A stretch of DNA of 48,763 nt from a virus. Lineage: Duplodnaviria > Caudoviricetes. Location of the stretch: IMG/VR virus record IMGVR_UViG_3300021961_000149, positions 1 to 48,763 of that record; one strand, given 5' to 3'. Below the pieces are notes generated by a model, which was not told the origin of the DNA, made no database searches, and worked only from the letters and a program-made list of their open reading frames with translations. Shown piece after piece: positions 1 through 48,763 of the stretch (positions are counted from its first letter, which is position 1; each line of letters opens with the position of its first letter). The translations under genes and the position numbers were made by a program.

Positions 1-457
1 TAGCTGCTTTATTTTTTACCTCATCCAGACCTCTTGGAACATGCACATTGAACTGCATAAGTCCTTGTGCGTTTCTGCCTAGCGGTTGTAATACTGAGTT
101 CTGTAGGTCTACTTGCTGTTTTGCTAAATCTCTTATAAGTCCGCCAGATGTTCTAGCATGATCTCTAAAAGTATTAAAGTATTGATTTAGCTTTAATTTT
201 CCGCCATCTAAATTTTTTCCAAACTTTTCTACATCTGATTGTAGGCTTACAAAGTGTGTTGAAAATTGTCCAGTACTTCTAAGGGTGTCAGAAAATGATC
301 TATTCATGACAGCAATTTGATTTGCCATCATCTTATTAGAGTTAGCTAATTGTTCTTGTAATTTTGATAGGCTGGCAGTAACCTTATGCACATCGGCAAT
401 AAGGGCTGAAAAGTCGGCGTTAGCGACTATGCGGGTACTGATTGTTTCGTCAGCCAT
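1..457 (-). CDS. Tape measure protein, N-terminal part (runs off window)
   Basis: Manually read ORF MADETISTRIVANADFSALIADVHKV..., open to the window edge, directly downstream of the tail chaperones. Confidence 0.8.
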   Translation of the reverse strand, partial: MADETISTRIVANADFSALIADVHKVTASLSKLQEQLANSNKMMANQIAVMNRSFSDTLRSTGQFSTHFVSLQSDVEKFGKNLDGGKLKLNQYFNTFRDHARTSGGLIRDLAKQQVDLQNSVLQPLGRNAQGLMQFNVHVPRGLDEVKNKAA

Positions 458-467
458 TTATATTAAA

Positions 468-836
468 CTACTCCCTGGAGTATCCTAATCCCGCTCCAAT
501 TCCAAATCCAGCTTGCGCTGCGAAATTTCCTTGTAGCGAAACAACATCGTTGCTAGTGGCATTTATTCCTGCTGCTCTCAAACGAATGTCTTCGAAACTA
601 GGGCCTCCTTTTTTATCATCTTCGTACTCACCTATTTCTACTCCCTTTAAAGATGCAAAGAACTTTTTATCTTCATGATCCTTTTTCTTTAAAGCTTTTA
701 AAGTATTAATAAGTTCTGGCATTGATAAATTTTCTTCAAGTTCATCGTAATTTTTCCAATGTCCTAAAAGAAAAACTTCTCCTTCTAAAGCGGCTAAATC
801 TAGTTCTGACCAGCCAGAACCGCTGCCGCTAGTAGG
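468..836 (-). CDS. Tail assembly chaperone, -1 frameshift extension (gpT-like)
   Basis: The frame of ORF 468..722 stays open upstream (PTSGSGSGWSELDLAALEGEVFLLGHWKNY...) as far as the slippery site at 836-842. Confidence 0.8.
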   Translation of the reverse strand, partial: PTSGSGSGWSELDLAALEGEVFLLGHWKNYDELEENLSMPELINTLKALKKKDHEDKKFFASLKGVEIGEYEDDKKGGPSFEDIRLRAAGINATSNDVVSLQGNFAAQAGFGIGAGLGYSRE

Positions 837-1132
837 TTTGGGTCGTCAAGCTTAATCCCTCCGCAAACTTCAAGAATGCGATTCATTGTTGGAACATCAA
901 TAGCATCTTCAAATGCTTCTCTGTCTGCTACAAGTTCTGGTAGCTGTTTCTCTAGTGCAATTGCACATGCATCAATTAGGATATTTAGTGTGTCATCCTC
1001 TGTTTGTGACTCTGCTGTCTTCTTAATAGCTATCATGAACTTACGAAGTTCTTTAATTGATAGTGGTTTTAGCTTTACGGTCTGCCCGTTTTGTAGCTGT
1101 ACCTCTTCTACGTTATATACTGTTGTTGCCAA
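800..1132 (-). CDS. Tail assembly chaperone (gpG-like)
   Basis: 110 aa between major tail and tape measure genes; AGGAGG RBS, TTG start. Confidence 0.8.
   Translation of the reverse strand: MATTVYNVEEVQLQNGQTVKLKPLSIKELRKFMIAIKKTAESQTEDDTLNILIDACAIALEKQLPELVADREAFEDAIDVPTMNRILEVCGGIKLDDPNLLAAAVLAGQN
836..842 (-). other. -1 ribosomal frameshift slippery heptamer C CCA AAC
   Basis: X XXY YYZ pattern in frame; the -1 frame opens just before it (TGA CGA CCC AAA CCT). Confidence 0.8.
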
Positions 1133-1194
1133 TTTAATCCTCCTAGGATCTAGTCATAATCATTATACTAAAAGAAATATACTAATACAACCAC

Positions 1195-1222
1195 AAAGGC
1201 CCCCAATTTCTTGGGGGCCCTG
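1195..1222 (-). terminator. Intrinsic terminator after major tail gene
   Basis: GGCCCCCAA-N4-TTGGGGGCC hairpin followed by TTTG on the minus strand. Confidence 0.65.
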
Positions 1223-1240
1223 TAGATAATTATTTAATTA

Positions 1241-1963
1241 TTATACAACCAATACACGGTCAATAATCTTACCGTATTCTTGTCCTTCGTAGCCGCTCAT
1301 AGCGGTTGGGAGTAGACGGAATGTTACTGGGAATGTAGTTGGGGCTGATCTTGCCAATGTGAAAGCTGATTGCTGCACTGACAAAACACGACGTGCATAA
1401 TATACACGCTCTGTCTGAGCACCTGCTGTAGTTGGTGCTTGACCAACTGCAATAAGTTGACGCTCTGTTGGTGCAATACCAAGAGCTCCAGCTGCAATAC
1501 CTAGAGTATCCTTCTTTGATGTACCAGTTCCTGAAGAAATAATTGTGTTATTCTGAGAAATTGCGGTATTGTTAGTTGGATCATCTGGCTGACCGAAAAT
1601 AACTAGAACGTTCTCTAGTGTACCTTCTGACATTTCAGTTGCGATCATAACCTCCATTGCTGACTTGAACAGCTTAGCTGTATCAAGGAGCTGATCCACT
1701 GTTACTGAATCATATGTTGGGTTGTAAGTAATCTGCAAACCGTTGTTTGTAAAACCTACGTTTCTGTAGTAGAATGTTCCAGAATCTTTTGCGTTAAGAG
1801 TATCTGTATAAGATACGCCTGTAGCAAATGCTGAAGCATTTGTTGTTCCTGGCTCGGAATTCTCGTATGTTGCGTATCCTGAAGTTGTTGAGTCAATGTT
1901 TGAAATGAACAACGGGGATGCACCGACGAGAATATTTTTAGCATTACCTGCGTTTTGTGCCAT
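1241..1963 (-). CDS. Major tail (tube) protein
   Basis: 240 aa; NVGFTNNGLQITYNP and TFPVTFRLLP tail-tube-like motifs; GGAGG RBS; synteny. Confidence 0.8.
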   Translation of the reverse strand: MAQNAGNAKNILVGASPLFISNIDSTTSGYATYENSEPGTTNASAFATGVSYTDTLNAKDSGTFYYRNVGFTNNGLQITYNPTYDSVTVDQLLDTAKLFKSAMEVMIATEMSEGTLENVLVIFGQPDDPTNNTAISQNNTIISSGTGTSKKDTLGIAAGALGIAPTERQLIAVGQAPTTAGAQTERVYYARRVLSVQQSAFTLARSAPTTFPVTFRLLPTAMSGYEGQEYGKIIDRVLVV

Positions 1964-2084
1964 GTGTTTCTTACCTCCTATATTTCAATATATATATATA
2001 TCTTGTTAAAATCTTAAATTAAAGCTGGCTAGGCTTCTTTCCTCTTAGGATAAGTTTATTCCATTATTGGTAAAAAGGCAAACC

Positions 2085-2597
2085 TTAGAGGAACCTGCCC
2101 TGGCCGTCTGTAATTCTTGAATACTTAATTTCCAGTATGATTTCAGTCGAAAAGAATCCTTGTAGCTCTTCTGAAGGGGCTGTAGGGGATATATCAGCTA
2201 TATGGACTGAATGGAACTTAAATTTATCGGATAGCCCAGACCACTTATTAATACTTCTTGCCGATTCGTCTACACGCCTAAACTCGTCAGTCATATAGTT
2301 TCTAATTTCATTGATTTCTGAGATATCAGTAGAGTATATAGTAAAGAGTATCTGCTCACAGCAAATGAGCCAGTTGTCCTCATATGACATTCCGATCTTG
2401 TCATAGACTATATGCTTCTTTCCGCTCAAGAACTGATTCATTTCTGCTGACTGCTGAACTGGAATGATTGGAATGATGTTTTCGTTTAAATTGTCTGACC
2501 AATAATCGTCTTCATCAAATATGTTTCTGGTATAAAGTTCTTTCCAGAGATACTTTCTCAACTCTAGCATTGCATCTAATTTATAATTTGCTGTCAC
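2085..2597 (-). CDS. Tail terminator/completion protein (putative)
   Basis: 170 aa; position immediately upstream of the major tail gene. Confidence 0.5.
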   Translation of the reverse strand: MTANYKLDAMLELRKYLWKELYTRNIFDEDDYWSDNLNENIIPIIPVQQSAEMNQFLSGKKHIVYDKIGMSYEDNWLICCEQILFTIYSTDISEINEIRNYMTDEFRRVDESARSINKWSGLSDKFKFHSVHIADISPTAPSEELQGFFSTEIILEIKYSRITDGQGRFL

Positions 2598-3376
2598 ATT
2601 GCACCGCCAAACGAAGCTGTCAGAGCAGCATCTGCTTGAGACCTAATAGCATTTGGAGAAAAAGAATACTGAACTTTTTTAATATTAGAAGGAACTCTTA
2701 GTGCCTTAGTCATGCTTGAATTAAATATTTTTTGAAAGCCAGATCTTTTAATAGATTCATTTACTAGCCTTCCGCTAAAAAATCTTGAGTGTGCTAAAGT
2801 AAATTGACTACGAGCTGCTGATCCTCCAGGTCTTTTAACTGTAACAGATTGACCTTTGGGCATAAATATTGTTTCGCCATCTTGTTCAAAAACTAGTCTT
2901 TCTGAATTTTTTGGCTTTATTACTAAAGGCTTACCCTCTTCAATAATTGCAGCTTTGTTTACAAACACATGTCTGCGTCTTCCATTATTTGAAGGAACCA
3001 TAGACTTAGAAGGAAGCAATTCATAATCTATTCTAAAAGATAGGCCTTCTCCAATAAGCTTTTTAAGCTTAAATAATCTTGCTGTTTTATTACCAGTCTT
3101 TTTCCATTCATAGACATGATGAAGAGACTTGGGCCTAGATCTAGCCAATGCATCTATATAATTTCCAAAATCTAAATTTATCTGATCAAACATTATTTTT
3201 GTAAATGCATTCTGAAATGGTTTATTTGTTGTTAGCTTAGATATAACAGAAGCCTCATAATATACAAATGCTGATATCTGAGCTACCGTGCTATCTTTTA
3301 AAGGTCCGTTTTGATTTGCGTACATCATTCTTTCTAGTCCGCTTGCCGCTTGAACCAACATTCCGCTATTGTCCAA
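2594..3376 (-). CDS. Neck/tail completion protein (putative)
   Basis: 260 aa basic protein within the head-tail joining module. Confidence 0.45.
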   Translation of the reverse strand: MDNSGMLVQAASGLERMMYANQNGPLKDSTVAQISAFVYYEASVISKLTTNKPFQNAFTKIMFDQINLDFGNYIDALARSRPKSLHHVYEWKKTGNKTARLFKLKKLIGEGLSFRIDYELLPSKSMVPSNNGRRRHVFVNKAAIIEEGKPLVIKPKNSERLVFEQDGETIFMPKGQSVTVKRPGGSAARSQFTLAHSRFFSGRLVNESIKRSGFQKIFNSSMTKALRVPSNIKKVQYSFSPNAIRSQADAALTASFGGAM

Positions 3377-3794
3377 TTTGCTGATTCTCCGATCTCTTCA
3401 TTGACGAGTTGTATCCAATTACTCTTCCAAAGGGATCTGTAATTGGTGTTGTTCCCATTACCTCAAATACGGTTGGGGTCTCGTTTGGAAAATTTATTTC
3501 TGTCCATATTGGCGTACCATTTTGATCACGAATGTTTGTGACCTTTTCTCTAGAGACCAATCTATCTGATGTTCTTACCTGAATAATTTGATCATTAATG
3601 TACTTGTTGCTAAATATTTGTTTATCGCTAGATCTGGTTGTAGCAGAGTTGCTTATAACTCCTTTAGCATGACAATTAATTGTTTTGTAATAATTCCACT
3701 CTCTTTTTATAGCACCCGTATCTGGATCCTGCATATCAGATTGACGATAAACGTCTAGATGCATGGAAAGAACTGATTCTATTAGCTCATTCAT
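3366..3794 (-). CDS. Head closure (stopper) protein (putative)
   Basis: 142 aa, beta-rich; DPDTGA...W pattern; follows the adaptor gene. Confidence 0.55.
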   Translation of the reverse strand: MNELIESVLSMHLDVYRQSDMQDPDTGAIKREWNYYKTINCHAKGVISNSATTRSSDKQIFSNKYINDQIIQVRTSDRLVSREKVTNIRDQNGTPIWTEINFPNETPTVFEVMGTTPITDPFGRVIGYNSSMKRSENQQIGQ

Positions 3795-4771
3795 TACAAC
3801 AACATGACCTGAGAAATTACGTAATTAGACAGTAGTTGATCTACATACAAATTACCAGTTCCAGAGGTTGCCTCTCCAGAGTATTCAAAATCCCAGTCAA
3901 ACGTTGAAATCTTTTTAATATACTTATTCTTCCAAGTATTATCTTTTGAAAAATAGTCTTTCATTAATTCTATACATGCCAACTCTACTTCGTCTGGAAC
4001 CTCTTCATATCCAAATCTTGCATAAACTTGATACCTAGATCCTTGTTTGAAAAAGTCTACCGAATCATGGATACTAGGTGGCACCATTCCGTTAGCAGTA
4101 TATACTGTATTATCAAGTGCCGAAGTTCTATCTATTCTTAATCCAAAGCCGTTTTCAGTGATATTTAATCCTTTGCCCCAATTATTTATAGGAGGATTAG
4201 ATAATTTATTTACCAGCAAATAATCGTTGGCATAAAGACTATGCAACTGAATTATTTTAGAGTTTAATATTAATGTATCAGAATCGTTTCCATGCACTAA
4301 ATGTGTCTCGTCATATGGATAAAAGTTTTGACCAGTATAATTTTCAATTACTTTACGAGCATATCTTTCAGCCAATACTAATTCTGCGTATGATTTATAA
4401 TTAGGATCTGATCTATCTCCACCGTAATTTAGCTCTTCACGAGTCTGCTCTAAATCAGTATAGGATTTTACGACATAAAGATTATGTTCTTTTGTTTGCG
4501 CTATACCCATTACGTTATATGCCCAACGCAGCTTTAATGTCCTAATTCTTGAGACAACATTTTGAGGAAGAAATACTTGATATACTCCAACATCCGTTTC
4601 AACTTTTTCTGCTGTTAATGTTGCTTGAATTGTGGTAGGAGAAACTGGATTAATTGGATCATTTGTTATGTCATAAACTAGTACTGTTGGAAGGTTATCA
4701 GAGTCTTGCTCTTCACCCCTCCAATAAACTTTATGCTTTATTCCTGCCGTAGATCCTACATAAATCTCCAT
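3794..4771 (-). CDS. Head-tail adaptor (gp6/gp15-like) with extra N-terminal domain
   Basis: AERYARKVIENYTGQNF and GYEEVPDEVELACIELM motifs typical of connector adaptors. Confidence 0.65.
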   Translation of the reverse strand: MEIYVGSTAGIKHKVYWRGEEQDSDNLPTVLVYDITNDPINPVSPTTIQATLTAEKVETDVGVYQVFLPQNVVSRIRTLKLRWAYNVMGIAQTKEHNLYVVKSYTDLEQTREELNYGGDRSDPNYKSYAELVLAERYARKVIENYTGQNFYPYDETHLVHGNDSDTLILNSKIIQLHSLYANDYLLVNKLSNPPINNWGKGLNITENGFGLRIDRTSALDNTVYTANGMVPPSIHDSVDFFKQGSRYQVYARFGYEEVPDEVELACIELMKDYFSKDNTWKNKYIKKISTFDWDFEYSGEATSGTGNLYVDQLLSNYVISQVMLL

Positions 4772-4784
4772 AGTGTAGGCTTAG

Positions 4785-5186
4785 TTAGTTGTAATACTCC
4801 TGGACTTCCTTTGGAGTTGCTAATCTAAAGCCGTCCTCCTTATCAAAAATTTCTTGAGCGTATTCTTTGCTCATTGCAATAAATGGGTGCTCTTTTGTGA
4901 ACGTAAATCCCATAATATCATACCTAAAATTATCTCTAGTCATTCTTACTAATACTGTGTTCTCTGGCTGATCCGCCTTTGGGTCAAACTTAGGTAGTAC
5001 CTCTGTTGCCATGTCTTCAGAATCCTCTTCCATCTTTTCAATGGTCTTGTTATATACAGACCAAGTTACGCCTTCTTCTGCGAGGGCTGCAATAATGTCG
5101 GCTTTGTTCTTTAGGCCTTCTGTTTCAACTGCAAAATCTTCTGCAATTTTCTTTAGTTCTGATACTTTCAATGTCTCAAATGACAT
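4785..5186 (-). CDS. Protein with Rho-N/SAP-like N-terminal helical motif
   Basis: LKVSELKKIA...GLKNKADIIAAL; directly downstream of the capsid gene. Confidence 0.55.
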   Translation of the reverse strand: MSFETLKVSELKKIAEDFAVETEGLKNKADIIAALAEEGVTWSVYNKTIEKMEEDSEDMATEVLPKFDPKADQPENTVLVRMTRDNFRYDIMGFTFTKEHPFIAMSKEYAQEIFDKEDGFRLATPKEVQEYYN

Positions 5187-5238
5187 GTAAATCTCCTGTT
5201 TCTACTTATAACAATTATAGCATTATTAAATTAAAATG

Positions 5239-5272
5239 AAAAGCCCCCCAAAAATTAATTTAGGGGGCATTT
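5239..5272 (-). terminator. Intrinsic terminator after capsid gene
   Basis: GCCCCC/GGGGGC stem followed by TTTT on the minus strand. Confidence 0.6.
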
Positions 5273-5293
5273 CGGGGATCTAAATCCTAATAA

Positions 5294-6340
5294 TTAGGAA
5301 GCGACCTTAACGTTCTTTACAACGACCCAAGCGTCTGCTTGCTCGATTTGGCATCCTACACGAGTATACATTGTGTACTCAACGGAGTCCTTACGTGGCC
5401 AGAAGAATCGATATACGGTTACGTCACGCTTGATACCAATAACTACGTTATTTGGGAATGTCAAGTGGATATCTCCGTGTGATCCTGTTGGATTTGAATA
5501 GTCACCAGTTTGAGTTTCTGGAAGTAGTGGTACTTCAACAATCGGAATACCGAATGCGAATGGTGCCACAAATCCTGCTGCTCCACCTAGTGCTGATACG
5601 CCTTGTCCACGGATAACGCTTGATGCGATATCTTCTGGATTAGCTGTTCCTGCAGTGATGCTGTTCTTGTACAAGAAATCTTGAATCAAGTTTGATCCTG
5701 CTAGGAAGCGAAGGTCTCCACGACGTTGCTTGTACTTACGTGGCATTGCCTTAAGAGCCTTATTAAATGCTTCACGGCTGATTTCTGCACCGTTGTTATC
5801 AACAACACGTCCATTAGCCTTTGATTTTGCAACTACACCCTGGAATGCTGAAAGCAATCCTGTGCCAGTTCCTGTACCGTTAAGGATTACATCCTCAATA
5901 TCGTTACCTGCCTGTGTTGCCATCAAACGTGCAATGTGATCTTCAAGATCTGCACCTTCGATATTATCTTCTAGAGATTCTGTTGAAAGCTCCCAGTCCA
6001 TGCGGAGTTTCTTTGTTGTAAGAGAGATCTTTGAGAAGGTAACAGCAGCATTTGTGCCAGTGTTATCTCCTTCAGCAGCGACAGTCATAAGTCTTTCGCC
6101 AACTGACATACGATCAATCTCAGTGGTATCTGCTCTCATTCGGACAGTACGTGCAACTTTACCAATTACGGTAGCATCGAACATGTAGTCTAGGAAGCGA
6201 GCTGATTGTTCTGGATTAAGCAATCCACCGTTTCCTTGTTCGGAAGCACGGTGTACGCCTGTTCCACCTGTAGTGGAAGCAAATGTACCTGTTGCAGTTG
6301 TTCCTGCAGCAATTGCTTTTTCTAATGTTTCATTACTCAT
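5294..6340 (-). CDS. Major capsid protein (HK97 fold)
   Basis: GGLLNPEQSARF, ELSTESLEDNIEG, ILNGTG and FGIPIVEVP motifs; start reassigned to MSNETLE after AAGGTAGGTG. Confidence 0.9.
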   Translation of the reverse strand: MSNETLEKAIAAGTTATGTFASTTGGTGVHRASEQGNGGLLNPEQSARFLDYMFDATVIGKVARTVRMRADTTEIDRMSVGERLMTVAAEGDNTGTNAAVTFSKISLTTKKLRMDWELSTESLEDNIEGADLEDHIARLMATQAGNDIEDVILNGTGTGTGLLSAFQGVVAKSKANGRVVDNNGAEISREAFNKALKAMPRKYKQRRGDLRFLAGSNLIQDFLYKNSITAGTANPEDIASSVIRGQGVSALGGAAGFVAPFAFGIPIVEVPLLPETQTGDYSNPTGSHGDIHLTFPNNVVIGIKRDVTVYRFFWPRKDSVEYTMYTRVGCQIEQADAWVVVKNVKVAS

Positions 6341-6363
6341 TTTATATTTCACCTACCTTATTT

Positions 6364-7692
6364 TTAGTTAAAAATTTCGTTCACGGAACCGAGGAAAGAA
6401 CCGTTCCACTTTGATTTTTTGATTGTTACTTCCTGAGACCCGCCAAGGTCCGAGGACTTCTTAATTGCAGTCTCTGATTCTACTGCATCGACACGCTTTT
6501 CTACACCATCAATCGTGTTCTTGATATTTTCTACAGCCTTTGAAAGGGCTGCGTGTTGTTCTGCCAACTCTGAAATTCGGCCATCTACGCTCTTGCTAAA
6601 TGTTTCAACTGTATCTTTAATAGCTGAAACCTGTGCTGCATTTGCTTCTGAAGCCTTGTTCAATGTCTCTGAGAAAAATCCCTTAAGATCGCCAAGCATC
6701 TTTGCAAAATCAGGTTCATCAACCATAACTTCTGATACGTCGGCTGCTTTTTCTAGAGTTTCGGCAGAAGCGTCTGCTACTGCATCTGCAGGAGCTTCTT
6801 CAACAGCTGGTGCTTCCTCTGCGGGAGCAACTACTGCTGTGTCTTCTACGGTTGCTTCTGGTGCTACTGCATCTTCTGCAACTACGTTTTCTGTATTTTC
6901 TGACACTTCTTTACCTCCTTCTATGTCTGCCTGTTTTGCAATTTGTGTTTCAGGCATCGACAATCTTGACTTTTTATGTAAATCAAGAATCTTATCTATT
7001 TCTTTTGCTTTGTTAACATCGTTTGATTCAACCCAACCGATTAAGGTTGCAGGCTTACCTGTAACTGGAGAATCATATGATGACTCTGTCGATACAAATA
7101 CTGAATCGCTATCTGCACAATAAAAAATATTTTCTGCTACAACTTCTGTTGCCATTCCTTTAAATACTAGCTGTCCGTTCATTTTCTGAACAGACAAGAT
7201 GTTGCATAGTTCGTTTGCTGGAGAGTCAACAACTGACAACTCCATCAATGCGTATTCTTTAATAAATCTTACTGGCTTACCAGTAGACTTGTTAACTTCG
7301 TTTTCTGAATCTACAATCTTTCCGCCGATTGAGAATCCTGCTAGAGTTCCATCAAGAATCTTTTCCCAAGTATCTTGTGCACCCTTTGAGATATATGCGT
7401 CAACATAAACTCCATTATAAAATTCTTTTGTTGTTGGATCATAAAATGTTTCTGGCTTAAAAGAAACCATTTTGCCAACTGCATTTGATCCATGCATTTC
7501 ACGAATGTTTCCACGGAAACTTTCAAATGCTTTTAGACTTGCTTCAGCGGTGACAACATCACCAGTCTGGTCAACATTGTCTAATGTCGCAAATCCTGAG
7601 ACTGTTCTTTTTTCACGGTTAACTTTGGTAAATGGCACGGACAACGTAATGTTGTCGCCATGCGAAGACCAAAGAGATTTCTCAATATTCAT
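6364..7692 (-). CDS. Prohead protease fused to scaffold-like region
   Basis: VSGFAT...EMH...GFSIGG...ELSVVDSPAN HK97 protease motifs; acidic Ala/Glu linker and coiled-coil C-terminus. Confidence 0.85.
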   Translation of the reverse strand: MNIEKSLWSSHGDNITLSVPFTKVNREKRTVSGFATLDNVDQTGDVVTAEASLKAFESFRGNIREMHGSNAVGKMVSFKPETFYDPTTKEFYNGVYVDAYISKGAQDTWEKILDGTLAGFSIGGKIVDSENEVNKSTGKPVRFIKEYALMELSVVDSPANELCNILSVQKMNGQLVFKGMATEVVAENIFYCADSDSVFVSTESSYDSPVTGKPATLIGWVESNDVNKAKEIDKILDLHKKSRLSMPETQIAKQADIEGGKEVSENTENVVAEDAVAPEATVEDTAVVAPAEEAPAVEEAPADAVADASAETLEKAADVSEVMVDEPDFAKMLGDLKGFFSETLNKASEANAAQVSAIKDTVETFSKSVDGRISELAEQHAALSKAVENIKNTIDGVEKRVDAVESETAIKKSSDLGGSQEVTIKKSKWNGSFLGSVNEIFN

Positions 7693-7745
7693 ATGCTTAA
7701 TTTTATAACGTTATTGTATATAAGGCAAATAATGGTTGAGTAGGG

Positions 7746-9326
7746 TTAGTCGACTTGCCTTCCGTCGCCTTGAGTATTTCGGCCTTCTCCAGAAATATCT
7801 GGTGAATTTGCAGACCTCTCAGAATCTCTATTTCTAGTTTTTCCAGCCTGTGCTCGGACTTCTGCCTGTTGCTGTGGCTTTAATTGTACTACTTGATCCC
7901 CTCCATCAAGAGGAACCATACCCATTCTAATTCTAACTTCATTAGGGGTAATTACCTGCATTCTTAAATATCGTTCATCAATTTTTGACTGAGTATCTTC
8001 GTCGGTCAAAGTAAGCTCATTAAATTTAAGAAGTAGGGCGTCTGTCATTTCTTCAACAATTTTATTTAATTTCTTTTCTAAATTCATTTGAGCTGGACGA
8101 CAGACTTGTTCTCTAAAGGTTTTATCAGCATCTCTAGCCACCGCCAAATTAACTCCTTCTGGAGTTCCAATTTTATTAATTGGGACACGGTGAGATAATA
8201 GGATTTCATCTCTATTGGATTTACGATATACGTTAAATGAAGACTCTTGAGTTCCTGCCTCAATTGGCTCCATCTTAAATTCAACCTTAGCGTCTGGGGT
8301 ATCTGCAGGAAGCGGAATATATAGAGACCTATGGTTCTTACCTCTTAACCCAACCTGGAAAAATTCTAAAAGCTTACGCTCTGATTCTGGCGAAAGCTTT
8401 GCACCTTTTACTGTAATAATATATCTTGGGACCGCCTTGTTTTCAAAATAATCAAGATTGTACTTTCCAGCAAACTCGTTTCCAGCCATAGCATTTGAAG
8501 ATGCTACGATATCTGGAATACCGTAGTAGTTATTTGTTGGTGTATATTTCTTTAAATGAATAATTTCATTTGGTCTATCTAGTCCGCCTGCAATTGGGTT
8601 CTCTGTTTCTTGATCTCCAAAGTTACGGAAGAATACAGCCTTGCCATATAGCAATTGAATAAAGCCATCACGCAGGCGACGCACACGCATGGTCTTTGCT
8701 GGAATATGTCCGATATATCCTATCTTACCAGCAGAAGTTCTGCCAATTTCAATATATCCATTTCCTGTTGCTTCAACATCTGTGTAAGCCTTTATTAATG
8801 TTTCTGTAAATGTTTCTTCTTCGTTGCACTCTTCTAGCCAGTCATAAAGATCTTGGCGAAGTCTATTTAATTTTCTACGTGCTCTATCTAAAGACTTCTC
8901 ATCTGTTATGTTATCAAATGCTTCTTTAGTTTTTCTTGTCTCAACAAAATCGTGGCCTAGACCCACAATGTTTGAAACCTTGGCATTAATTGCTGAATAG
9001 TTATATGGTGAAATTTCATAAATGGTTGAAAGATAATCTAAATTATATGGCGGTTCAATAAGATCGAACATGGCATAACCAGTAATTGCTTGTGCCAATA
9101 AATTCTGTTGTGTAGCAGTTCCATCAATACCCTGGAATCTTTTTTGAAGATCACGATTCATTTTACGGCGGAATGATGCGCCAAGACCCGATACCTTTGT
9201 TAACTCTTCGCCCTCAATTTTAAATGGGTCATTGCTAGTAGATTGTGTTGGAGTATTAAACTTCATCCAGTCTGCTACATTAGAGATAGCAATCTCATTT
9301 GAATCTTCGTCTTGAACTTCAATCAT
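7746..9326 (-). CDS. Portal protein
   Basis: TGNGYIEI, EIIHLKKY..YYGIP, HRVP..KIG and ITPNEVR motifs. Confidence 0.9.
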   Translation of the reverse strand: MIEVQDEDSNEIAISNVADWMKFNTPTQSTSNDPFKIEGEELTKVSGLGASFRRKMNRDLQKRFQGIDGTATQQNLLAQAITGYAMFDLIEPPYNLDYLSTIYEISPYNYSAINAKVSNIVGLGHDFVETRKTKEAFDNITDEKSLDRARRKLNRLRQDLYDWLEECNEEETFTETLIKAYTDVEATGNGYIEIGRTSAGKIGYIGHIPAKTMRVRRLRDGFIQLLYGKAVFFRNFGDQETENPIAGGLDRPNEIIHLKKYTPTNNYYGIPDIVASSNAMAGNEFAGKYNLDYFENKAVPRYIITVKGAKLSPESERKLLEFFQVGLRGKNHRSLYIPLPADTPDAKVEFKMEPIEAGTQESSFNVYRKSNRDEILLSHRVPINKIGTPEGVNLAVARDADKTFREQVCRPAQMNLEKKLNKIVEEMTDALLLKFNELTLTDEDTQSKIDERYLRMQVITPNEVRIRMGMVPLDGGDQVVQLKPQQQAEVRAQAGKTRNRDSERSANSPDISGEGRNTQGDGRQVD

Positions 9327-9661
9327 CTTAAACCACCCAATTTTTTCATTTCATCTTTATAGCTTCCAATATCCAAAGGATCTGGAACTAGTCCCCACCT
9401 AAGTCTTTGTTGCTGTTCTTCGTATTCTTCGTCGTTAATCTTTCGTCGTGCTGAAAGAAATTTAGGCCCGCCCTCATATATACCAAATGAGCGAACTTCT
9501 CTAGCCAAAGCATCGATTCTGGATCTATTTCCTTTTCTGGACGTGACCGAAAGAAAGTTCCCATCGTCATCTCCAATCCAGCGTCCGTCTGGCATTTCCC
9601 AGACATAGATTCCTAAAGTAGACTCTTCTACCTCTGTCTGTCGGACATTTTTAATATTCAT
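9323..9661 (-). CDS. Hypothetical protein upstream of portal
   Basis: 112 aa; ATGA overlap with portal; leaderless -10 TAAAAT upstream. Confidence 0.7.
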   Translation of the reverse strand: MNIKNVRQTEVEESTLGIYVWEMPDGRWIGDDDGNFLSVTSRKGNRSRIDALAREVRSFGIYEGGPKFLSARRKINDEEYEEQQQRLRWGLVPDPLDIGSYKDEMKKLGGLR

Positions 9662-9724
9662 AGAAGTTTATTTTACCATCACTTGCTGTCTAAGTCCAGC
9701 TTTTTGTCATGTAAGGTGACAAAA

Positions 9725-11470
9725 TTAAAGGCTTTGTAACACAACCCAGTCATTATCATAGTACTCTGAAGCTAATTCTGTAATTTGGATGGCTGGATCA
9801 GATACTGATGCTGAAGGTCTGCCACAATATAAATTAAAATGGGTTAGAACCTCTGAAGATGTAATAGATCTATTATATATTGCTATATTATTATATAAAT
9901 TATCTGGACCACCAGAGACCTGATAATTAAATTGAAGTATTCCAGTTACTGGAGCATCAAATACTAGGACTATATGATGTGGCTCTCCTGCCACCAGGAA
10001 ATTGCTTATATTGGTCTGTGAGGTCTTATCTACCCCATTGACGTAAAACTTGCTTATAGAGGCCTTAGAGACCGTTCCTGACCCATTCCAGGCATACTTT
10101 GTGCCAGTAGTAGATTCAAAGAACAATGTATTTGCCCCTGTTGTTTTAGGAGTAAAAAATAACTCTACTGTATTTATGTTTAATCCAGTATTGATATTAA
10201 ATCCATATCCTGATACTGGTCTAATTCCATTTGTATAATGTCTAATCAGTGGAGAGTAATTTACAGATCCCACGCTAAAAGGATTAGATGAGTTAATATA
10301 GTTATTTGAATTGTCTGAATATACTAAAGATTCTCTATAGAATTTAATGGCAAAGAAGGATAGCCTTGGAAGAAATTTGCTGGCATCTGTTGTAGACATG
10401 GTAATTCTTGTATATAGGATACCGCTTGAATTAAATGATCCCGCTTTGTATTGAGGAATAGCGTCTCCATTAACACATGGCAAGTATGCAGTTCCGTCCA
10501 CGCTTGTTTCAACCGTGATACCTAAATCATTACGCCATTCAATTTTAGAATTAGTCAATCCGCTCTCTGTTGGAATAAATATAAAATCATTAATTACAAG
10601 AGTTCTGGGGGTTGACGTTTCTGTTGGGATAAAGGATATATATTTATTTTGTTCATCATAGTATGTATTTGAATCTAGTAACTCTTTCCAGTCTCTAGAT
10701 ATTCCATAAATATATTCAAAGTCTACTCTGTTATTTGCATCTGAGCAGGAAAAGAGTTGACCTTGTTCTGGATGAACTACGTGTATAGGTTGTATATAAA
10801 AATTAGCGTCATTATAATGTCTAGCAATTGATGTTGTTGGAAGACCATATCTGTATACCGCAGGAGCATCTACTATAAAGGAATCTCCAGCATCTGATGT
10901 TGGACCAATCTGAAGGTCTAAAGCAGTGTTTGTAAATTTAAAATTTGAATCTATAGACTTTACTGCAACTTGCTTGCCATCGATAAAAAGCTTAATTGAA
11001 TCTACTGAATATACTCCAGCAATATGTAGAGCTTTCTTTGAATATGAAAGTGCCCATCTTACCTGCTCTGTATTGGAAACCTTAAATATAATATCTCCTT
11101 TTTCCCAATATAAGCCAATGTTATCTGTCGGGTCGGCAAATAGGGTTGTAAGATTTGTAGATTGAATTGATGGGCTTATCCAAAGTTCTACTGTAAAATC
11201 ATTATCTGATGAGTACTTATTTCCAAGTCCGTTTGAAACAGATGAACCATAAAAGTCTTTTGATGTTGGAACTGTTATGTAGGCAGTATTGGTTATTTTA
11301 GTTCCTGATACTCCTCCTGGAATTAAAGGTAACATGCTAGAATCAGGAGATCCTACATAGGTAGCATTATTGCCACACCCAGATATATCTGTAGCAGTAG
11401 ACCCAGAACTTTCATCCAGAGGCCAGAAGCCTATTGGATAGTCCTTTATTACCTTTAATTGATAAGACAT
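9725..11470 (-). CDS. LamG/concanavalin-A-like domain virion protein
   Basis: PIGFWPLDESSG...DISG, FTVELWI and HIAGVY..LFIDG LamG signatures; second LamG-like repeat at the C-terminus. Confidence 0.75.
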   Translation of the reverse strand: MSYQLKVIKDYPIGFWPLDESSGSTATDISGCGNNATYVGSPDSSMLPLIPGGVSGTKITNTAYITVPTSKDFYGSSVSNGLGNKYSSDNDFTVELWISPSIQSTNLTTLFADPTDNIGLYWEKGDIIFKVSNTEQVRWALSYSKKALHIAGVYSVDSIKLFIDGKQVAVKSIDSNFKFTNTALDLQIGPTSDAGDSFIVDAPAVYRYGLPTTSIARHYNDANFYIQPIHVVHPEQGQLFSCSDANNRVDFEYIYGISRDWKELLDSNTYYDEQNKYISFIPTETSTPRTLVINDFIFIPTESGLTNSKIEWRNDLGITVETSVDGTAYLPCVNGDAIPQYKAGSFNSSGILYTRITMSTTDASKFLPRLSFFAIKFYRESLVYSDNSNNYINSSNPFSVGSVNYSPLIRHYTNGIRPVSGYGFNINTGLNINTVELFFTPKTTGANTLFFESTTGTKYAWNGSGTVSKASISKFYVNGVDKTSQTNISNFLVAGEPHHIVLVFDAPVTGILQFNYQVSGGPDNLYNNIAIYNRSITSSEVLTHFNLYCGRPSASVSDPAIQITELASEYYDNDWVVLQSL

Positions 11471-11485
11471 AATTAAATTATACTA

Positions 11486-11698
11486 TTACTCTGTTTCTGG
11501 TATAGGATCAGATTCCTCTTGCATTGCTTTAAAAGCTACTTCTAGAGGGTCTTCCCAAACCTGTGTTTCAGAAATAAATTCTACGTCTCTTCTAGAAACA
11601 TATCCGCCCTCTTTTTCAAGTCTATCGTCAGCAGCATCTTTATTTTCTGCTAATACCTGAATTAGAACCTTTATTTCATATGTGTAGCATTTTGTCAT
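11486..11698 (-). CDS. Hypothetical protein
   Basis: 70 aa acidic ORF with GAAAG RBS. Confidence 0.55.
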   Translation of the reverse strand: MTKCYTYEIKVLIQVLAENKDAADDRLEKEGGYVSRRDVEFISETQVWEDPLEVAFKAMQEESDPIPETE

Positions 11699-11784
11699 TA
11701 TTTTTTCTTTCTATTCTAATAAGTATAACTAAATGCTATACAAATATTTTAGATAATCATTTTACCATTTAACAAATGATAAGT

Positions 11785-11868
11785 CTAGAACGTAATTATG
11801 CCAGAAGACTCATCAAGTGGCCAAAAGCCAAGTGGGTAGTCTTTAATTACTTTTAGTTGATAGCTCAT
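11785..11868 (-). pseudogene. Truncated duplicate of the LamG gene 5' end
   Basis: Encodes MSYQLKVIKDYPLGFWPLDESSGIITF*; 22 of the first 23 aa match the start of 9725..11470. Confidence 0.75.
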
Positions 11869-11899
11869 AATTTTATTATATACTATTTATTTCTTTCTA

Positions 11900-13483
11900 T
11901 TAATAGCTGATTATAACAATTCCTGGCTTCTCATTGCCAGTTCCTGCTGATCCGCCGCTTCCGTAAGCGTTAGACCCATTAATTCCGCCATATGTTACAG
12001 ATGAACCTGAAATATCGCTGGTATAAGTTGTTCCAGTTCCATTTGCTCCGAAAGAACAACCTCCAGAACCTCCATCATATCGTATGGTTGCTGTAGCAGT
12101 CGGTCCAGAAATTGATGAAGATGGTTGATATGTACATGTAGAAGATCCATTACCCATACTTCCATTACAGTTATTATTAAATTCTGATACTCCACCACCA
12201 CCGCCGCCTGCAGTTGCTCCAAATCCAGTAGTTACGCATCCCTGTCCTCCAGATTGATTGTATGCAACAGCTTGTCCTCCTGCTGTACCAACTACAATAT
12301 TATATGTCTGACCTGGAGTAACCGATGTACTTGGACTATAAATAATTCCACCACCACCGCCGCCACCGCCTGGACCATTACCTCTTCCATTTCCACCACC
12401 ACCGCCGCCTCCTACCATTAATAATTTAATCAAAGAAACGCCCGCTGGTGCTGTCCAGGATGATGAAGATGTAAATGTTGTTATTGTTGGAGAGTTAACG
12501 GTTATGCTAAAACTTCTTGTTACAGTATTCAATCTATCTGAAACAGAAGCAACAAATGAGTACGTAGTGTTTGATACTGGTGCTGGAGTAATTCCAGATA
12601 TAACACCTGAAGAAGAAAGTGTCATATTTGGTGGAAGAGATCCGCTTACAATGGCATATGTTCTTGTATCATTTTCAGGATCAGTAGAAGACAGGCTAAG
12701 CGAAAATGTTTCTCTAGATCCTTCTGTTATTGTTGCAAGGGAGCCAGATGCCGTAGTCCATACTGGTGAAAGATTAGCTATAGATGTTATTGAAAATGAT
12801 CTTGGTATATTATTTAGACCATCAGAAGCTGTAATTGTAAATGAATATGTTGTATTTGAAACAATATCTGGAAGAAGTCCAGATATTAATCCTGATGAAG
12901 AATTTAAAGTTACTCCTGAAGGAAGAGATCCAGATGTTAAAGAATAAGTAATTGTAGCCGAATCTGAATCTGTAGCTGTAGCAGAAACCGAAACCGAAAC
13001 TTGTTCTTCAAACGACCCAAGAGATCCGCTAGCTGTTTGCCATACTGGACTTGCATTTACATATAGTGCGTCTGGAAGTAGTCCAAAAAGATTCGACGGG
13101 TTTGTGACCTTTATATCATACGGTTCATGTGTATTTGATAAATTATTAAAAACAGCTGTAACCTGCACCAATGAATTGTAGGATGTAGAGGTAGCTTCTA
13201 CTTGGACACCATTTGTTCCTATTGCTGATGCAATAGCCCCTGTAACAAAATTTGTTCCAGCAATGATAAAAGTTCCAGAATTTGTTTGTTCTGAATAGGC
13301 TCCAGTAATTCCTGAAACACCAGGAGTTTCTTGAACAATATTTTGCCAACCAGATGCTTGTGTCATAATTTCTAATCTTGCAGTTTCTCCATTAGCATAA
13401 AGTTGCCCGTATCCAGCATTTGCTGGCCTACCAGAGCTAACGCCGAATGGTATGCCTGATGAATTTGATTTTCTAATAGCCAT
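11900..13483 (-). CDS. Fibre/adhesin protein with Ig-like repeats and glycine-rich C-terminal domain
   Basis: TYSLTSGSLPSGVTLNSSSGLISG repeats; VGGGGGGG domain; start MAIRKS coupled by TAATG. Confidence 0.7.
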   Translation of the reverse strand: MAIRKSNSSGIPFGVSSGRPANAGYGQLYANGETARLEIMTQASGWQNIVQETPGVSGITGAYSEQTNSGTFIIAGTNFVTGAIASAIGTNGVQVEATSTSYNSLVQVTAVFNNLSNTHEPYDIKVTNPSNLFGLLPDALYVNASPVWQTASGSLGSFEEQVSVSVSATATDSDSATITYSLTSGSLPSGVTLNSSSGLISGLLPDIVSNTTYSFTITASDGLNNIPRSFSITSIANLSPVWTTASGSLATITEGSRETFSLSLSSTDPENDTRTYAIVSGSLPPNMTLSSSGVISGITPAPVSNTTYSFVASVSDRLNTVTRSFSITVNSPTITTFTSSSSWTAPAGVSLIKLLMVGGGGGGGNGRGNGPGGGGGGGGIIYSPSTSVTPGQTYNIVVGTAGGQAVAYNQSGGQGCVTTGFGATAGGGGGGVSEFNNNCNGSMGNGSSTCTYQPSSSISGPTATATIRYDGGSGGCSFGANGTGTTYTSDISGSSVTYGGINGSNAYGSGGSAGTGNEKPGIVIISY

Positions 13484-13887
13484 TATAAAAAGCTCCATCC
13501 TAGGGTTGTACCCGTATAAACTAAACTTGATACTGATTGATCAACATCTATTATAGCATCTACTGTTAATCCATTAATCTTATTGCCGTTTCTTGCTACG
13601 GTTATATTATTTGTTCCCGCCGATCCTGTTGCATCAAATATAATTATTTCTTGACCTAATGTTGGAGATGCAGGAAGTGTCAATGTTCTTGCTGCTGTTG
13701 TATCTACAAAATATCTGCGTCCCGCAACCAATGTTGTGTTTGCAGATATAGCAAGATTTACCTCTTGCTTATATGAAGACAATGTTGAATTTAGAGAAGC
13801 AGTATCTACATAGTCTCCTGGAAGGGCTGCTTGAACTCCAACCTCAACCCATTCTGTTCCGCTCCATACTTTAATTACTTTAGCCAT
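13483..13887 (-). CDS. Short fibre-type protein
   Basis: TLVAGRRYFV..TLPASP..ARNGNKING module also found at the C-terminus of 17492..21280. Confidence 0.65.
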   Translation of the reverse strand: MAKVIKVWSGTEWVEVGVQAALPGDYVDTASLNSTLSSYKQEVNLAISANTTLVAGRRYFVDTTAARTLTLPASPTLGQEIIIFDATGSAGTNNITVARNGNKINGLTVDAIIDVDQSVSSLVYTGTTLGWSFL

Positions 13888-13889
13888 AA

Positions 13890-14135
13890 CTAATCTACCT
13901 CAATCTTAGACAATATTCCTAAATCTATTATATCTTCTATACTTATTAAATTTAATCCTGTGGTATCAAAATCTCCGTCTGTAAAACTTGCAACAACTCT
14001 AGGGTCTGAATCTATTATGCTTAATTTAGCTATAGTATATTCTGTTGTAGATCCATCTTCTGATGGTATTCCTAGAAGAGTCTTAATCTCTGAGTGCCAT
14101 GAATTAAAATCTTCTATATTATTAAATAGTATATA
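13890..14135 (-). CDS. Hypothetical protein (possible fibre chaperone)
   Basis: Small acidic ORF following a fibre gene; start uncertain. Confidence 0.45.
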   Translation of the reverse strand, partial: YILFNNIEDFNSWHSEIKTLLGIPSEDGSTTEYTIAKLSIIDSDPRVVASFTDGDFDTTGLNLISIEDIIDLGILSKIEVD

Positions 14136-14137
14136 CA

Positions 14138-15673
14138 CTACACACCCCACTTAGTTGTAAAATATGTTTCTACTGCTGCAACATCTACGCTTGAACTATT
14201 ATATATCAATATTTCTGCAATCTCGCCTTTTGCCAAAAATGTGGTGTCGCCAGGCATATAAGCTCCTATTGTTTTAATTGGAGCTGTTGGGGCAAATCCC
14301 GATCTATTAAATGATCCTGCTCCTGATTTATTCCATCTCAAAGAACCACTCGATGTTCCGCTCCATACAAGGGAAGTCTGTCTCCATAAATTATTTTCTG
14401 ATGTAGACAGAATGTTGCCATCGGCCAACATAGAAGCTTGAGCTGTTTTATCAACATTTAATCTATAATTATTTTTTTGAACATACCAGGAAACTCCGCC
14501 ATCATCTGATCCAATTATTGCAGATCCTGATATAGAATTAAGAAAATTAGATTTAACTACAGCAAAAATAGCAAAGTTATTTGCTAGGGTTGTTGTATTT
14601 GCAATATTAAACATATCATTTGTTCCATCAAATAATATTGTATTTTTTCCATTTAGTCCTGAAGAAACAATCGTTGGCTGGAATGAAGCCGTGCTCTGTG
14701 TAGCATGTTTTGTGTTTCCACTTTTATCATTCCATTGTGTAATATTAGATCCGCTAAGAGTTATTGTTGAAGCGTCACTTGAATCATACCAGGCAAAAAG
14801 ATTAGTCTGTGGTGGAAGAAGCTCTACTGCTGTAATTGAATTAGAAGCAGCAGAAAGTTCTGACATTCCATTAGCATTTGCCGCTGATATTTTAAAAGTA
14901 TATGGAGTTCCAGTGTTTACTGAAATGTTTGCCGATGTACTAGTTCCTACGTTAGTAGAATCAATAAGGGTAGAGCCTGAAAACTTATGTACTGTATAAG
15001 AAGTAATTGCAGATCCACCTGTTGCTCCTGCTGTCCAGGTTACATATGCCGTTGTGCTTCCTACAGCAGTTGCAGTTCCAATTGTTGGAGCTTGAGGAAC
15101 GGTTGTAACTGTTACTGTAGATGATGTAACTGGAGTAGATGATCCATAAAGATTTGTTGCTGTTGCTGTAAAAGTATATTGTGTTGAAGACTGAAGTCCG
15201 TCAAATATTGCGTATGCTGTATTTGCTGTATATGTTGTAGTAGTTGGTGTTGATGTAATTGTATAAGTTCTTCCAGGAACTACAGGGAATCCAAGATCTA
15301 CCTCTACCGCTCCATTATTAAATGCTCTTCCAGTTCCAACATTTGTAGGGGTTACTGTAAGATTAGATGGATTTGCTCCCACCTTTTCCCATCCATATGT
15401 AGAGCTATATACTTCTATATATCCAGTTGTTGTATTTGAATAAACGTCTCCGTTTGAAGATAAAAAATTTGTTGGTCTTTCTATTAATGGGCCAGAATTA
15501 ATTCCTTTATTCAACTGAACATAAGTTTGTGTTGCAAGATCGGCAGTGTTAGCTATTCCGTGTACAGATGATGTAGCATTATTATGTGCTGCAATAGCTG
15601 CTGTGACTTCAGCATCAGTTGATGCCGCCGTATTTGAGCTAAATAAATTTGCTATATCTCTGGCTTTAGACAT
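14138..15673 (-). CDS. Fibre protein with fibronectin type III and LamG-like domains
   Basis: PQAPTIGTA..VTWTAG..GGSAITSY FN3 pattern; WYDSSD...WNDKSGN LamG-like pattern. Confidence 0.7.
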   Translation of the reverse strand: MSKARDIANLFSSNTAASTDAEVTAAIAAHNNATSSVHGIANTADLATQTYVQLNKGINSGPLIERPTNFLSSNGDVYSNTTTGYIEVYSSTYGWEKVGANPSNLTVTPTNVGTGRAFNNGAVEVDLGFPVVPGRTYTITSTPTTTTYTANTAYAIFDGLQSSTQYTFTATATNLYGSSTPVTSSTVTVTTVPQAPTIGTATAVGSTTAYVTWTAGATGGSAITSYTVHKFSGSTLIDSTNVGTSTSANISVNTGTPYTFKISAANANGMSELSAASNSITAVELLPPQTNLFAWYDSSDASTITLSGSNITQWNDKSGNTKHATQSTASFQPTIVSSGLNGKNTILFDGTNDMFNIANTTTLANNFAIFAVVKSNFLNSISGSAIIGSDDGGVSWYVQKNNYRLNVDKTAQASMLADGNILSTSENNLWRQTSLVWSGTSSGSLRWNKSGAGSFNRSGFAPTAPIKTIGAYMPGDTTFLAKGEIAEILIYNSSSVDVAAVETYFTTKWGV

Positions 15674-17492
15674 ACTGTGTGCCGTTCCATACTTGTCCAG
15701 CTCTTACTCTTCCATTTGCAAAACCACCTTTGGGAGCGTTGATAGAATAGATAGAAGCTCCAACTCTCCATGCTCCCGTATACGCAGTACTCCACTCTTT
15801 AACTAGACCACTGTTTTTTCTATAAGCCTTCACGTCGCCATTTGCATAAACCGAAATAACAAAAGTTTCTCCGTTGGTCCATGGGCCTCCCGTAGATCCG
15901 TCTGATGTTGGGTCAAACCACGATAGGTTGTCAGTTCTATATGGATATAACGAGTAAAATGCTCTATATCCTTCGTTAGATAAATTTGGAACTGAAGCAG
16001 TTCTTCCAACACCGATCATCTTGTATGAATTACCATCATCGGTACCATTTGATGCAGCTTCTGCGCTAAACTCAAATGAAAACGGAGCTGTGAGGTCAGA
16101 ATTATTATATACATTATGTGCCCAAGATGAGTTATTGTTTGTCTTGTAAACTGAGGATGTTGACGTACCATTTCCTGTTATAGAATAGGTTGCGCCACCC
16201 GCTGTAAGCCATGTAATAGGAATAAATCCTCCAGAAAATAAGGTAAATGCTTTATCTGTAAAGTTTCCTGCTAAATCAGTAGCCCGAACAGTAAATGAAG
16301 ATGTTTCATTTAATGCAGATGTTGTTCCTGAAATTAATCCAGAAGATGAAAGAGATAATCCACTATGTAGCGATCCTGAAATAATTGAATATGATATCGT
16401 ATTATCATCTGTAACAGAAAGCTGATTAGAATAAGCTTCGTTTGAAATTGACGCAGTTAGTGTAGCTCCAGTATTCCACACTGGATTTAATGAAAATAGT
16501 CTGAATGTTCTATCTACAGTGTTGCCACCTGTGTCTACTGCTCTTATAACTAAATTTGTAGTATTGAAATCTGAACCAGTGTATGTTCCAGACAACACAC
16601 CTGTTTCACCATTTAATGTAATTCCAGAAGGCAAGGATCCAGAAACAATTGAATAGTCAATGTCTGTTCCTTCTGTATCTGTTGCTACCAGTGTTGTTGT
16701 ATACGCAACATTTTTTGCAATTTCTGGAAGAGTTGTGTCTGTTGTCCAGTTAGGTGTAGTACCTGCTGTAATAGCATTATTTAATATGTGAAGGCTGGAT
16801 CCTGTTGGTCTTGTGACCCCTGGATTTTCTACTACAACCTTATATGTGCCAAGCTGTGTTGAAAATGTATCTGGTCTAGTTACTATTAATTGAGAGCTAG
16901 ACGATCTAACAATTGACTTTGCTGGTATCTCAACATTATCTGAGCCTACAAAATATACTGCAACATTTGAAGCAAAGTTTCCACCTACAAGTGTAGTAGT
17001 GTCATCAATTGAGTTTAATGCTGTTGGAGTAACCGATGTAATAAATGCTCCCGCCGTTACTTGTGATGTAGTGTTAGTTGCTGTAAATGTTGTCTTGTAG
17101 CTAAATGATAGTAAGTCTCCAGTGGATCCTCCTACAACAACAATTTTATTAAAGTTGCCTGTTGCGTTTAATGATGGGGATTTTGTATATCCTGCTAGAT
17201 TTCCCAGTGTGTCGTAAACATAAATATCATAAGATGAATCAAGCAAGGCTGAAGCAATTGTATATGCCCCAGCAAAATACTCTTTTGTAAATGTTGAAGT
17301 GGTAACTGCTCCATTTAAGGTTACGTTAAAGTCATTTGCACCTGTTGCTGGAAGCCAGCCTGATGCTGTATAAATCTCTTGTACGCCAAGCGTACCATTA
17401 AAATAAGTTTGACCAATTAATGGACTTGCAGGTCTTGTCTCAGATGTACCAAATGGGGTACCGACCATTGTAGACATTCTAATATCAGTCAT
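15666..17492 (-). CDS. Fibre/adhesin protein with Ig-like repeats
   Basis: N-terminus paralogous to 11900..13483; YSIVSGSLPSG repeats; start MTDIRM via TAATG. Confidence 0.7.
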   Translation of the reverse strand: MTDIRMSTMVGTPFGTSETRPASPLIGQTYFNGTLGVQEIYTASGWLPATGANDFNVTLNGAVTTSTFTKEYFAGAYTIASALLDSSYDIYVYDTLGNLAGYTKSPSLNATGNFNKIVVVGGSTGDLLSFSYKTTFTATNTTSQVTAGAFITSVTPTALNSIDDTTTLVGGNFASNVAVYFVGSDNVEIPAKSIVRSSSSQLIVTRPDTFSTQLGTYKVVVENPGVTRPTGSSLHILNNAITAGTTPNWTTDTTLPEIAKNVAYTTTLVATDTEGTDIDYSIVSGSLPSGITLNGETGVLSGTYTGSDFNTTNLVIRAVDTGGNTVDRTFRLFSLNPVWNTGATLTASISNEAYSNQLSVTDDNTISYSIISGSLHSGLSLSSSGLISGTTSALNETSSFTVRATDLAGNFTDKAFTLFSGGFIPITWLTAGGATYSITGNGTSTSSVYKTNNNSSWAHNVYNNSDLTAPFSFEFSAEAASNGTDDGNSYKMIGVGRTASVPNLSNEGYRAFYSLYPYRTDNLSWFDPTSDGSTGGPWTNGETFVISVYANGDVKAYRKNSGLVKEWSTAYTGAWRVGASIYSINAPKGGFANGRVRAGQVWNGTQYV

Positions 17493-20400
17493 TATCCCAC
17501 CTTCCATCCATAAGTAGAGCCAGTATAAAGCAGTGTAGTCCAGGCACCATTCATATCTATAATTAAGTTTCCAGTTCCGCCGTTGATCTTATTGCCATTT
17601 CGGGCCACTGTTATATTATACGTCGAAGCGTTTCCAGATGCATCTAGTATCTGAATTTCATCATTTAAAGCTGGGCTTGCTGGAAGAGTCAATGTTAAAG
17701 CAGATGCCGATGTAACAAAATATCTCTTCTTAGCTACCAATGTAGTATTTGTTGAAATAGATAATGGGGCAACTGAAGTATTTGCAGCCAAAAGAGCGTC
17801 TGTCTCTGCCTGAGTATATGTAGATACTGAATTAGCTCCAGTTACTGTTACTATTTCAATAATATCTGATACTGCCGCCCCAGATGTAAGAGTTACTGTA
17901 TTGCTATTTGATGTAGCGTAGTCTGTAGTTTTTACAAGAAGAAGGCCGTTCATAAAGACCTGCTCAAATCCATCAATAAATGGAACATCTGTTGTAAATA
18001 TTGTTTGTCCAGCAGTTGCTGTGACAGTCTTTCTACGAATAATATTAGAGTCAAATGTTGTTACGTTTTCATCTGAGTCAATCCAGATCTGACCAATTTC
18101 TGGAGATGTTGGAGCGGTTGTCTGATAGAGAGCACCTGGTTGTGTAGATGCATCAATCTGATCAATAACGAATGCTGTAGTTGCTACTTGTGTAGTATCT
18201 GTTCCTACTGCTGGAGTAATTGTAAACATAGCTCCAGTTGAATCAACTTTAGATAAAACTGTTCCCGCACTATTCTGCCATTCCTGTAAGTTGGCAGATT
18301 GTGATGCTGCGCCTTTGACGATAAACGCTACAGCGCCTGCAGTTGATTGCGTAACACGTACTTGGTTTGAATCCAATTGAATAAAAGCACCGCTTGATGG
18401 TGTAACTTGTGGACGAATTGAGTAAGTCCAAATATTTTGCCCGCTTGAATCAATTCTTGTAAGCACCGTACCAGCACTATCCTGCCACTGCTGTAGGTCG
18501 GTAGTCTGACTTGACAATCCTTTAACAACTACAGTTGCATAAGGTGAACCAGTAACATTTGAAAAGAAATTATAGGCAGTTGCAGAGTTCTTTAATGCAC
18601 CAGTATAAATTGCGCTAAGAGTGGCTCCGCCACCACCATCGATACTTGCAGCACCGCCAGCAAATACACCTTGTGCAAATGTGCCAATACCACTGGCATC
18701 AACCTTAGCAAGAACCGTACCAGCACTGTTCTGCCATTGCTGCAAGTCTGCAGTTTGGGAGGCAACGCCTTTTAATGAAAAACTTCCATTGTTTCTAAGG
18801 ACCATTCTTTCATATGTATTATTAGGCCCACCGTACCAAATGTGTCCACCAAGTCCGCTAGCATACGCAGTATAATATCTTAAATAACCTCCTTCTGCAG
18901 AAAATCCATATGCAGCATCTCCAATTGTAACGGTTGGATACTGATATTGATAATTTCCTGCACTCAGGCTTGCTACACCAGTTGGTCCAATGCTTGAAAC
19001 AATAGACCCAGCACTATTTTGCCACTCTTGGAGGTTAGCAGTTTGTGAGGCGGCGCCTTTGACGATGAGGCCGACATTTGCTGCAGCCCTGGTATTGACC
19101 AAGATTCCTGAAGTGCTTGCTTGCATATTTAGATACGACCCTGTGCCGTTAACATCACGAAGTCCTGAAACATAGGCGTATCCAAGTGTGGCGTCACCTG
19201 TAGAAGTTACCTTTGCCAACACAGTCCCAGCACTATTCTGCCACTGTTGAAGGTCGGCGGTTTGGGAGGCTACTCCACGAATTATTGCACCAACCTGAGT
19301 TGTTGCCCTAGTGGTTATATTTACCGTTGCCCCACTAAATGGAGCATTTCCGTGGAATGAGTTACCTCTTGCCTCAAAATCACCTGGAGAAATAATTCTG
19401 TTTGCTGATTGAATACTGCCTTCTGCGTTTATAAATCCAAGTGTGGTACCGCTTGAGTTTTGCCACTCAACAAAATTGGCAGTTTGAGAGGCAATGGCTC
19501 TAATTGTAAGTTGTGGTTTTGTAGTTGAATAAGTACCTAGTTTAAGATAACCTTGTGTTCCAGTTGTGTAATCTGGTCCTACATTTGCTTCTGACAGATA
19601 GGCTCTTGTTGTTGCAAAATGACCTGAAGAATTTACGCTTGAAATTACAGTTCCAGTAGAGTCCTGCCACTGCTGCAAGTCAGAAGTTTGAGAGGCAGTT
19701 GCTCGAACAATTAAATCAACTGTAGACGTGCCAGATGCGTTGATTATGTTTTGAGCAGTAAAAGTATTAGCAGTAGCAAGGTATGGCACGCCAGTAATTG
19801 CTGAACCTGCTGGGATTGTTACGGTACCAGTAAATGTTGGTGAAGCAATAGGTGCTTTAGTAGCAAGTGAGTTAGTTACTGTAGTAGCAAAGTTAGCATC
19901 ATCTCCAAGAGCCGCTGCTAATTCATTTAAAGTATCTAATGTTGTTGGAGCTGTATCAACTAGATTAGATATAGCTGTTGATACATAGTTCTCTGTGGCA
20001 TATCCAGTCAAACTTGGAATAGTTGGTTTTCCATTTAACTGATCATATGTAATATTTGGAATATCTCTTCCATCGATATTTAATCTTTTGCCGCTTCCTA
20101 GAGAAGTCCAATATGTGGTGTTTGATGTTGGTATACTTTCATTTTCAAAATTAGCAACATAGATATTTCCACCGTCATAAACTATATCTCCAATTAAATA
20201 TCTTGTATTTTCTCCGTTTGCAAGAAGTGTATGATTTGCAGTCCATTGAGGTGCACCTAATACTATATTTGGCTTATTTGTTAAATCGGTATATGATCCG
20301 CTAAAAAGTTGTGTTGTAAGAGCTAATGTTCCGCTGGCATTTGGAAGAGTTACTGTAATATCTGATGTTACATCTGGAGCCTGTAAGGTTAATTCATGGG

Positions 20401-21280
20401 CATCCGCTGTTGCCCCCTCGATGATAATTTTATTTTCTGGGACTATTAGATTTCCATCTAGGTCTAATTTTGCTACACCATCTGGTTCTCCAAGAACGGA
20501 GAGCGGAATATAATCACCTAGGCTATTTTGCAGATCTCCTGACAATACAAAGTCATTTGATAAATCGTAGTTTTTCCAAAGCTGGGTTGCTGAATCATAT
20601 ACTAGGGCATTTTTATTTTGTAATGTAGTATTATTTATTAATACATTGTGTAGTTCATCTACTTCAAAGCCATTTTGAATGGATACAAATATAGATCCAG
20701 TATTCTGTTGTCCGCCTCTTACCACAACTCCAAGATATACTAGATGTGCTGGTGCTACTGGCTTATTAACAAGACCAAATATCTTAGCCCCATCTACTCC
20801 AAGCCATACTGGGTCTCCGTCTACCGCTCCTGTTGTATCTACTCCCTCAAGCAAACCATTTGTAACTACTTGACCGTTTGAATTATTTGATAATGTAGAA
20901 CTTAGTAAACCAAATGTCTTTGATGATCCGCCTTCGCTTGAATTTGAAGCAGCTCCAATCAAAAGTTTTCCTGATGCTCCGTCAGAGCCCGTTACTCTTA
21001 CAGGAGTTCCTTTAGTTAAGGATACTCCGCTTTGATTTCTTACGTCTTGGTAAATTAATTTTGTGCCAGAAACTCCAGCAGTAATTGCTGCTTCTAATTG
21101 GGCAATTTTATAATCATGGGAAGTTGTTACGGCTGAGCTATTAACTCCAACCTTGGCTTGCAACTGCTCAATAGCGTCATTTGCGTTTGCATGTTGTGCG
21201 GCATGTGAAGGGCTATTTAACTGATCCGTTGTTGCGGGATTAGTTAATGAGTCTAATGAATTTGGAAAATTAGTAGCCAT
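17492..21280 (-). CDS. Long tail-fibre-like protein with seven internal repeats
   Basis: LDTLNELAAALGDDANFATT fibre motif; 7x ASQTADLQQWQNSAGTVL-like repeat. Confidence 0.75.
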   Translation of the reverse strand: MATNFPNSLDSLTNPATTDQLNSPSHAAQHANANDAIEQLQAKVGVNSSAVTTSHDYKIAQLEAAITAGVSGTKLIYQDVRNQSGVSLTKGTPVRVTGSDGASGKLLIGAASNSSEGGSSKTFGLLSSTLSNNSNGQVVTNGLLEGVDTTGAVDGDPVWLGVDGAKIFGLVNKPVAPAHLVYLGVVVRGGQQNTGSIFVSIQNGFEVDELHNVLINNTTLQNKNALVYDSATQLWKNYDLSNDFVLSGDLQNSLGDYIPLSVLGEPDGVAKLDLDGNLIVPENKIIIEGATADAHELTLQAPDVTSDITVTLPNASGTLALTTQLFSGSYTDLTNKPNIVLGAPQWTANHTLLANGENTRYLIGDIVYDGGNIYVANFENESIPTSNTTYWTSLGSGKRLNIDGRDIPNITYDQLNGKPTIPSLTGYATENYVSTAISNLVDTAPTTLDTLNELAAALGDDANFATTVTNSLATKAPIASPTFTGTVTIPAGSAITGVPYLATANTFTAQNIINASGTSTVDLIVRATASQTSDLQQWQDSTGTVISSVNSSGHFATTRAYLSEANVGPDYTTGTQGYLKLGTYSTTKPQLTIRAIASQTANFVEWQNSSGTTLGFINAEGSIQSANRIISPGDFEARGNSFHGNAPFSGATVNITTRATTQVGAIIRGVASQTADLQQWQNSAGTVLAKVTSTGDATLGYAYVSGLRDVNGTGSYLNMQASTSGILVNTRAAANVGLIVKGAASQTANLQEWQNSAGSIVSSIGPTGVASLSAGNYQYQYPTVTIGDAAYGFSAEGGYLRYYTAYASGLGGHIWYGGPNNTYERMVLRNNGSFSLKGVASQTADLQQWQNSAGTVLAKVDASGIGTFAQGVFAGGAASIDGGGGATLSAIYTGALKNSATAYNFFSNVTGSPYATVVVKGLSSQTTDLQQWQDSAGTVLTRIDSSGQNIWTYSIRPQVTPSSGAFIQLDSNQVRVTQSTAGAVAFIVKGAASQSANLQEWQNSAGTVLSKVDSTGAMFTITPAVGTDTTQVATTAFVIDQIDASTQPGALYQTTAPTSPEIGQIWIDSDENVTTFDSNIIRRKTVTATAGQTIFTTDVPFIDGFEQVFMNGLLLVKTTDYATSNSNTVTLTSGAAVSDIIEIVTVTGANSVSTYTQAETDALLAANTSVAPLSISTNTTLVAKKRYFVTSASALTLTLPASPALNDEIQILDASGNASTYNITVARNGNKINGGTGNLIIDMNGAWTTLLYTGSTYGWKVG

Positions 21281-21311
21281 ATATCAATATTATACCAGCC
21301 TTGTCATTAAT

Positions 21312-21342
21312 AAACAGGCCCCAGATTTCTCCAGGGCCTGTT
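21312..21342. terminator. Intrinsic terminator
   Basis: AACAGGCCC...GGGCCTGTT hairpin with A/T flanks. Confidence 0.6.
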
Positions 21343-21355
21343 ATTTATTTAATTT

Positions 21356-21622
21356 TTACTCTGATTCTGCAGGAACAGTTGTTTCTGGACCAAAGTTAGT
21401 TGGGTGCAAATCATCTAGTGGTGATTTAGGAACAGATATAAACTTTGTACCATCCCAGCCTGCGCCAGGTGTAGCAAGATTAGCATCTTCCTTATCATCA
21501 ACAAGGATTACTTCTTTTGTACCGTATGCTAGGGAAGAAACTTCCTGAGCTTTTTCTAATGAATCTGCTTCAACAATCATTCCGACTGTATCGTCATTTA
21601 ATATATATGCATATTTAGCCAT
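21356..21622 (-). CDS. Fibre assembly chaperone-like protein
   Basis: 88 aa with PGAGWDGTKF motif; follows a glycine-rich fibre gene. Confidence 0.5.
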   Translation of the reverse strand: MAKYAYILNDDTVGMIVEADSLEKAQEVSSLAYGTKEVILVDDKEDANLATPGAGWDGTKFISVPKSPLDDLHPTNFGPETTVPAESE

Positions 21623-21637
21623 TGTGTTTTCCTCCTA

Positions 21638-23287
21638 TTAGCTTTCTAGCCATTCGAAAATTACGATTCCTGGATCTCCATTATTAGACCATTCTCCATT
21701 AATGTAGTAATCGATATCTCCGTAGTTAGTTGTATTTAGGTTACGTAGACCTTGTGTTGCTGCTCCACCATTTCCATAAGGCTGAACCTTATAGTGTGAA
21801 AGCTGTTGTAGATAAAAGTAACGAGAGTTACCTTCGGTTTCTACAAGGTTTGCATAACCGCATCCTGGACCACCAGCGGAATATCCTTCTGGGGATGGTC
21901 TTCCACCTTCAACACGAACTTTAGCATAATTGCTTGAGTCCAGAGTATGAACATAAATTCCACCTGTACCAGCATTTCCTGCTGGATGACGCAAGTAGTG
22001 TGAACGCACTGGCATTCTCCAACCTGCAGATCTCCAAATTTGTGCTGAGTTATTTCCAACAAAACCTTGGCTGTCAGTTGTAGCAAAAGGTGTTGTGTTA
22101 TTTATTCCACGGAATACGTCACGAAGTGGCGCTGAGCCTGCTCCTCCACCGTCTCCACCGAAAATAAAACTTGAACCGTTAGAGTCATTAGAGTGAGAAG
22201 TTCCATAACCTCCCATATGTCCTCCTGGGCCTCCGATACGGTGCTGATTCCAGCCTCCGTTACCTTCATCGCTTGAGCGACCACCGCCACCGCCGCCACC
22301 TGCGACGATACCAGTTGTTCCTGCTGTAAGACCAGTTGTATTTAATCTTGTCAAATAACTTGTGTATCTAGCACCAGTCCAAAATCCAAGGCCACCAAAG
22401 GTGTCTTGCCAAGCACAGTTGACTTCGGTGCTTACATAAGCTCCAAAAAGCTGTTGGAAATAGTTTGTACCACCACAAGTCATAACAATTTTTAGTCTGA
22501 ATTTTGTAGTTCCAGCAGGTGATGTAGCAGTTGCTGAAAACTTATTGCTGTCAGTATTATCGTATGTAAAAGTATATCCTGGAAGTTGGGCTAATGTACC
22601 GAGTTGTGCATTTGCTGAATCATACCATTCAATAGTTACAGTTGTAGGGTTTCCGCCCTGTCCTGAACGAGTGTATACTCCATAATAATGTAATGTATTT
22701 TCTGAAGTATCATTAAAATCAGAATAAAATGTTTGAGTTGCTGTTGAGCTTGATGAGTACATTGTTATTCCGTAAGAAGACTTGAAAACTCCCTGATAGT
22801 TAGGTGTGTCTGTGCAAGTAAAGTGTCTGTTACGTAGAAACTGATTAGTTGTTGAAGAGTAATCTGAACGGAAAGTGTTCATGCTTCCACTGCTACTTAG
22901 TGTCCATCCAGTTGTATCCCACTGTCCGTAGGTTCCTACCTGAAAAGGATTTCTAAGAAGATTGGTTGGTCTAGTTGGTGTGTTTCCGACAATTGTATCT
23001 GATCCACGACCACCATTACCGTTTTCTGCTCCATGGCTTCCACCAGCTCCGACGATGACTGAGATATTTCCTGTAATTGCTAAATCTTTAGTAACTACAG
23101 CTCCTCCACCACCACCTGCAGCAGCGTAACCTGATCCTCCACCACCGCCACCGCCGACTGCGGTAACTTTGGCCCATAGTGGCTTGCTTGCGCTAAACCC
23201 TGATGGCAACTGGAAAGTTCCAGATGATGTAAATACTTGTTTCTTTAATGTTGCTCCACCAGATGATGGAAATTGAACTAGAGGCAT
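21638..23287 (-). CDS. Glycine-rich fibre/receptor-binding protein with carbohydrate-binding-like insert
   Basis: FTSSGTF...VGGGGGGG domain interrupted by an NLLRNP...W jelly-roll-like region. Confidence 0.65.
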   Translation of the reverse strand: MPLVQFPSSGGATLKKQVFTSSGTFQLPSGFSASKPLWAKVTAVGGGGGGGSGYAAAGGGGGAVVTKDLAITGNISVIVGAGGSHGAENGNGGRGSDTIVGNTPTRPTNLLRNPFQVGTYGQWDTTGWTLSSSGSMNTFRSDYSSTTNQFLRNRHFTCTDTPNYQGVFKSSYGITMYSSSSTATQTFYSDFNDTSENTLHYYGVYTRSGQGGNPTTVTIEWYDSANAQLGTLAQLPGYTFTYDNTDSNKFSATATSPAGTTKFRLKIVMTCGGTNYFQQLFGAYVSTEVNCAWQDTFGGLGFWTGARYTSYLTRLNTTGLTAGTTGIVAGGGGGGGRSSDEGNGGWNQHRIGGPGGHMGGYGTSHSNDSNGSSFIFGGDGGGAGSAPLRDVFRGINNTTPFATTDSQGFVGNNSAQIWRSAGWRMPVRSHYLRHPAGNAGTGGIYVHTLDSSNYAKVRVEGGRPSPEGYSAGGPGCGYANLVETEGNSRYFYLQQLSHYKVQPYGNGGAATQGLRNLNTTNYGDIDYYINGEWSNNGDPGIVIFEWLES

Positions 23288-23288
23288 A

Positions 23289-23591
23289 TTATGATACCTC
23301 TGTTCCTGAAATATGTGCTTTTAATCCAGCTGCAGATGCTGATCCTGCAATTGTATCTCCAGCTTCAATAACCTGTCTTAAATCTAAAGCGAGAATTCCA
23401 CTTGCGGCTACGGAGACAGAAGAAAGAACTTCATGCGTTCCGAGCTTTATGGTACCCGTGATTGCAGATGCGGTTGTATTTGTGAGAACAATATTTGTAA
23501 CAACAGTGCTTGTTGAAGCAGGTGTTGTGTAAAGTGTGCCCTCTGATGTAGCTAGAGTTTGTCTAGCTAACTTTTTAACAATGTTTGGCAT
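23289..23591 (-). CDS. Small virion structural protein
   Basis: 100 aa; LYTTPA..TVVTNIVLTN...HISGTE beta-sandwich-like pattern. Confidence 0.55.
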   Translation of the reverse strand: MPNIVKKLARQTLATSEGTLYTTPASTSTVVTNIVLTNTTASAITGTIKLGTHEVLSSVSVAASGILALDLRQVIEAGDTIAGSASAAGLKAHISGTEVS

Positions 23592-23612
23592 TATTTATTA
23601 CCTCCGTATAGC

Positions 23613-24986
23613 TTAAATTGCTCCCATGAGACCTAGCACAAATTCGTTTTGTGCTCTAGTATCTACATAGGTTTTTGTTGTTACTTCATTTGCCGCTGTT
23701 GGGGCGGTGGTAACAACAACCTGTGCTACCTGTAGTTTATCATAAACTACACCAGCCTCAGAATAATTAATTGTTGTTGTTGGTGCTGTTGAAATTCCAG
23801 AAGTTAACTTCCAGACTCCATCTGTAGCATCCTTTGAGAAAGCAGAGTACTTAGTGTTTACTCCAACTTTATACTCTCCGATAAATGTAAAGTCTACTAG
23901 ATTTCCAGTATTATTGTCTGCGACAAAGATAGCTGGGTCTGTAACTGCAAGGTTCTCGGAAACAACTGTTGTTCCTCCGCCTGCAAATGAGATTGTTCCG
24001 TTAATATTAACATCTCCTGCGATATTAAGATCGCCGTTTATGCCAACTCCACCTACAACAGTAACTGCTCCAGTTGATGGGCTTACTGATGCTGTTGGAA
24101 TTTCTACGTGAACATTTTGTCCTGGTGTGATAGCAATCTGGGTATCTCCAGAAGCATATCCGCCAGCTGCAATGATAATCTTATTTTCAGATCCTGTATC
24201 AGATGTTGCCAAAACAAGATTTCCAGCTCCAAAGTACATTGTTGCTGTTCCTGTTGCAGCTACAGTAGTTACGTTAGCTGCAGTTTTTGCATATGTAAAA
24301 GATGTTGTAGTAGGCGTTGTAGCAATTGTGTATGTTCCATTGAATGTAGCGTCTACTCCAGTAATGTTTACCTTTTTACCTACTGTAAATCCATGTGCTG
24401 TTGATGTTGTAATTGTAGCAACGTTATTATTAATTCCCTTTTGAGAAATTGCTTTAATTATTGGAGCTTTTGCTGATGTAAAGATGTATCCATCTTGAGG
24501 TCCAGTAATTCCATATGTTGCATCATCAAATGAGTTTCCTGTCATACCCATTCCAGTCCAGCCGCTTGCGTCTGTTCCGTTTGAAGTATAGACAATTATG
24601 TCTGTTGAAGATGTTGGGTCATCATTGTTAAAAGCAATTTGAGCATATGATGAATCTGATGTTCCAGAATCGTATCTCAAAACTGCTACTGGATTTGTTA
24701 GCGCAGCAGATGTTGACCATGTTACTGGCGCATCTCCTACATAAAGCTCTCCAGCAGTTGCTGGTGCTGTTCCATTAAGAATATTTGTTACTAGCGTATT
24801 TATTTGTGCTTGGCCATCTGCGGTTGCGGCCACAACATCGTTTACGCCAAGCATCTCGCCTAAATTTTTGAGTGCAGCGGAAACGAATATTAAATCTTGG
24901 GCAGTGTATGTTGCTGCTCCAATACTGGTTGTGATCTCAGCTTTGACTGCATCAATCTGAGACGACAAACTTGCGTAATTTGGCAT
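23613..24986 (-). CDS. Fibre-like structural protein
   Basis: Thr/Ala/Gly rich; ATITTSTAHGFTVGKKVNITGV..FNGTY repeat; GAVTVVGGVGINGDL motif. Confidence 0.65.
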   Translation of the reverse strand: MPNYASLSSQIDAVKAEITTSIGAATYTAQDLIFVSAALKNLGEMLGVNDVVAATADGQAQINTLVTNILNGTAPATAGELYVGDAPVTWSTSAALTNPVAVLRYDSGTSDSSYAQIAFNNDDPTSSTDIIVYTSNGTDASGWTGMGMTGNSFDDATYGITGPQDGYIFTSAKAPIIKAISQKGINNNVATITTSTAHGFTVGKKVNITGVDATFNGTYTIATTPTTTSFTYAKTAANVTTVAATGTATMYFGAGNLVLATSDTGSENKIIIAAGGYASGDTQIAITPGQNVHVEIPTASVSPSTGAVTVVGGVGINGDLNIAGDVNINGTISFAGGGTTVVSENLAVTDPAIFVADNNTGNLVDFTFIGEYKVGVNTKYSAFSKDATDGVWKLTSGISTAPTTTINYSEAGVVYDKLQVAQVVVTTAPTAANEVTTKTYVDTRAQNEFVLGLMGAI

Positions 24987-25001
24987 TTTAGTTTACTCCT
25001 G

Positions 25002-26141
25002 TCATAAAATTGTTATTCCTGCTATCTGTTCAACTTGCCTTATAAGTGAGATTCCGCTAACAGAGACTGGATTTATTGTAACAGTTGTTCTGTTATTTAT
25101 CAAGTCATCTGTAGCAGTTGCTCCTATAAAGTTAATTATACCTCTAGCTGGTACTGTTCCACTAGACTCATACTGAATAGTTTGATAATTTGGAGATCCC
25201 CAGGTTGCTGAAGACCCATTTGTTGTCAAAAACTTTCCAGAATTTGAGGTCTGGCTTGGTAGTGCAGACCCAGAACCACCCAGTGATATAGCATTTCCAT
25301 CAATTGTTATTGATGAATTTGTTAGGGCAGTGTTGGGAATATTTACGAAATTTGCACCAGAAGTATTTGCTGGAAATGTTACTGTTCCAGTAAATGTTGG
25401 TGAGGCAATCGGTGCCTTGGTACTTAATCCATTTGATATTGTTGTAAAAAACGCTGGATCATTATTTATAGCAGATGCTAATTCTTGTAATGTATTTAAA
25501 AGAGTTGGAGAAGATCCAACTAGATTTGTAATACCTGAAGCAACCTCGCTAAGAACAAATGCTGTTGTTGCGACTTGTGTTGTATTTGTTCCAGCTGTTG
25601 GTGTTGGAGCAGTTGGTGTGCCAGTTAAAATAGGGGAAACTAAAGTTTTATTAGTAACTGTTTGAGCTCCAGTAAGGGTTACGTTTGCCGCTCCTTGAAT
25701 TGCATCATATAATGCAGCAATGTCTTGTTGAATTTGATTTTTTATTCCAGAAAGAGCTGATTGTTGAAATAATCCTTCTGAAACTACTTTTCCTAAAGAA
25801 AGGTTTGTTGTTGCTGTTTCAATTGCCTTCATTTGAAGAAGTAGTTCTTTTGTATCAAGTACTGCTGTTGCAACACCTGTTGTTGATTGTGTAACCGCTG
25901 CTCCTGTCACAGTGCTGTTTATAACAAACTGAGTTGATGTTGCAGAGTGAATTGCTACATTCTGTAAATTAAAAGCTGTTGTAGATAATCCAGTAATGCT
26001 AATTAGCTGACCAGCAGTAAAGCTGTTGCTTGCTGTGTAAGTAACTTGAGTGCCACTTGCAGAAGCTGCTGTTACATTAACTGTTAGAGCATTAAGTCTT
26101 GTTTGAATTAATGACTCTATATTAGTAAAGTTTAATGACAT
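25002..26141 (-). CDS. Fibre-like structural protein
   Basis: PTAPTPTAGTNTTQVATTAFV and LNTLQELASAINNDPAF fibre motifs. Confidence 0.65.
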   Translation of the reverse strand: MSLNFTNIESLIQTRLNALTVNVTAASASGTQVTYTASNSFTAGQLISITGLSTTAFNLQNVAIHSATSTQFVINSTVTGAAVTQSTTGVATAVLDTKELLLQMKAIETATTNLSLGKVVSEGLFQQSALSGIKNQIQQDIAALYDAIQGAANVTLTGAQTVTNKTLVSPILTGTPTAPTPTAGTNTTQVATTAFVLSEVASGITNLVGSSPTLLNTLQELASAINNDPAFFTTISNGLSTKAPIASPTFTGTVTFPANTSGANFVNIPNTALTNSSITIDGNAISLGGSGSALPSQTSNSGKFLTTNGSSATWGSPNYQTIQYESSGTVPARGIINFIGATATDDLINNRTTVTINPVSVSGISLIRQVEQIAGITIL

Positions 26142-26151
26142 TTTTCCCCCT

Positions 26152-26757
26152 TTATAGTCCTGCTAAAGCCAAAACTTCAACATCTGAAAGATCAGAAGCT
26201 GTGGCAAATCCACTTGTATTAAATGCTGTTGTTTGAATTGAATTGTCTGGAAATTTGACTCCTGCGCCAGATAAAACTAATATATTTCCATTTAAATCTG
26301 TTGCTGGAACTCCGTCTGGCTCTCCTACAATGCTAAGAGGAACGTAGTCTCCAAGGCTGTTATCTATGTTATTTAAAAGTGTATCAATCTCTTGTTTTGT
26401 ATAAACATTTATTTCTGTTGGGTTTCCCCAAGCATTCGAAGACTTAACATAAACATTTAAATTTGTTATGTCAACATAAACATCGCCATTTAAACCATTA
26501 GAATTATTTGGTGCTCCTGCGGCAAATGTTGCTGTAGTTACTAGAGATCCGCCTGAACCTACTACTACATTTCCATCGTAACTGTGTGTGTGATTTATTG
26601 TTCCGCCACTGCCTGAACCAACGTCAAGCCACTCTGTTCCAGAGTAAAATCTTATTTTTGAATTTGCTGAATTAAAATATAAATCTCCAGCAGTGGCTAC
26701 GGCTGGATCTACTGTAAGTTGTACTAGGTTAACTGGGACTTTAAATTGTCTCGACAT
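26152..26757 (-). CDS. Fibre-like structural protein
   Basis: GAPNNSNGLNGDVYVD motif; shares SLGDYxPLSxxGEPDGV with 17492..21280. Confidence 0.6.
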   Translation of the reverse strand: MSRQFKVPVNLVQLTVDPAVATAGDLYFNSANSKIRFYSGTEWLDVGSGSGGTINHTHSYDGNVVVGSGGSLVTTATFAAGAPNNSNGLNGDVYVDITNLNVYVKSSNAWGNPTEINVYTKQEIDTLLNNIDNSLGDYVPLSIVGEPDGVPATDLNGNILVLSGAGVKFPDNSIQTTAFNTSGFATASDLSDVEVLALAGL

Positions 26758-26759
26758 GA

Positions 26760-27983
26760 TTAACCTACGATAACTACTCTATATTCTCCGTCTGAAGGTG
26801 CCGCAGCAAATTTAATTGTTGTGGTGTTGTCTGAGGTATGTTCTACATCAGCTTCGACTTGAGCGTATGGAGTGCCAGTTTGATAAATTTGTACAGTTAC
26901 ATCTTTTGTTCCAAGGTTATGTGTAAACAAGAACGCCGTGTTTGTTGGGCTGTTTGATGCATCTGTTAGGAGAATATCCTTTTTAAACTTACGTGTAATT
27001 TCATGGTAGTTTGTACCATTATTTGTAAGCGTCCACTTATCTTCTGACTCGTTCCACAAAATCTCAACGTCTGGTGAATTACCACGTTCTACACGAATAC
27101 CAGCATCTACTGTAGGTGTTCCTGTAAAGTCGGTATTAAGGTTGATCTTATTATCAACAATGTTTACCTGTGTTGTATTTACTGAGTTGATTGTTCCAGT
27201 AACATTTAAGTTACCGCCAACTGTTAAGTTGTTTGTGATGGTTACATCGTCTGGAAGTCCAATTGTAACGCTAGCATTTTCAGAACCTGAACCAGAAACT
27301 GTAACTTCATTGGCAGTGCCAGTGATTCCTGCTACATAGCTTCCTGTTGTCTGTGTTCCAAGGTTAACATTTTTGATTGTTACAGCTCCACTTGTTACAG
27401 TAAAGTCTGCATCAGCAAATGATGCTACACCTTTATTTGTTGTGCTTGCGTCTTCGCCAGCAATTGTAATTGTATTATCTGTTACAGCAACATCAATTCC
27501 TTCTCCACCTAAAACAGATAGAGTTTCTGTAAGAAGAGAAATGCCAGTTGTGGCACCGCCGTCTCCTATGATACTTAATGTTGTTGCTACGTCTACTTCA
27601 CCTGCGGCAGTTAAACGACCTTGAGCATCTACTGTAAATGTAGGAATCTTTGTTTGAGAACCATAAGATCCTGCTGTTACCGTAGTGTTATCTAAATCAA
27701 TTGTTGTTATGCCAGTGTTGTCAACGTATGTTGAGGTTAGTCCAACTCCGCCAGATACAGAAGATCCAATAATATCTTGAACCGCTTCTGTAGAAGCATT
27801 CATTGCTACCCATGGTCCGTCTGGTGCAGACAAACCATTGTAATAGTACATTACATTGTCTTGGTTGTTATAGTATATCTGACCAGTTACTGGAAGTGAC
27901 GGTGCAGATGATACGTTTTGAATTCTAGCATTAATAAGCTCATTTTTATTGAGGTTAATACTAGTTACAAATAGTCTTGCCAT
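26760..27983 (-). CDS. Fibre-like structural protein
   Basis: AGSYG...FTVDAQGRLTAA and HNLGTKDVTVQ fibre motifs. Confidence 0.65.
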   Translation of the reverse strand: MARLFVTSINLNKNELINARIQNVSSAPSLPVTGQIYYNNQDNVMYYYNGLSAPDGPWVAMNASTEAVQDIIGSSVSGGVGLTSTYVDNTGITTIDLDNTTVTAGSYGSQTKIPTFTVDAQGRLTAAGEVDVATTLSIIGDGGATTGISLLTETLSVLGGEGIDVAVTDNTITIAGEDASTTNKGVASFADADFTVTSGAVTIKNVNLGTQTTGSYVAGITGTANEVTVSGSGSENASVTIGLPDDVTITNNLTVGGNLNVTGTINSVNTTQVNIVDNKINLNTDFTGTPTVDAGIRVERGNSPDVEILWNESEDKWTLTNNGTNYHEITRKFKKDILLTDASNSPTNTAFLFTHNLGTKDVTVQIYQTGTPYAQVEADVEHTSDNTTTIKFAAAPSDGEYRVVIVG

Positions 27984-27996
27984 TTACTTTGCTCCT

Positions 27997-28461
27997 CTAA
28001 GACAGGTACGCTGTCCCTGAGAATGGTTGAGCCATTGTCAGTGTTAAAGTGTTAACATTATTATACTCTATACCAGTTTCTAATATGTCGCCGCCACTGG
28101 TTTTTACCGTTACATTTGGATAAAATTCAAGGTTGTGGTTTATTGGAACGGTGTATACTGGACCAGACTGTCCATTAAAATGTGCCATTTCCCAGCTATA
28201 CTCAAAGGCTATCTCTGTGTTGAGAAGGTAGTTTGAGGCTCCAGCCCATGTAAGATCGGTGGGCTTTGGACCATAGAATCTTGTTGTAGCTTTATCATAA
28301 TAAAAGTCTCCTTCAAGGCCTAGGTTTTCTGCTGGAATACCATTACCATTTAATATTGTTTTACCACGAGGACCTTGTGGGCCAGGACTGGATATTACAA
28401 CATCATTAATGGTTTCTGTAATAACAACTTTTGGAATATTATCGTTGTTTATAATTGGCAT
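27997..28461 (-). CDS. Structural protein with short collagen-like motif
   Basis: PGPQGPRG followed by GxxGDFY and INHNL motifs. Confidence 0.6.
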   Translation of the reverse strand: MPIINNDNIPKVVITETINDVVISSPGPQGPRGKTILNGNGIPAENLGLEGDFYYDKATTRFYGPKPTDLTWAGASNYLLNTEIAFEYSWEMAHFNGQSGPVYTVPINHNLEFYPNVTVKTSGGDILETGIEYNNVNTLTLTMAQPFSGTAYLS

Positions 28462-28811
28462 TAGATTGTAACCGATCTATTTAATGTAAGGAATCCTTCA
28501 AGTAATTTTATTTTATTACCATTAGAATCGATGACCATCAAATCATATGAAGATTTTGGATAGAATAATTTGTTAGTTTGAGTAGGGGTCATCTTAATGG
28601 TTAATTTGCCAAGAGCGGGATCTATTGTAATTCCACCAGTTGATGGTGAAGTCAAAGTAAACGCTAGCTTTGATCCGCCTTTTGTATCACGGACCTGCAT
28701 TTTTGCGGTTGCACCCACTAAAGATATTGGTATATCGTTAGGGTCTTTATATTCTACAATGAAAGAGAATGTAGTGTTTTGATCTACTTCCCAATTTTTT
28801 TGTCCTGCCAT
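28461..28811 (-). CDS. Structural protein (BppU-N-like, putative)
   Basis: 116 aa; PISLVGATAKMQVR...YDL...LLEG pattern. Confidence 0.55.
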   Translation of the reverse strand: MAGQKNWEVDQNTTFSFIVEYKDPNDIPISLVGATAKMQVRDTKGGSKLAFTLTSPSTGGITIDPALGKLTIKMTPTQTNKLFYPKSSYDLMVIDSNGNKIKLLEGFLTLNRSVTI

Positions 28812-28886
28812 TTGCTAAACTCTCCTAATAGGAAAACTCCTATGCTTATTTTAGCACAGGAGCCGTCCTAATAGGTTAACTATATT

Positions 28887-29120
28887 TTACTTCTTTGTGA
28901 AGCCGAATGAACTTTCATTTGGATTAAGTGCTTTTAGAATCACTGGGAGACAGGCTGCGATACCGCCCTTAATTAGGTCTCCTGGGTCAGTGTTTCCAGT
29001 CATGTAAAGAGCAATAGCGGCACCTAAAAAGTGACGACCATAGCTTGCCAACGCTGCTAGAATTTTCTCTTGCATTGTTACCTTTCCATCATTGTTTAGA
29101 TCTTCTTTTGTTTTTGACAA
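28887..29120 (-). CDS. Holin (putative)
   Basis: 77 aa; two hydrophobic segments, ends ALNPNESSFG; AAGGAGG RBS with TTG start. Confidence 0.6.
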   Translation of the reverse strand: MSKTKEDLNNDGKVTMQEKILAALASYGRHFLGAAIALYMTGNTDPGDLIKGGIAACLPVILKALNPNESSFGFTKK

Positions 29121-29193
29121 TTTAGATCCTCCTTATTTCTGGGCCTAGTGCCCAGGAATTTTGGGTTTTACCCCAATATTTATTATATACCCT

Positions 29194-31128
29194 TTAGGCA
29201 GAAATGTCTACAATCTCACAATTTCCATCTGAAGTACACGCAAGGGTGGCGTTTGTGGAAGTTCCATCTTCAGTTTCATAAAATGAAAGGTCCTCCCAGC
29301 GAATTTCTTTTGGCATTCTTGAAAGAAGGTCTTGATATTCTTCTTTTGTTACTTCCTGATAAGGGGCTTGCTTGTAGGTATGCTCTGAATGTGGCAGGAA
29401 TGAAATTCCAGATACTTCATCAAAATGCTTATATACCCAAGCGCCAACTTCCATCCACTCATCTTCTTTTACAGAAACCGTAATTGATGGCTTATGCTCA
29501 CACCAAGCACGTTGGTATACAAGCCAGATATTTAAATGATCTAGTGCTGTTAAATCATTTCTAACAATTGCACCCTCTGGTGCTTTTACTGGAAATGAAA
29601 ATACATACGTATCGTTTGGCTTCATTACATCATCTTCTACAGGAATTCCAACTTCCTTCAAAAATGTAGAGATAGGATCTCCTTTAGAGCCACGAACTGT
29701 ACGAATATAATATGGTGAATGCCATGGATGCATTCCTGAAGATACCCCGACCAATTGGGATACTGTTCCAGAAGGCTTTACACATGTAATAGCTGCAGAC
29801 TCAGGAATCCCAATTTTCCCTGCCTCATCTTTATTTGTTTCTCTTGCTGATTCTCTTAAAGTCATAAGAAATGCCTCTAGGGAAACCAGATCCTCTTTAC
29901 CAGACATAAACTTATGTCCAAATTGTCCCGTTAAAGAAACTCCAAGTAGGCGCTCTTCTTCTGTATTGTCTTTCCAAATTTTACGAAGGTATTTAAAGTC
30001 TGTAAGGGTTGATTGCCATGTTCCAAGAATAGTGGCTAACCTTACTTTATTCTGAATATCTTTCTTTGTATCTTTTTCACGTAATACGACTTCTGAAAGA
30101 TTACAAAACTGATAAGGACGCAAAATAATTTCCGAGCAAGGGTTTGTTCCATAGTGAATTTCAGGATCCCTTCGTCCATATTTAGCTGCCTGTGCTTGTG
30201 CTGCTGCAACGTTGTAGATTCCACGCTCACCAGACTTTGAGTCATATAAATTTTTCCATTCTGCTATAAATTGTTCCATTGCTGGCTTACGAGAATATGC
30301 CACTGAGTTATTTGAAAGTGCACGTTGGGTATTATTTTCCCACCAGTTACCAGACTTTGCTGCTGCCATTTCAATATCATTAATATTAGAAAGAGAAATC
30401 ATAGCAGATCGCCTTACTCCGCCAACAACTACTACTTCACCAATCTTGCACATAATATCATGTGCTTCAATAGGTTTTAGCTGACGACCTACTGCATTCT
30501 TAAATTTTGCAATTGTAAAATCAAAAAGGTTAACTAGCGGCTGTGGTCCAGATGAACGGCCACCCATTGTCTTAAGTCTTGCACCTGCTGGACGAACCTT
30601 TGATACATCAATCGCTGGTATGTGTCCAGTCCAAAGCAGTGCTAGAAGTTCACGATATGCTTTTGCCCAACCTTGTTTAGAATCTTCCACAACAATTACT
30701 GTATCTGACTTTTCAAGTGACTCTGGTACGGCAGGAAGTTTATTAACATACTTATACTCTACAGAGAATCCAACACCTGTTCCACACATCAAAATATACA
30801 TAGTCTCATCAAATGAACGTGGGTTATCTACTGGAACAAATGAGCAGTTGTATCCTGCAACATGGTCTCTATCTAGTGCGGCACCTGAAGTCATTACTGC
30901 TCTCATTGATGGCATTACGTTTCTATTAAAAACTGCTTCTTTTAATTCTGTAATTAATTCTTTAGATGGAACATAGTTATAGTTTTCTTTAAGATGGTTA
31001 GTCATGAAATCAAAATAGCGATCTACTGTCTCACCCCAAGTTTCACGACGACCTTCTTCTGGAATCCATCTTGCATATCGAGATAGAGCAATGAAGTTTT
31101 CGTATGGGTTAGCAATAGTCTTTGACAT
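29194..31128 (-). CDS. nrdJ: Class II (adenosylcobalamin-dependent) ribonucleotide reductase
   Basis: YNC, VVVGGVRRSA, TNPCSEI, TCVKPSGT and a C-terminal Cys pair; no nrdB/nrdF neighbour. Confidence 0.9.
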   Translation of the reverse strand: MSKTIANPYENFIALSRYARWIPEEGRRETWGETVDRYFDFMTNHLKENYNYVPSKELITELKEAVFNRNVMPSMRAVMTSGAALDRDHVAGYNCSFVPVDNPRSFDETMYILMCGTGVGFSVEYKYVNKLPAVPESLEKSDTVIVVEDSKQGWAKAYRELLALLWTGHIPAIDVSKVRPAGARLKTMGGRSSGPQPLVNLFDFTIAKFKNAVGRQLKPIEAHDIMCKIGEVVVVGGVRRSAMISLSNINDIEMAAAKSGNWWENNTQRALSNNSVAYSRKPAMEQFIAEWKNLYDSKSGERGIYNVAAAQAQAAKYGRRDPEIHYGTNPCSEIILRPYQFCNLSEVVLREKDTKKDIQNKVRLATILGTWQSTLTDFKYLRKIWKDNTEEERLLGVSLTGQFGHKFMSGKEDLVSLEAFLMTLRESARETNKDEAGKIGIPESAAITCVKPSGTVSQLVGVSSGMHPWHSPYYIRTVRGSKGDPISTFLKEVGIPVEDDVMKPNDTYVFSFPVKAPEGAIVRNDLTALDHLNIWLVYQRAWCEHKPSITVSVKEDEWMEVGAWVYKHFDEVSGISFLPHSEHTYKQAPYQEVTKEEYQDLLSRMPKEIRWEDLSFYETEDGTSTNATLACTSDGNCEIVDISA

Positions 31129-31216
31129 TTTTTAAATAACACCTTTTCTCCGCCTGGCGGTTTATATTTTTAGTTGAAGTCTTATTCTACCAAACTTCTA
31201 TTTAAAGAGGAAGGGG

Positions 31217-32218
31217 TTATGAAAACTTTTCTTCTAAATGACTAAAAGCATTCTTAGTCAACTTAATCCAATCATATTCTTCATGTATTTTAGTCGACTG
31301 AGCAAAGTAATACCCTGAATATGCTTTAAAATTAATTACAGATTCATACATCAATTCTTCTAAATGTTTTTCGTCTGGTTTAAACATCAATCCTAAATGA
31401 GGATCTCCTATTGCTTTTGGTAATTCTTCATCCGATAGTTTAGACTTAAGCTTTAGTGGACCTATATACTTTTTATACTGTGCCCAATCATATGTAGTTA
31501 TTGTTGGCATTCCTGTTGCCAATGCTTGAAGGGGAATAAAACCAAATCCTTCCCCCCAGCTTGGATAGATCAATACATGGTGTGAATGATACAAAGAGAC
31601 TAACTGCTCTGCAGAGTATTCATCTTTTATTACTTTAATATTATTATATATATTTTCTGGTAATCCAAAATTACCATATTTATCATATACTCTAATTGTA
31701 TGAGAATGATGAGACTTAATAGTTAATTGATAATCTGGATTGTCTCCAAACATTCTTATAAAAGTATCTACAACTAATTGACCAGATTTTCTTGGTGCTG
31801 GCTCTCCAACATGCAAAAACTTAAATGGCCTTCCTTCTCTTAATTCTCTTTTATGTGGGGTCCAAATTTTTTCTATTCCATGAGTATATGTTTTAATTGG
31901 AACAGTAACTCCATTATTTTTAAATACTTCCGCATTCCAGTCTGATGTTGCCCAAACTTCGTCACATAAATTCATACGCTCAGTCCACTCTGGCCTAATG
32001 CCAGTAGATTCCCATGGAGTATAACCAATTTGATATTGTCCTCTATGCATTTTATAATGATGAGGTTGCGTAAAGTTTAATTGTAATGGCGTGTTTGCAT
32101 TTGTCCAAGTAACAATGTGTCCCAGGTTTTGTAATGATTTAACTATATTTTGTGCGGCATAGCCAAATCCCGTTGCTGGATTTAATCCAGGTCTTGGTAT
32201 AGATAGTGATATTTTCAT
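31217..32218 (-). CDS. Glycosyltransferase, GT-B/GT4-like
   Basis: TPWES, RKSG and YPSWGEGFGFIPLQALATGMP motifs. Confidence 0.85.
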   Translation of the reverse strand: MKISLSIPRPGLNPATGFGYAAQNIVKSLQNLGHIVTWTNANTPLQLNFTQPHHYKMHRGQYQIGYTPWESTGIRPEWTERMNLCDEVWATSDWNAEVFKNNGVTVPIKTYTHGIEKIWTPHKRELREGRPFKFLHVGEPAPRKSGQLVVDTFIRMFGDNPDYQLTIKSHHSHTIRVYDKYGNFGLPENIYNNIKVIKDEYSAEQLVSLYHSHHVLIYPSWGEGFGFIPLQALATGMPTITTYDWAQYKKYIGPLKLKSKLSDEELPKAIGDPHLGLMFKPDEKHLEELMYESVINFKAYSGYYFAQSTKIHEEYDWIKLTKNAFSHLEEKFS

Positions 32219-32239
32219 ATTTTTTTTCTGGTTGACTGG

Positions 32240-32270
32240 CTTGACACCTACTGTCAAGTAATGCTACTAT
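32240..32270 (+). promoter_or_regulatory. Promoter at the strand switch with a palindromic -35 region
   Basis: CTTGACA-N5-TGTCAAG inverted repeat; TTGACA-18-TACTAT with an extended TG. Confidence 0.55.
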
Positions 32271-32297
32271 TATAGTTCGTTATCTCTAAAGGAGGAA

Positions 32298-32858
32298 ATG
32301 CCAATGGAGAATATCAAACAACGTTTGAGCGATGTTGCTCATAACTGGTCTTATATAGGAATGATAACATTATTCTTATTTACTGTCCAGCCTGGTCCAA
32401 CAGTAACTCAAGCATTGCAGGTGGAAACGCCTGTGAAATCTACAGTACAACTAAAGAAAGAAACCTTAGAGAAGTACAGCACTACTGTGTACAAGCCTTC
32501 TGAGACGCTAACAGACGGAGAACTAAAAGAACTTCTATCAGCTGTTGGCTTTGAAGGAAAAGCCCTTAAAACGGCTTGGGCTATTGCTAAGTCAGAATCT
32601 AATGCTAGACCTATGGCTTACAATGGTAACAGGAAAACTGGAGACAGTTCCTACGGAATTTTTCAGATTAATATGTTGGGTGAACTCGGCATTGATCGTA
32701 AAGAAAAATTTGAATTAAAGTCAAATATCACATTATTTGATCCAGTAATAAACGCAGAGATAACGTATTATATGACTAAAGGCGGAACCGATTGGTCATC
32801 ATGGCCTTCCCTAAATGGGGAAAGGTATAAAGAATTCCTAATAGAATTCAAAAATTAG
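32298..32858 (+). CDS. Secreted/membrane lysozyme-like (lytic transglycosylase) protein
   Basis: N-terminal hydrophobic segment; AIAKSES (catalytic Glu), YGIFQIN and WSSW motifs. Confidence 0.8.
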   Translation: MPMENIKQRLSDVAHNWSYIGMITLFLFTVQPGPTVTQALQVETPVKSTVQLKKETLEKYSTTVYKPSETLTDGELKELLSAVGFEGKALKTAWAIAKSESNARPMAYNGNRKTGDSSYGIFQINMLGELGIDRKEKFELKSNITLFDPVINAEITYYMTKGGTDWSSWPSLNGERYKEFLIEFKN

Positions 32859-32870
32859 AAAGGAAGGTAC

Positions 32871-33077
32871 ATGAAGATACAGTATGTGTCTAAGTACCTT
32901 CTACTAGCAGAGAAGGGCCTTGTTCCTAGACTTGAATGTCCAATGGATCAGGGCCCTTTAATGTGCAACGAAACAAATGAGGGTATAATATATCTATACT
33001 GCTTGTCTTGCAGTTTTAAAAAAGATGTGGGGTTAGAGTACTATGGAAAACTTAAATCAGCCGTCGATTCCAACTGA
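32871..33077 (+). CDS. Small zinc-ribbon-like protein
   Basis: CPMD...CLSC; GAAAGGAAGG RBS. Confidence 0.65.
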   Translation: MKIQYVSKYLLLAEKGLVPRLECPMDQGPLMCNETNEGIIYLYCLSCSFKKDVGLEYYGKLKSAVDSN

Positions 33078-33162
33078 CGGTGGTACGATAAAAGAAACTG
33101 ACGCTATGGGGCGTGAAAAGTTTTGGGAAGATTTAGGAAGACCAGATGACGACGGAAAATAA
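33043..33162 (+). CDS. Hypothetical 39-aa protein
   Basis: MENLNQPSIPTDGG...GREKFWEDLGRPDDDGK fills the gap between flanking genes. Confidence 0.5.
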   Translation: MENLNQPSIPTDGGTIKETDAMGREKFWEDLGRPDDDGK

Positions 33163-33364
33163 AGAGCAGCCTCAAAATCTAGAAGACAACCTACCAATGG
33201 TTAATTACATTATGCTGCATAGAATATATGATCTTCTTACATTAATTTCAAATAAACTAGTAGGACCAGAAGATACTTCTAAAATGGTTGAATATCATAA
33301 CCAAGGGTACTTGCTTGGCCCAACTCCTTCTTATACGCCAGGAGATGAAGATGAATCTAAATGA
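33146..33364 (+). CDS. Hypothetical protein
   Basis: 72 aa ORF in operon. Confidence 0.65.
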   Translation: MTTENKEQPQNLEDNLPMVNYIMLHRIYDLLTLISNKLVGPEDTSKMVEYHNQGYLLGPTPSYTPGDEDESK

Positions 33365-33533
33365 ATTTCAAAATAAAGAAGAGCAGTATCGAAATTACTA
33401 TTCTGAAGTGCTACCTGTTTGTTTAAAATGTAGTTTATTTTCACAGGTAGACGAAATGTGTATTATTGAAGAAAAAAATATAATGGATATAATAAAATCA
33501 GAATTTCCAATGTGCCCAATAGGAGAATGGTGA
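33351..33533 (+). CDS. Small Cys-rich protein
   Basis: CLKC...C...CPIGEW; AGGAG RBS. Confidence 0.55.
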   Translation: MNLNEFQNKEEQYRNYYSEVLPVCLKCSLFSQVDEMCIIEEKNIMDIIKSEFPMCPIGEW

Positions 33534-33814
33534 ATAAAATATACATAGACCAGATTGCTTATAAAATGAATCGGGCCAAAAAAGACGGTTACGAAGATAC
33601 TACAAAATCCGCTGCCGCTTTACTATGGATGGTAGAAAAGATTGAGTCTAGGCTAAATAAATGTTTAAATGTAGAAAATGGAAATTGTAATATGACCTGG
33701 AGGCATGACGATTGTCTTGTGCTTATGGAACTACTTTATGATTTAACTAATGATGAAAAGTATGCAGAGAAGCCTTGGATTATAGATCCTAACAAAATGT
33801 CACTTTGGGACTAA
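33527..33814 (+). CDS. Hypothetical protein
   Basis: ORF in operon; start reassigned to MVNKIY. Confidence 0.55.
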   Translation: MVNKIYIDQIAYKMNRAKKDGYEDTTKSAAALLWMVEKIESRLNKCLNVENGNCNMTWRHDDCLVLMELLYDLTNDEKYAEKPWIIDPNKMSLWD

Positions 33815-33820
33815 AAATGG

Positions 33821-33849
33821 TTGACTTAAAATAAAACTTATTTTATACT
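33821..33849 (+). promoter_or_regulatory. Sigma70-type promoter
   Basis: TTGACT-17-TATACT. Confidence 0.7.
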
Positions 33850-33854
33850 TCATT

Positions 33855-33951
33855 AGTACGGGTTGTAGCATCCCACAGATTAAGCTCCCCGTATAATGTG
33901 TAGCAATACACTAGCAAGGCCCAATTGGATCCGCCTCCGATTGGGTTTTTT
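33855..33951 (+). ncRNA. Candidate small structured RNA
   Basis: Own promoter; TACGGG/CCCGTA stem, GTGTA-GCAA-TACAC GNRA hairpin, terminator with T6; no ORF. Confidence 0.55.
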
Positions 33952-34008
33952 GCTGTTGATTTAAAATATTAAATATAGTACTATTAAATTCTATAGAAAA
34001 GGGCGGTA

Positions 34009-34680
34009 ATGGATCAATATCAAAATCCACACTACGATGTAGTAATAGCTACTCCAGGTTCTCAAATGGAGTCTGCGTACGTAGTTTCTTTAATAAATAC
34101 AATAAAGTTTTTAAATCGTGCTGGTATAAGCTGGACCTTTTTATCTAAAGCCAACTCCAATGTATCTATTGCAAGGGAGTGGACTATATTATCAACAATG
34201 GTTGAGGCACCAGCGCCAATATTTACTGGACCCTTAAATGGAGAAATCACCTACAATAAAATATTTATGATAGATTCTGATATGTACTGGGAAATTGAAG
34301 ATTTTATGTCTTTATATTACTCTAATGAAGACTTTATATCTGGAGTATATTTTCAATCTAACGGCGTAGATACAGTTACTTTTGATAGGAAAAATCATGT
34401 AATGAGCTATGAAGATATTTTATCTCAAAATACCAACTTTGAATCTTTTAGTACTGGGCTCGGCTTTGTTTGCTTAAAAAGCGGCGTTTTAGAAAGCATA
34501 GAGAGACCTTGGTTTGAAAATTCTAAAGAAGAAAGGCCTTACGGTATTAGTGAATCTTACTTAGACATATACTCAGAAGATATTTCTTTTACCGAAAAAG
34601 TTAAAAGATTAGGATATAGAATTGTAATTAATCCAGCGGTAAAAGTTGGGCACGTTAAAAAAATACATATGTCTTGGTGA
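34009..34680 (+). CDS. Glycosyltransferase, GT-A/GT2-like
   Basis: VVIATP, MIDSD (DxD), GLGFV, SEDISF and VGHVK motifs. Confidence 0.75.
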   Translation: MDQYQNPHYDVVIATPGSQMESAYVVSLINTIKFLNRAGISWTFLSKANSNVSIAREWTILSTMVEAPAPIFTGPLNGEITYNKIFMIDSDMYWEIEDFMSLYYSNEDFISGVYFQSNGVDTVTFDRKNHVMSYEDILSQNTNFESFSTGLGFVCLKSGVLESIERPWFENSKEERPYGISESYLDIYSEDISFTEKVKRLGYRIVINPAVKVGHVKKIHMSW

Positions 34681-34681
34681 G

Positions 34682-34754
34682 AGCCCCCCAACAGAATCGA
34701 ACTGTCAACCTACGCATTACAAGTGCGTTGCTCTACCTATTGAGCTAAGGAGGC
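34682..34754 (-). tRNA. tRNA-Thr(UGU)
   Basis: Cloverleaf; anticodon loop CTTGTAA; GTTCGA T-loop. Confidence 0.9.
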
Positions 34755-34755
34755 T

Positions 34756-34831
34756 TGGCACCTCTAGAGAGACTTGAACTCCCGACACACAGGGTAGAAA
34801 CCTGTTGCTCTATCCACTGAGCTATAGAGGT
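34756..34831 (-). tRNA. tRNA-Arg(UCU)
   Basis: Cloverleaf; ACAGG-TTTCTAC-CCTGT anticodon arm; encoded CCA. Confidence 0.9.
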
Positions 34832-34832
34832 A

Positions 34833-34906
34833 TGGAGCGGATGATGAGAATCGAACTCACCCCTTCTGCTTGGAAGGCAGAGGCACTACCAATATGCAAC
34901 ATCCGC
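34833..34906 (-). tRNA. tRNA-Gly(UCC)
   Basis: Cloverleaf; TCTGC-CTTCCAA-GCAGA anticodon arm; encoded CCA. Confidence 0.9.
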
Positions 34907-35042
34907 ATGAGAACTCGGTTTATAGACTCCACACCGTAAGGCTTCCCCGCATGCGTTCTCAACATGGTGTAGTCGACTAGCTATATCGCTACATAACACG
35001 TACTTCTGCAACCGATGGCAGGTGTAGAGGTGCTGGTTCCAG

Positions 35043-35115
35043 CTGACCCACCAGGTCTCGATCCTGGGACATTCGAATTAACAGTTCGACGCTCTACCAA
35101 CTGAGCTATGGGTCA
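35043..35115 (-). tRNA. tRNA-Asn(GUU)
   Basis: Cloverleaf; TCGAA-CTGTTAA-TTCGA anticodon arm; atypical GATCGA T-loop; no CCA. Confidence 0.85.
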
Positions 35116-35137
35116 ATATATTATAAGTATACTAAAT

Positions 35138-35180
35138 AAAGTGCGAAATGAAAAGTGCGCCCGAAAAAAGTGCGGCGGGA
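35138..35180. repeat. Three tandem AAAGTGCG repeats
   Basis: aaagtgcg-aaatga-aaagtgcg-cccgaaa-aaagtgcg. Confidence 0.7.
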
Positions 35181-35190
35181 AGAGAAGACC

Positions 35191-35472
35191 CTATTTAATT
35201 TTATTAACTCTTCTCATATGAGTCCTAATACGATGACAATTACTACATACGATCTCACACTTAGCAATTTCCTCATCTATCTTCTTCTTGGACAATGTAG
35301 GAATTAATTCCATAACATTTGCATGCTTCTTGCCACGTACGTGGTCAAAATCCATGACATAATATGGATAATACTCCTTACAGTCCATGCAAGGAATAGT
35401 TTCTTTAAGGGTTCTGATGTACAGGGCCAAATTAGCCTTCTGCTTGGCTATAGAGAGCTTTTCGGACTTCAT
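35191..35472 (-). CDS. HNH endonuclease
   Basis: CMDC...FDHV...CSNCH. Confidence 0.85.
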   Translation of the reverse strand: MKSEKLSIAKQKANLALYIRTLKETIPCMDCKEYYPYYVMDFDHVRGKKHANVMELIPTLSKKKIDEEIAKCEIVCSNCHRIRTHMRRVNKIK

Positions 35473-35547
35473 CCTAGGTAATACCTACAAGAGGGTCTCA
35501 TATGGCTTAATTGTAGCAAAGAAAATTTCTTAGCCTATCCCGCCTTT

Positions 35548-35682
35548 TTAATTATTTAATTGAGAATACTTTCCAGATTTAATATCTGCATACTCCATAC
35601 CATGAGCTATACAAAACCATATTGATCTATCTTCTTTTAAATTAAACAATGCTGGTTGATTACATCTAATACATCTATTCAT
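35548..35682 (-). CDS. 44-aa Cys/His microprotein
   Basis: MNRCIRC...CIAH; AAGGA RBS; ATGA overlap with the upstream ORF. Confidence 0.5.
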   Translation of the reverse strand: MNRCIRCNQPALFNLKEDRSIWFCIAHGMEYADIKSGKYSQLNN

Positions 35683-35792
35683 TTATTGTTCCTTAGTTTA
35701 GTTATACAATCTACACAGTAATTCTCAAGTACACCTTTATTGTTTAATCTTTCTACATACTTTTGATTATCACAGAAATCACATTTGATCAT
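35679..35792 (-). CDS. 37-aa zinc-finger microprotein
   Basis: MIKCDFC...CVDC. Confidence 0.5.
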   Translation of the reverse strand: MIKCDFCDNQKYVERLNNKGVLENYCVDCITKLRNNK

Positions 35793-35853
35793 TATATTTA
35801 TCCTAGTCGACTACAATATTAGATATAACAAAATGTTAATAAAATATTTTTTT

Positions 35854-35970
35854 CTACTTACAGCTTTTCTGATGATTTGTTAATGTCATATGGGCAAATC
35901 CAGATCTTACCTCTATGTCCCGCCCACATTTATCACACTTTACAGTTCTATGAGATGCCATTGTCTCCAT
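35854..35970 (-). CDS. 38-aa C2HC-type zinc-finger microprotein
   Basis: CDKC...HQKSC; TATAAT directly upstream (leaderless). Confidence 0.5.
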   Translation of the reverse strand: METMASHRTVKCDKCGRDIEVRSGFAHMTLTNHQKSCK

Positions 35971-36054
35971 TATATATTATTATAATATTCTAGTCAACTG
36001 TTTTATATTTACCTATTTATCCTTTATATATATTATATTTACTATAGTGGATAC

Positions 36055-36196
36055 TTGGGGATTTAGATTTTAGCAAAACCCCCCTTTCCCCCCTTTAACA
36101 AAAATGCTAAAGTTGGATAAAGAGAGAAGCTTCACTAAACTCCCAAGAATTACTTGGTACATTTGAGTTTCAGTGTAAACCCCCCGAAAACCAGAT
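36055..36196 (-). ncRNA. Candidate structured RNA with G-tracts
   Basis: Promoter TTGACC-18-TATACT (36230-36201); long interrupted hairpin; no credible ORF. Confidence 0.35.
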
Positions 36197-36269
36197 CCTA
36201 AGTATAACATGACAGATTTTGCTAGGTCAATACCTTGACGAAATTTTTTTATTTTGGTAATATTTATAA

Positions 36270-36731
36270 ATGAGACATAAAACTGAACCACCACATGGTA
36301 CTAGGTCTGGCTATGATTGGCATAGACGAGACAAAAAAGAAAAGCCATGTGATGAATGTCGAGAAGCAGAAAGATTATATTGGATTAATCAAAGAGTCAT
36401 TCGTAGCGAAGAAATCAATCGACTAAGAAGAATAAATAGGTTTTATAAAATAAATGCTGGACGACATTTCAGAAGAAATAATACTGATCCTGGAAATTAT
36501 TCAGAGCACCAAGTAATACTAACTTATGGAACAGATTGTCATATCTGTAAGTTACCAATAGATTTTTCCGCCCCAAGAAAAGTAGGTTTGCCTGGATGGG
36601 AAAAGGGTTTACATATCGATCACGTATTCCCCTTATCTAGAGGAGGACTAGACATTTTGGAAAATGTAAAACCAGCTCACGGACAGTGTAATGTTATTAA
36701 AAATAATACAGTAATAAATTCAGTCGACTAG
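36270..36731 (+). CDS. HNH endonuclease with N-terminal Zn-binding motif
   Basis: HGTRSGY..H....PCDEC; CHIC...HIDHVFPLSRGG...H..CN; leaderless after TTGACG-17-TAATAT. Confidence 0.85.
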   Translation: MRHKTEPPHGTRSGYDWHRRDKKEKPCDECREAERLYWINQRVIRSEEINRLRRINRFYKINAGRHFRRNNTDPGNYSEHQVILTYGTDCHICKLPIDFSAPRKVGLPGWEKGLHIDHVFPLSRGGLDILENVKPAHGQCNVIKNNTVINSVD

Positions 36732-36963
36732 TATTTCAGATTTATGAAAATGTTAATATAGATTTATTTTGTATGATCCAGGGTTTTAAAATGTCCGTTT
36801 TGTCTATATAGTGCGCCCATAGATAGGCTAAATGTGACTTAACTCTCACACTTTTTTTTCAAATTGTCCGACATGTCCGATTTGCGACTTGATATTTGTC
36901 AGTCCCCCATGCTACGATTTATATATAAAGAAAAAGAAAGTATCTTAGAAAGGATAACTAAAA

Positions 36964-37074
36964 ATGATAGATTTCGTTAAACAATTAGAAGTCAATAACT
37001 ACCTAGCAGACGAGCAGGTAGACCCACTAGCAAAAATGCTAGATGAACTAATCTCGAAAGGAGAGTATAAATAA
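36964..37074 (+). CDS. Hypothetical 36-aa early protein
   Basis: GAAAGGA RBS; MIDFVKQLEV... Confidence 0.6.
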   Translation: MIDFVKQLEVNNYLADEQVDPLAKMLDELISKGEYK

Positions 37075-37247
37075 TGCTTACTCAAACTACATTAGATAAA
37101 ATCGTCTATGAATATCAACATGGCGGTGTTAAGGGTAATCACCCTGAACTAACCACTTATGAGCGAAAGGCGCTACTTAAGCACCTATTCAGCCTACCTA
37201 CCCATTGCGGTGGATGTGGTGTAAATCACACCGACACTAGGGGCTAA
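37074..37247 (+). CDS. Hypothetical 57-aa protein
   Basis: TAATG coupling; MLTQTTLDK... Confidence 0.6.
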   Translation: MLTQTTLDKIVYEYQHGGVKGNHPELTTYERKALLKHLFSLPTHCGGCGVNHTDTRG

Positions 37248-37394
37248 ATCCCCCTAAATGTCGGTAGCCCATGATAAGGTTATCCCATAACTTAATAAAG
37301 AATTAGAGCGTGAGCCTAGCAAATAATCCGAAAGGTGAGCCTAGCAAATAACCGCTCAACAATAAACCAACTAACGAAAAGGAATAGAAAATAA

Positions 37395-37547
37395 ATGACA
37401 ATCACTTACTCAATATGGCAAGGTAGCAATCTGCTATCCGTAGATAACACCGCTAAGAATAGCGAAGAAATCTTATCCGTAATGGCGGAATTAAATAAAT
37501 TAGGTAAAGGCTTTACCTACAATGTAAGAAAGGTAGATACTAAGTAA
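37395..37547 (+). CDS. Hypothetical 50-aa protein
   Basis: AACGAAAAGGA RBS; MTITYSIWQG... Confidence 0.6.
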   Translation: MTITYSIWQGSNLLSVDNTAKNSEEILSVMAELNKLGKGFTYNVRKVDTK

Positions 37548-37723
37548 TGATGACTAAATGGGATACTATCCAAGAGGATATAAAAGATGCTTATGCTCAC
37601 TTAGATGATGTAGAAGAATTAGAACAAGAAGATGAAGAAGATTTCTTCGGATTTTCTAAGGCTATTGAAATTGACCACCTAACAGATGAGCAACTAGACA
37701 TGATTGGAGAGATGTTTAACTAA
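37547..37723 (+). CDS. Highly acidic 58-aa protein
   Basis: TAATG coupling; DDVEELEQEDEEDFF. Confidence 0.6.
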   Translation: MMTKWDTIQEDIKDAYAHLDDVEELEQEDEEDFFGFSKAIEIDHLTDEQLDMIGEMFN

Positions 37724-37878
37724 TGATACCTAACGGATTTGAATTAATAATATCTAATGACTACGGAATAGAGTTTGATAGTTTTCTAGGGGCTATCTAT
37801 CTACCTTGGCACACTATTGCTATTGCTACCGCCCTACTAATCGCCTATAAGATTTATAAGAGAAAGAAGAATAAGTAA
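37723..37878 (+). CDS. Small membrane protein (51 aa)
   Basis: Hydrophobic helix followed by KIYKRKKNK. Confidence 0.6.
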   Translation: MIPNGFELIISNDYGIEFDSFLGAIYLPWHTIAIATALLIAYKIYKRKKNK

Positions 37879-37985
37879 TGACTACTAATCGCATACTAAC
37901 TACACTAGTGCAACTAGGTATCGGGATACCTACGCTATACATGCTGCGCCTTGTGATTAAAGACATAAAACAAAACGGCTTATAG
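37878..37985 (+). CDS. Small hydrophobic protein (35 aa)
   Basis: TAATG coupling; hydrophobic core. Confidence 0.5.
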   Translation: MTTNRILTTLVQLGIGIPTLYMLRLVIKDIKQNGL

Positions 37986-38208
37986 TCGGCGTGTCGATTT
38001 GACAATGTCAGATCGGCCCGCAGTCTTTTGCGGGCGTTATCCACAGCTTTATGCACAGGTGTGGAAAACCCCTGAATTCTGAGCGTAAGTTATCCACATG
38101 ACCTAAATCACAAAAATAGTTTTCCGACACGCCCGAAAAACGGGTCAAAATGTCAGTGGTCTATGTTAGGATACTAGGTATCAAGATAAAAAAGAAAGGT
38201 GGTCTAAA

Positions 38209-38394
38209 ATGACTACACTAAAAATCAGAGAGATTACTCTCTCAAATGTAAGTGCCGATGAGGCAAATCTAATTGTCTGCGCTTTTTGCTCAGACTACGC
38301 AAATGAAATCTTTTGCGGTAAATGTAATGAATACAAGGGTTTAATGACTCTTGGTGAGTGGTTATCATACACTCAAGAAAGTTGGGTGATGTAA
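38209..38394 (+). CDS. Zinc-finger protein
   Basis: CAFC...CGKC; GAAAGGTGG RBS. Confidence 0.65.
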   Translation: MTTLKIREITLSNVSADEANLIVCAFCSDYANEIFCGKCNEYKGLMTLGEWLSYTQESWVM

Positions 38395-38498
38395 TGAATT
38401 TAGAAGAATTCAAAAAACACGTTATTGAACAACGTGAAGCGTCTAAAAAAGAGGCGCTTGAAATCCTATCCGCTACTATTAGAAAGGAAAATGAATAA
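38394..38498 (+). CDS. Hypothetical 34-aa protein
   Basis: TAATG coupling; MNLEEFKKHV... Confidence 0.5.
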   Translation: MNLEEFKKHVIEQREASKKEALEILSATIRKENE

Positions 38499-38587
38499 TG
38501 GATTATTTAGATTATTTAGATGAAATCTACGATGAGCTCGTAGATGAATTCGGTCATGAGATCGAATCGAATTGCACACACAAGTAA
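38498..38587 (+). CDS. Acidic 29-aa protein
   Basis: GAAAGGA RBS; MDYLDYLDEIYDELVDEF... Confidence 0.5.
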   Translation: MDYLDYLDEIYDELVDEFGHEIESNCTHK

Positions 38588-38814
38588 TTGTGTGATGTAA
38601 ATCATAGCGACACAACGGCGTGTCGGCTTGACAGCCCGCAGAACTGCGGCGTCGGGCGTGTCGTTACGGATTCGTTATAAAAACCCCTAAATTCTGTGAG
38701 ATTTATCACACGAATTGAGCGTCTCACTATATGGAATTACTCGCTAGTAATTTGATAAATGTCGGTGGGTTATGGTAAATTACTCTAGTAATCAAATGAA
38801 AGGTGGTCTCACTT

Positions 38815-38991
38815 ATGACCCTTGTCCTGTCCCCTCTCCCTCTCACCAAAGTATTTTTGCGTAGCACGAATACTTTTATTTGTTGCGATGAATTGCAATA
38901 TGCGATTTATTGCGATGAACACTTTTTATTTCAAGGTTGCGAATTCTGCACCGACTTTGATATTACTGCGGAAAGGTGTTTCTGCGAATGA
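38815..38991 (+). CDS. Cys-rich hypothetical protein
   Basis: GAAAGGTGG RBS; CC, CxxH, CxxC and CxC motifs. Confidence 0.55.
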   Translation: MTLVLSPLPLTKVFLRSTNTFICCDELQYAIYCDEHFLFQGCEFCTDFDITAERCFCE

Positions 38992-39107
38992 TAACAATTA
39001 ACTGCAAATATTGTGCTACACCTGTAACCTCAGCACAATTTGAAATTGATGATGTAATTTCATGCGACTTGTGCTGGAATGAATTAGCCGAATTGGAGAA
39101 TGAATAA
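38988..39107 (+). CDS. 39-aa zinc-finger protein
   Basis: CKYC...CDLC; ATGA overlap. Confidence 0.55.
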   Translation: MITINCKYCATPVTSAQFEIDDVISCDLCWNELAELENE

Positions 39108-39212
39108 ATGGATTACTATGATGACTACTATGAAAATCCAGAACCTGTTTATGCAGGTTGCTACTGTAAATTAAATTACCTATGTTCCGAATGTAAAAGG
39201 AGTTACAACTAA
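39108..39212 (+). CDS. 34-aa Cys/Tyr-rich protein
   Basis: GGAG RBS; CYC...CSEC. Confidence 0.5.
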   Translation: MDYYDDYYENPEPVYAGCYCKLNYLCSECKRSYN

Positions 39213-39394
39213 TGGCTAACATGGAATTACTTCAAGAAATAAAAGCAATGTCAAAAGCAATTCGACATGGCGATTCTGATTCAGGAAATGCTTATTTGCT
39301 TGGTTATATTTGGGCAACTTTAACGCCTGAGCAACAACAAGAAACATTTAATGAATTTAAAAAAGATTTTAAAAATGTTCCACGTCGTGCATAG
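39212..39394 (+). CDS. Hypothetical protein
   Basis: AAGGAG RBS; 60 aa. Confidence 0.6.
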   Translation: MANMELLQEIKAMSKAIRHGDSDSGNAYLLGYIWATLTPEQQQETFNEFKKDFKNVPRRA

Positions 39395-39658
39395 ATATGC
39401 AATGCATGCATAAAAATGCATGCGGATCATAGCTGAGGCAAAATGTCCGATTTGGGCCCCCTCTTTTGCGGGCCTTGTCAAGTCGAATTACGGCGTGTCG
39501 CAAAAAAACCTTGAAAATTCTTGTGATTTTGATCACCGTGTGATGAACCTCACACCGCTTGAGCGTCTCATTATTTGGAATTACTGGCTAGTAAGTAGAA
39601 AAATGTCAGTGGGCTTTGGTAAAATAGCGACATAACAAAAAAGAAAGAAGGTGCCAAC

Positions 39659-39874
39659 ATGGCAAACCTATACACAATCGAAAGCCTCTTAGTAGGAAAA
39701 ACTTATCGCTCAAAAACTTTGGTTGGCGAAATTATCTCCGCAGAAAAACACCCTGCCGCAATTTGGTATGGTGATAACACCGAAACCTATTTGGTAGAGG
39801 TTGCTCCGAATAGCGGATACAATAATTGGGGTCGCAAGACTTTCCGCACAATCGCAGTAAAGGTAGGTGAATAA
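39659..39874 (+). CDS. Small beta-barrel-like hypothetical protein
   Basis: 71 aa downstream of the 39604 promoter. Confidence 0.65.
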   Translation: MANLYTIESLLVGKTYRSKTLVGEIISAEKHPAAIWYGDNTETYLVEVAPNSGYNNWGRKTFRTIAVKVGE

Positions 39875-39876
39875 TA

Positions 39877-40020
39877 ATGGGATACATAGAAATTTTCCGC
39901 ATGAATGAAAATGGTGCTGGTTGGGTAGATTTATCCGAAGCCACTACCGCTGAATTGCTAGACCTAGAATTAGGACTACTCCATGAGGGAGCCCTATTCA
40001 CTAAGCCCGAAGCCGACTAA
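39877..40020 (+). CDS. Hypothetical 47-aa protein
   Basis: AGGTAGGTG RBS; MGYIEIFRM... Confidence 0.55.
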   Translation: MGYIEIFRMNENGAGWVDLSEATTAELLDLELGLLHEGALFTKPEAD

Positions 40021-40075
40021 ATGTCGGTGGTGGGTGCTATAATCTGATTTACCAAAACACGAAAGGAAAACTAAA

Positions 40076-40231
40076 ATGGCTAAAATGAAAAATCTACTAT
40101 TCGCAATAGAACAATGCGATATTTGCGAGGGCAAAGGTATCTCTGGTGCGTGGGTATCGCCAGACGGAGATTATGATTTCGAATGGTGCGAATGTAATAC
40201 TGAACACCTAATCCCTGCGGAGAATTTCTAA
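40076..40231 (+). CDS. 51-aa zinc-binding protein
   Basis: CDICEGKG...CEC; ACGAAAGGA RBS. Confidence 0.6.
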   Translation: MAKMKNLLFAIEQCDICEGKGISGAWVSPDGDYDFEWCECNTEHLIPAENF

Positions 40232-40351
40232 ATGGAAATTTTTATCTGCTCTGGTTGCTCAACACTTGCCACCTTGTCGGTGGTAGGTGATACAATACAA
40301 ATAACAAAATGCCAATGTCAAACTAACGAAAGGGAAAACCTAAATGACTAA
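40232..40351 (+). CDS. 39-aa Cys protein overlapping a promoter
   Basis: CSGC...CQC; contains the 40275 promoter. Confidence 0.4.
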   Translation: MEIFICSGCSTLATLSVVGDTIQITKCQCQTNERENLND

Positions 40352-40556
40352 CTATAAAATAACTGTGGCGTATGATGAAAATGCTCCACACTTCACAAAT
40401 ACATATTCAGATGAACTACAAGCACACACCGAGTTTGCTAAGTTTATTGACTGGGGCTTTGCTGATGAATACGCAACTGTAAATCTATTTACACCTAGCG
40501 GAAAATGCTACACAAAAGTATTTTATCGTGAAGGTAGAAGGGTGGTAATTAAATAA
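40344..40556 (+). CDS. Hypothetical protein
   Basis: AACGAAAGG RBS; 70 aa. Confidence 0.7.
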   Translation: MTNYKITVAYDENAPHFTNTYSDELQAHTEFAKFIDWGFADEYATVNLFTPSGKCYTKVFYREGRRVVIK

Positions 40557-40747
40557 TGATGACCCGTAAAGATTATATTGCTACCGCAGAAATTCTAAAG
40601 TATGCCAGCAACAAAACTCACCCTGCTGTATTTTCTAAAATTGTAAATGATTTCGCTGAAATGTTTGCGAAAGATAATGAGCGATTTGATGTAAAACGAT
40701 TTCACGAAGCGAGTGGGTATCATGTTCCAAATTTCTCTTCGAGATAA
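40556..40747 (+). CDS. Hypothetical protein
   Basis: MTRKDY...DNERFDVKRF; TAATG coupling. Confidence 0.7.
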   Translation: MMTRKDYIATAEILKYASNKTHPAVFSKIVNDFAEMFAKDNERFDVKRFHEASGYHVPNFSSR

Positions 40748-40853
40748 AGTAAAACGCATTCAGGAATTGCGTCGCAGTAATGCGGCGCAACCTGTTCGCA
40801 ATAAAAAAAAATACACACGCAAAATAAAACATAAAAATAAACTTGACAATTGA
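40722..40853 (+). CDS. 43-aa very basic protein
   Basis: MFQISLRDKVKRIQELRRSNAAQPVRNKKKYTRKIKHKNKLDN. Confidence 0.5.
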   Translation: MFQISLRDKVKRIQELRRSNAAQPVRNKKKYTRKIKHKNKLDN

Positions 40854-40989
40854 TCGGTGGCCCGCAAAGCTGCGGAGTCGGGCGTGTCGTTACGGGTGTG
40901 ATCAAAATCACCCTGAATTCTGAGGCGTGGCGTGGAAAATGTCAGTCCGTTCTGTTATAATTGCAATTCACCGAACGAAAGGTCAACTC

Positions 40990-41214
40990 ATGAAATATGA
41001 AAATGACGAATTCTATGACGAATTCTATGCCACAACCGAACCCGTAATCATTGCTAACTGTGCAGATTGCAGAGATGAAACCGAACTATTAGACGGAATC
41101 ATTTGCTGGACTTGCTCTCTTGAGCGTTCTGAAATGAAATTCTTTGATTTATTTGAAAGAGATGAATTCCGTATGCAGTCTCGTATGGCCGATGCAGAAA
41201 TGGGGGATTTATAA
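40990..41214 (+). CDS. Acidic zinc-finger protein
   Basis: AACGAAAGG RBS; CADC...CWTC. Confidence 0.65.
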   Translation: MKYENDEFYDEFYATTEPVIIANCADCRDETELLDGIICWTCSLERSEMKFFDLFERDEFRMQSRMADAEMGDL

Positions 41215-41243
41215 TGTCAGAGGTCTCCGCTATAATTACCCCC

Positions 41244-41960
41244 ATGTTAAAACGTTCTAACGATAGAAAGGTCGCTAATGCCGTCTCCCCAAATGGAAAA
41301 ACCCCAACAATTGCCAACACTTTTGGATTGCCTGCTGGTAAGGCTTTCTCGTGTCCTGGTGCCACTAGTATTTGTGAAAGCGTCTGCTATGCAGGAAAAC
41401 TCGAAAAGGTCTATAAGGGCGTAAGGGCCGTACTTTTACACAATTGGGAATTGCTACGCAATGCGGACCAACCTACTATGGTTAACTTAATTGAAGATAT
41501 GATTGCAGACTTTAAAAAAGACTGCGTCAAGCGCAATGCTAAAATGCTCTTCCGTATCCACTGGGACGGCGATTTCTTTAATGATACGTATGCATATGCC
41601 TGGAAGACCGTTATCGAAAACAATAGCGACGTGCAATTTTGGGTTTATACACGAGTAAAGTCTGCAGCGCTTATTCTTAAGGATGTTTCTAACCTATCTC
41701 TTTACTATTCAACCGATGATGAGAATAAAGAAACGGGCCACGAATTAAAACGTGATAACGGTATCCGTCTTGCTTATCTAGGTAAGACATTCGCAATGAC
41801 AGAAAGTGTCATGAAAGAATTAACGGGCAAGCCTGGTGCTAAGTGTCCTGAAAATAATAAAAGCATTCCGCTAATTTCAACTAACGGTTCTGCATGTGTG
41901 TCATGTGGATTGTGTGTTTATGGTAAAGCGGATATTAGATTTAGCGCAACTAAGAAATGA
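41244..41960 (+). CDS. Gp88-like (radical-SAM-like, Cys-rich) protein
   Basis: FGLPAG..SCPGAT..C..VCYA, FRIHWDGDF and FWVYTR motifs; leaderless start 7 nt after TATAAT. Confidence 0.75.
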   Translation: MLKRSNDRKVANAVSPNGKTPTIANTFGLPAGKAFSCPGATSICESVCYAGKLEKVYKGVRAVLLHNWELLRNADQPTMVNLIEDMIADFKKDCVKRNAKMLFRIHWDGDFFNDTYAYAWKTVIENNSDVQFWVYTRVKSAALILKDVSNLSLYYSTDDENKETGHELKRDNGIRLAYLGKTFAMTESVMKELTGKPGAKCPENNKSIPLISTNGSACVSCGLCVYGKADIRFSATKK

Positions 41961-41970
41961 GGAAATAAAA

Positions 41971-42096
41971 ATGGCGGAGCTCAAATATTTTAATGCATTA
42001 ATAAATTCCGTGGTTGGTAACGATGAAGAGAGAAAAGCTGCTAAAGAATATTTAGCAGAGGTGGATCCTGAAGTCTGGGGAGATTCTCCAGACTGA
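41971..42096 (+). CDS. Hypothetical 41-aa protein
   Basis: GAGGA RBS; MAELKYF... Confidence 0.5.
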   Translation: MAELKYFNALINSVVGNDEERKAAKEYLAEVDPEVWGDSPD

Positions 42097-42259
42097 AGGG
42101 CCCGCAATACTGCGGGGTTTTCCACAGGCTTACGGCTTGCTTGTGGATAACCCTGAAAATGTGAGAAACTTCACAAAAGCTGCGACACGCCGAGGCTTAA
42201 TTGGTAAATGTCGGTGGCTTAGTGTAAAATACCATTATTCAACCAACGAAAGGCAACAA

Positions 42260-42466
42260 ATGATAAAAGTAGAACACTCTCTCCGATTCATAACTGAGTT
42301 TGATGAAACTCATCCAGTAGCACAACGCTTCCTATCACTAGATAAAGATTCACAAATTGGTATGCTTGAAGGCATGCTAAAAGAACTTATTGTTCCCGCA
42401 ATTAAACCAACCATTGACGAAATTAACGCAGGCGGTTCATACGCAATTCTAAAGGTGGCTAACTAA
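42260..42466 (+). CDS. Hypothetical protein
   Basis: CAACGAAAGG RBS; start MIKVEH. Confidence 0.7.
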   Translation: MIKVEHSLRFITEFDETHPVAQRFLSLDKDSQIGMLEGMLKELIVPAIKPTIDEINAGGSYAILKVAN

Positions 42467-42741
42467 TGTTATCAACTGCCCTTGAAATCCTAGACGCAAC
42501 TAAAGATAGCATGTTTGACGATGAGATTATGTATCTCGCAGGCGAACTACACACACGCAGAAATGAACTTCCCGATGAGATTTTTGCTAAATACTTATTT
42601 ATGTATTCATCGGCACTATCAGCAAAGGTGGCAGATAGCATTACTAAAATCTTGCTAACCAAAGAGGAAATGTCAGCCCTATGTGATAGTATTGACGAAA
42701 TGGAAAACCTATCCGAAACTATCCTAGAGGAGAACGAATAA
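42466..42741 (+). CDS. Hypothetical protein
   Basis: TAATG coupling; 91 aa. Confidence 0.7.
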   Translation: MLSTALEILDATKDSMFDDEIMYLAGELHTRRNELPDEIFAKYLFMYSSALSAKVADSITKILLTKEEMSALCDSIDEMENLSETILEENE

Positions 42742-43019
42742 TGGGAAGCAATATGGCATATGACTTGGCTAGTAATGACTTACTAGACTTGGACTTAGAA
42801 ACACAACTAGAAATCCACTTAACTAGTAATCACTATCCACCCGTTCCTATCAGCATGGTCGCACCTTGTATTGATGCTATCGATGCTTACTATGATGAGG
42901 ACTATGACAGATTAATTAAACTACCTGAAGGCGTGTCTTGGAGGGGTCAAAATACTTCTCCTGCCTACGCCCTTGTAGATGCTCACCACTTATCAGCATG
43001 GCTTCCTGAAGCCGAGTAG
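42741..43019 (+). CDS. Hypothetical protein
   Basis: HLTSNHYPP...HHL; GAGGAG RBS. Confidence 0.7.
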   Translation: MGSNMAYDLASNDLLDLDLETQLEIHLTSNHYPPVPISMVAPCIDAIDAYYDEDYDRLIKLPEGVSWRGQNTSPAYALVDAHHLSAWLPEAE

Positions 43020-43130
43020 CGGGATCAAGGGTGTGAGGCAACTCACACTCTTGGTATCTCATATAATAAGATTGGGGTAGATAAATGTCAGACCCCTTTG
43101 GTATAATAATCGCCTAACGAAAGGAAACAA

Positions 43131-43283
43131 ATGACAACAACGCTAGAAATCGGACAGACCTACACAACCGCAAAGTCGGGAGTAGTCGGAGTAATCAAGG
43201 CAGTAGATAACCACCCTTCAGGTGTGGCTCGTGTGCTACTTGATGTAAATGGTTCAGAGCGTTGGACTTCAGTAGAAGTCTAA
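43131..43283 (+). CDS. 50-aa SH3-like protein
   Basis: AACGAAAGGA RBS; YTTAKSGVVGVI, similar to 43902..44084. Confidence 0.65.
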   Translation: MTTTLEIGQTYTTAKSGVVGVIKAVDNHPSGVARVLLDVNGSERWTSVEV

Positions 43284-43412
43284 CAAACTATCGAAACAGG
43301 GGCAGTTTAGGAAGTGTTCTAGCCCAATGTCGTAAGGGAGAACTTCCCCCCTTCGGGGGTTGTCAGACCCACCTGCTATAATAATCAACCAACCAAACGA
43401 AAGGAAAAACAA

Positions 43413-43835
43413 ATGGCTAGAGGTAAAGCGATAAATGTAAAAATCGCAACTGCTAAGGTTATCAAAGCCTTAGAAACTAAATTGGCACAAGTAAATGCTG
43501 ATTACTCAAAGCAAGACGAATACGAAGCAAAGTATCAGAAGTCCGTTGAGAAATGGAACAAAGAAATTGCTAAGTTTGCTATTGCTCAAATTGCTAAAGC
43601 ACAAAATCTCCGCACCAACTATCGTAATTGGAACAACACTCTTAATGTTGATTTTGATTTAATTGTTGAGGAAAAAGATTTCCCTAAGCAACCTGAGCGT
43701 GATTTTGAGCAAATCCACCGCCACACTTACAATGAGATGAAAGAGGAACTAGAGAACGCTATCCGTATTCTGAAAATGACAGATGAGGAAATGGTTTCTA
43801 CTTCTACTTACAACGCTATTGCTCGTTATCTTTAA
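43413..43835 (+). CDS. Hypothetical coiled-coil protein
   Basis: 140 aa; own promoter and AACGAAAGGA RBS. Confidence 0.75.
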   Translation: MARGKAINVKIATAKVIKALETKLAQVNADYSKQDEYEAKYQKSVEKWNKEIAKFAIAQIAKAQNLRTNYRNWNNTLNVDFDLIVEEKDFPKQPERDFEQIHRHTYNEMKEELENAIRILKMTDEEMVSTSTYNAIARYL

Positions 43836-43901
43836 GAGATGAGCAAAGTCCTGAGTATGACTATAAACTGCTCAACCCACCTACTAACGAAAGGAAATCA
43901 A

Positions 43902-44084
43902 ATGTCGCCAATACTAGATGTAAAGCGTGGTCGCTTCTACCGAAAGGGAGATGTATTCACCACTGGTAAATCAGGTATTACAGGTAGCATAACTGAGATT
44001 ATCTCTATCCGACCTAATCTAACTAAACTAAGATTAGATACTGGTAGCGGTATGCGCTATGCTATGGTAAAAATCGGTAAGTAA
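43902..44084 (+). CDS. 60-aa SH3-like protein
   Basis: AACGAAAGGA RBS; FTTGKSGITGSI. Confidence 0.65.
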   Translation: MSPILDVKRGRFYRKGDVFTTGKSGITGSITEIISIRPNLTKLRLDTGSGMRYAMVKIGK

Positions 44085-44225
44085 TGCTATAATAAGTAAA
44101 TTCGCCAGGCTGATTAGGGCGATAATAGAAATACTATAGAGCAGGGTACTGCCGCCCGAAAGACGCAGACCTCCTGAGCATGAGCCAAAACTGCTCACCA
44201 ACATCCCTACTACAGAAAGATAAAA

Positions 44226-44468
44226 ATGAAAAATCGTTATCGTGTTGAAATCTATGACGAAGTAAAAGCAAATGATTTAACTATTTATTCAGAGCAAGGT
44301 GTGGATAAAGAATATTTAACCGAATTAGTATTTTCTAATTTGCGCCGTTTCTCTGGTAATGTTCGTGCTTATGTTTTTGATAATCTAAAGAAAAAGAAAA
44401 CAACTGCACTATTTTTGCCAATGGAAGTTATTCCTAAGAAAACTGAACTAACTAAATTGCTTGGCTAA
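44226..44468 (+). CDS. Hypothetical protein
   Basis: 80 aa; followed by a GGGGCGGA/TCCGCCCC hairpin. Confidence 0.65.
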   Translation: MKNRYRVEIYDEVKANDLTIYSEQGVDKEYLTELVFSNLRRFSGNVRAYVFDNLKKKKTTALFLPMEVIPKKTELTKLLG

Positions 44469-44676
44469 AGTCTTGGGGCGGATCTTATTCCGCCCCATTT
44501 CCCAAGCTGGCCCGCAAAGCTGCGGGGTTATCCACAGCCTTACGACAGTTATCCACAACCCCCCGAAATTTGTGAGATTGATCACATGAGACAATTCGGA
44601 CAAATGACTAACTAACCTTGTAAATGTCAGACCCTTATGTTATACTCAATCTAACTACAATCGAAAGGATAAATTC

Positions 44677-45681
44677 ATGGCTCATAACCTTGAAACAAAT
44701 GGCGACCAAGTTGCCTTTGCTTTGCGTGGAACTCCCGCATGGCACAATCTCGCTAATCGTATCTTCTCACAAGATGAAGATGTTAGCACTCAAACAATGC
44801 TTGATGAAGCAAAACTTTCCAACTGGAATGTTCGCTTATCTCCATTGACCGACCATATCTCTACTGAATGGAATGATGTTTCTAACGCTCAGTTAGTTAT
44901 TCGCACAAATCCATTTAATAGTGGAACTGATGTTCTCGCTACTGTTGGTAAGCGATATAAGCCTGTTCAAAATGAAGAACTATTTGCTTTCGCAGATAAT
45001 ATTCATGACGCAGACCCTAATTGCCGTTGGGAATCTGCTGGCTCTCTAAAGAATGGTAAAGTTGTATTTGGAACTGTTGATATTCCACGCACAATGGTAT
45101 TAGACCCACAAGGTGCTAATGACCAAACCAAACTTTATCTTATCGTATGGACTTCACACGATGGCTCTGTTGCTGTTCAGGCAGCGATTACACCTGTTCG
45201 TGTTGTATGCCAAAACACTTTGAATCTTGCTATGCGTAATGCTAAGCAATCTTTCAAGATTCGCCATACACAATCTGTTGAAGGTCGCATTCAAGTTGCT
45301 CGTGAGACTCTTGGTCTTGCTCTTGGATACTTTGATGAATTCGAAAAAGAAGCGCAGGAACTCTTTAAGCAAGAGATTACTAACGCTGAATTCTCTAAGT
45401 TGATTACTTCAATTTATCCTAAGCCTGAAAAGGACTCTAAGGGTGCTTTGAAAAAGTGGGAAAATAAAGTTGTCTTAATTGATGACCTTTATCATAACTC
45501 ACCAACTAACGCTAATATTAAAGGCACAAAGTGGGGTGCGTTTAACGCTCTTACTGAACGCCTTGATTATTTCCGTTCAGGTCGTGGCAATTCTGAATCA
45601 CTAATGGCTGGTGCTTCAGGCTTTGACCCAATTCTCACCGCTGAGAAAAATAAACTTCTCAAGTTGGTAAAAGCGTTTTAA
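44677..45681 (+). CDS. DUF932-family phage/plasmid protein (TIGR03299-like)
   Basis: MAHNLE..PAWHNL, YKPVQNEE, SHDGS, RVVCQNTL, IRHT and GTKWGAFNALTE motifs. Confidence 0.85.
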   Translation: MAHNLETNGDQVAFALRGTPAWHNLANRIFSQDEDVSTQTMLDEAKLSNWNVRLSPLTDHISTEWNDVSNAQLVIRTNPFNSGTDVLATVGKRYKPVQNEELFAFADNIHDADPNCRWESAGSLKNGKVVFGTVDIPRTMVLDPQGANDQTKLYLIVWTSHDGSVAVQAAITPVRVVCQNTLNLAMRNAKQSFKIRHTQSVEGRIQVARETLGLALGYFDEFEKEAQELFKQEITNAEFSKLITSIYPKPEKDSKGALKKWENKVVLIDDLYHNSPTNANIKGTKWGAFNALTERLDYFRSGRGNSESLMAGASGFDPILTAEKNKLLKLVKAF

Positions 45682-45695
45682 TTAACGCTTAACTA

Positions 45696-45727
45696 ACGGG
45701 GGAGAGAAATCTCCCCCGTTTTTATTT
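45696..45727 (+). terminator. Intrinsic terminator
   Basis: AACGGGGGAGA-GAAA-TCTCCCCCGTT followed by TTTATTT. Confidence 0.75.
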
Positions 45728-45801
45728 GGTTCGTTAGCTTAGTTGGATAAAGCGCCACCCTGTCACGGTGGAGATCACGGGTTCAAGTCCCGTACGAATC
45801 G
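45728..45801 (+). tRNA. tRNA-Asp(GUC)
   Basis: Cloverleaf; CCACC-CTGTCAC-GGTGG anticodon arm; GTTCAA T-loop. Confidence 0.9.
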
Positions 45802-45931
45802 CTAATGAGATTTATAATCTTAATATGTGAGACGCCCGCAACCTTGAAGGCCAAATTTCTGTGTTACGGATCACATAAAAAAAGCCCTGAATCCTATTGT
45901 AAATGTCAGTGGGCCCTGGTACAATTTCCGC

Positions 45932-46570
45932 ATGACAACAAAATGGACAAAATACACATCTGTGTGCCCCTCATGCGATGCGCTTGATGAGTACACAACA
46001 ACCCTTAGTCCAATATATCTGACATGTCATTGTGGCACCATCATGACTTACTTGTCAGTGGTCGATGCTACAATACAACCTACAAACGAAAGGAATACAA
46101 TGGAAACAACAGATACATTCGGAGCCACAGTAACACCTATGGTTCCTGAATCATACGATGCCAACGTTCTTGTAACATACAAGGATATCACTAACGGAGT
46201 TACTACATATCCAACAATCAAGGTTAACGACCTTGAATGGAAGTTAGATAACTATCGCCGTAACTCAGATGAACTTCGTAAGTCCCGTGGTTTAATTAAT
46301 GGACTAAGCGAACAAGTATCAGAGTGGGCGGACCCTAACTACGATAAGGAAGAAGTTCTAATTGCTCTCTGCGAATACTTTGGAATCAATCCAACTAGAG
46401 AAGTTGAATTCACCGCAACTGTAGAAATTTGTGGAACAATTCAAGTTCCATTCAACGAGGTTGAAGACTTTGACCTTGATGACCACTTGTCAGAAAATCT
46501 ATCAATTGATTTCAATCACGGAGATTCAGAACTCTCTGATTGGACAATCAATTACGCACAGGTGAACTAA
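45932..46570 (+). CDS. Hypothetical protein with N-terminal Zn finger and internal in-frame start at 46100
   Basis: Leaderless start; internal promoter at 46053 and AACGAAAGGA RBS before METTDT. Confidence 0.7.
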   Translation: MTTKWTKYTSVCPSCDALDEYTTTLSPIYLTCHCGTIMTYLSVVDATIQPTNERNTMETTDTFGATVTPMVPESYDANVLVTYKDITNGVTTYPTIKVNDLEWKLDNYRRNSDELRKSRGLINGLSEQVSEWADPNYDKEEVLIALCEYFGINPTREVEFTATVEICGTIQVPFNEVEDFDLDDHLSENLSIDFNHGDSELSDWTINYAQVN

Positions 46571-46782
46571 TGTACTTTGAGTTGACTGCTCCTGATAGGC
46601 TGTCCATGGAGATGGCCTATTGGGATGCTCAGGTTCTAGGACTTGACCCAGTTGCATTAACACCGTTGACATTCAATATCGGAACTGGTAACATTGAGAA
46701 GGTAAGTCGCCTTCGAGATAAGTATAATCTAATAGAGAGTTATACATCAGACTACGAACCGACTGGATATACAAGGAGATAA
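46570..46782 (+). CDS. Hypothetical protein
   Basis: TAATG coupling; start MYFELT. Confidence 0.65.
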   Translation: MYFELTAPDRLSMEMAYWDAQVLGLDPVALTPLTFNIGTGNIEKVSRLRDKYNLIESYTSDYEPTGYTRR

Positions 46783-46783
46783 A

Positions 46784-46939
46784 ATGGATTACCAAGATGG
46801 ATTTGAAGATGGTGTAAAGTTTGCACGAGAAGTTATTGTAAATAACATTCGACTGTGGGCTGAAACATCAGAGGACGGGCAAGTAATGGACGATGTTGCT
46901 GACCGTCTTGAATTCGGAACGGTAGACTATGACCTCTGA
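46784..46939 (+). CDS. Acidic 51-aa protein
   Basis: AAGGAG RBS; MDYQDGFEDG... Confidence 0.6.
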   Translation: MDYQDGFEDGVKFAREVIVNNIRLWAETSEDGQVMDDVADRLEFGTVDYDL

Positions 46940-47138
46940 GGATCTAAACGTAGTTTATTATTGTGACAGCTGCAGCGTAGCACGGGCCTCACATCTAATT
47001 AAACTGTTAGATGGTGAGCTAGCTTTCTGTGGCCACCACTATAATAAATATAAAGGGGCCCTTGACAAAAAGGCCTATGAAGTGATAGAATTAAATAAAA
47101 CAGAAGAAGCAGTACCTCAACTAGAAAAGGCGGAATAA
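46929..47138 (+). CDS. Small zinc-binding protein
   Basis: CDSC...LAFCGHH. Confidence 0.65.
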   Translation: MTSEDLNVVYYCDSCSVARASHLIKLLDGELAFCGHHYNKYKGALDKKAYEVIELNKTEEAVPQLEKAE

Positions 47139-47140
47139 AT

Positions 47141-47545
47141 ATGGGAGACAGAGCAAACTTTGGATTCGTCCAACCTAACGGAAACACAATTGTACTATAC
47201 GGCCATTGGGCTGGACATAACATGCTAGCACAATTAGCAGAGGCAGTGTTTAAAGCACGGCCACGATGGTCCGACCCTTCATATGCAACACGTATCACAA
47301 TCAGTCAGATGATTAATAATGATTGGGGTTCAGAGACTGGATGGGGCCTGCATGTCAATGAGATTGGCGACAACGAGCACAAGATTGCCATCGTTGACTT
47401 TGACCAGCAAACGTTTAGTCTTCATGAAGAGGCGCCACGCAATGACAAGGATAACAAGGTGAATGGGATGAGCAATCAGCCACTATTTACCATGGACCTG
47501 TCTAACTTCGTAGAGAAATACGCAGACGTAACTCTATCAGTTTAG
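47141..47545 (+). CDS. Hypothetical protein
   Basis: MGDRANF..LYGHWAG..RWSDPSYATRI. Confidence 0.75.
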   Translation: MGDRANFGFVQPNGNTIVLYGHWAGHNMLAQLAEAVFKARPRWSDPSYATRITISQMINNDWGSETGWGLHVNEIGDNEHKIAIVDFDQQTFSLHEEAPRNDKDNKVNGMSNQPLFTMDLSNFVEKYADVTLSV

Positions 47546-47566
47546 TTAACTGTAATATGATATAAT

Positions 47567-47722
47567 ATGAATAGGTCCTAGCGGGCCTGTTCATTGAAGT
47601 AGGGTGCGGCTACCAGGGATTCCCCTAGTCGTTAAATAAAGCAGCGTATACTTAATTCCTTTCGTTGTGCTAGCAGCCTTACTTATCTTAAGATCCTTCA
47701 GCTTAGCTGGGGGATTTTTTGT
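47567..47722 (+). ncRNA. Candidate sRNA carrying the antisense of the early-gene RBS
   Basis: TGATATAAT upstream; 12-bp hairpin, three-way junction and terminator; contains AATTCCTTTCGTTG. Confidence 0.6.
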
Positions 47723-47905
47723 TTGGCCCGCAACGGATGAGGGTAACATATTCTGTTTACGGAAGTCAAATATATTTCCTGGAAATCTCACATATTGGAC
47801 ATATATTTATTTAAAGCTTGATCATGTGGTGTAAAACACACCCATATTGCATAGACAAATGTCAGTGGTCCATTATATAATTAGGTCATAACGAAAGGAG
47901 AAATA

Positions 47906-48682
47906 ATGCCAAATTGGTGTTATAACACATTAACTATCCAAGGACCTAAGTCTGAGGTAGATATGATTAAAGATAGATTGAATGCTCCATTTACATTAGC
48001 ACAAGAGACATATGGTATGGGTGATATTAGTCTTTCAGGATTCCCCACCAAAATTCAACAGGTAAAATACAGCAATCCTGTATTTGCATTCTTCAATATC
48101 CACTCATATAAGGATGACGGTATTACAGATGAAGAATATGCATGCCAGCCTGACCGTGGCGGAATTGATATGAATGACCCTGATTGGTTTGTTAAGTCTG
48201 TTGAGTTTGCTAAAACTCAGAAGGATTGGTATTCATGGAATAATTCCAACTGGGGAACTAAATGGGATGTGGCTGTTCGTGACGGTGAAGAGTATTCCAA
48301 CACTGAATTGTTAGAACACAATATTTCAGACGGTGATGATAACTGGCTTGTATATAAATATGAGACTGCTTGGTCACCTGCTGTAACTATTCTAACTAAA
48401 CTATCTAATCTTGTTCCTAACTGCCTGCTTACTTTAGAGTATGAGGAAGAAACAGGTTGGGGTGGGGAATATGAGATTCTCCGTGGAGATGTTAAAGAAT
48501 TAGTTAGTTATGAAACACGTTGCTATGCTTGCCAATCTTATGATTGTGTTGAGTATTGCGATAATGATTGTGGTCAATTCTGCTCTGAATGCAATGAGGG
48601 TTCATGGCGAGATGAAGAGGCCATGAAAGAATGTCAGACCCACATGGTATTATTGGAAACTACAGAAAAGGCGGAAGTATGA
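47906..48682 (+). CDS. DUF1281/YubB ferredoxin-like family protein with C-terminal Cys cluster
   Basis: MPNWCYN, WYSWN..NWGTKWD and ETAWSP motifs. Confidence 0.75.
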   Translation: MPNWCYNTLTIQGPKSEVDMIKDRLNAPFTLAQETYGMGDISLSGFPTKIQQVKYSNPVFAFFNIHSYKDDGITDEEYACQPDRGGIDMNDPDWFVKSVEFAKTQKDWYSWNNSNWGTKWDVAVRDGEEYSNTELLEHNISDGDDNWLVYKYETAWSPAVTILTKLSNLVPNCLLTLEYEEETGWGGEYEILRGDVKELVSYETRCYACQSYDCVEYCDNDCGQFCSECNEGSWRDEEAMKECQTHMVLLETTEKAEV

Positions 48683-48763
48683 GTTTCTTAGAGAACGAAA
48701 ACCAAATGGTGATTGACGCAGAGTATTCTTATATTGGTGAACAACTAGTAGAAGATTGGGTTA
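48679..48763 (+). CDS. Hypothetical protein (partial)
   Basis: ATGA overlap; MSFLENENQMVID... runs off the window. Confidence 0.5.
   Translation, partial: MSFLENENQMVIDAEYSYIGEQLVEDWV

What the first reader, a model, noticed from the sequence alone, without database searches (positions are those of the whole stretch)
47558..47722. Candidate sRNA complementary to the shared early-gene RBS: a one-RNA shut-off switch
Seen: many early genes use an extended RBS AACGAAAGG(A), at ~40325, 40974, 42245, 43116, 43396, 43886, 46085 and 47890, with variants at ~37053, 37373, 40058 and 44660. An ORF-less unit has its own -10 (TGATATAAT, no TGTCRG), a 12-bp hairpin, a three-way junction (AAGTAGGGTGC/GCAGCCTTACTT) and a terminator. 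It carries AATTCCTTTCGTTG (47654-47667), largely in a loop, which is the reverse complement of CAACGAAAGGAATT and gives up to ~12 contiguous bp with those RBSs. On the minus strand the motif has no start codon after it. The AAC extension is not explained by the actinobacterial anti-SD (CCUCCUUUCU). Late genes use GGAG-type RBSs or are leaderless. Inference: a trans-acting anti-SD RNA that silences the barcoded early regulon at the early-to-late transition, and might also hit host GAAAGGA mRNAs.
Basis: partly seen in the sequence, partly recalled or inferred. Interest (0 to 1): 0.85.

Follow-up and report, generated by a model that had tools for sequence, protein, structure and literature searches.

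The report
Phage RNA reads early-gene barcode
Lake phages of actinobacteria carry a conserved folded non-coding RNA element whose loop is complementary to a short sequence tag at the start of many of their own early genes, so one RNA likely switches that gene set off, which would explain tags that have puzzled actinophage researchers since 2011.

Summary
Observation confirmed. AACGAAAGG occurs 8 times before early start codons and once reversed (chance 0.28). The reversed copy lies in a three-way-junction RNA (47597-47684) with strong covariation (10 of 17 pairs) and no Rfam match. Its loop CUUUCGUU is invariant in 79 of 80 relatives chosen by the neighbouring protein. acI-type 16S tails do not explain the AAC (0 of 107). 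Loop and tag travel together: AAC precedes 36 of 66 GAAAGG sites in loop-bearing lineages, 39 of 246 in others. One lineage carries CCUUUCG in a different arm. The scaffold is older than the loop: it occurs with other loops, also in cultured Streptomyces BE phages. Mycobacteriophage Angelica has its single reversed start-associated sequence in a predicted hairpin loop of an unrelated structure. Best reading: a trans-acting antisense repressor of the tagged genes (0.55). Not shown: a discrete transcript, repression, late timing, host targets. Against: few independent lineages, tagged phages with no detected RNA, unknown scaffold function. Two earlier scan notes concern neighbouring DNA features, not this RNA.

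The parts
47597..47684 (+). Core three-way-junction RNA: P1 47597-47605/47676-47684, P2 47606-47611/47627-47632, linker UAAAUAAA 47633-47640, P3 47641-47645/47669-47674
   Evidence: 66-sequence alignment: 94.2% of cells paired, 10 of 17 pairs with changes on both sides, 0 of 500 shuffles; one copy per genome searched
47659..47666 (+). Invariant loop seed CUUUCGUU, complementary to AACGAAAG (window loop extends the match to AAUUCCUUUCGUUG, 47654-47667)
   Evidence: 79 of 80 loci fetched by the upstream protein carry it; the 80th has no downstream DNA
47558..47566 (+). Extended -10-like element TGATATAAT, no TGTCRG element upstream (predicted promoter)
   Evidence: sequence; absent from the TGTCRG list; loose match in 31 of 43 distinct RNAs
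47567..47594 (+). 12-bp hairpin overlapping the predicted start site; not part of the conserved core
   Evidence: fold; absent in many relatives
47690..47718 (+). Intrinsic-terminator-like hairpin and U run
   Evidence: similar hairpins of different sequence in most relatives
47141..47545 (+). Upstream gene, 134 aa, phrog_31860, function unknown; usual but not obligatory neighbour
   Evidence: lies downstream of the RNA in L231 and 30 kb or more away in Karimac, where a tmRNA follows it
40325..40333 (+). Tagged RBS AACGAAAGG (ATG 40344)
40974..40982 (+). Tagged RBS (ATG 40990)
42245..42253 (+). Tagged RBS (ATG 42260)
43116..43124 (+). Tagged RBS (ATG 43131)
43396..43404 (+). Tagged RBS (ATG 43413)
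43886..43894 (+). Tagged RBS (ATG 43902); the only one of the eight without its own TGTCRG promoter motif
46085..46093 (+). Tagged RBS (ATG 46100)
47890..47898 (+). Tagged RBS (ATG 47906)

Best explanation
The element is a conserved three-way-junction RNA whose loop is complementary to the AACGAAAG tag on a subset of the phage's early genes, and it likely acts in trans as an antisense repressor that would block ribosome binding on all tagged mRNAs at once. Shown: structure by covariation, invariant loop, complementarity, co-occurrence of loop and tag. Inferred: the RNA is made from its own -10 promoter or released from the upstream gene's transcript; the loop (UUCG, a YUNR-type kissing motif, label recalled) pairs with the short unstructured leaders of early mRNAs made from PafBC-type promoters; the duplex covers GAAAG(G) and outcompetes the 16S tail; the C in place of the 16S-matching A lets the RNA tell tagged mRNAs from ordinary AGAAAGG ones. 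Its accumulation would act as a timer or threshold on early-gene output; the timing is untested. The scaffold itself likely binds a protein, since it is kept with other loops.
For: Tag count 9 vs 0.28. Tag confined to a block of about 11 kb in three complete genomes, each with a reversed copy at the RNA. Covariation score 0.448 vs 0.142 shuffled. Loop invariant in 79 of 80 while the stems around it change. 0 of 107 acI-type 16S tails read CCTTTCG. Computed duplex with the 8 tagged sites -13.1 to -18.9 kcal/mol vs -7.5 to -12.9 for the 16S tail; with 6 untagged early sites -7.6 to -10.7 vs -9.6 to -13.8. AAC before GAAAGG: 36 of 66 sites in 4 loop-bearing protein clusters, 7 of 52 in 4 other-loop clusters, 32 of 194 in 21 clusters without a detected RNA; p=0.002 on 4 vs 21 clusters with 5 or more sites; 8 clusters with short downstream DNA left out. 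Where the loop base opposite the second G is C the RBS has G in 175 of 188 sites; where it is A or U, in 102 of 148. A lineage with a different P3 loop has CCUUUCG in the P2b loop, with a changed stem, and keeps the tag. Independent parallel: Angelica's single reversed SAS lies in a predicted 10-nt hairpin loop, z=-5.2, region conserved in 137 records.
Against: No discrete transcript, strand or timing shown: only contigs were available. The loop-bearing lineages need only 3 label changes on a quick tree, so the comparisons rest on few independent events. The tag occurs without a detected RNA: 16% of sites in no-RNA clusters, L498/L449 with 9 of 16 and 6 of 12 on contigs 62% and 52% complete, and the complete phage DSL-LC01 with a repeated ACGACGAAAGGAC RBS. 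With an A in the loop the RBS does not change to the compensating U (0 of 111): relaxation, not compensation. The scaffold is kept with unrelated or variable loops, so its main function may be something else. The single-sequence fold hides CGUU. The host is assumed, not shown. Keshu lacks the anti-SAS loop.
Confidence: 0.55

Rival explanations
1. Guide or adaptor RNA: the scaffold binds a protein or the ribosome and the loop delivers it to tagged mRNAs, either a nuclease (RegB-like outcome) or an activator acting as a substitute anti-Shine-Dalgarno.
For: Scaffold nucleotides (GG, CU, AG, UAA.UA, GC) are kept from lake phages to Streptomyces phages while loops vary; the seed occurs in two different arms; AACGAAAG is kept when the SD shifts, and tag-to-ATG distance stays at median 8 in AACGAAAG-AGG sites (27 sites).
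Against: AACGAAAG-AAGG sites shift to median 11 (15 sites), which follows the 16S register; tagged sites are already good SDs; no fixed protein partner: the upstream gene is not always adjacent and has no functional match.
Confidence: 0.2
2. The scaffold has a separate primary job (binding a host machine, or catalysis); ACGAAAGG is just a common actinophage RBS style and the loop is a generic anti-SD stretch with no selective control of tagged genes.
For: Other-loop and variable-loop versions; AAC at 16% in no-RNA clusters; tagged phages without detected RNA; BE-phage RNAs end in CCUUUCAA.
Against: CGUU, which matches the tag and not the 16S tail, is invariant in 79 of 80; tag frequency tracks the loop.
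Confidence: 0.15
3. AACGAAAG is a DNA site (operator just downstream of early promoters) and the reversed copy is one more such site.
For: 7 of 8 tags lie within 50 nt of a TGTCRG-N10-TAnnnT promoter motif.
Against: The reversed copy sits in the loop of a covarying stem in every relative and moves to another loop in one lineage; G-U pairs place the fold on the + strand.
Confidence: 0.05
4. A cis-acting 3' UTR element of the upstream gene, pairing at most with the RBS of the next gene.
For: In many relatives the core starts 6-35 nt after the stop codon with no -10; RNA-library contigs bridge gene and element.
Against: Terminator between the element and the next gene; own TTGACA/-10 promoter motifs in BE phages, L279 group, L366 and L661; tags on 8 separate genes.
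Confidence: 0.05

Closest known systems
Start-associated sequences (SAS) of cluster K mycobacteriophages and cluster EF Microbacterium phages (PMC3203893, PMC7302621; passages read)
   Same: Over-conserved asymmetric repeat at the RBS of non-structural genes, positions not explained by 16S pairing, one orientation with a single reversed copy (K1 phages); reader 'RNA or protein' left open.
   Different: Different sequence (8-9 nt vs 13 bp). Here a candidate RNA reader is identified. The Angelica hairpin does not match this scaffold. ESAS inverted repeats not tested.
C4 antisense RNA of phages P1/P7 (PMC12197685, one passage read)
   Same: Phage-encoded structured RNA with target-complementary loops that blocks a ribosome-binding region.
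   Different: C4 targets the ant mRNA; this RNA matches 8 or more separate genes through a shared tag. No Rfam match to any family.
T4 RegB endoribonuclease (PMC3014915, passages read)
   Same: Inactivates many early mRNAs through a motif in the Shine-Dalgarno region.
C-rich anti-SD sRNAs of Gram-positive bacteria such as RNAIII, RsaE, 6C (recalled, not read)
   Same: Unpaired pyrimidine loop pairing with the SD of many targets.
   Different: Host-encoded, read generic G-rich SDs; here phage-encoded with a phage-specific tag.

Membership tests
Trans-acting SD-blocking sRNA | Conserved seed in an unpaired loop of a conserved structure | tested here: met
   the window's single-sequence fold disagrees for CGUU
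Trans-acting SD-blocking sRNA | Complementarity to translation-initiation regions of separate genes, stronger than the 16S tail | tested here: met
   (computed duplexes)
Trans-acting SD-blocking sRNA | Discrete transcript with own ends | tested here: inconclusive
   promoter and terminator motifs; contigs only
Trans-acting SD-blocking sRNA | Represses target translation, rescued by compensatory changes | not testable with these tools
   needs reporters or toeprinting
Start-associated sequence (SAS) | Repeat at RBS of non-structural genes, one orientation, single reversed copy | tested here: met
Start-associated sequence (SAS) | Conserved positions not explained by 16S pairing | tested here: met
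   0 of 107 acI-type tails; host assumed
Start-associated sequence (SAS) | Cluster K consensus and ESAS inverted repeats | not tested
   the tag sequence plainly differs; ESAS not searched
Any Rfam 15 family (incl. C4 RNA, ribozymes) | Covariance-model match | tested here: not met
   only tRNAs at gathering; best E 0.56 at 17.7 bits vs 39 needed; none over the RNA in 13 other loci
Pistol ribozyme, circularly permuted (consensus recalled) | GC after the GU cleavage site pairs with GC after the UAAAUA linker | tested here: not met
   those bases covary with the P2 3' strand (L163, L365, L366) while the GC after the linker stays

The most novel reading that the evidence does not exclude
Start-associated sequences of actinophages are barcodes read by phage-encoded antisense loop RNAs, a regulon-level RNA switch that arose at least twice (this three-way-junction family and the cluster K hairpin), and the junction is a reusable scaffold on which phages swap targeting loops like a guide RNA.
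Probability: 0.35. Interest if true: 0.92.

Novelty: new variant of a known kind. Interest (0 to 1): 0.82.

Why it matters
It offers a concrete, testable reader for the start-associated sequences described in 2011 with no known function, and an RNA counterpart to T4 RegB for controlling a whole set of early genes. The RNA family is absent from Rfam, occurs in hundreds of lake phage contigs (about 330 stretches estimated for the scaffold pattern, roughly a quarter of those inspected being chance) and in 86 cultured Streptomyces phage records, and the parallel in Angelica can be tested at once in M. smegmatis. A portable scaffold with exchangeable loops could also serve as a silencing tool in actinobacteria.

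Tried and rejected
Host anti-SD ending in CUUUCGUU: rejected for acI-type 16S (0 of 107). Permuted pistol ribozyme: rejected by covariation. L239/L303 scaffold-pattern hits: antisense to tail genes, chance. DSL-LC01 model hit at L643:24102: z=+0.87, chance; no CCTTTCG on its early strand in 51 kb. Targets for other loops (L231, L279, L440, L366, L365 P3, Karimac) near gene starts: none found. TTGACA-N18-TAGAAT at 47062 as promoter of the upstream gene: lies in a coding frame with synonymous variants, ambiguous. Host copy of the RNA: 2 hits in GTDB genomes, both 3-kb MAG contigs of genomes without WhiB, not used as host evidence; the 16S search around one of them was therefore discarded. Tag frequency in host genomes: loci not held. 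Exact loop-motif scan: mostly unrelated RBSs read backwards. Metatranscriptome contigs from 8 runs cover gene and element in part; in X1, X5 and X14 cover stops near the terminator, in X3 a contig runs through; no conclusion drawn. blastn of the region to INPHARED: no meaningful match. Fold of the upstream protein: job never finished. Careful tree not finished; quick tree used. Literature: nine searches ran and their listings showed no report of this RNA; in PMC10690425 six motifs gave no hit in 6 supplementary files, but 3 files, among them the two largest, could not be searched and may list it as a candidate.

Full report
Setting. The window is a 48.8-kb fragment of a large tailed phage with structural genes on the - strand and a block of small genes on + from about 32 kb; it encodes a WhiB-like domain, relatives come from IMG/VR with complete genomes of 104-115 kb, and the neighbouring protein has homologs only in actinobacterial phages in INPHARED (39 records). 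An actinobacterial host is inferred; acI is assumed.

Observation. AACGAAAGG occurs 9 times (0.28 expected): 8 on + before ATGs and once on - at 47658-47666. The unit folds with z=-4.0, ends in a terminator-like stem and matches no Rfam family. Only 8 of the 16 GAAAGG-type starts of the window carry AAC. 19 TGTCRG-N10-12-TAnnnT motifs lie on + and none on -; 7 of the 8 tags follow one within 50 nt. This motif fits the PafBC consensus tGTCgg(N10)tA(N3)T (PMC8635444, passages; lead from an earlier scan note). The RNA's -10 lacks it.

The RNA is real by comparative evidence. Of 80 loci fetched with the upstream protein (50-95% identity), 79 carry the element with CUUUCGUU just downstream; one has no downstream DNA (four needed reading by eye because of linker variants). 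In a 66-sequence alignment (66 chosen from 86 distinct cores plus two other-loop cores and the window; one row, L162, mis-cut) 94.2% of cells pair, 10 of 17 pairs change on both sides and the covariation score is 0.448 against 0.142 (the structure was predicted on the same alignment). The fold is a tight three-way junction with a UAARUAAD linker. The 5' hairpin and -10 are dispensable (31 of 43 with a loose -10), so some versions probably derive from the upstream gene's 3' end. One copy per genome was found in the window and four other records.

Does the loop read the tag? (1) 107 of 107 16S ends captured with an acI probe motif (letters recalled) read GGATCACCTCCTTTC followed by T or A, never G. 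(2) Computed duplexes favour the loop over the 16S tail at all 8 tagged sites and mostly not at 6 untagged ones. (3) In three complete genomes the tag is confined to about 11 kb, with a reversed copy at the RNA. (4) Among 160 loci anchored on the 334-aa early protein (159 fetched plus the window; L154 omitted), AAC precedes 36 of 66 GAAAGG sites in loop-bearing clusters, 7 of 52 in other-loop clusters and 32 of 194 in clusters with no RNA in 7 kb or more downstream; 8 short clusters (12 of 56) were left out. The label needs 3 changes on a quick tree, so independence is low. (5) When the loop base facing the second G is C, that G is present in 175 of 188 sites; when A or U, in 102 of 148, with A appearing, never a compensating U for the A type. 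(6) In the L365/L731 lineage (4 contigs, 2 variants) P3 has another loop and CCUUUCG sits in the P2b loop between changed stems; tags are kept (6 in L731, 8 in L779 on +). L661, with neither loop, has no tag excess.

The scaffold is wider than the loop. A loop-free scan found versions with other loops, some variable within a lineage. A broadened model hit the terminal repeat of Streptomyces phage Karimac (E=6e-4); that stretch is conserved in 86 phage records, and 10 of 10 sampled score 22.8-33 bits, each behind a TTGACA/-10 motif, with a short conserved P3 loop and no Rfam match. No targets for these loops were found. So the junction has its own function, probably protein binding (inference).

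Results against. The tag also occurs where no RNA was detected: 93 loci gave no hit with the broadest model while both controls scored; L498/L449 (incomplete contigs) and complete DSL-LC01 are tagged yet negative. The window's own minimum-energy fold hides CGUU. Eight metatranscriptome runs offered only contigs, which cover gene and element in part and show neither ends nor strand. Nothing bears on timing. Spacing does not separate repression from an adaptor role.

Comparison with what is known. Pope et al. 2011 (PMC3203893, passages) described SAS repeats at RBS positions in cluster K phages, left open an RNA or protein reader, and noted one reversed copy in K1 phages; cluster EF has a similar unexplained motif (PMC7302621, passages). 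I tested this in Angelica: in the 29.5 kb fetched, 16 forward SAS matches and one reversed; the reversed one forms the loop CCUCCUAUCC of a predicted long hairpin (z=-5.2) in a stretch conserved in 137 records, annotated as a hypothetical gene in some and unannotated in others. Four of five aligned phages keep the loop; Keshu does not; 7 of 49 pairs change on both sides; single folds of three divergent copies are not significant and Amelie's folds differently. It does not match this scaffold, so it would be a convergent case. Other analogues: P1/P7 C4 RNA (PMC12197685, passage) and T4 RegB (PMC3014915, passages). From 10.1101/343640 I saw two passages; from PMC10690425 only a supplement search with three files unread. 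Other papers were seen as search listings only.

Verdict. A new RNA family and a strongly supported loop-tag relationship; the most likely mechanism is trans-acting occlusion of tagged ribosome-binding sites (0.55), with a protein-carrying guide (0.2) and a scaffold function unrelated to the tag (0.15) as main rivals. It works like known SD-blocking sRNAs but belongs to no described family tested here. Interest 0.82.

Noticed in passing
L780:28540-28720 (mycobacteriophage Angelica, record 58539-58719): The single reversed SAS lies in the loop of a predicted long hairpin inside a multi-hairpin stretch conserved in 137 records; annotated gp92 may be a non-coding RNA.
   Followed up: partly
L644:35104-35177 (-), Karimac terminal repeat: Same scaffold in cluster BE Streptomyces phages, behind a consensus promoter motif, with loop A(A/U)GGUCGG and tail CUUUCAA.
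   Followed up: partly
L644:12337-13031: In Karimac the homolog of the 134-aa upstream gene is followed directly by an annotated tmRNA; this gene family may favour non-coding RNA neighbours.
   Followed up: no
window 36897-48632: 18 PafBC-type promoter motifs, all on +, most directly before small genes; one more at 28036.
   Followed up: partly
L643:13300-28100 and L655 (DSL-LC01): 22 RBSs with CGAAAGG, mostly ACGACGAAAGGAC, behind a repeated CTAAAGATGTTATAAT promoter-like motif; no matching RNA found.
   Followed up: partly
window 47606-47611 and acI-type 16S 3' end: GGTGCGGCT in the RNA equals the 3' strand of 16S helix 45; P2 varies freely in relatives, so probably coincidence.
   Followed up: partly
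window 47725-47850: Downstream of the terminator a conserved block (GCCCGC...GAGGGT...TTTACG...GTCAA...CCTGGAAAT...TGTGGTGT) recurs in most relatives; it resembles the repeat of an earlier scan note.
   Followed up: no
L231:6019-6045 and L440:12640-12660: Two distant scaffold variants have G-rich P3 loops; C-rich targets such as host 6C RNA (recalled) were not tested.
   Followed up: no
window 34681-35115 and 45728-45802: Five tRNA genes (Thr, Arg, Gly, Asn on -, Asp on +).
   Followed up: no
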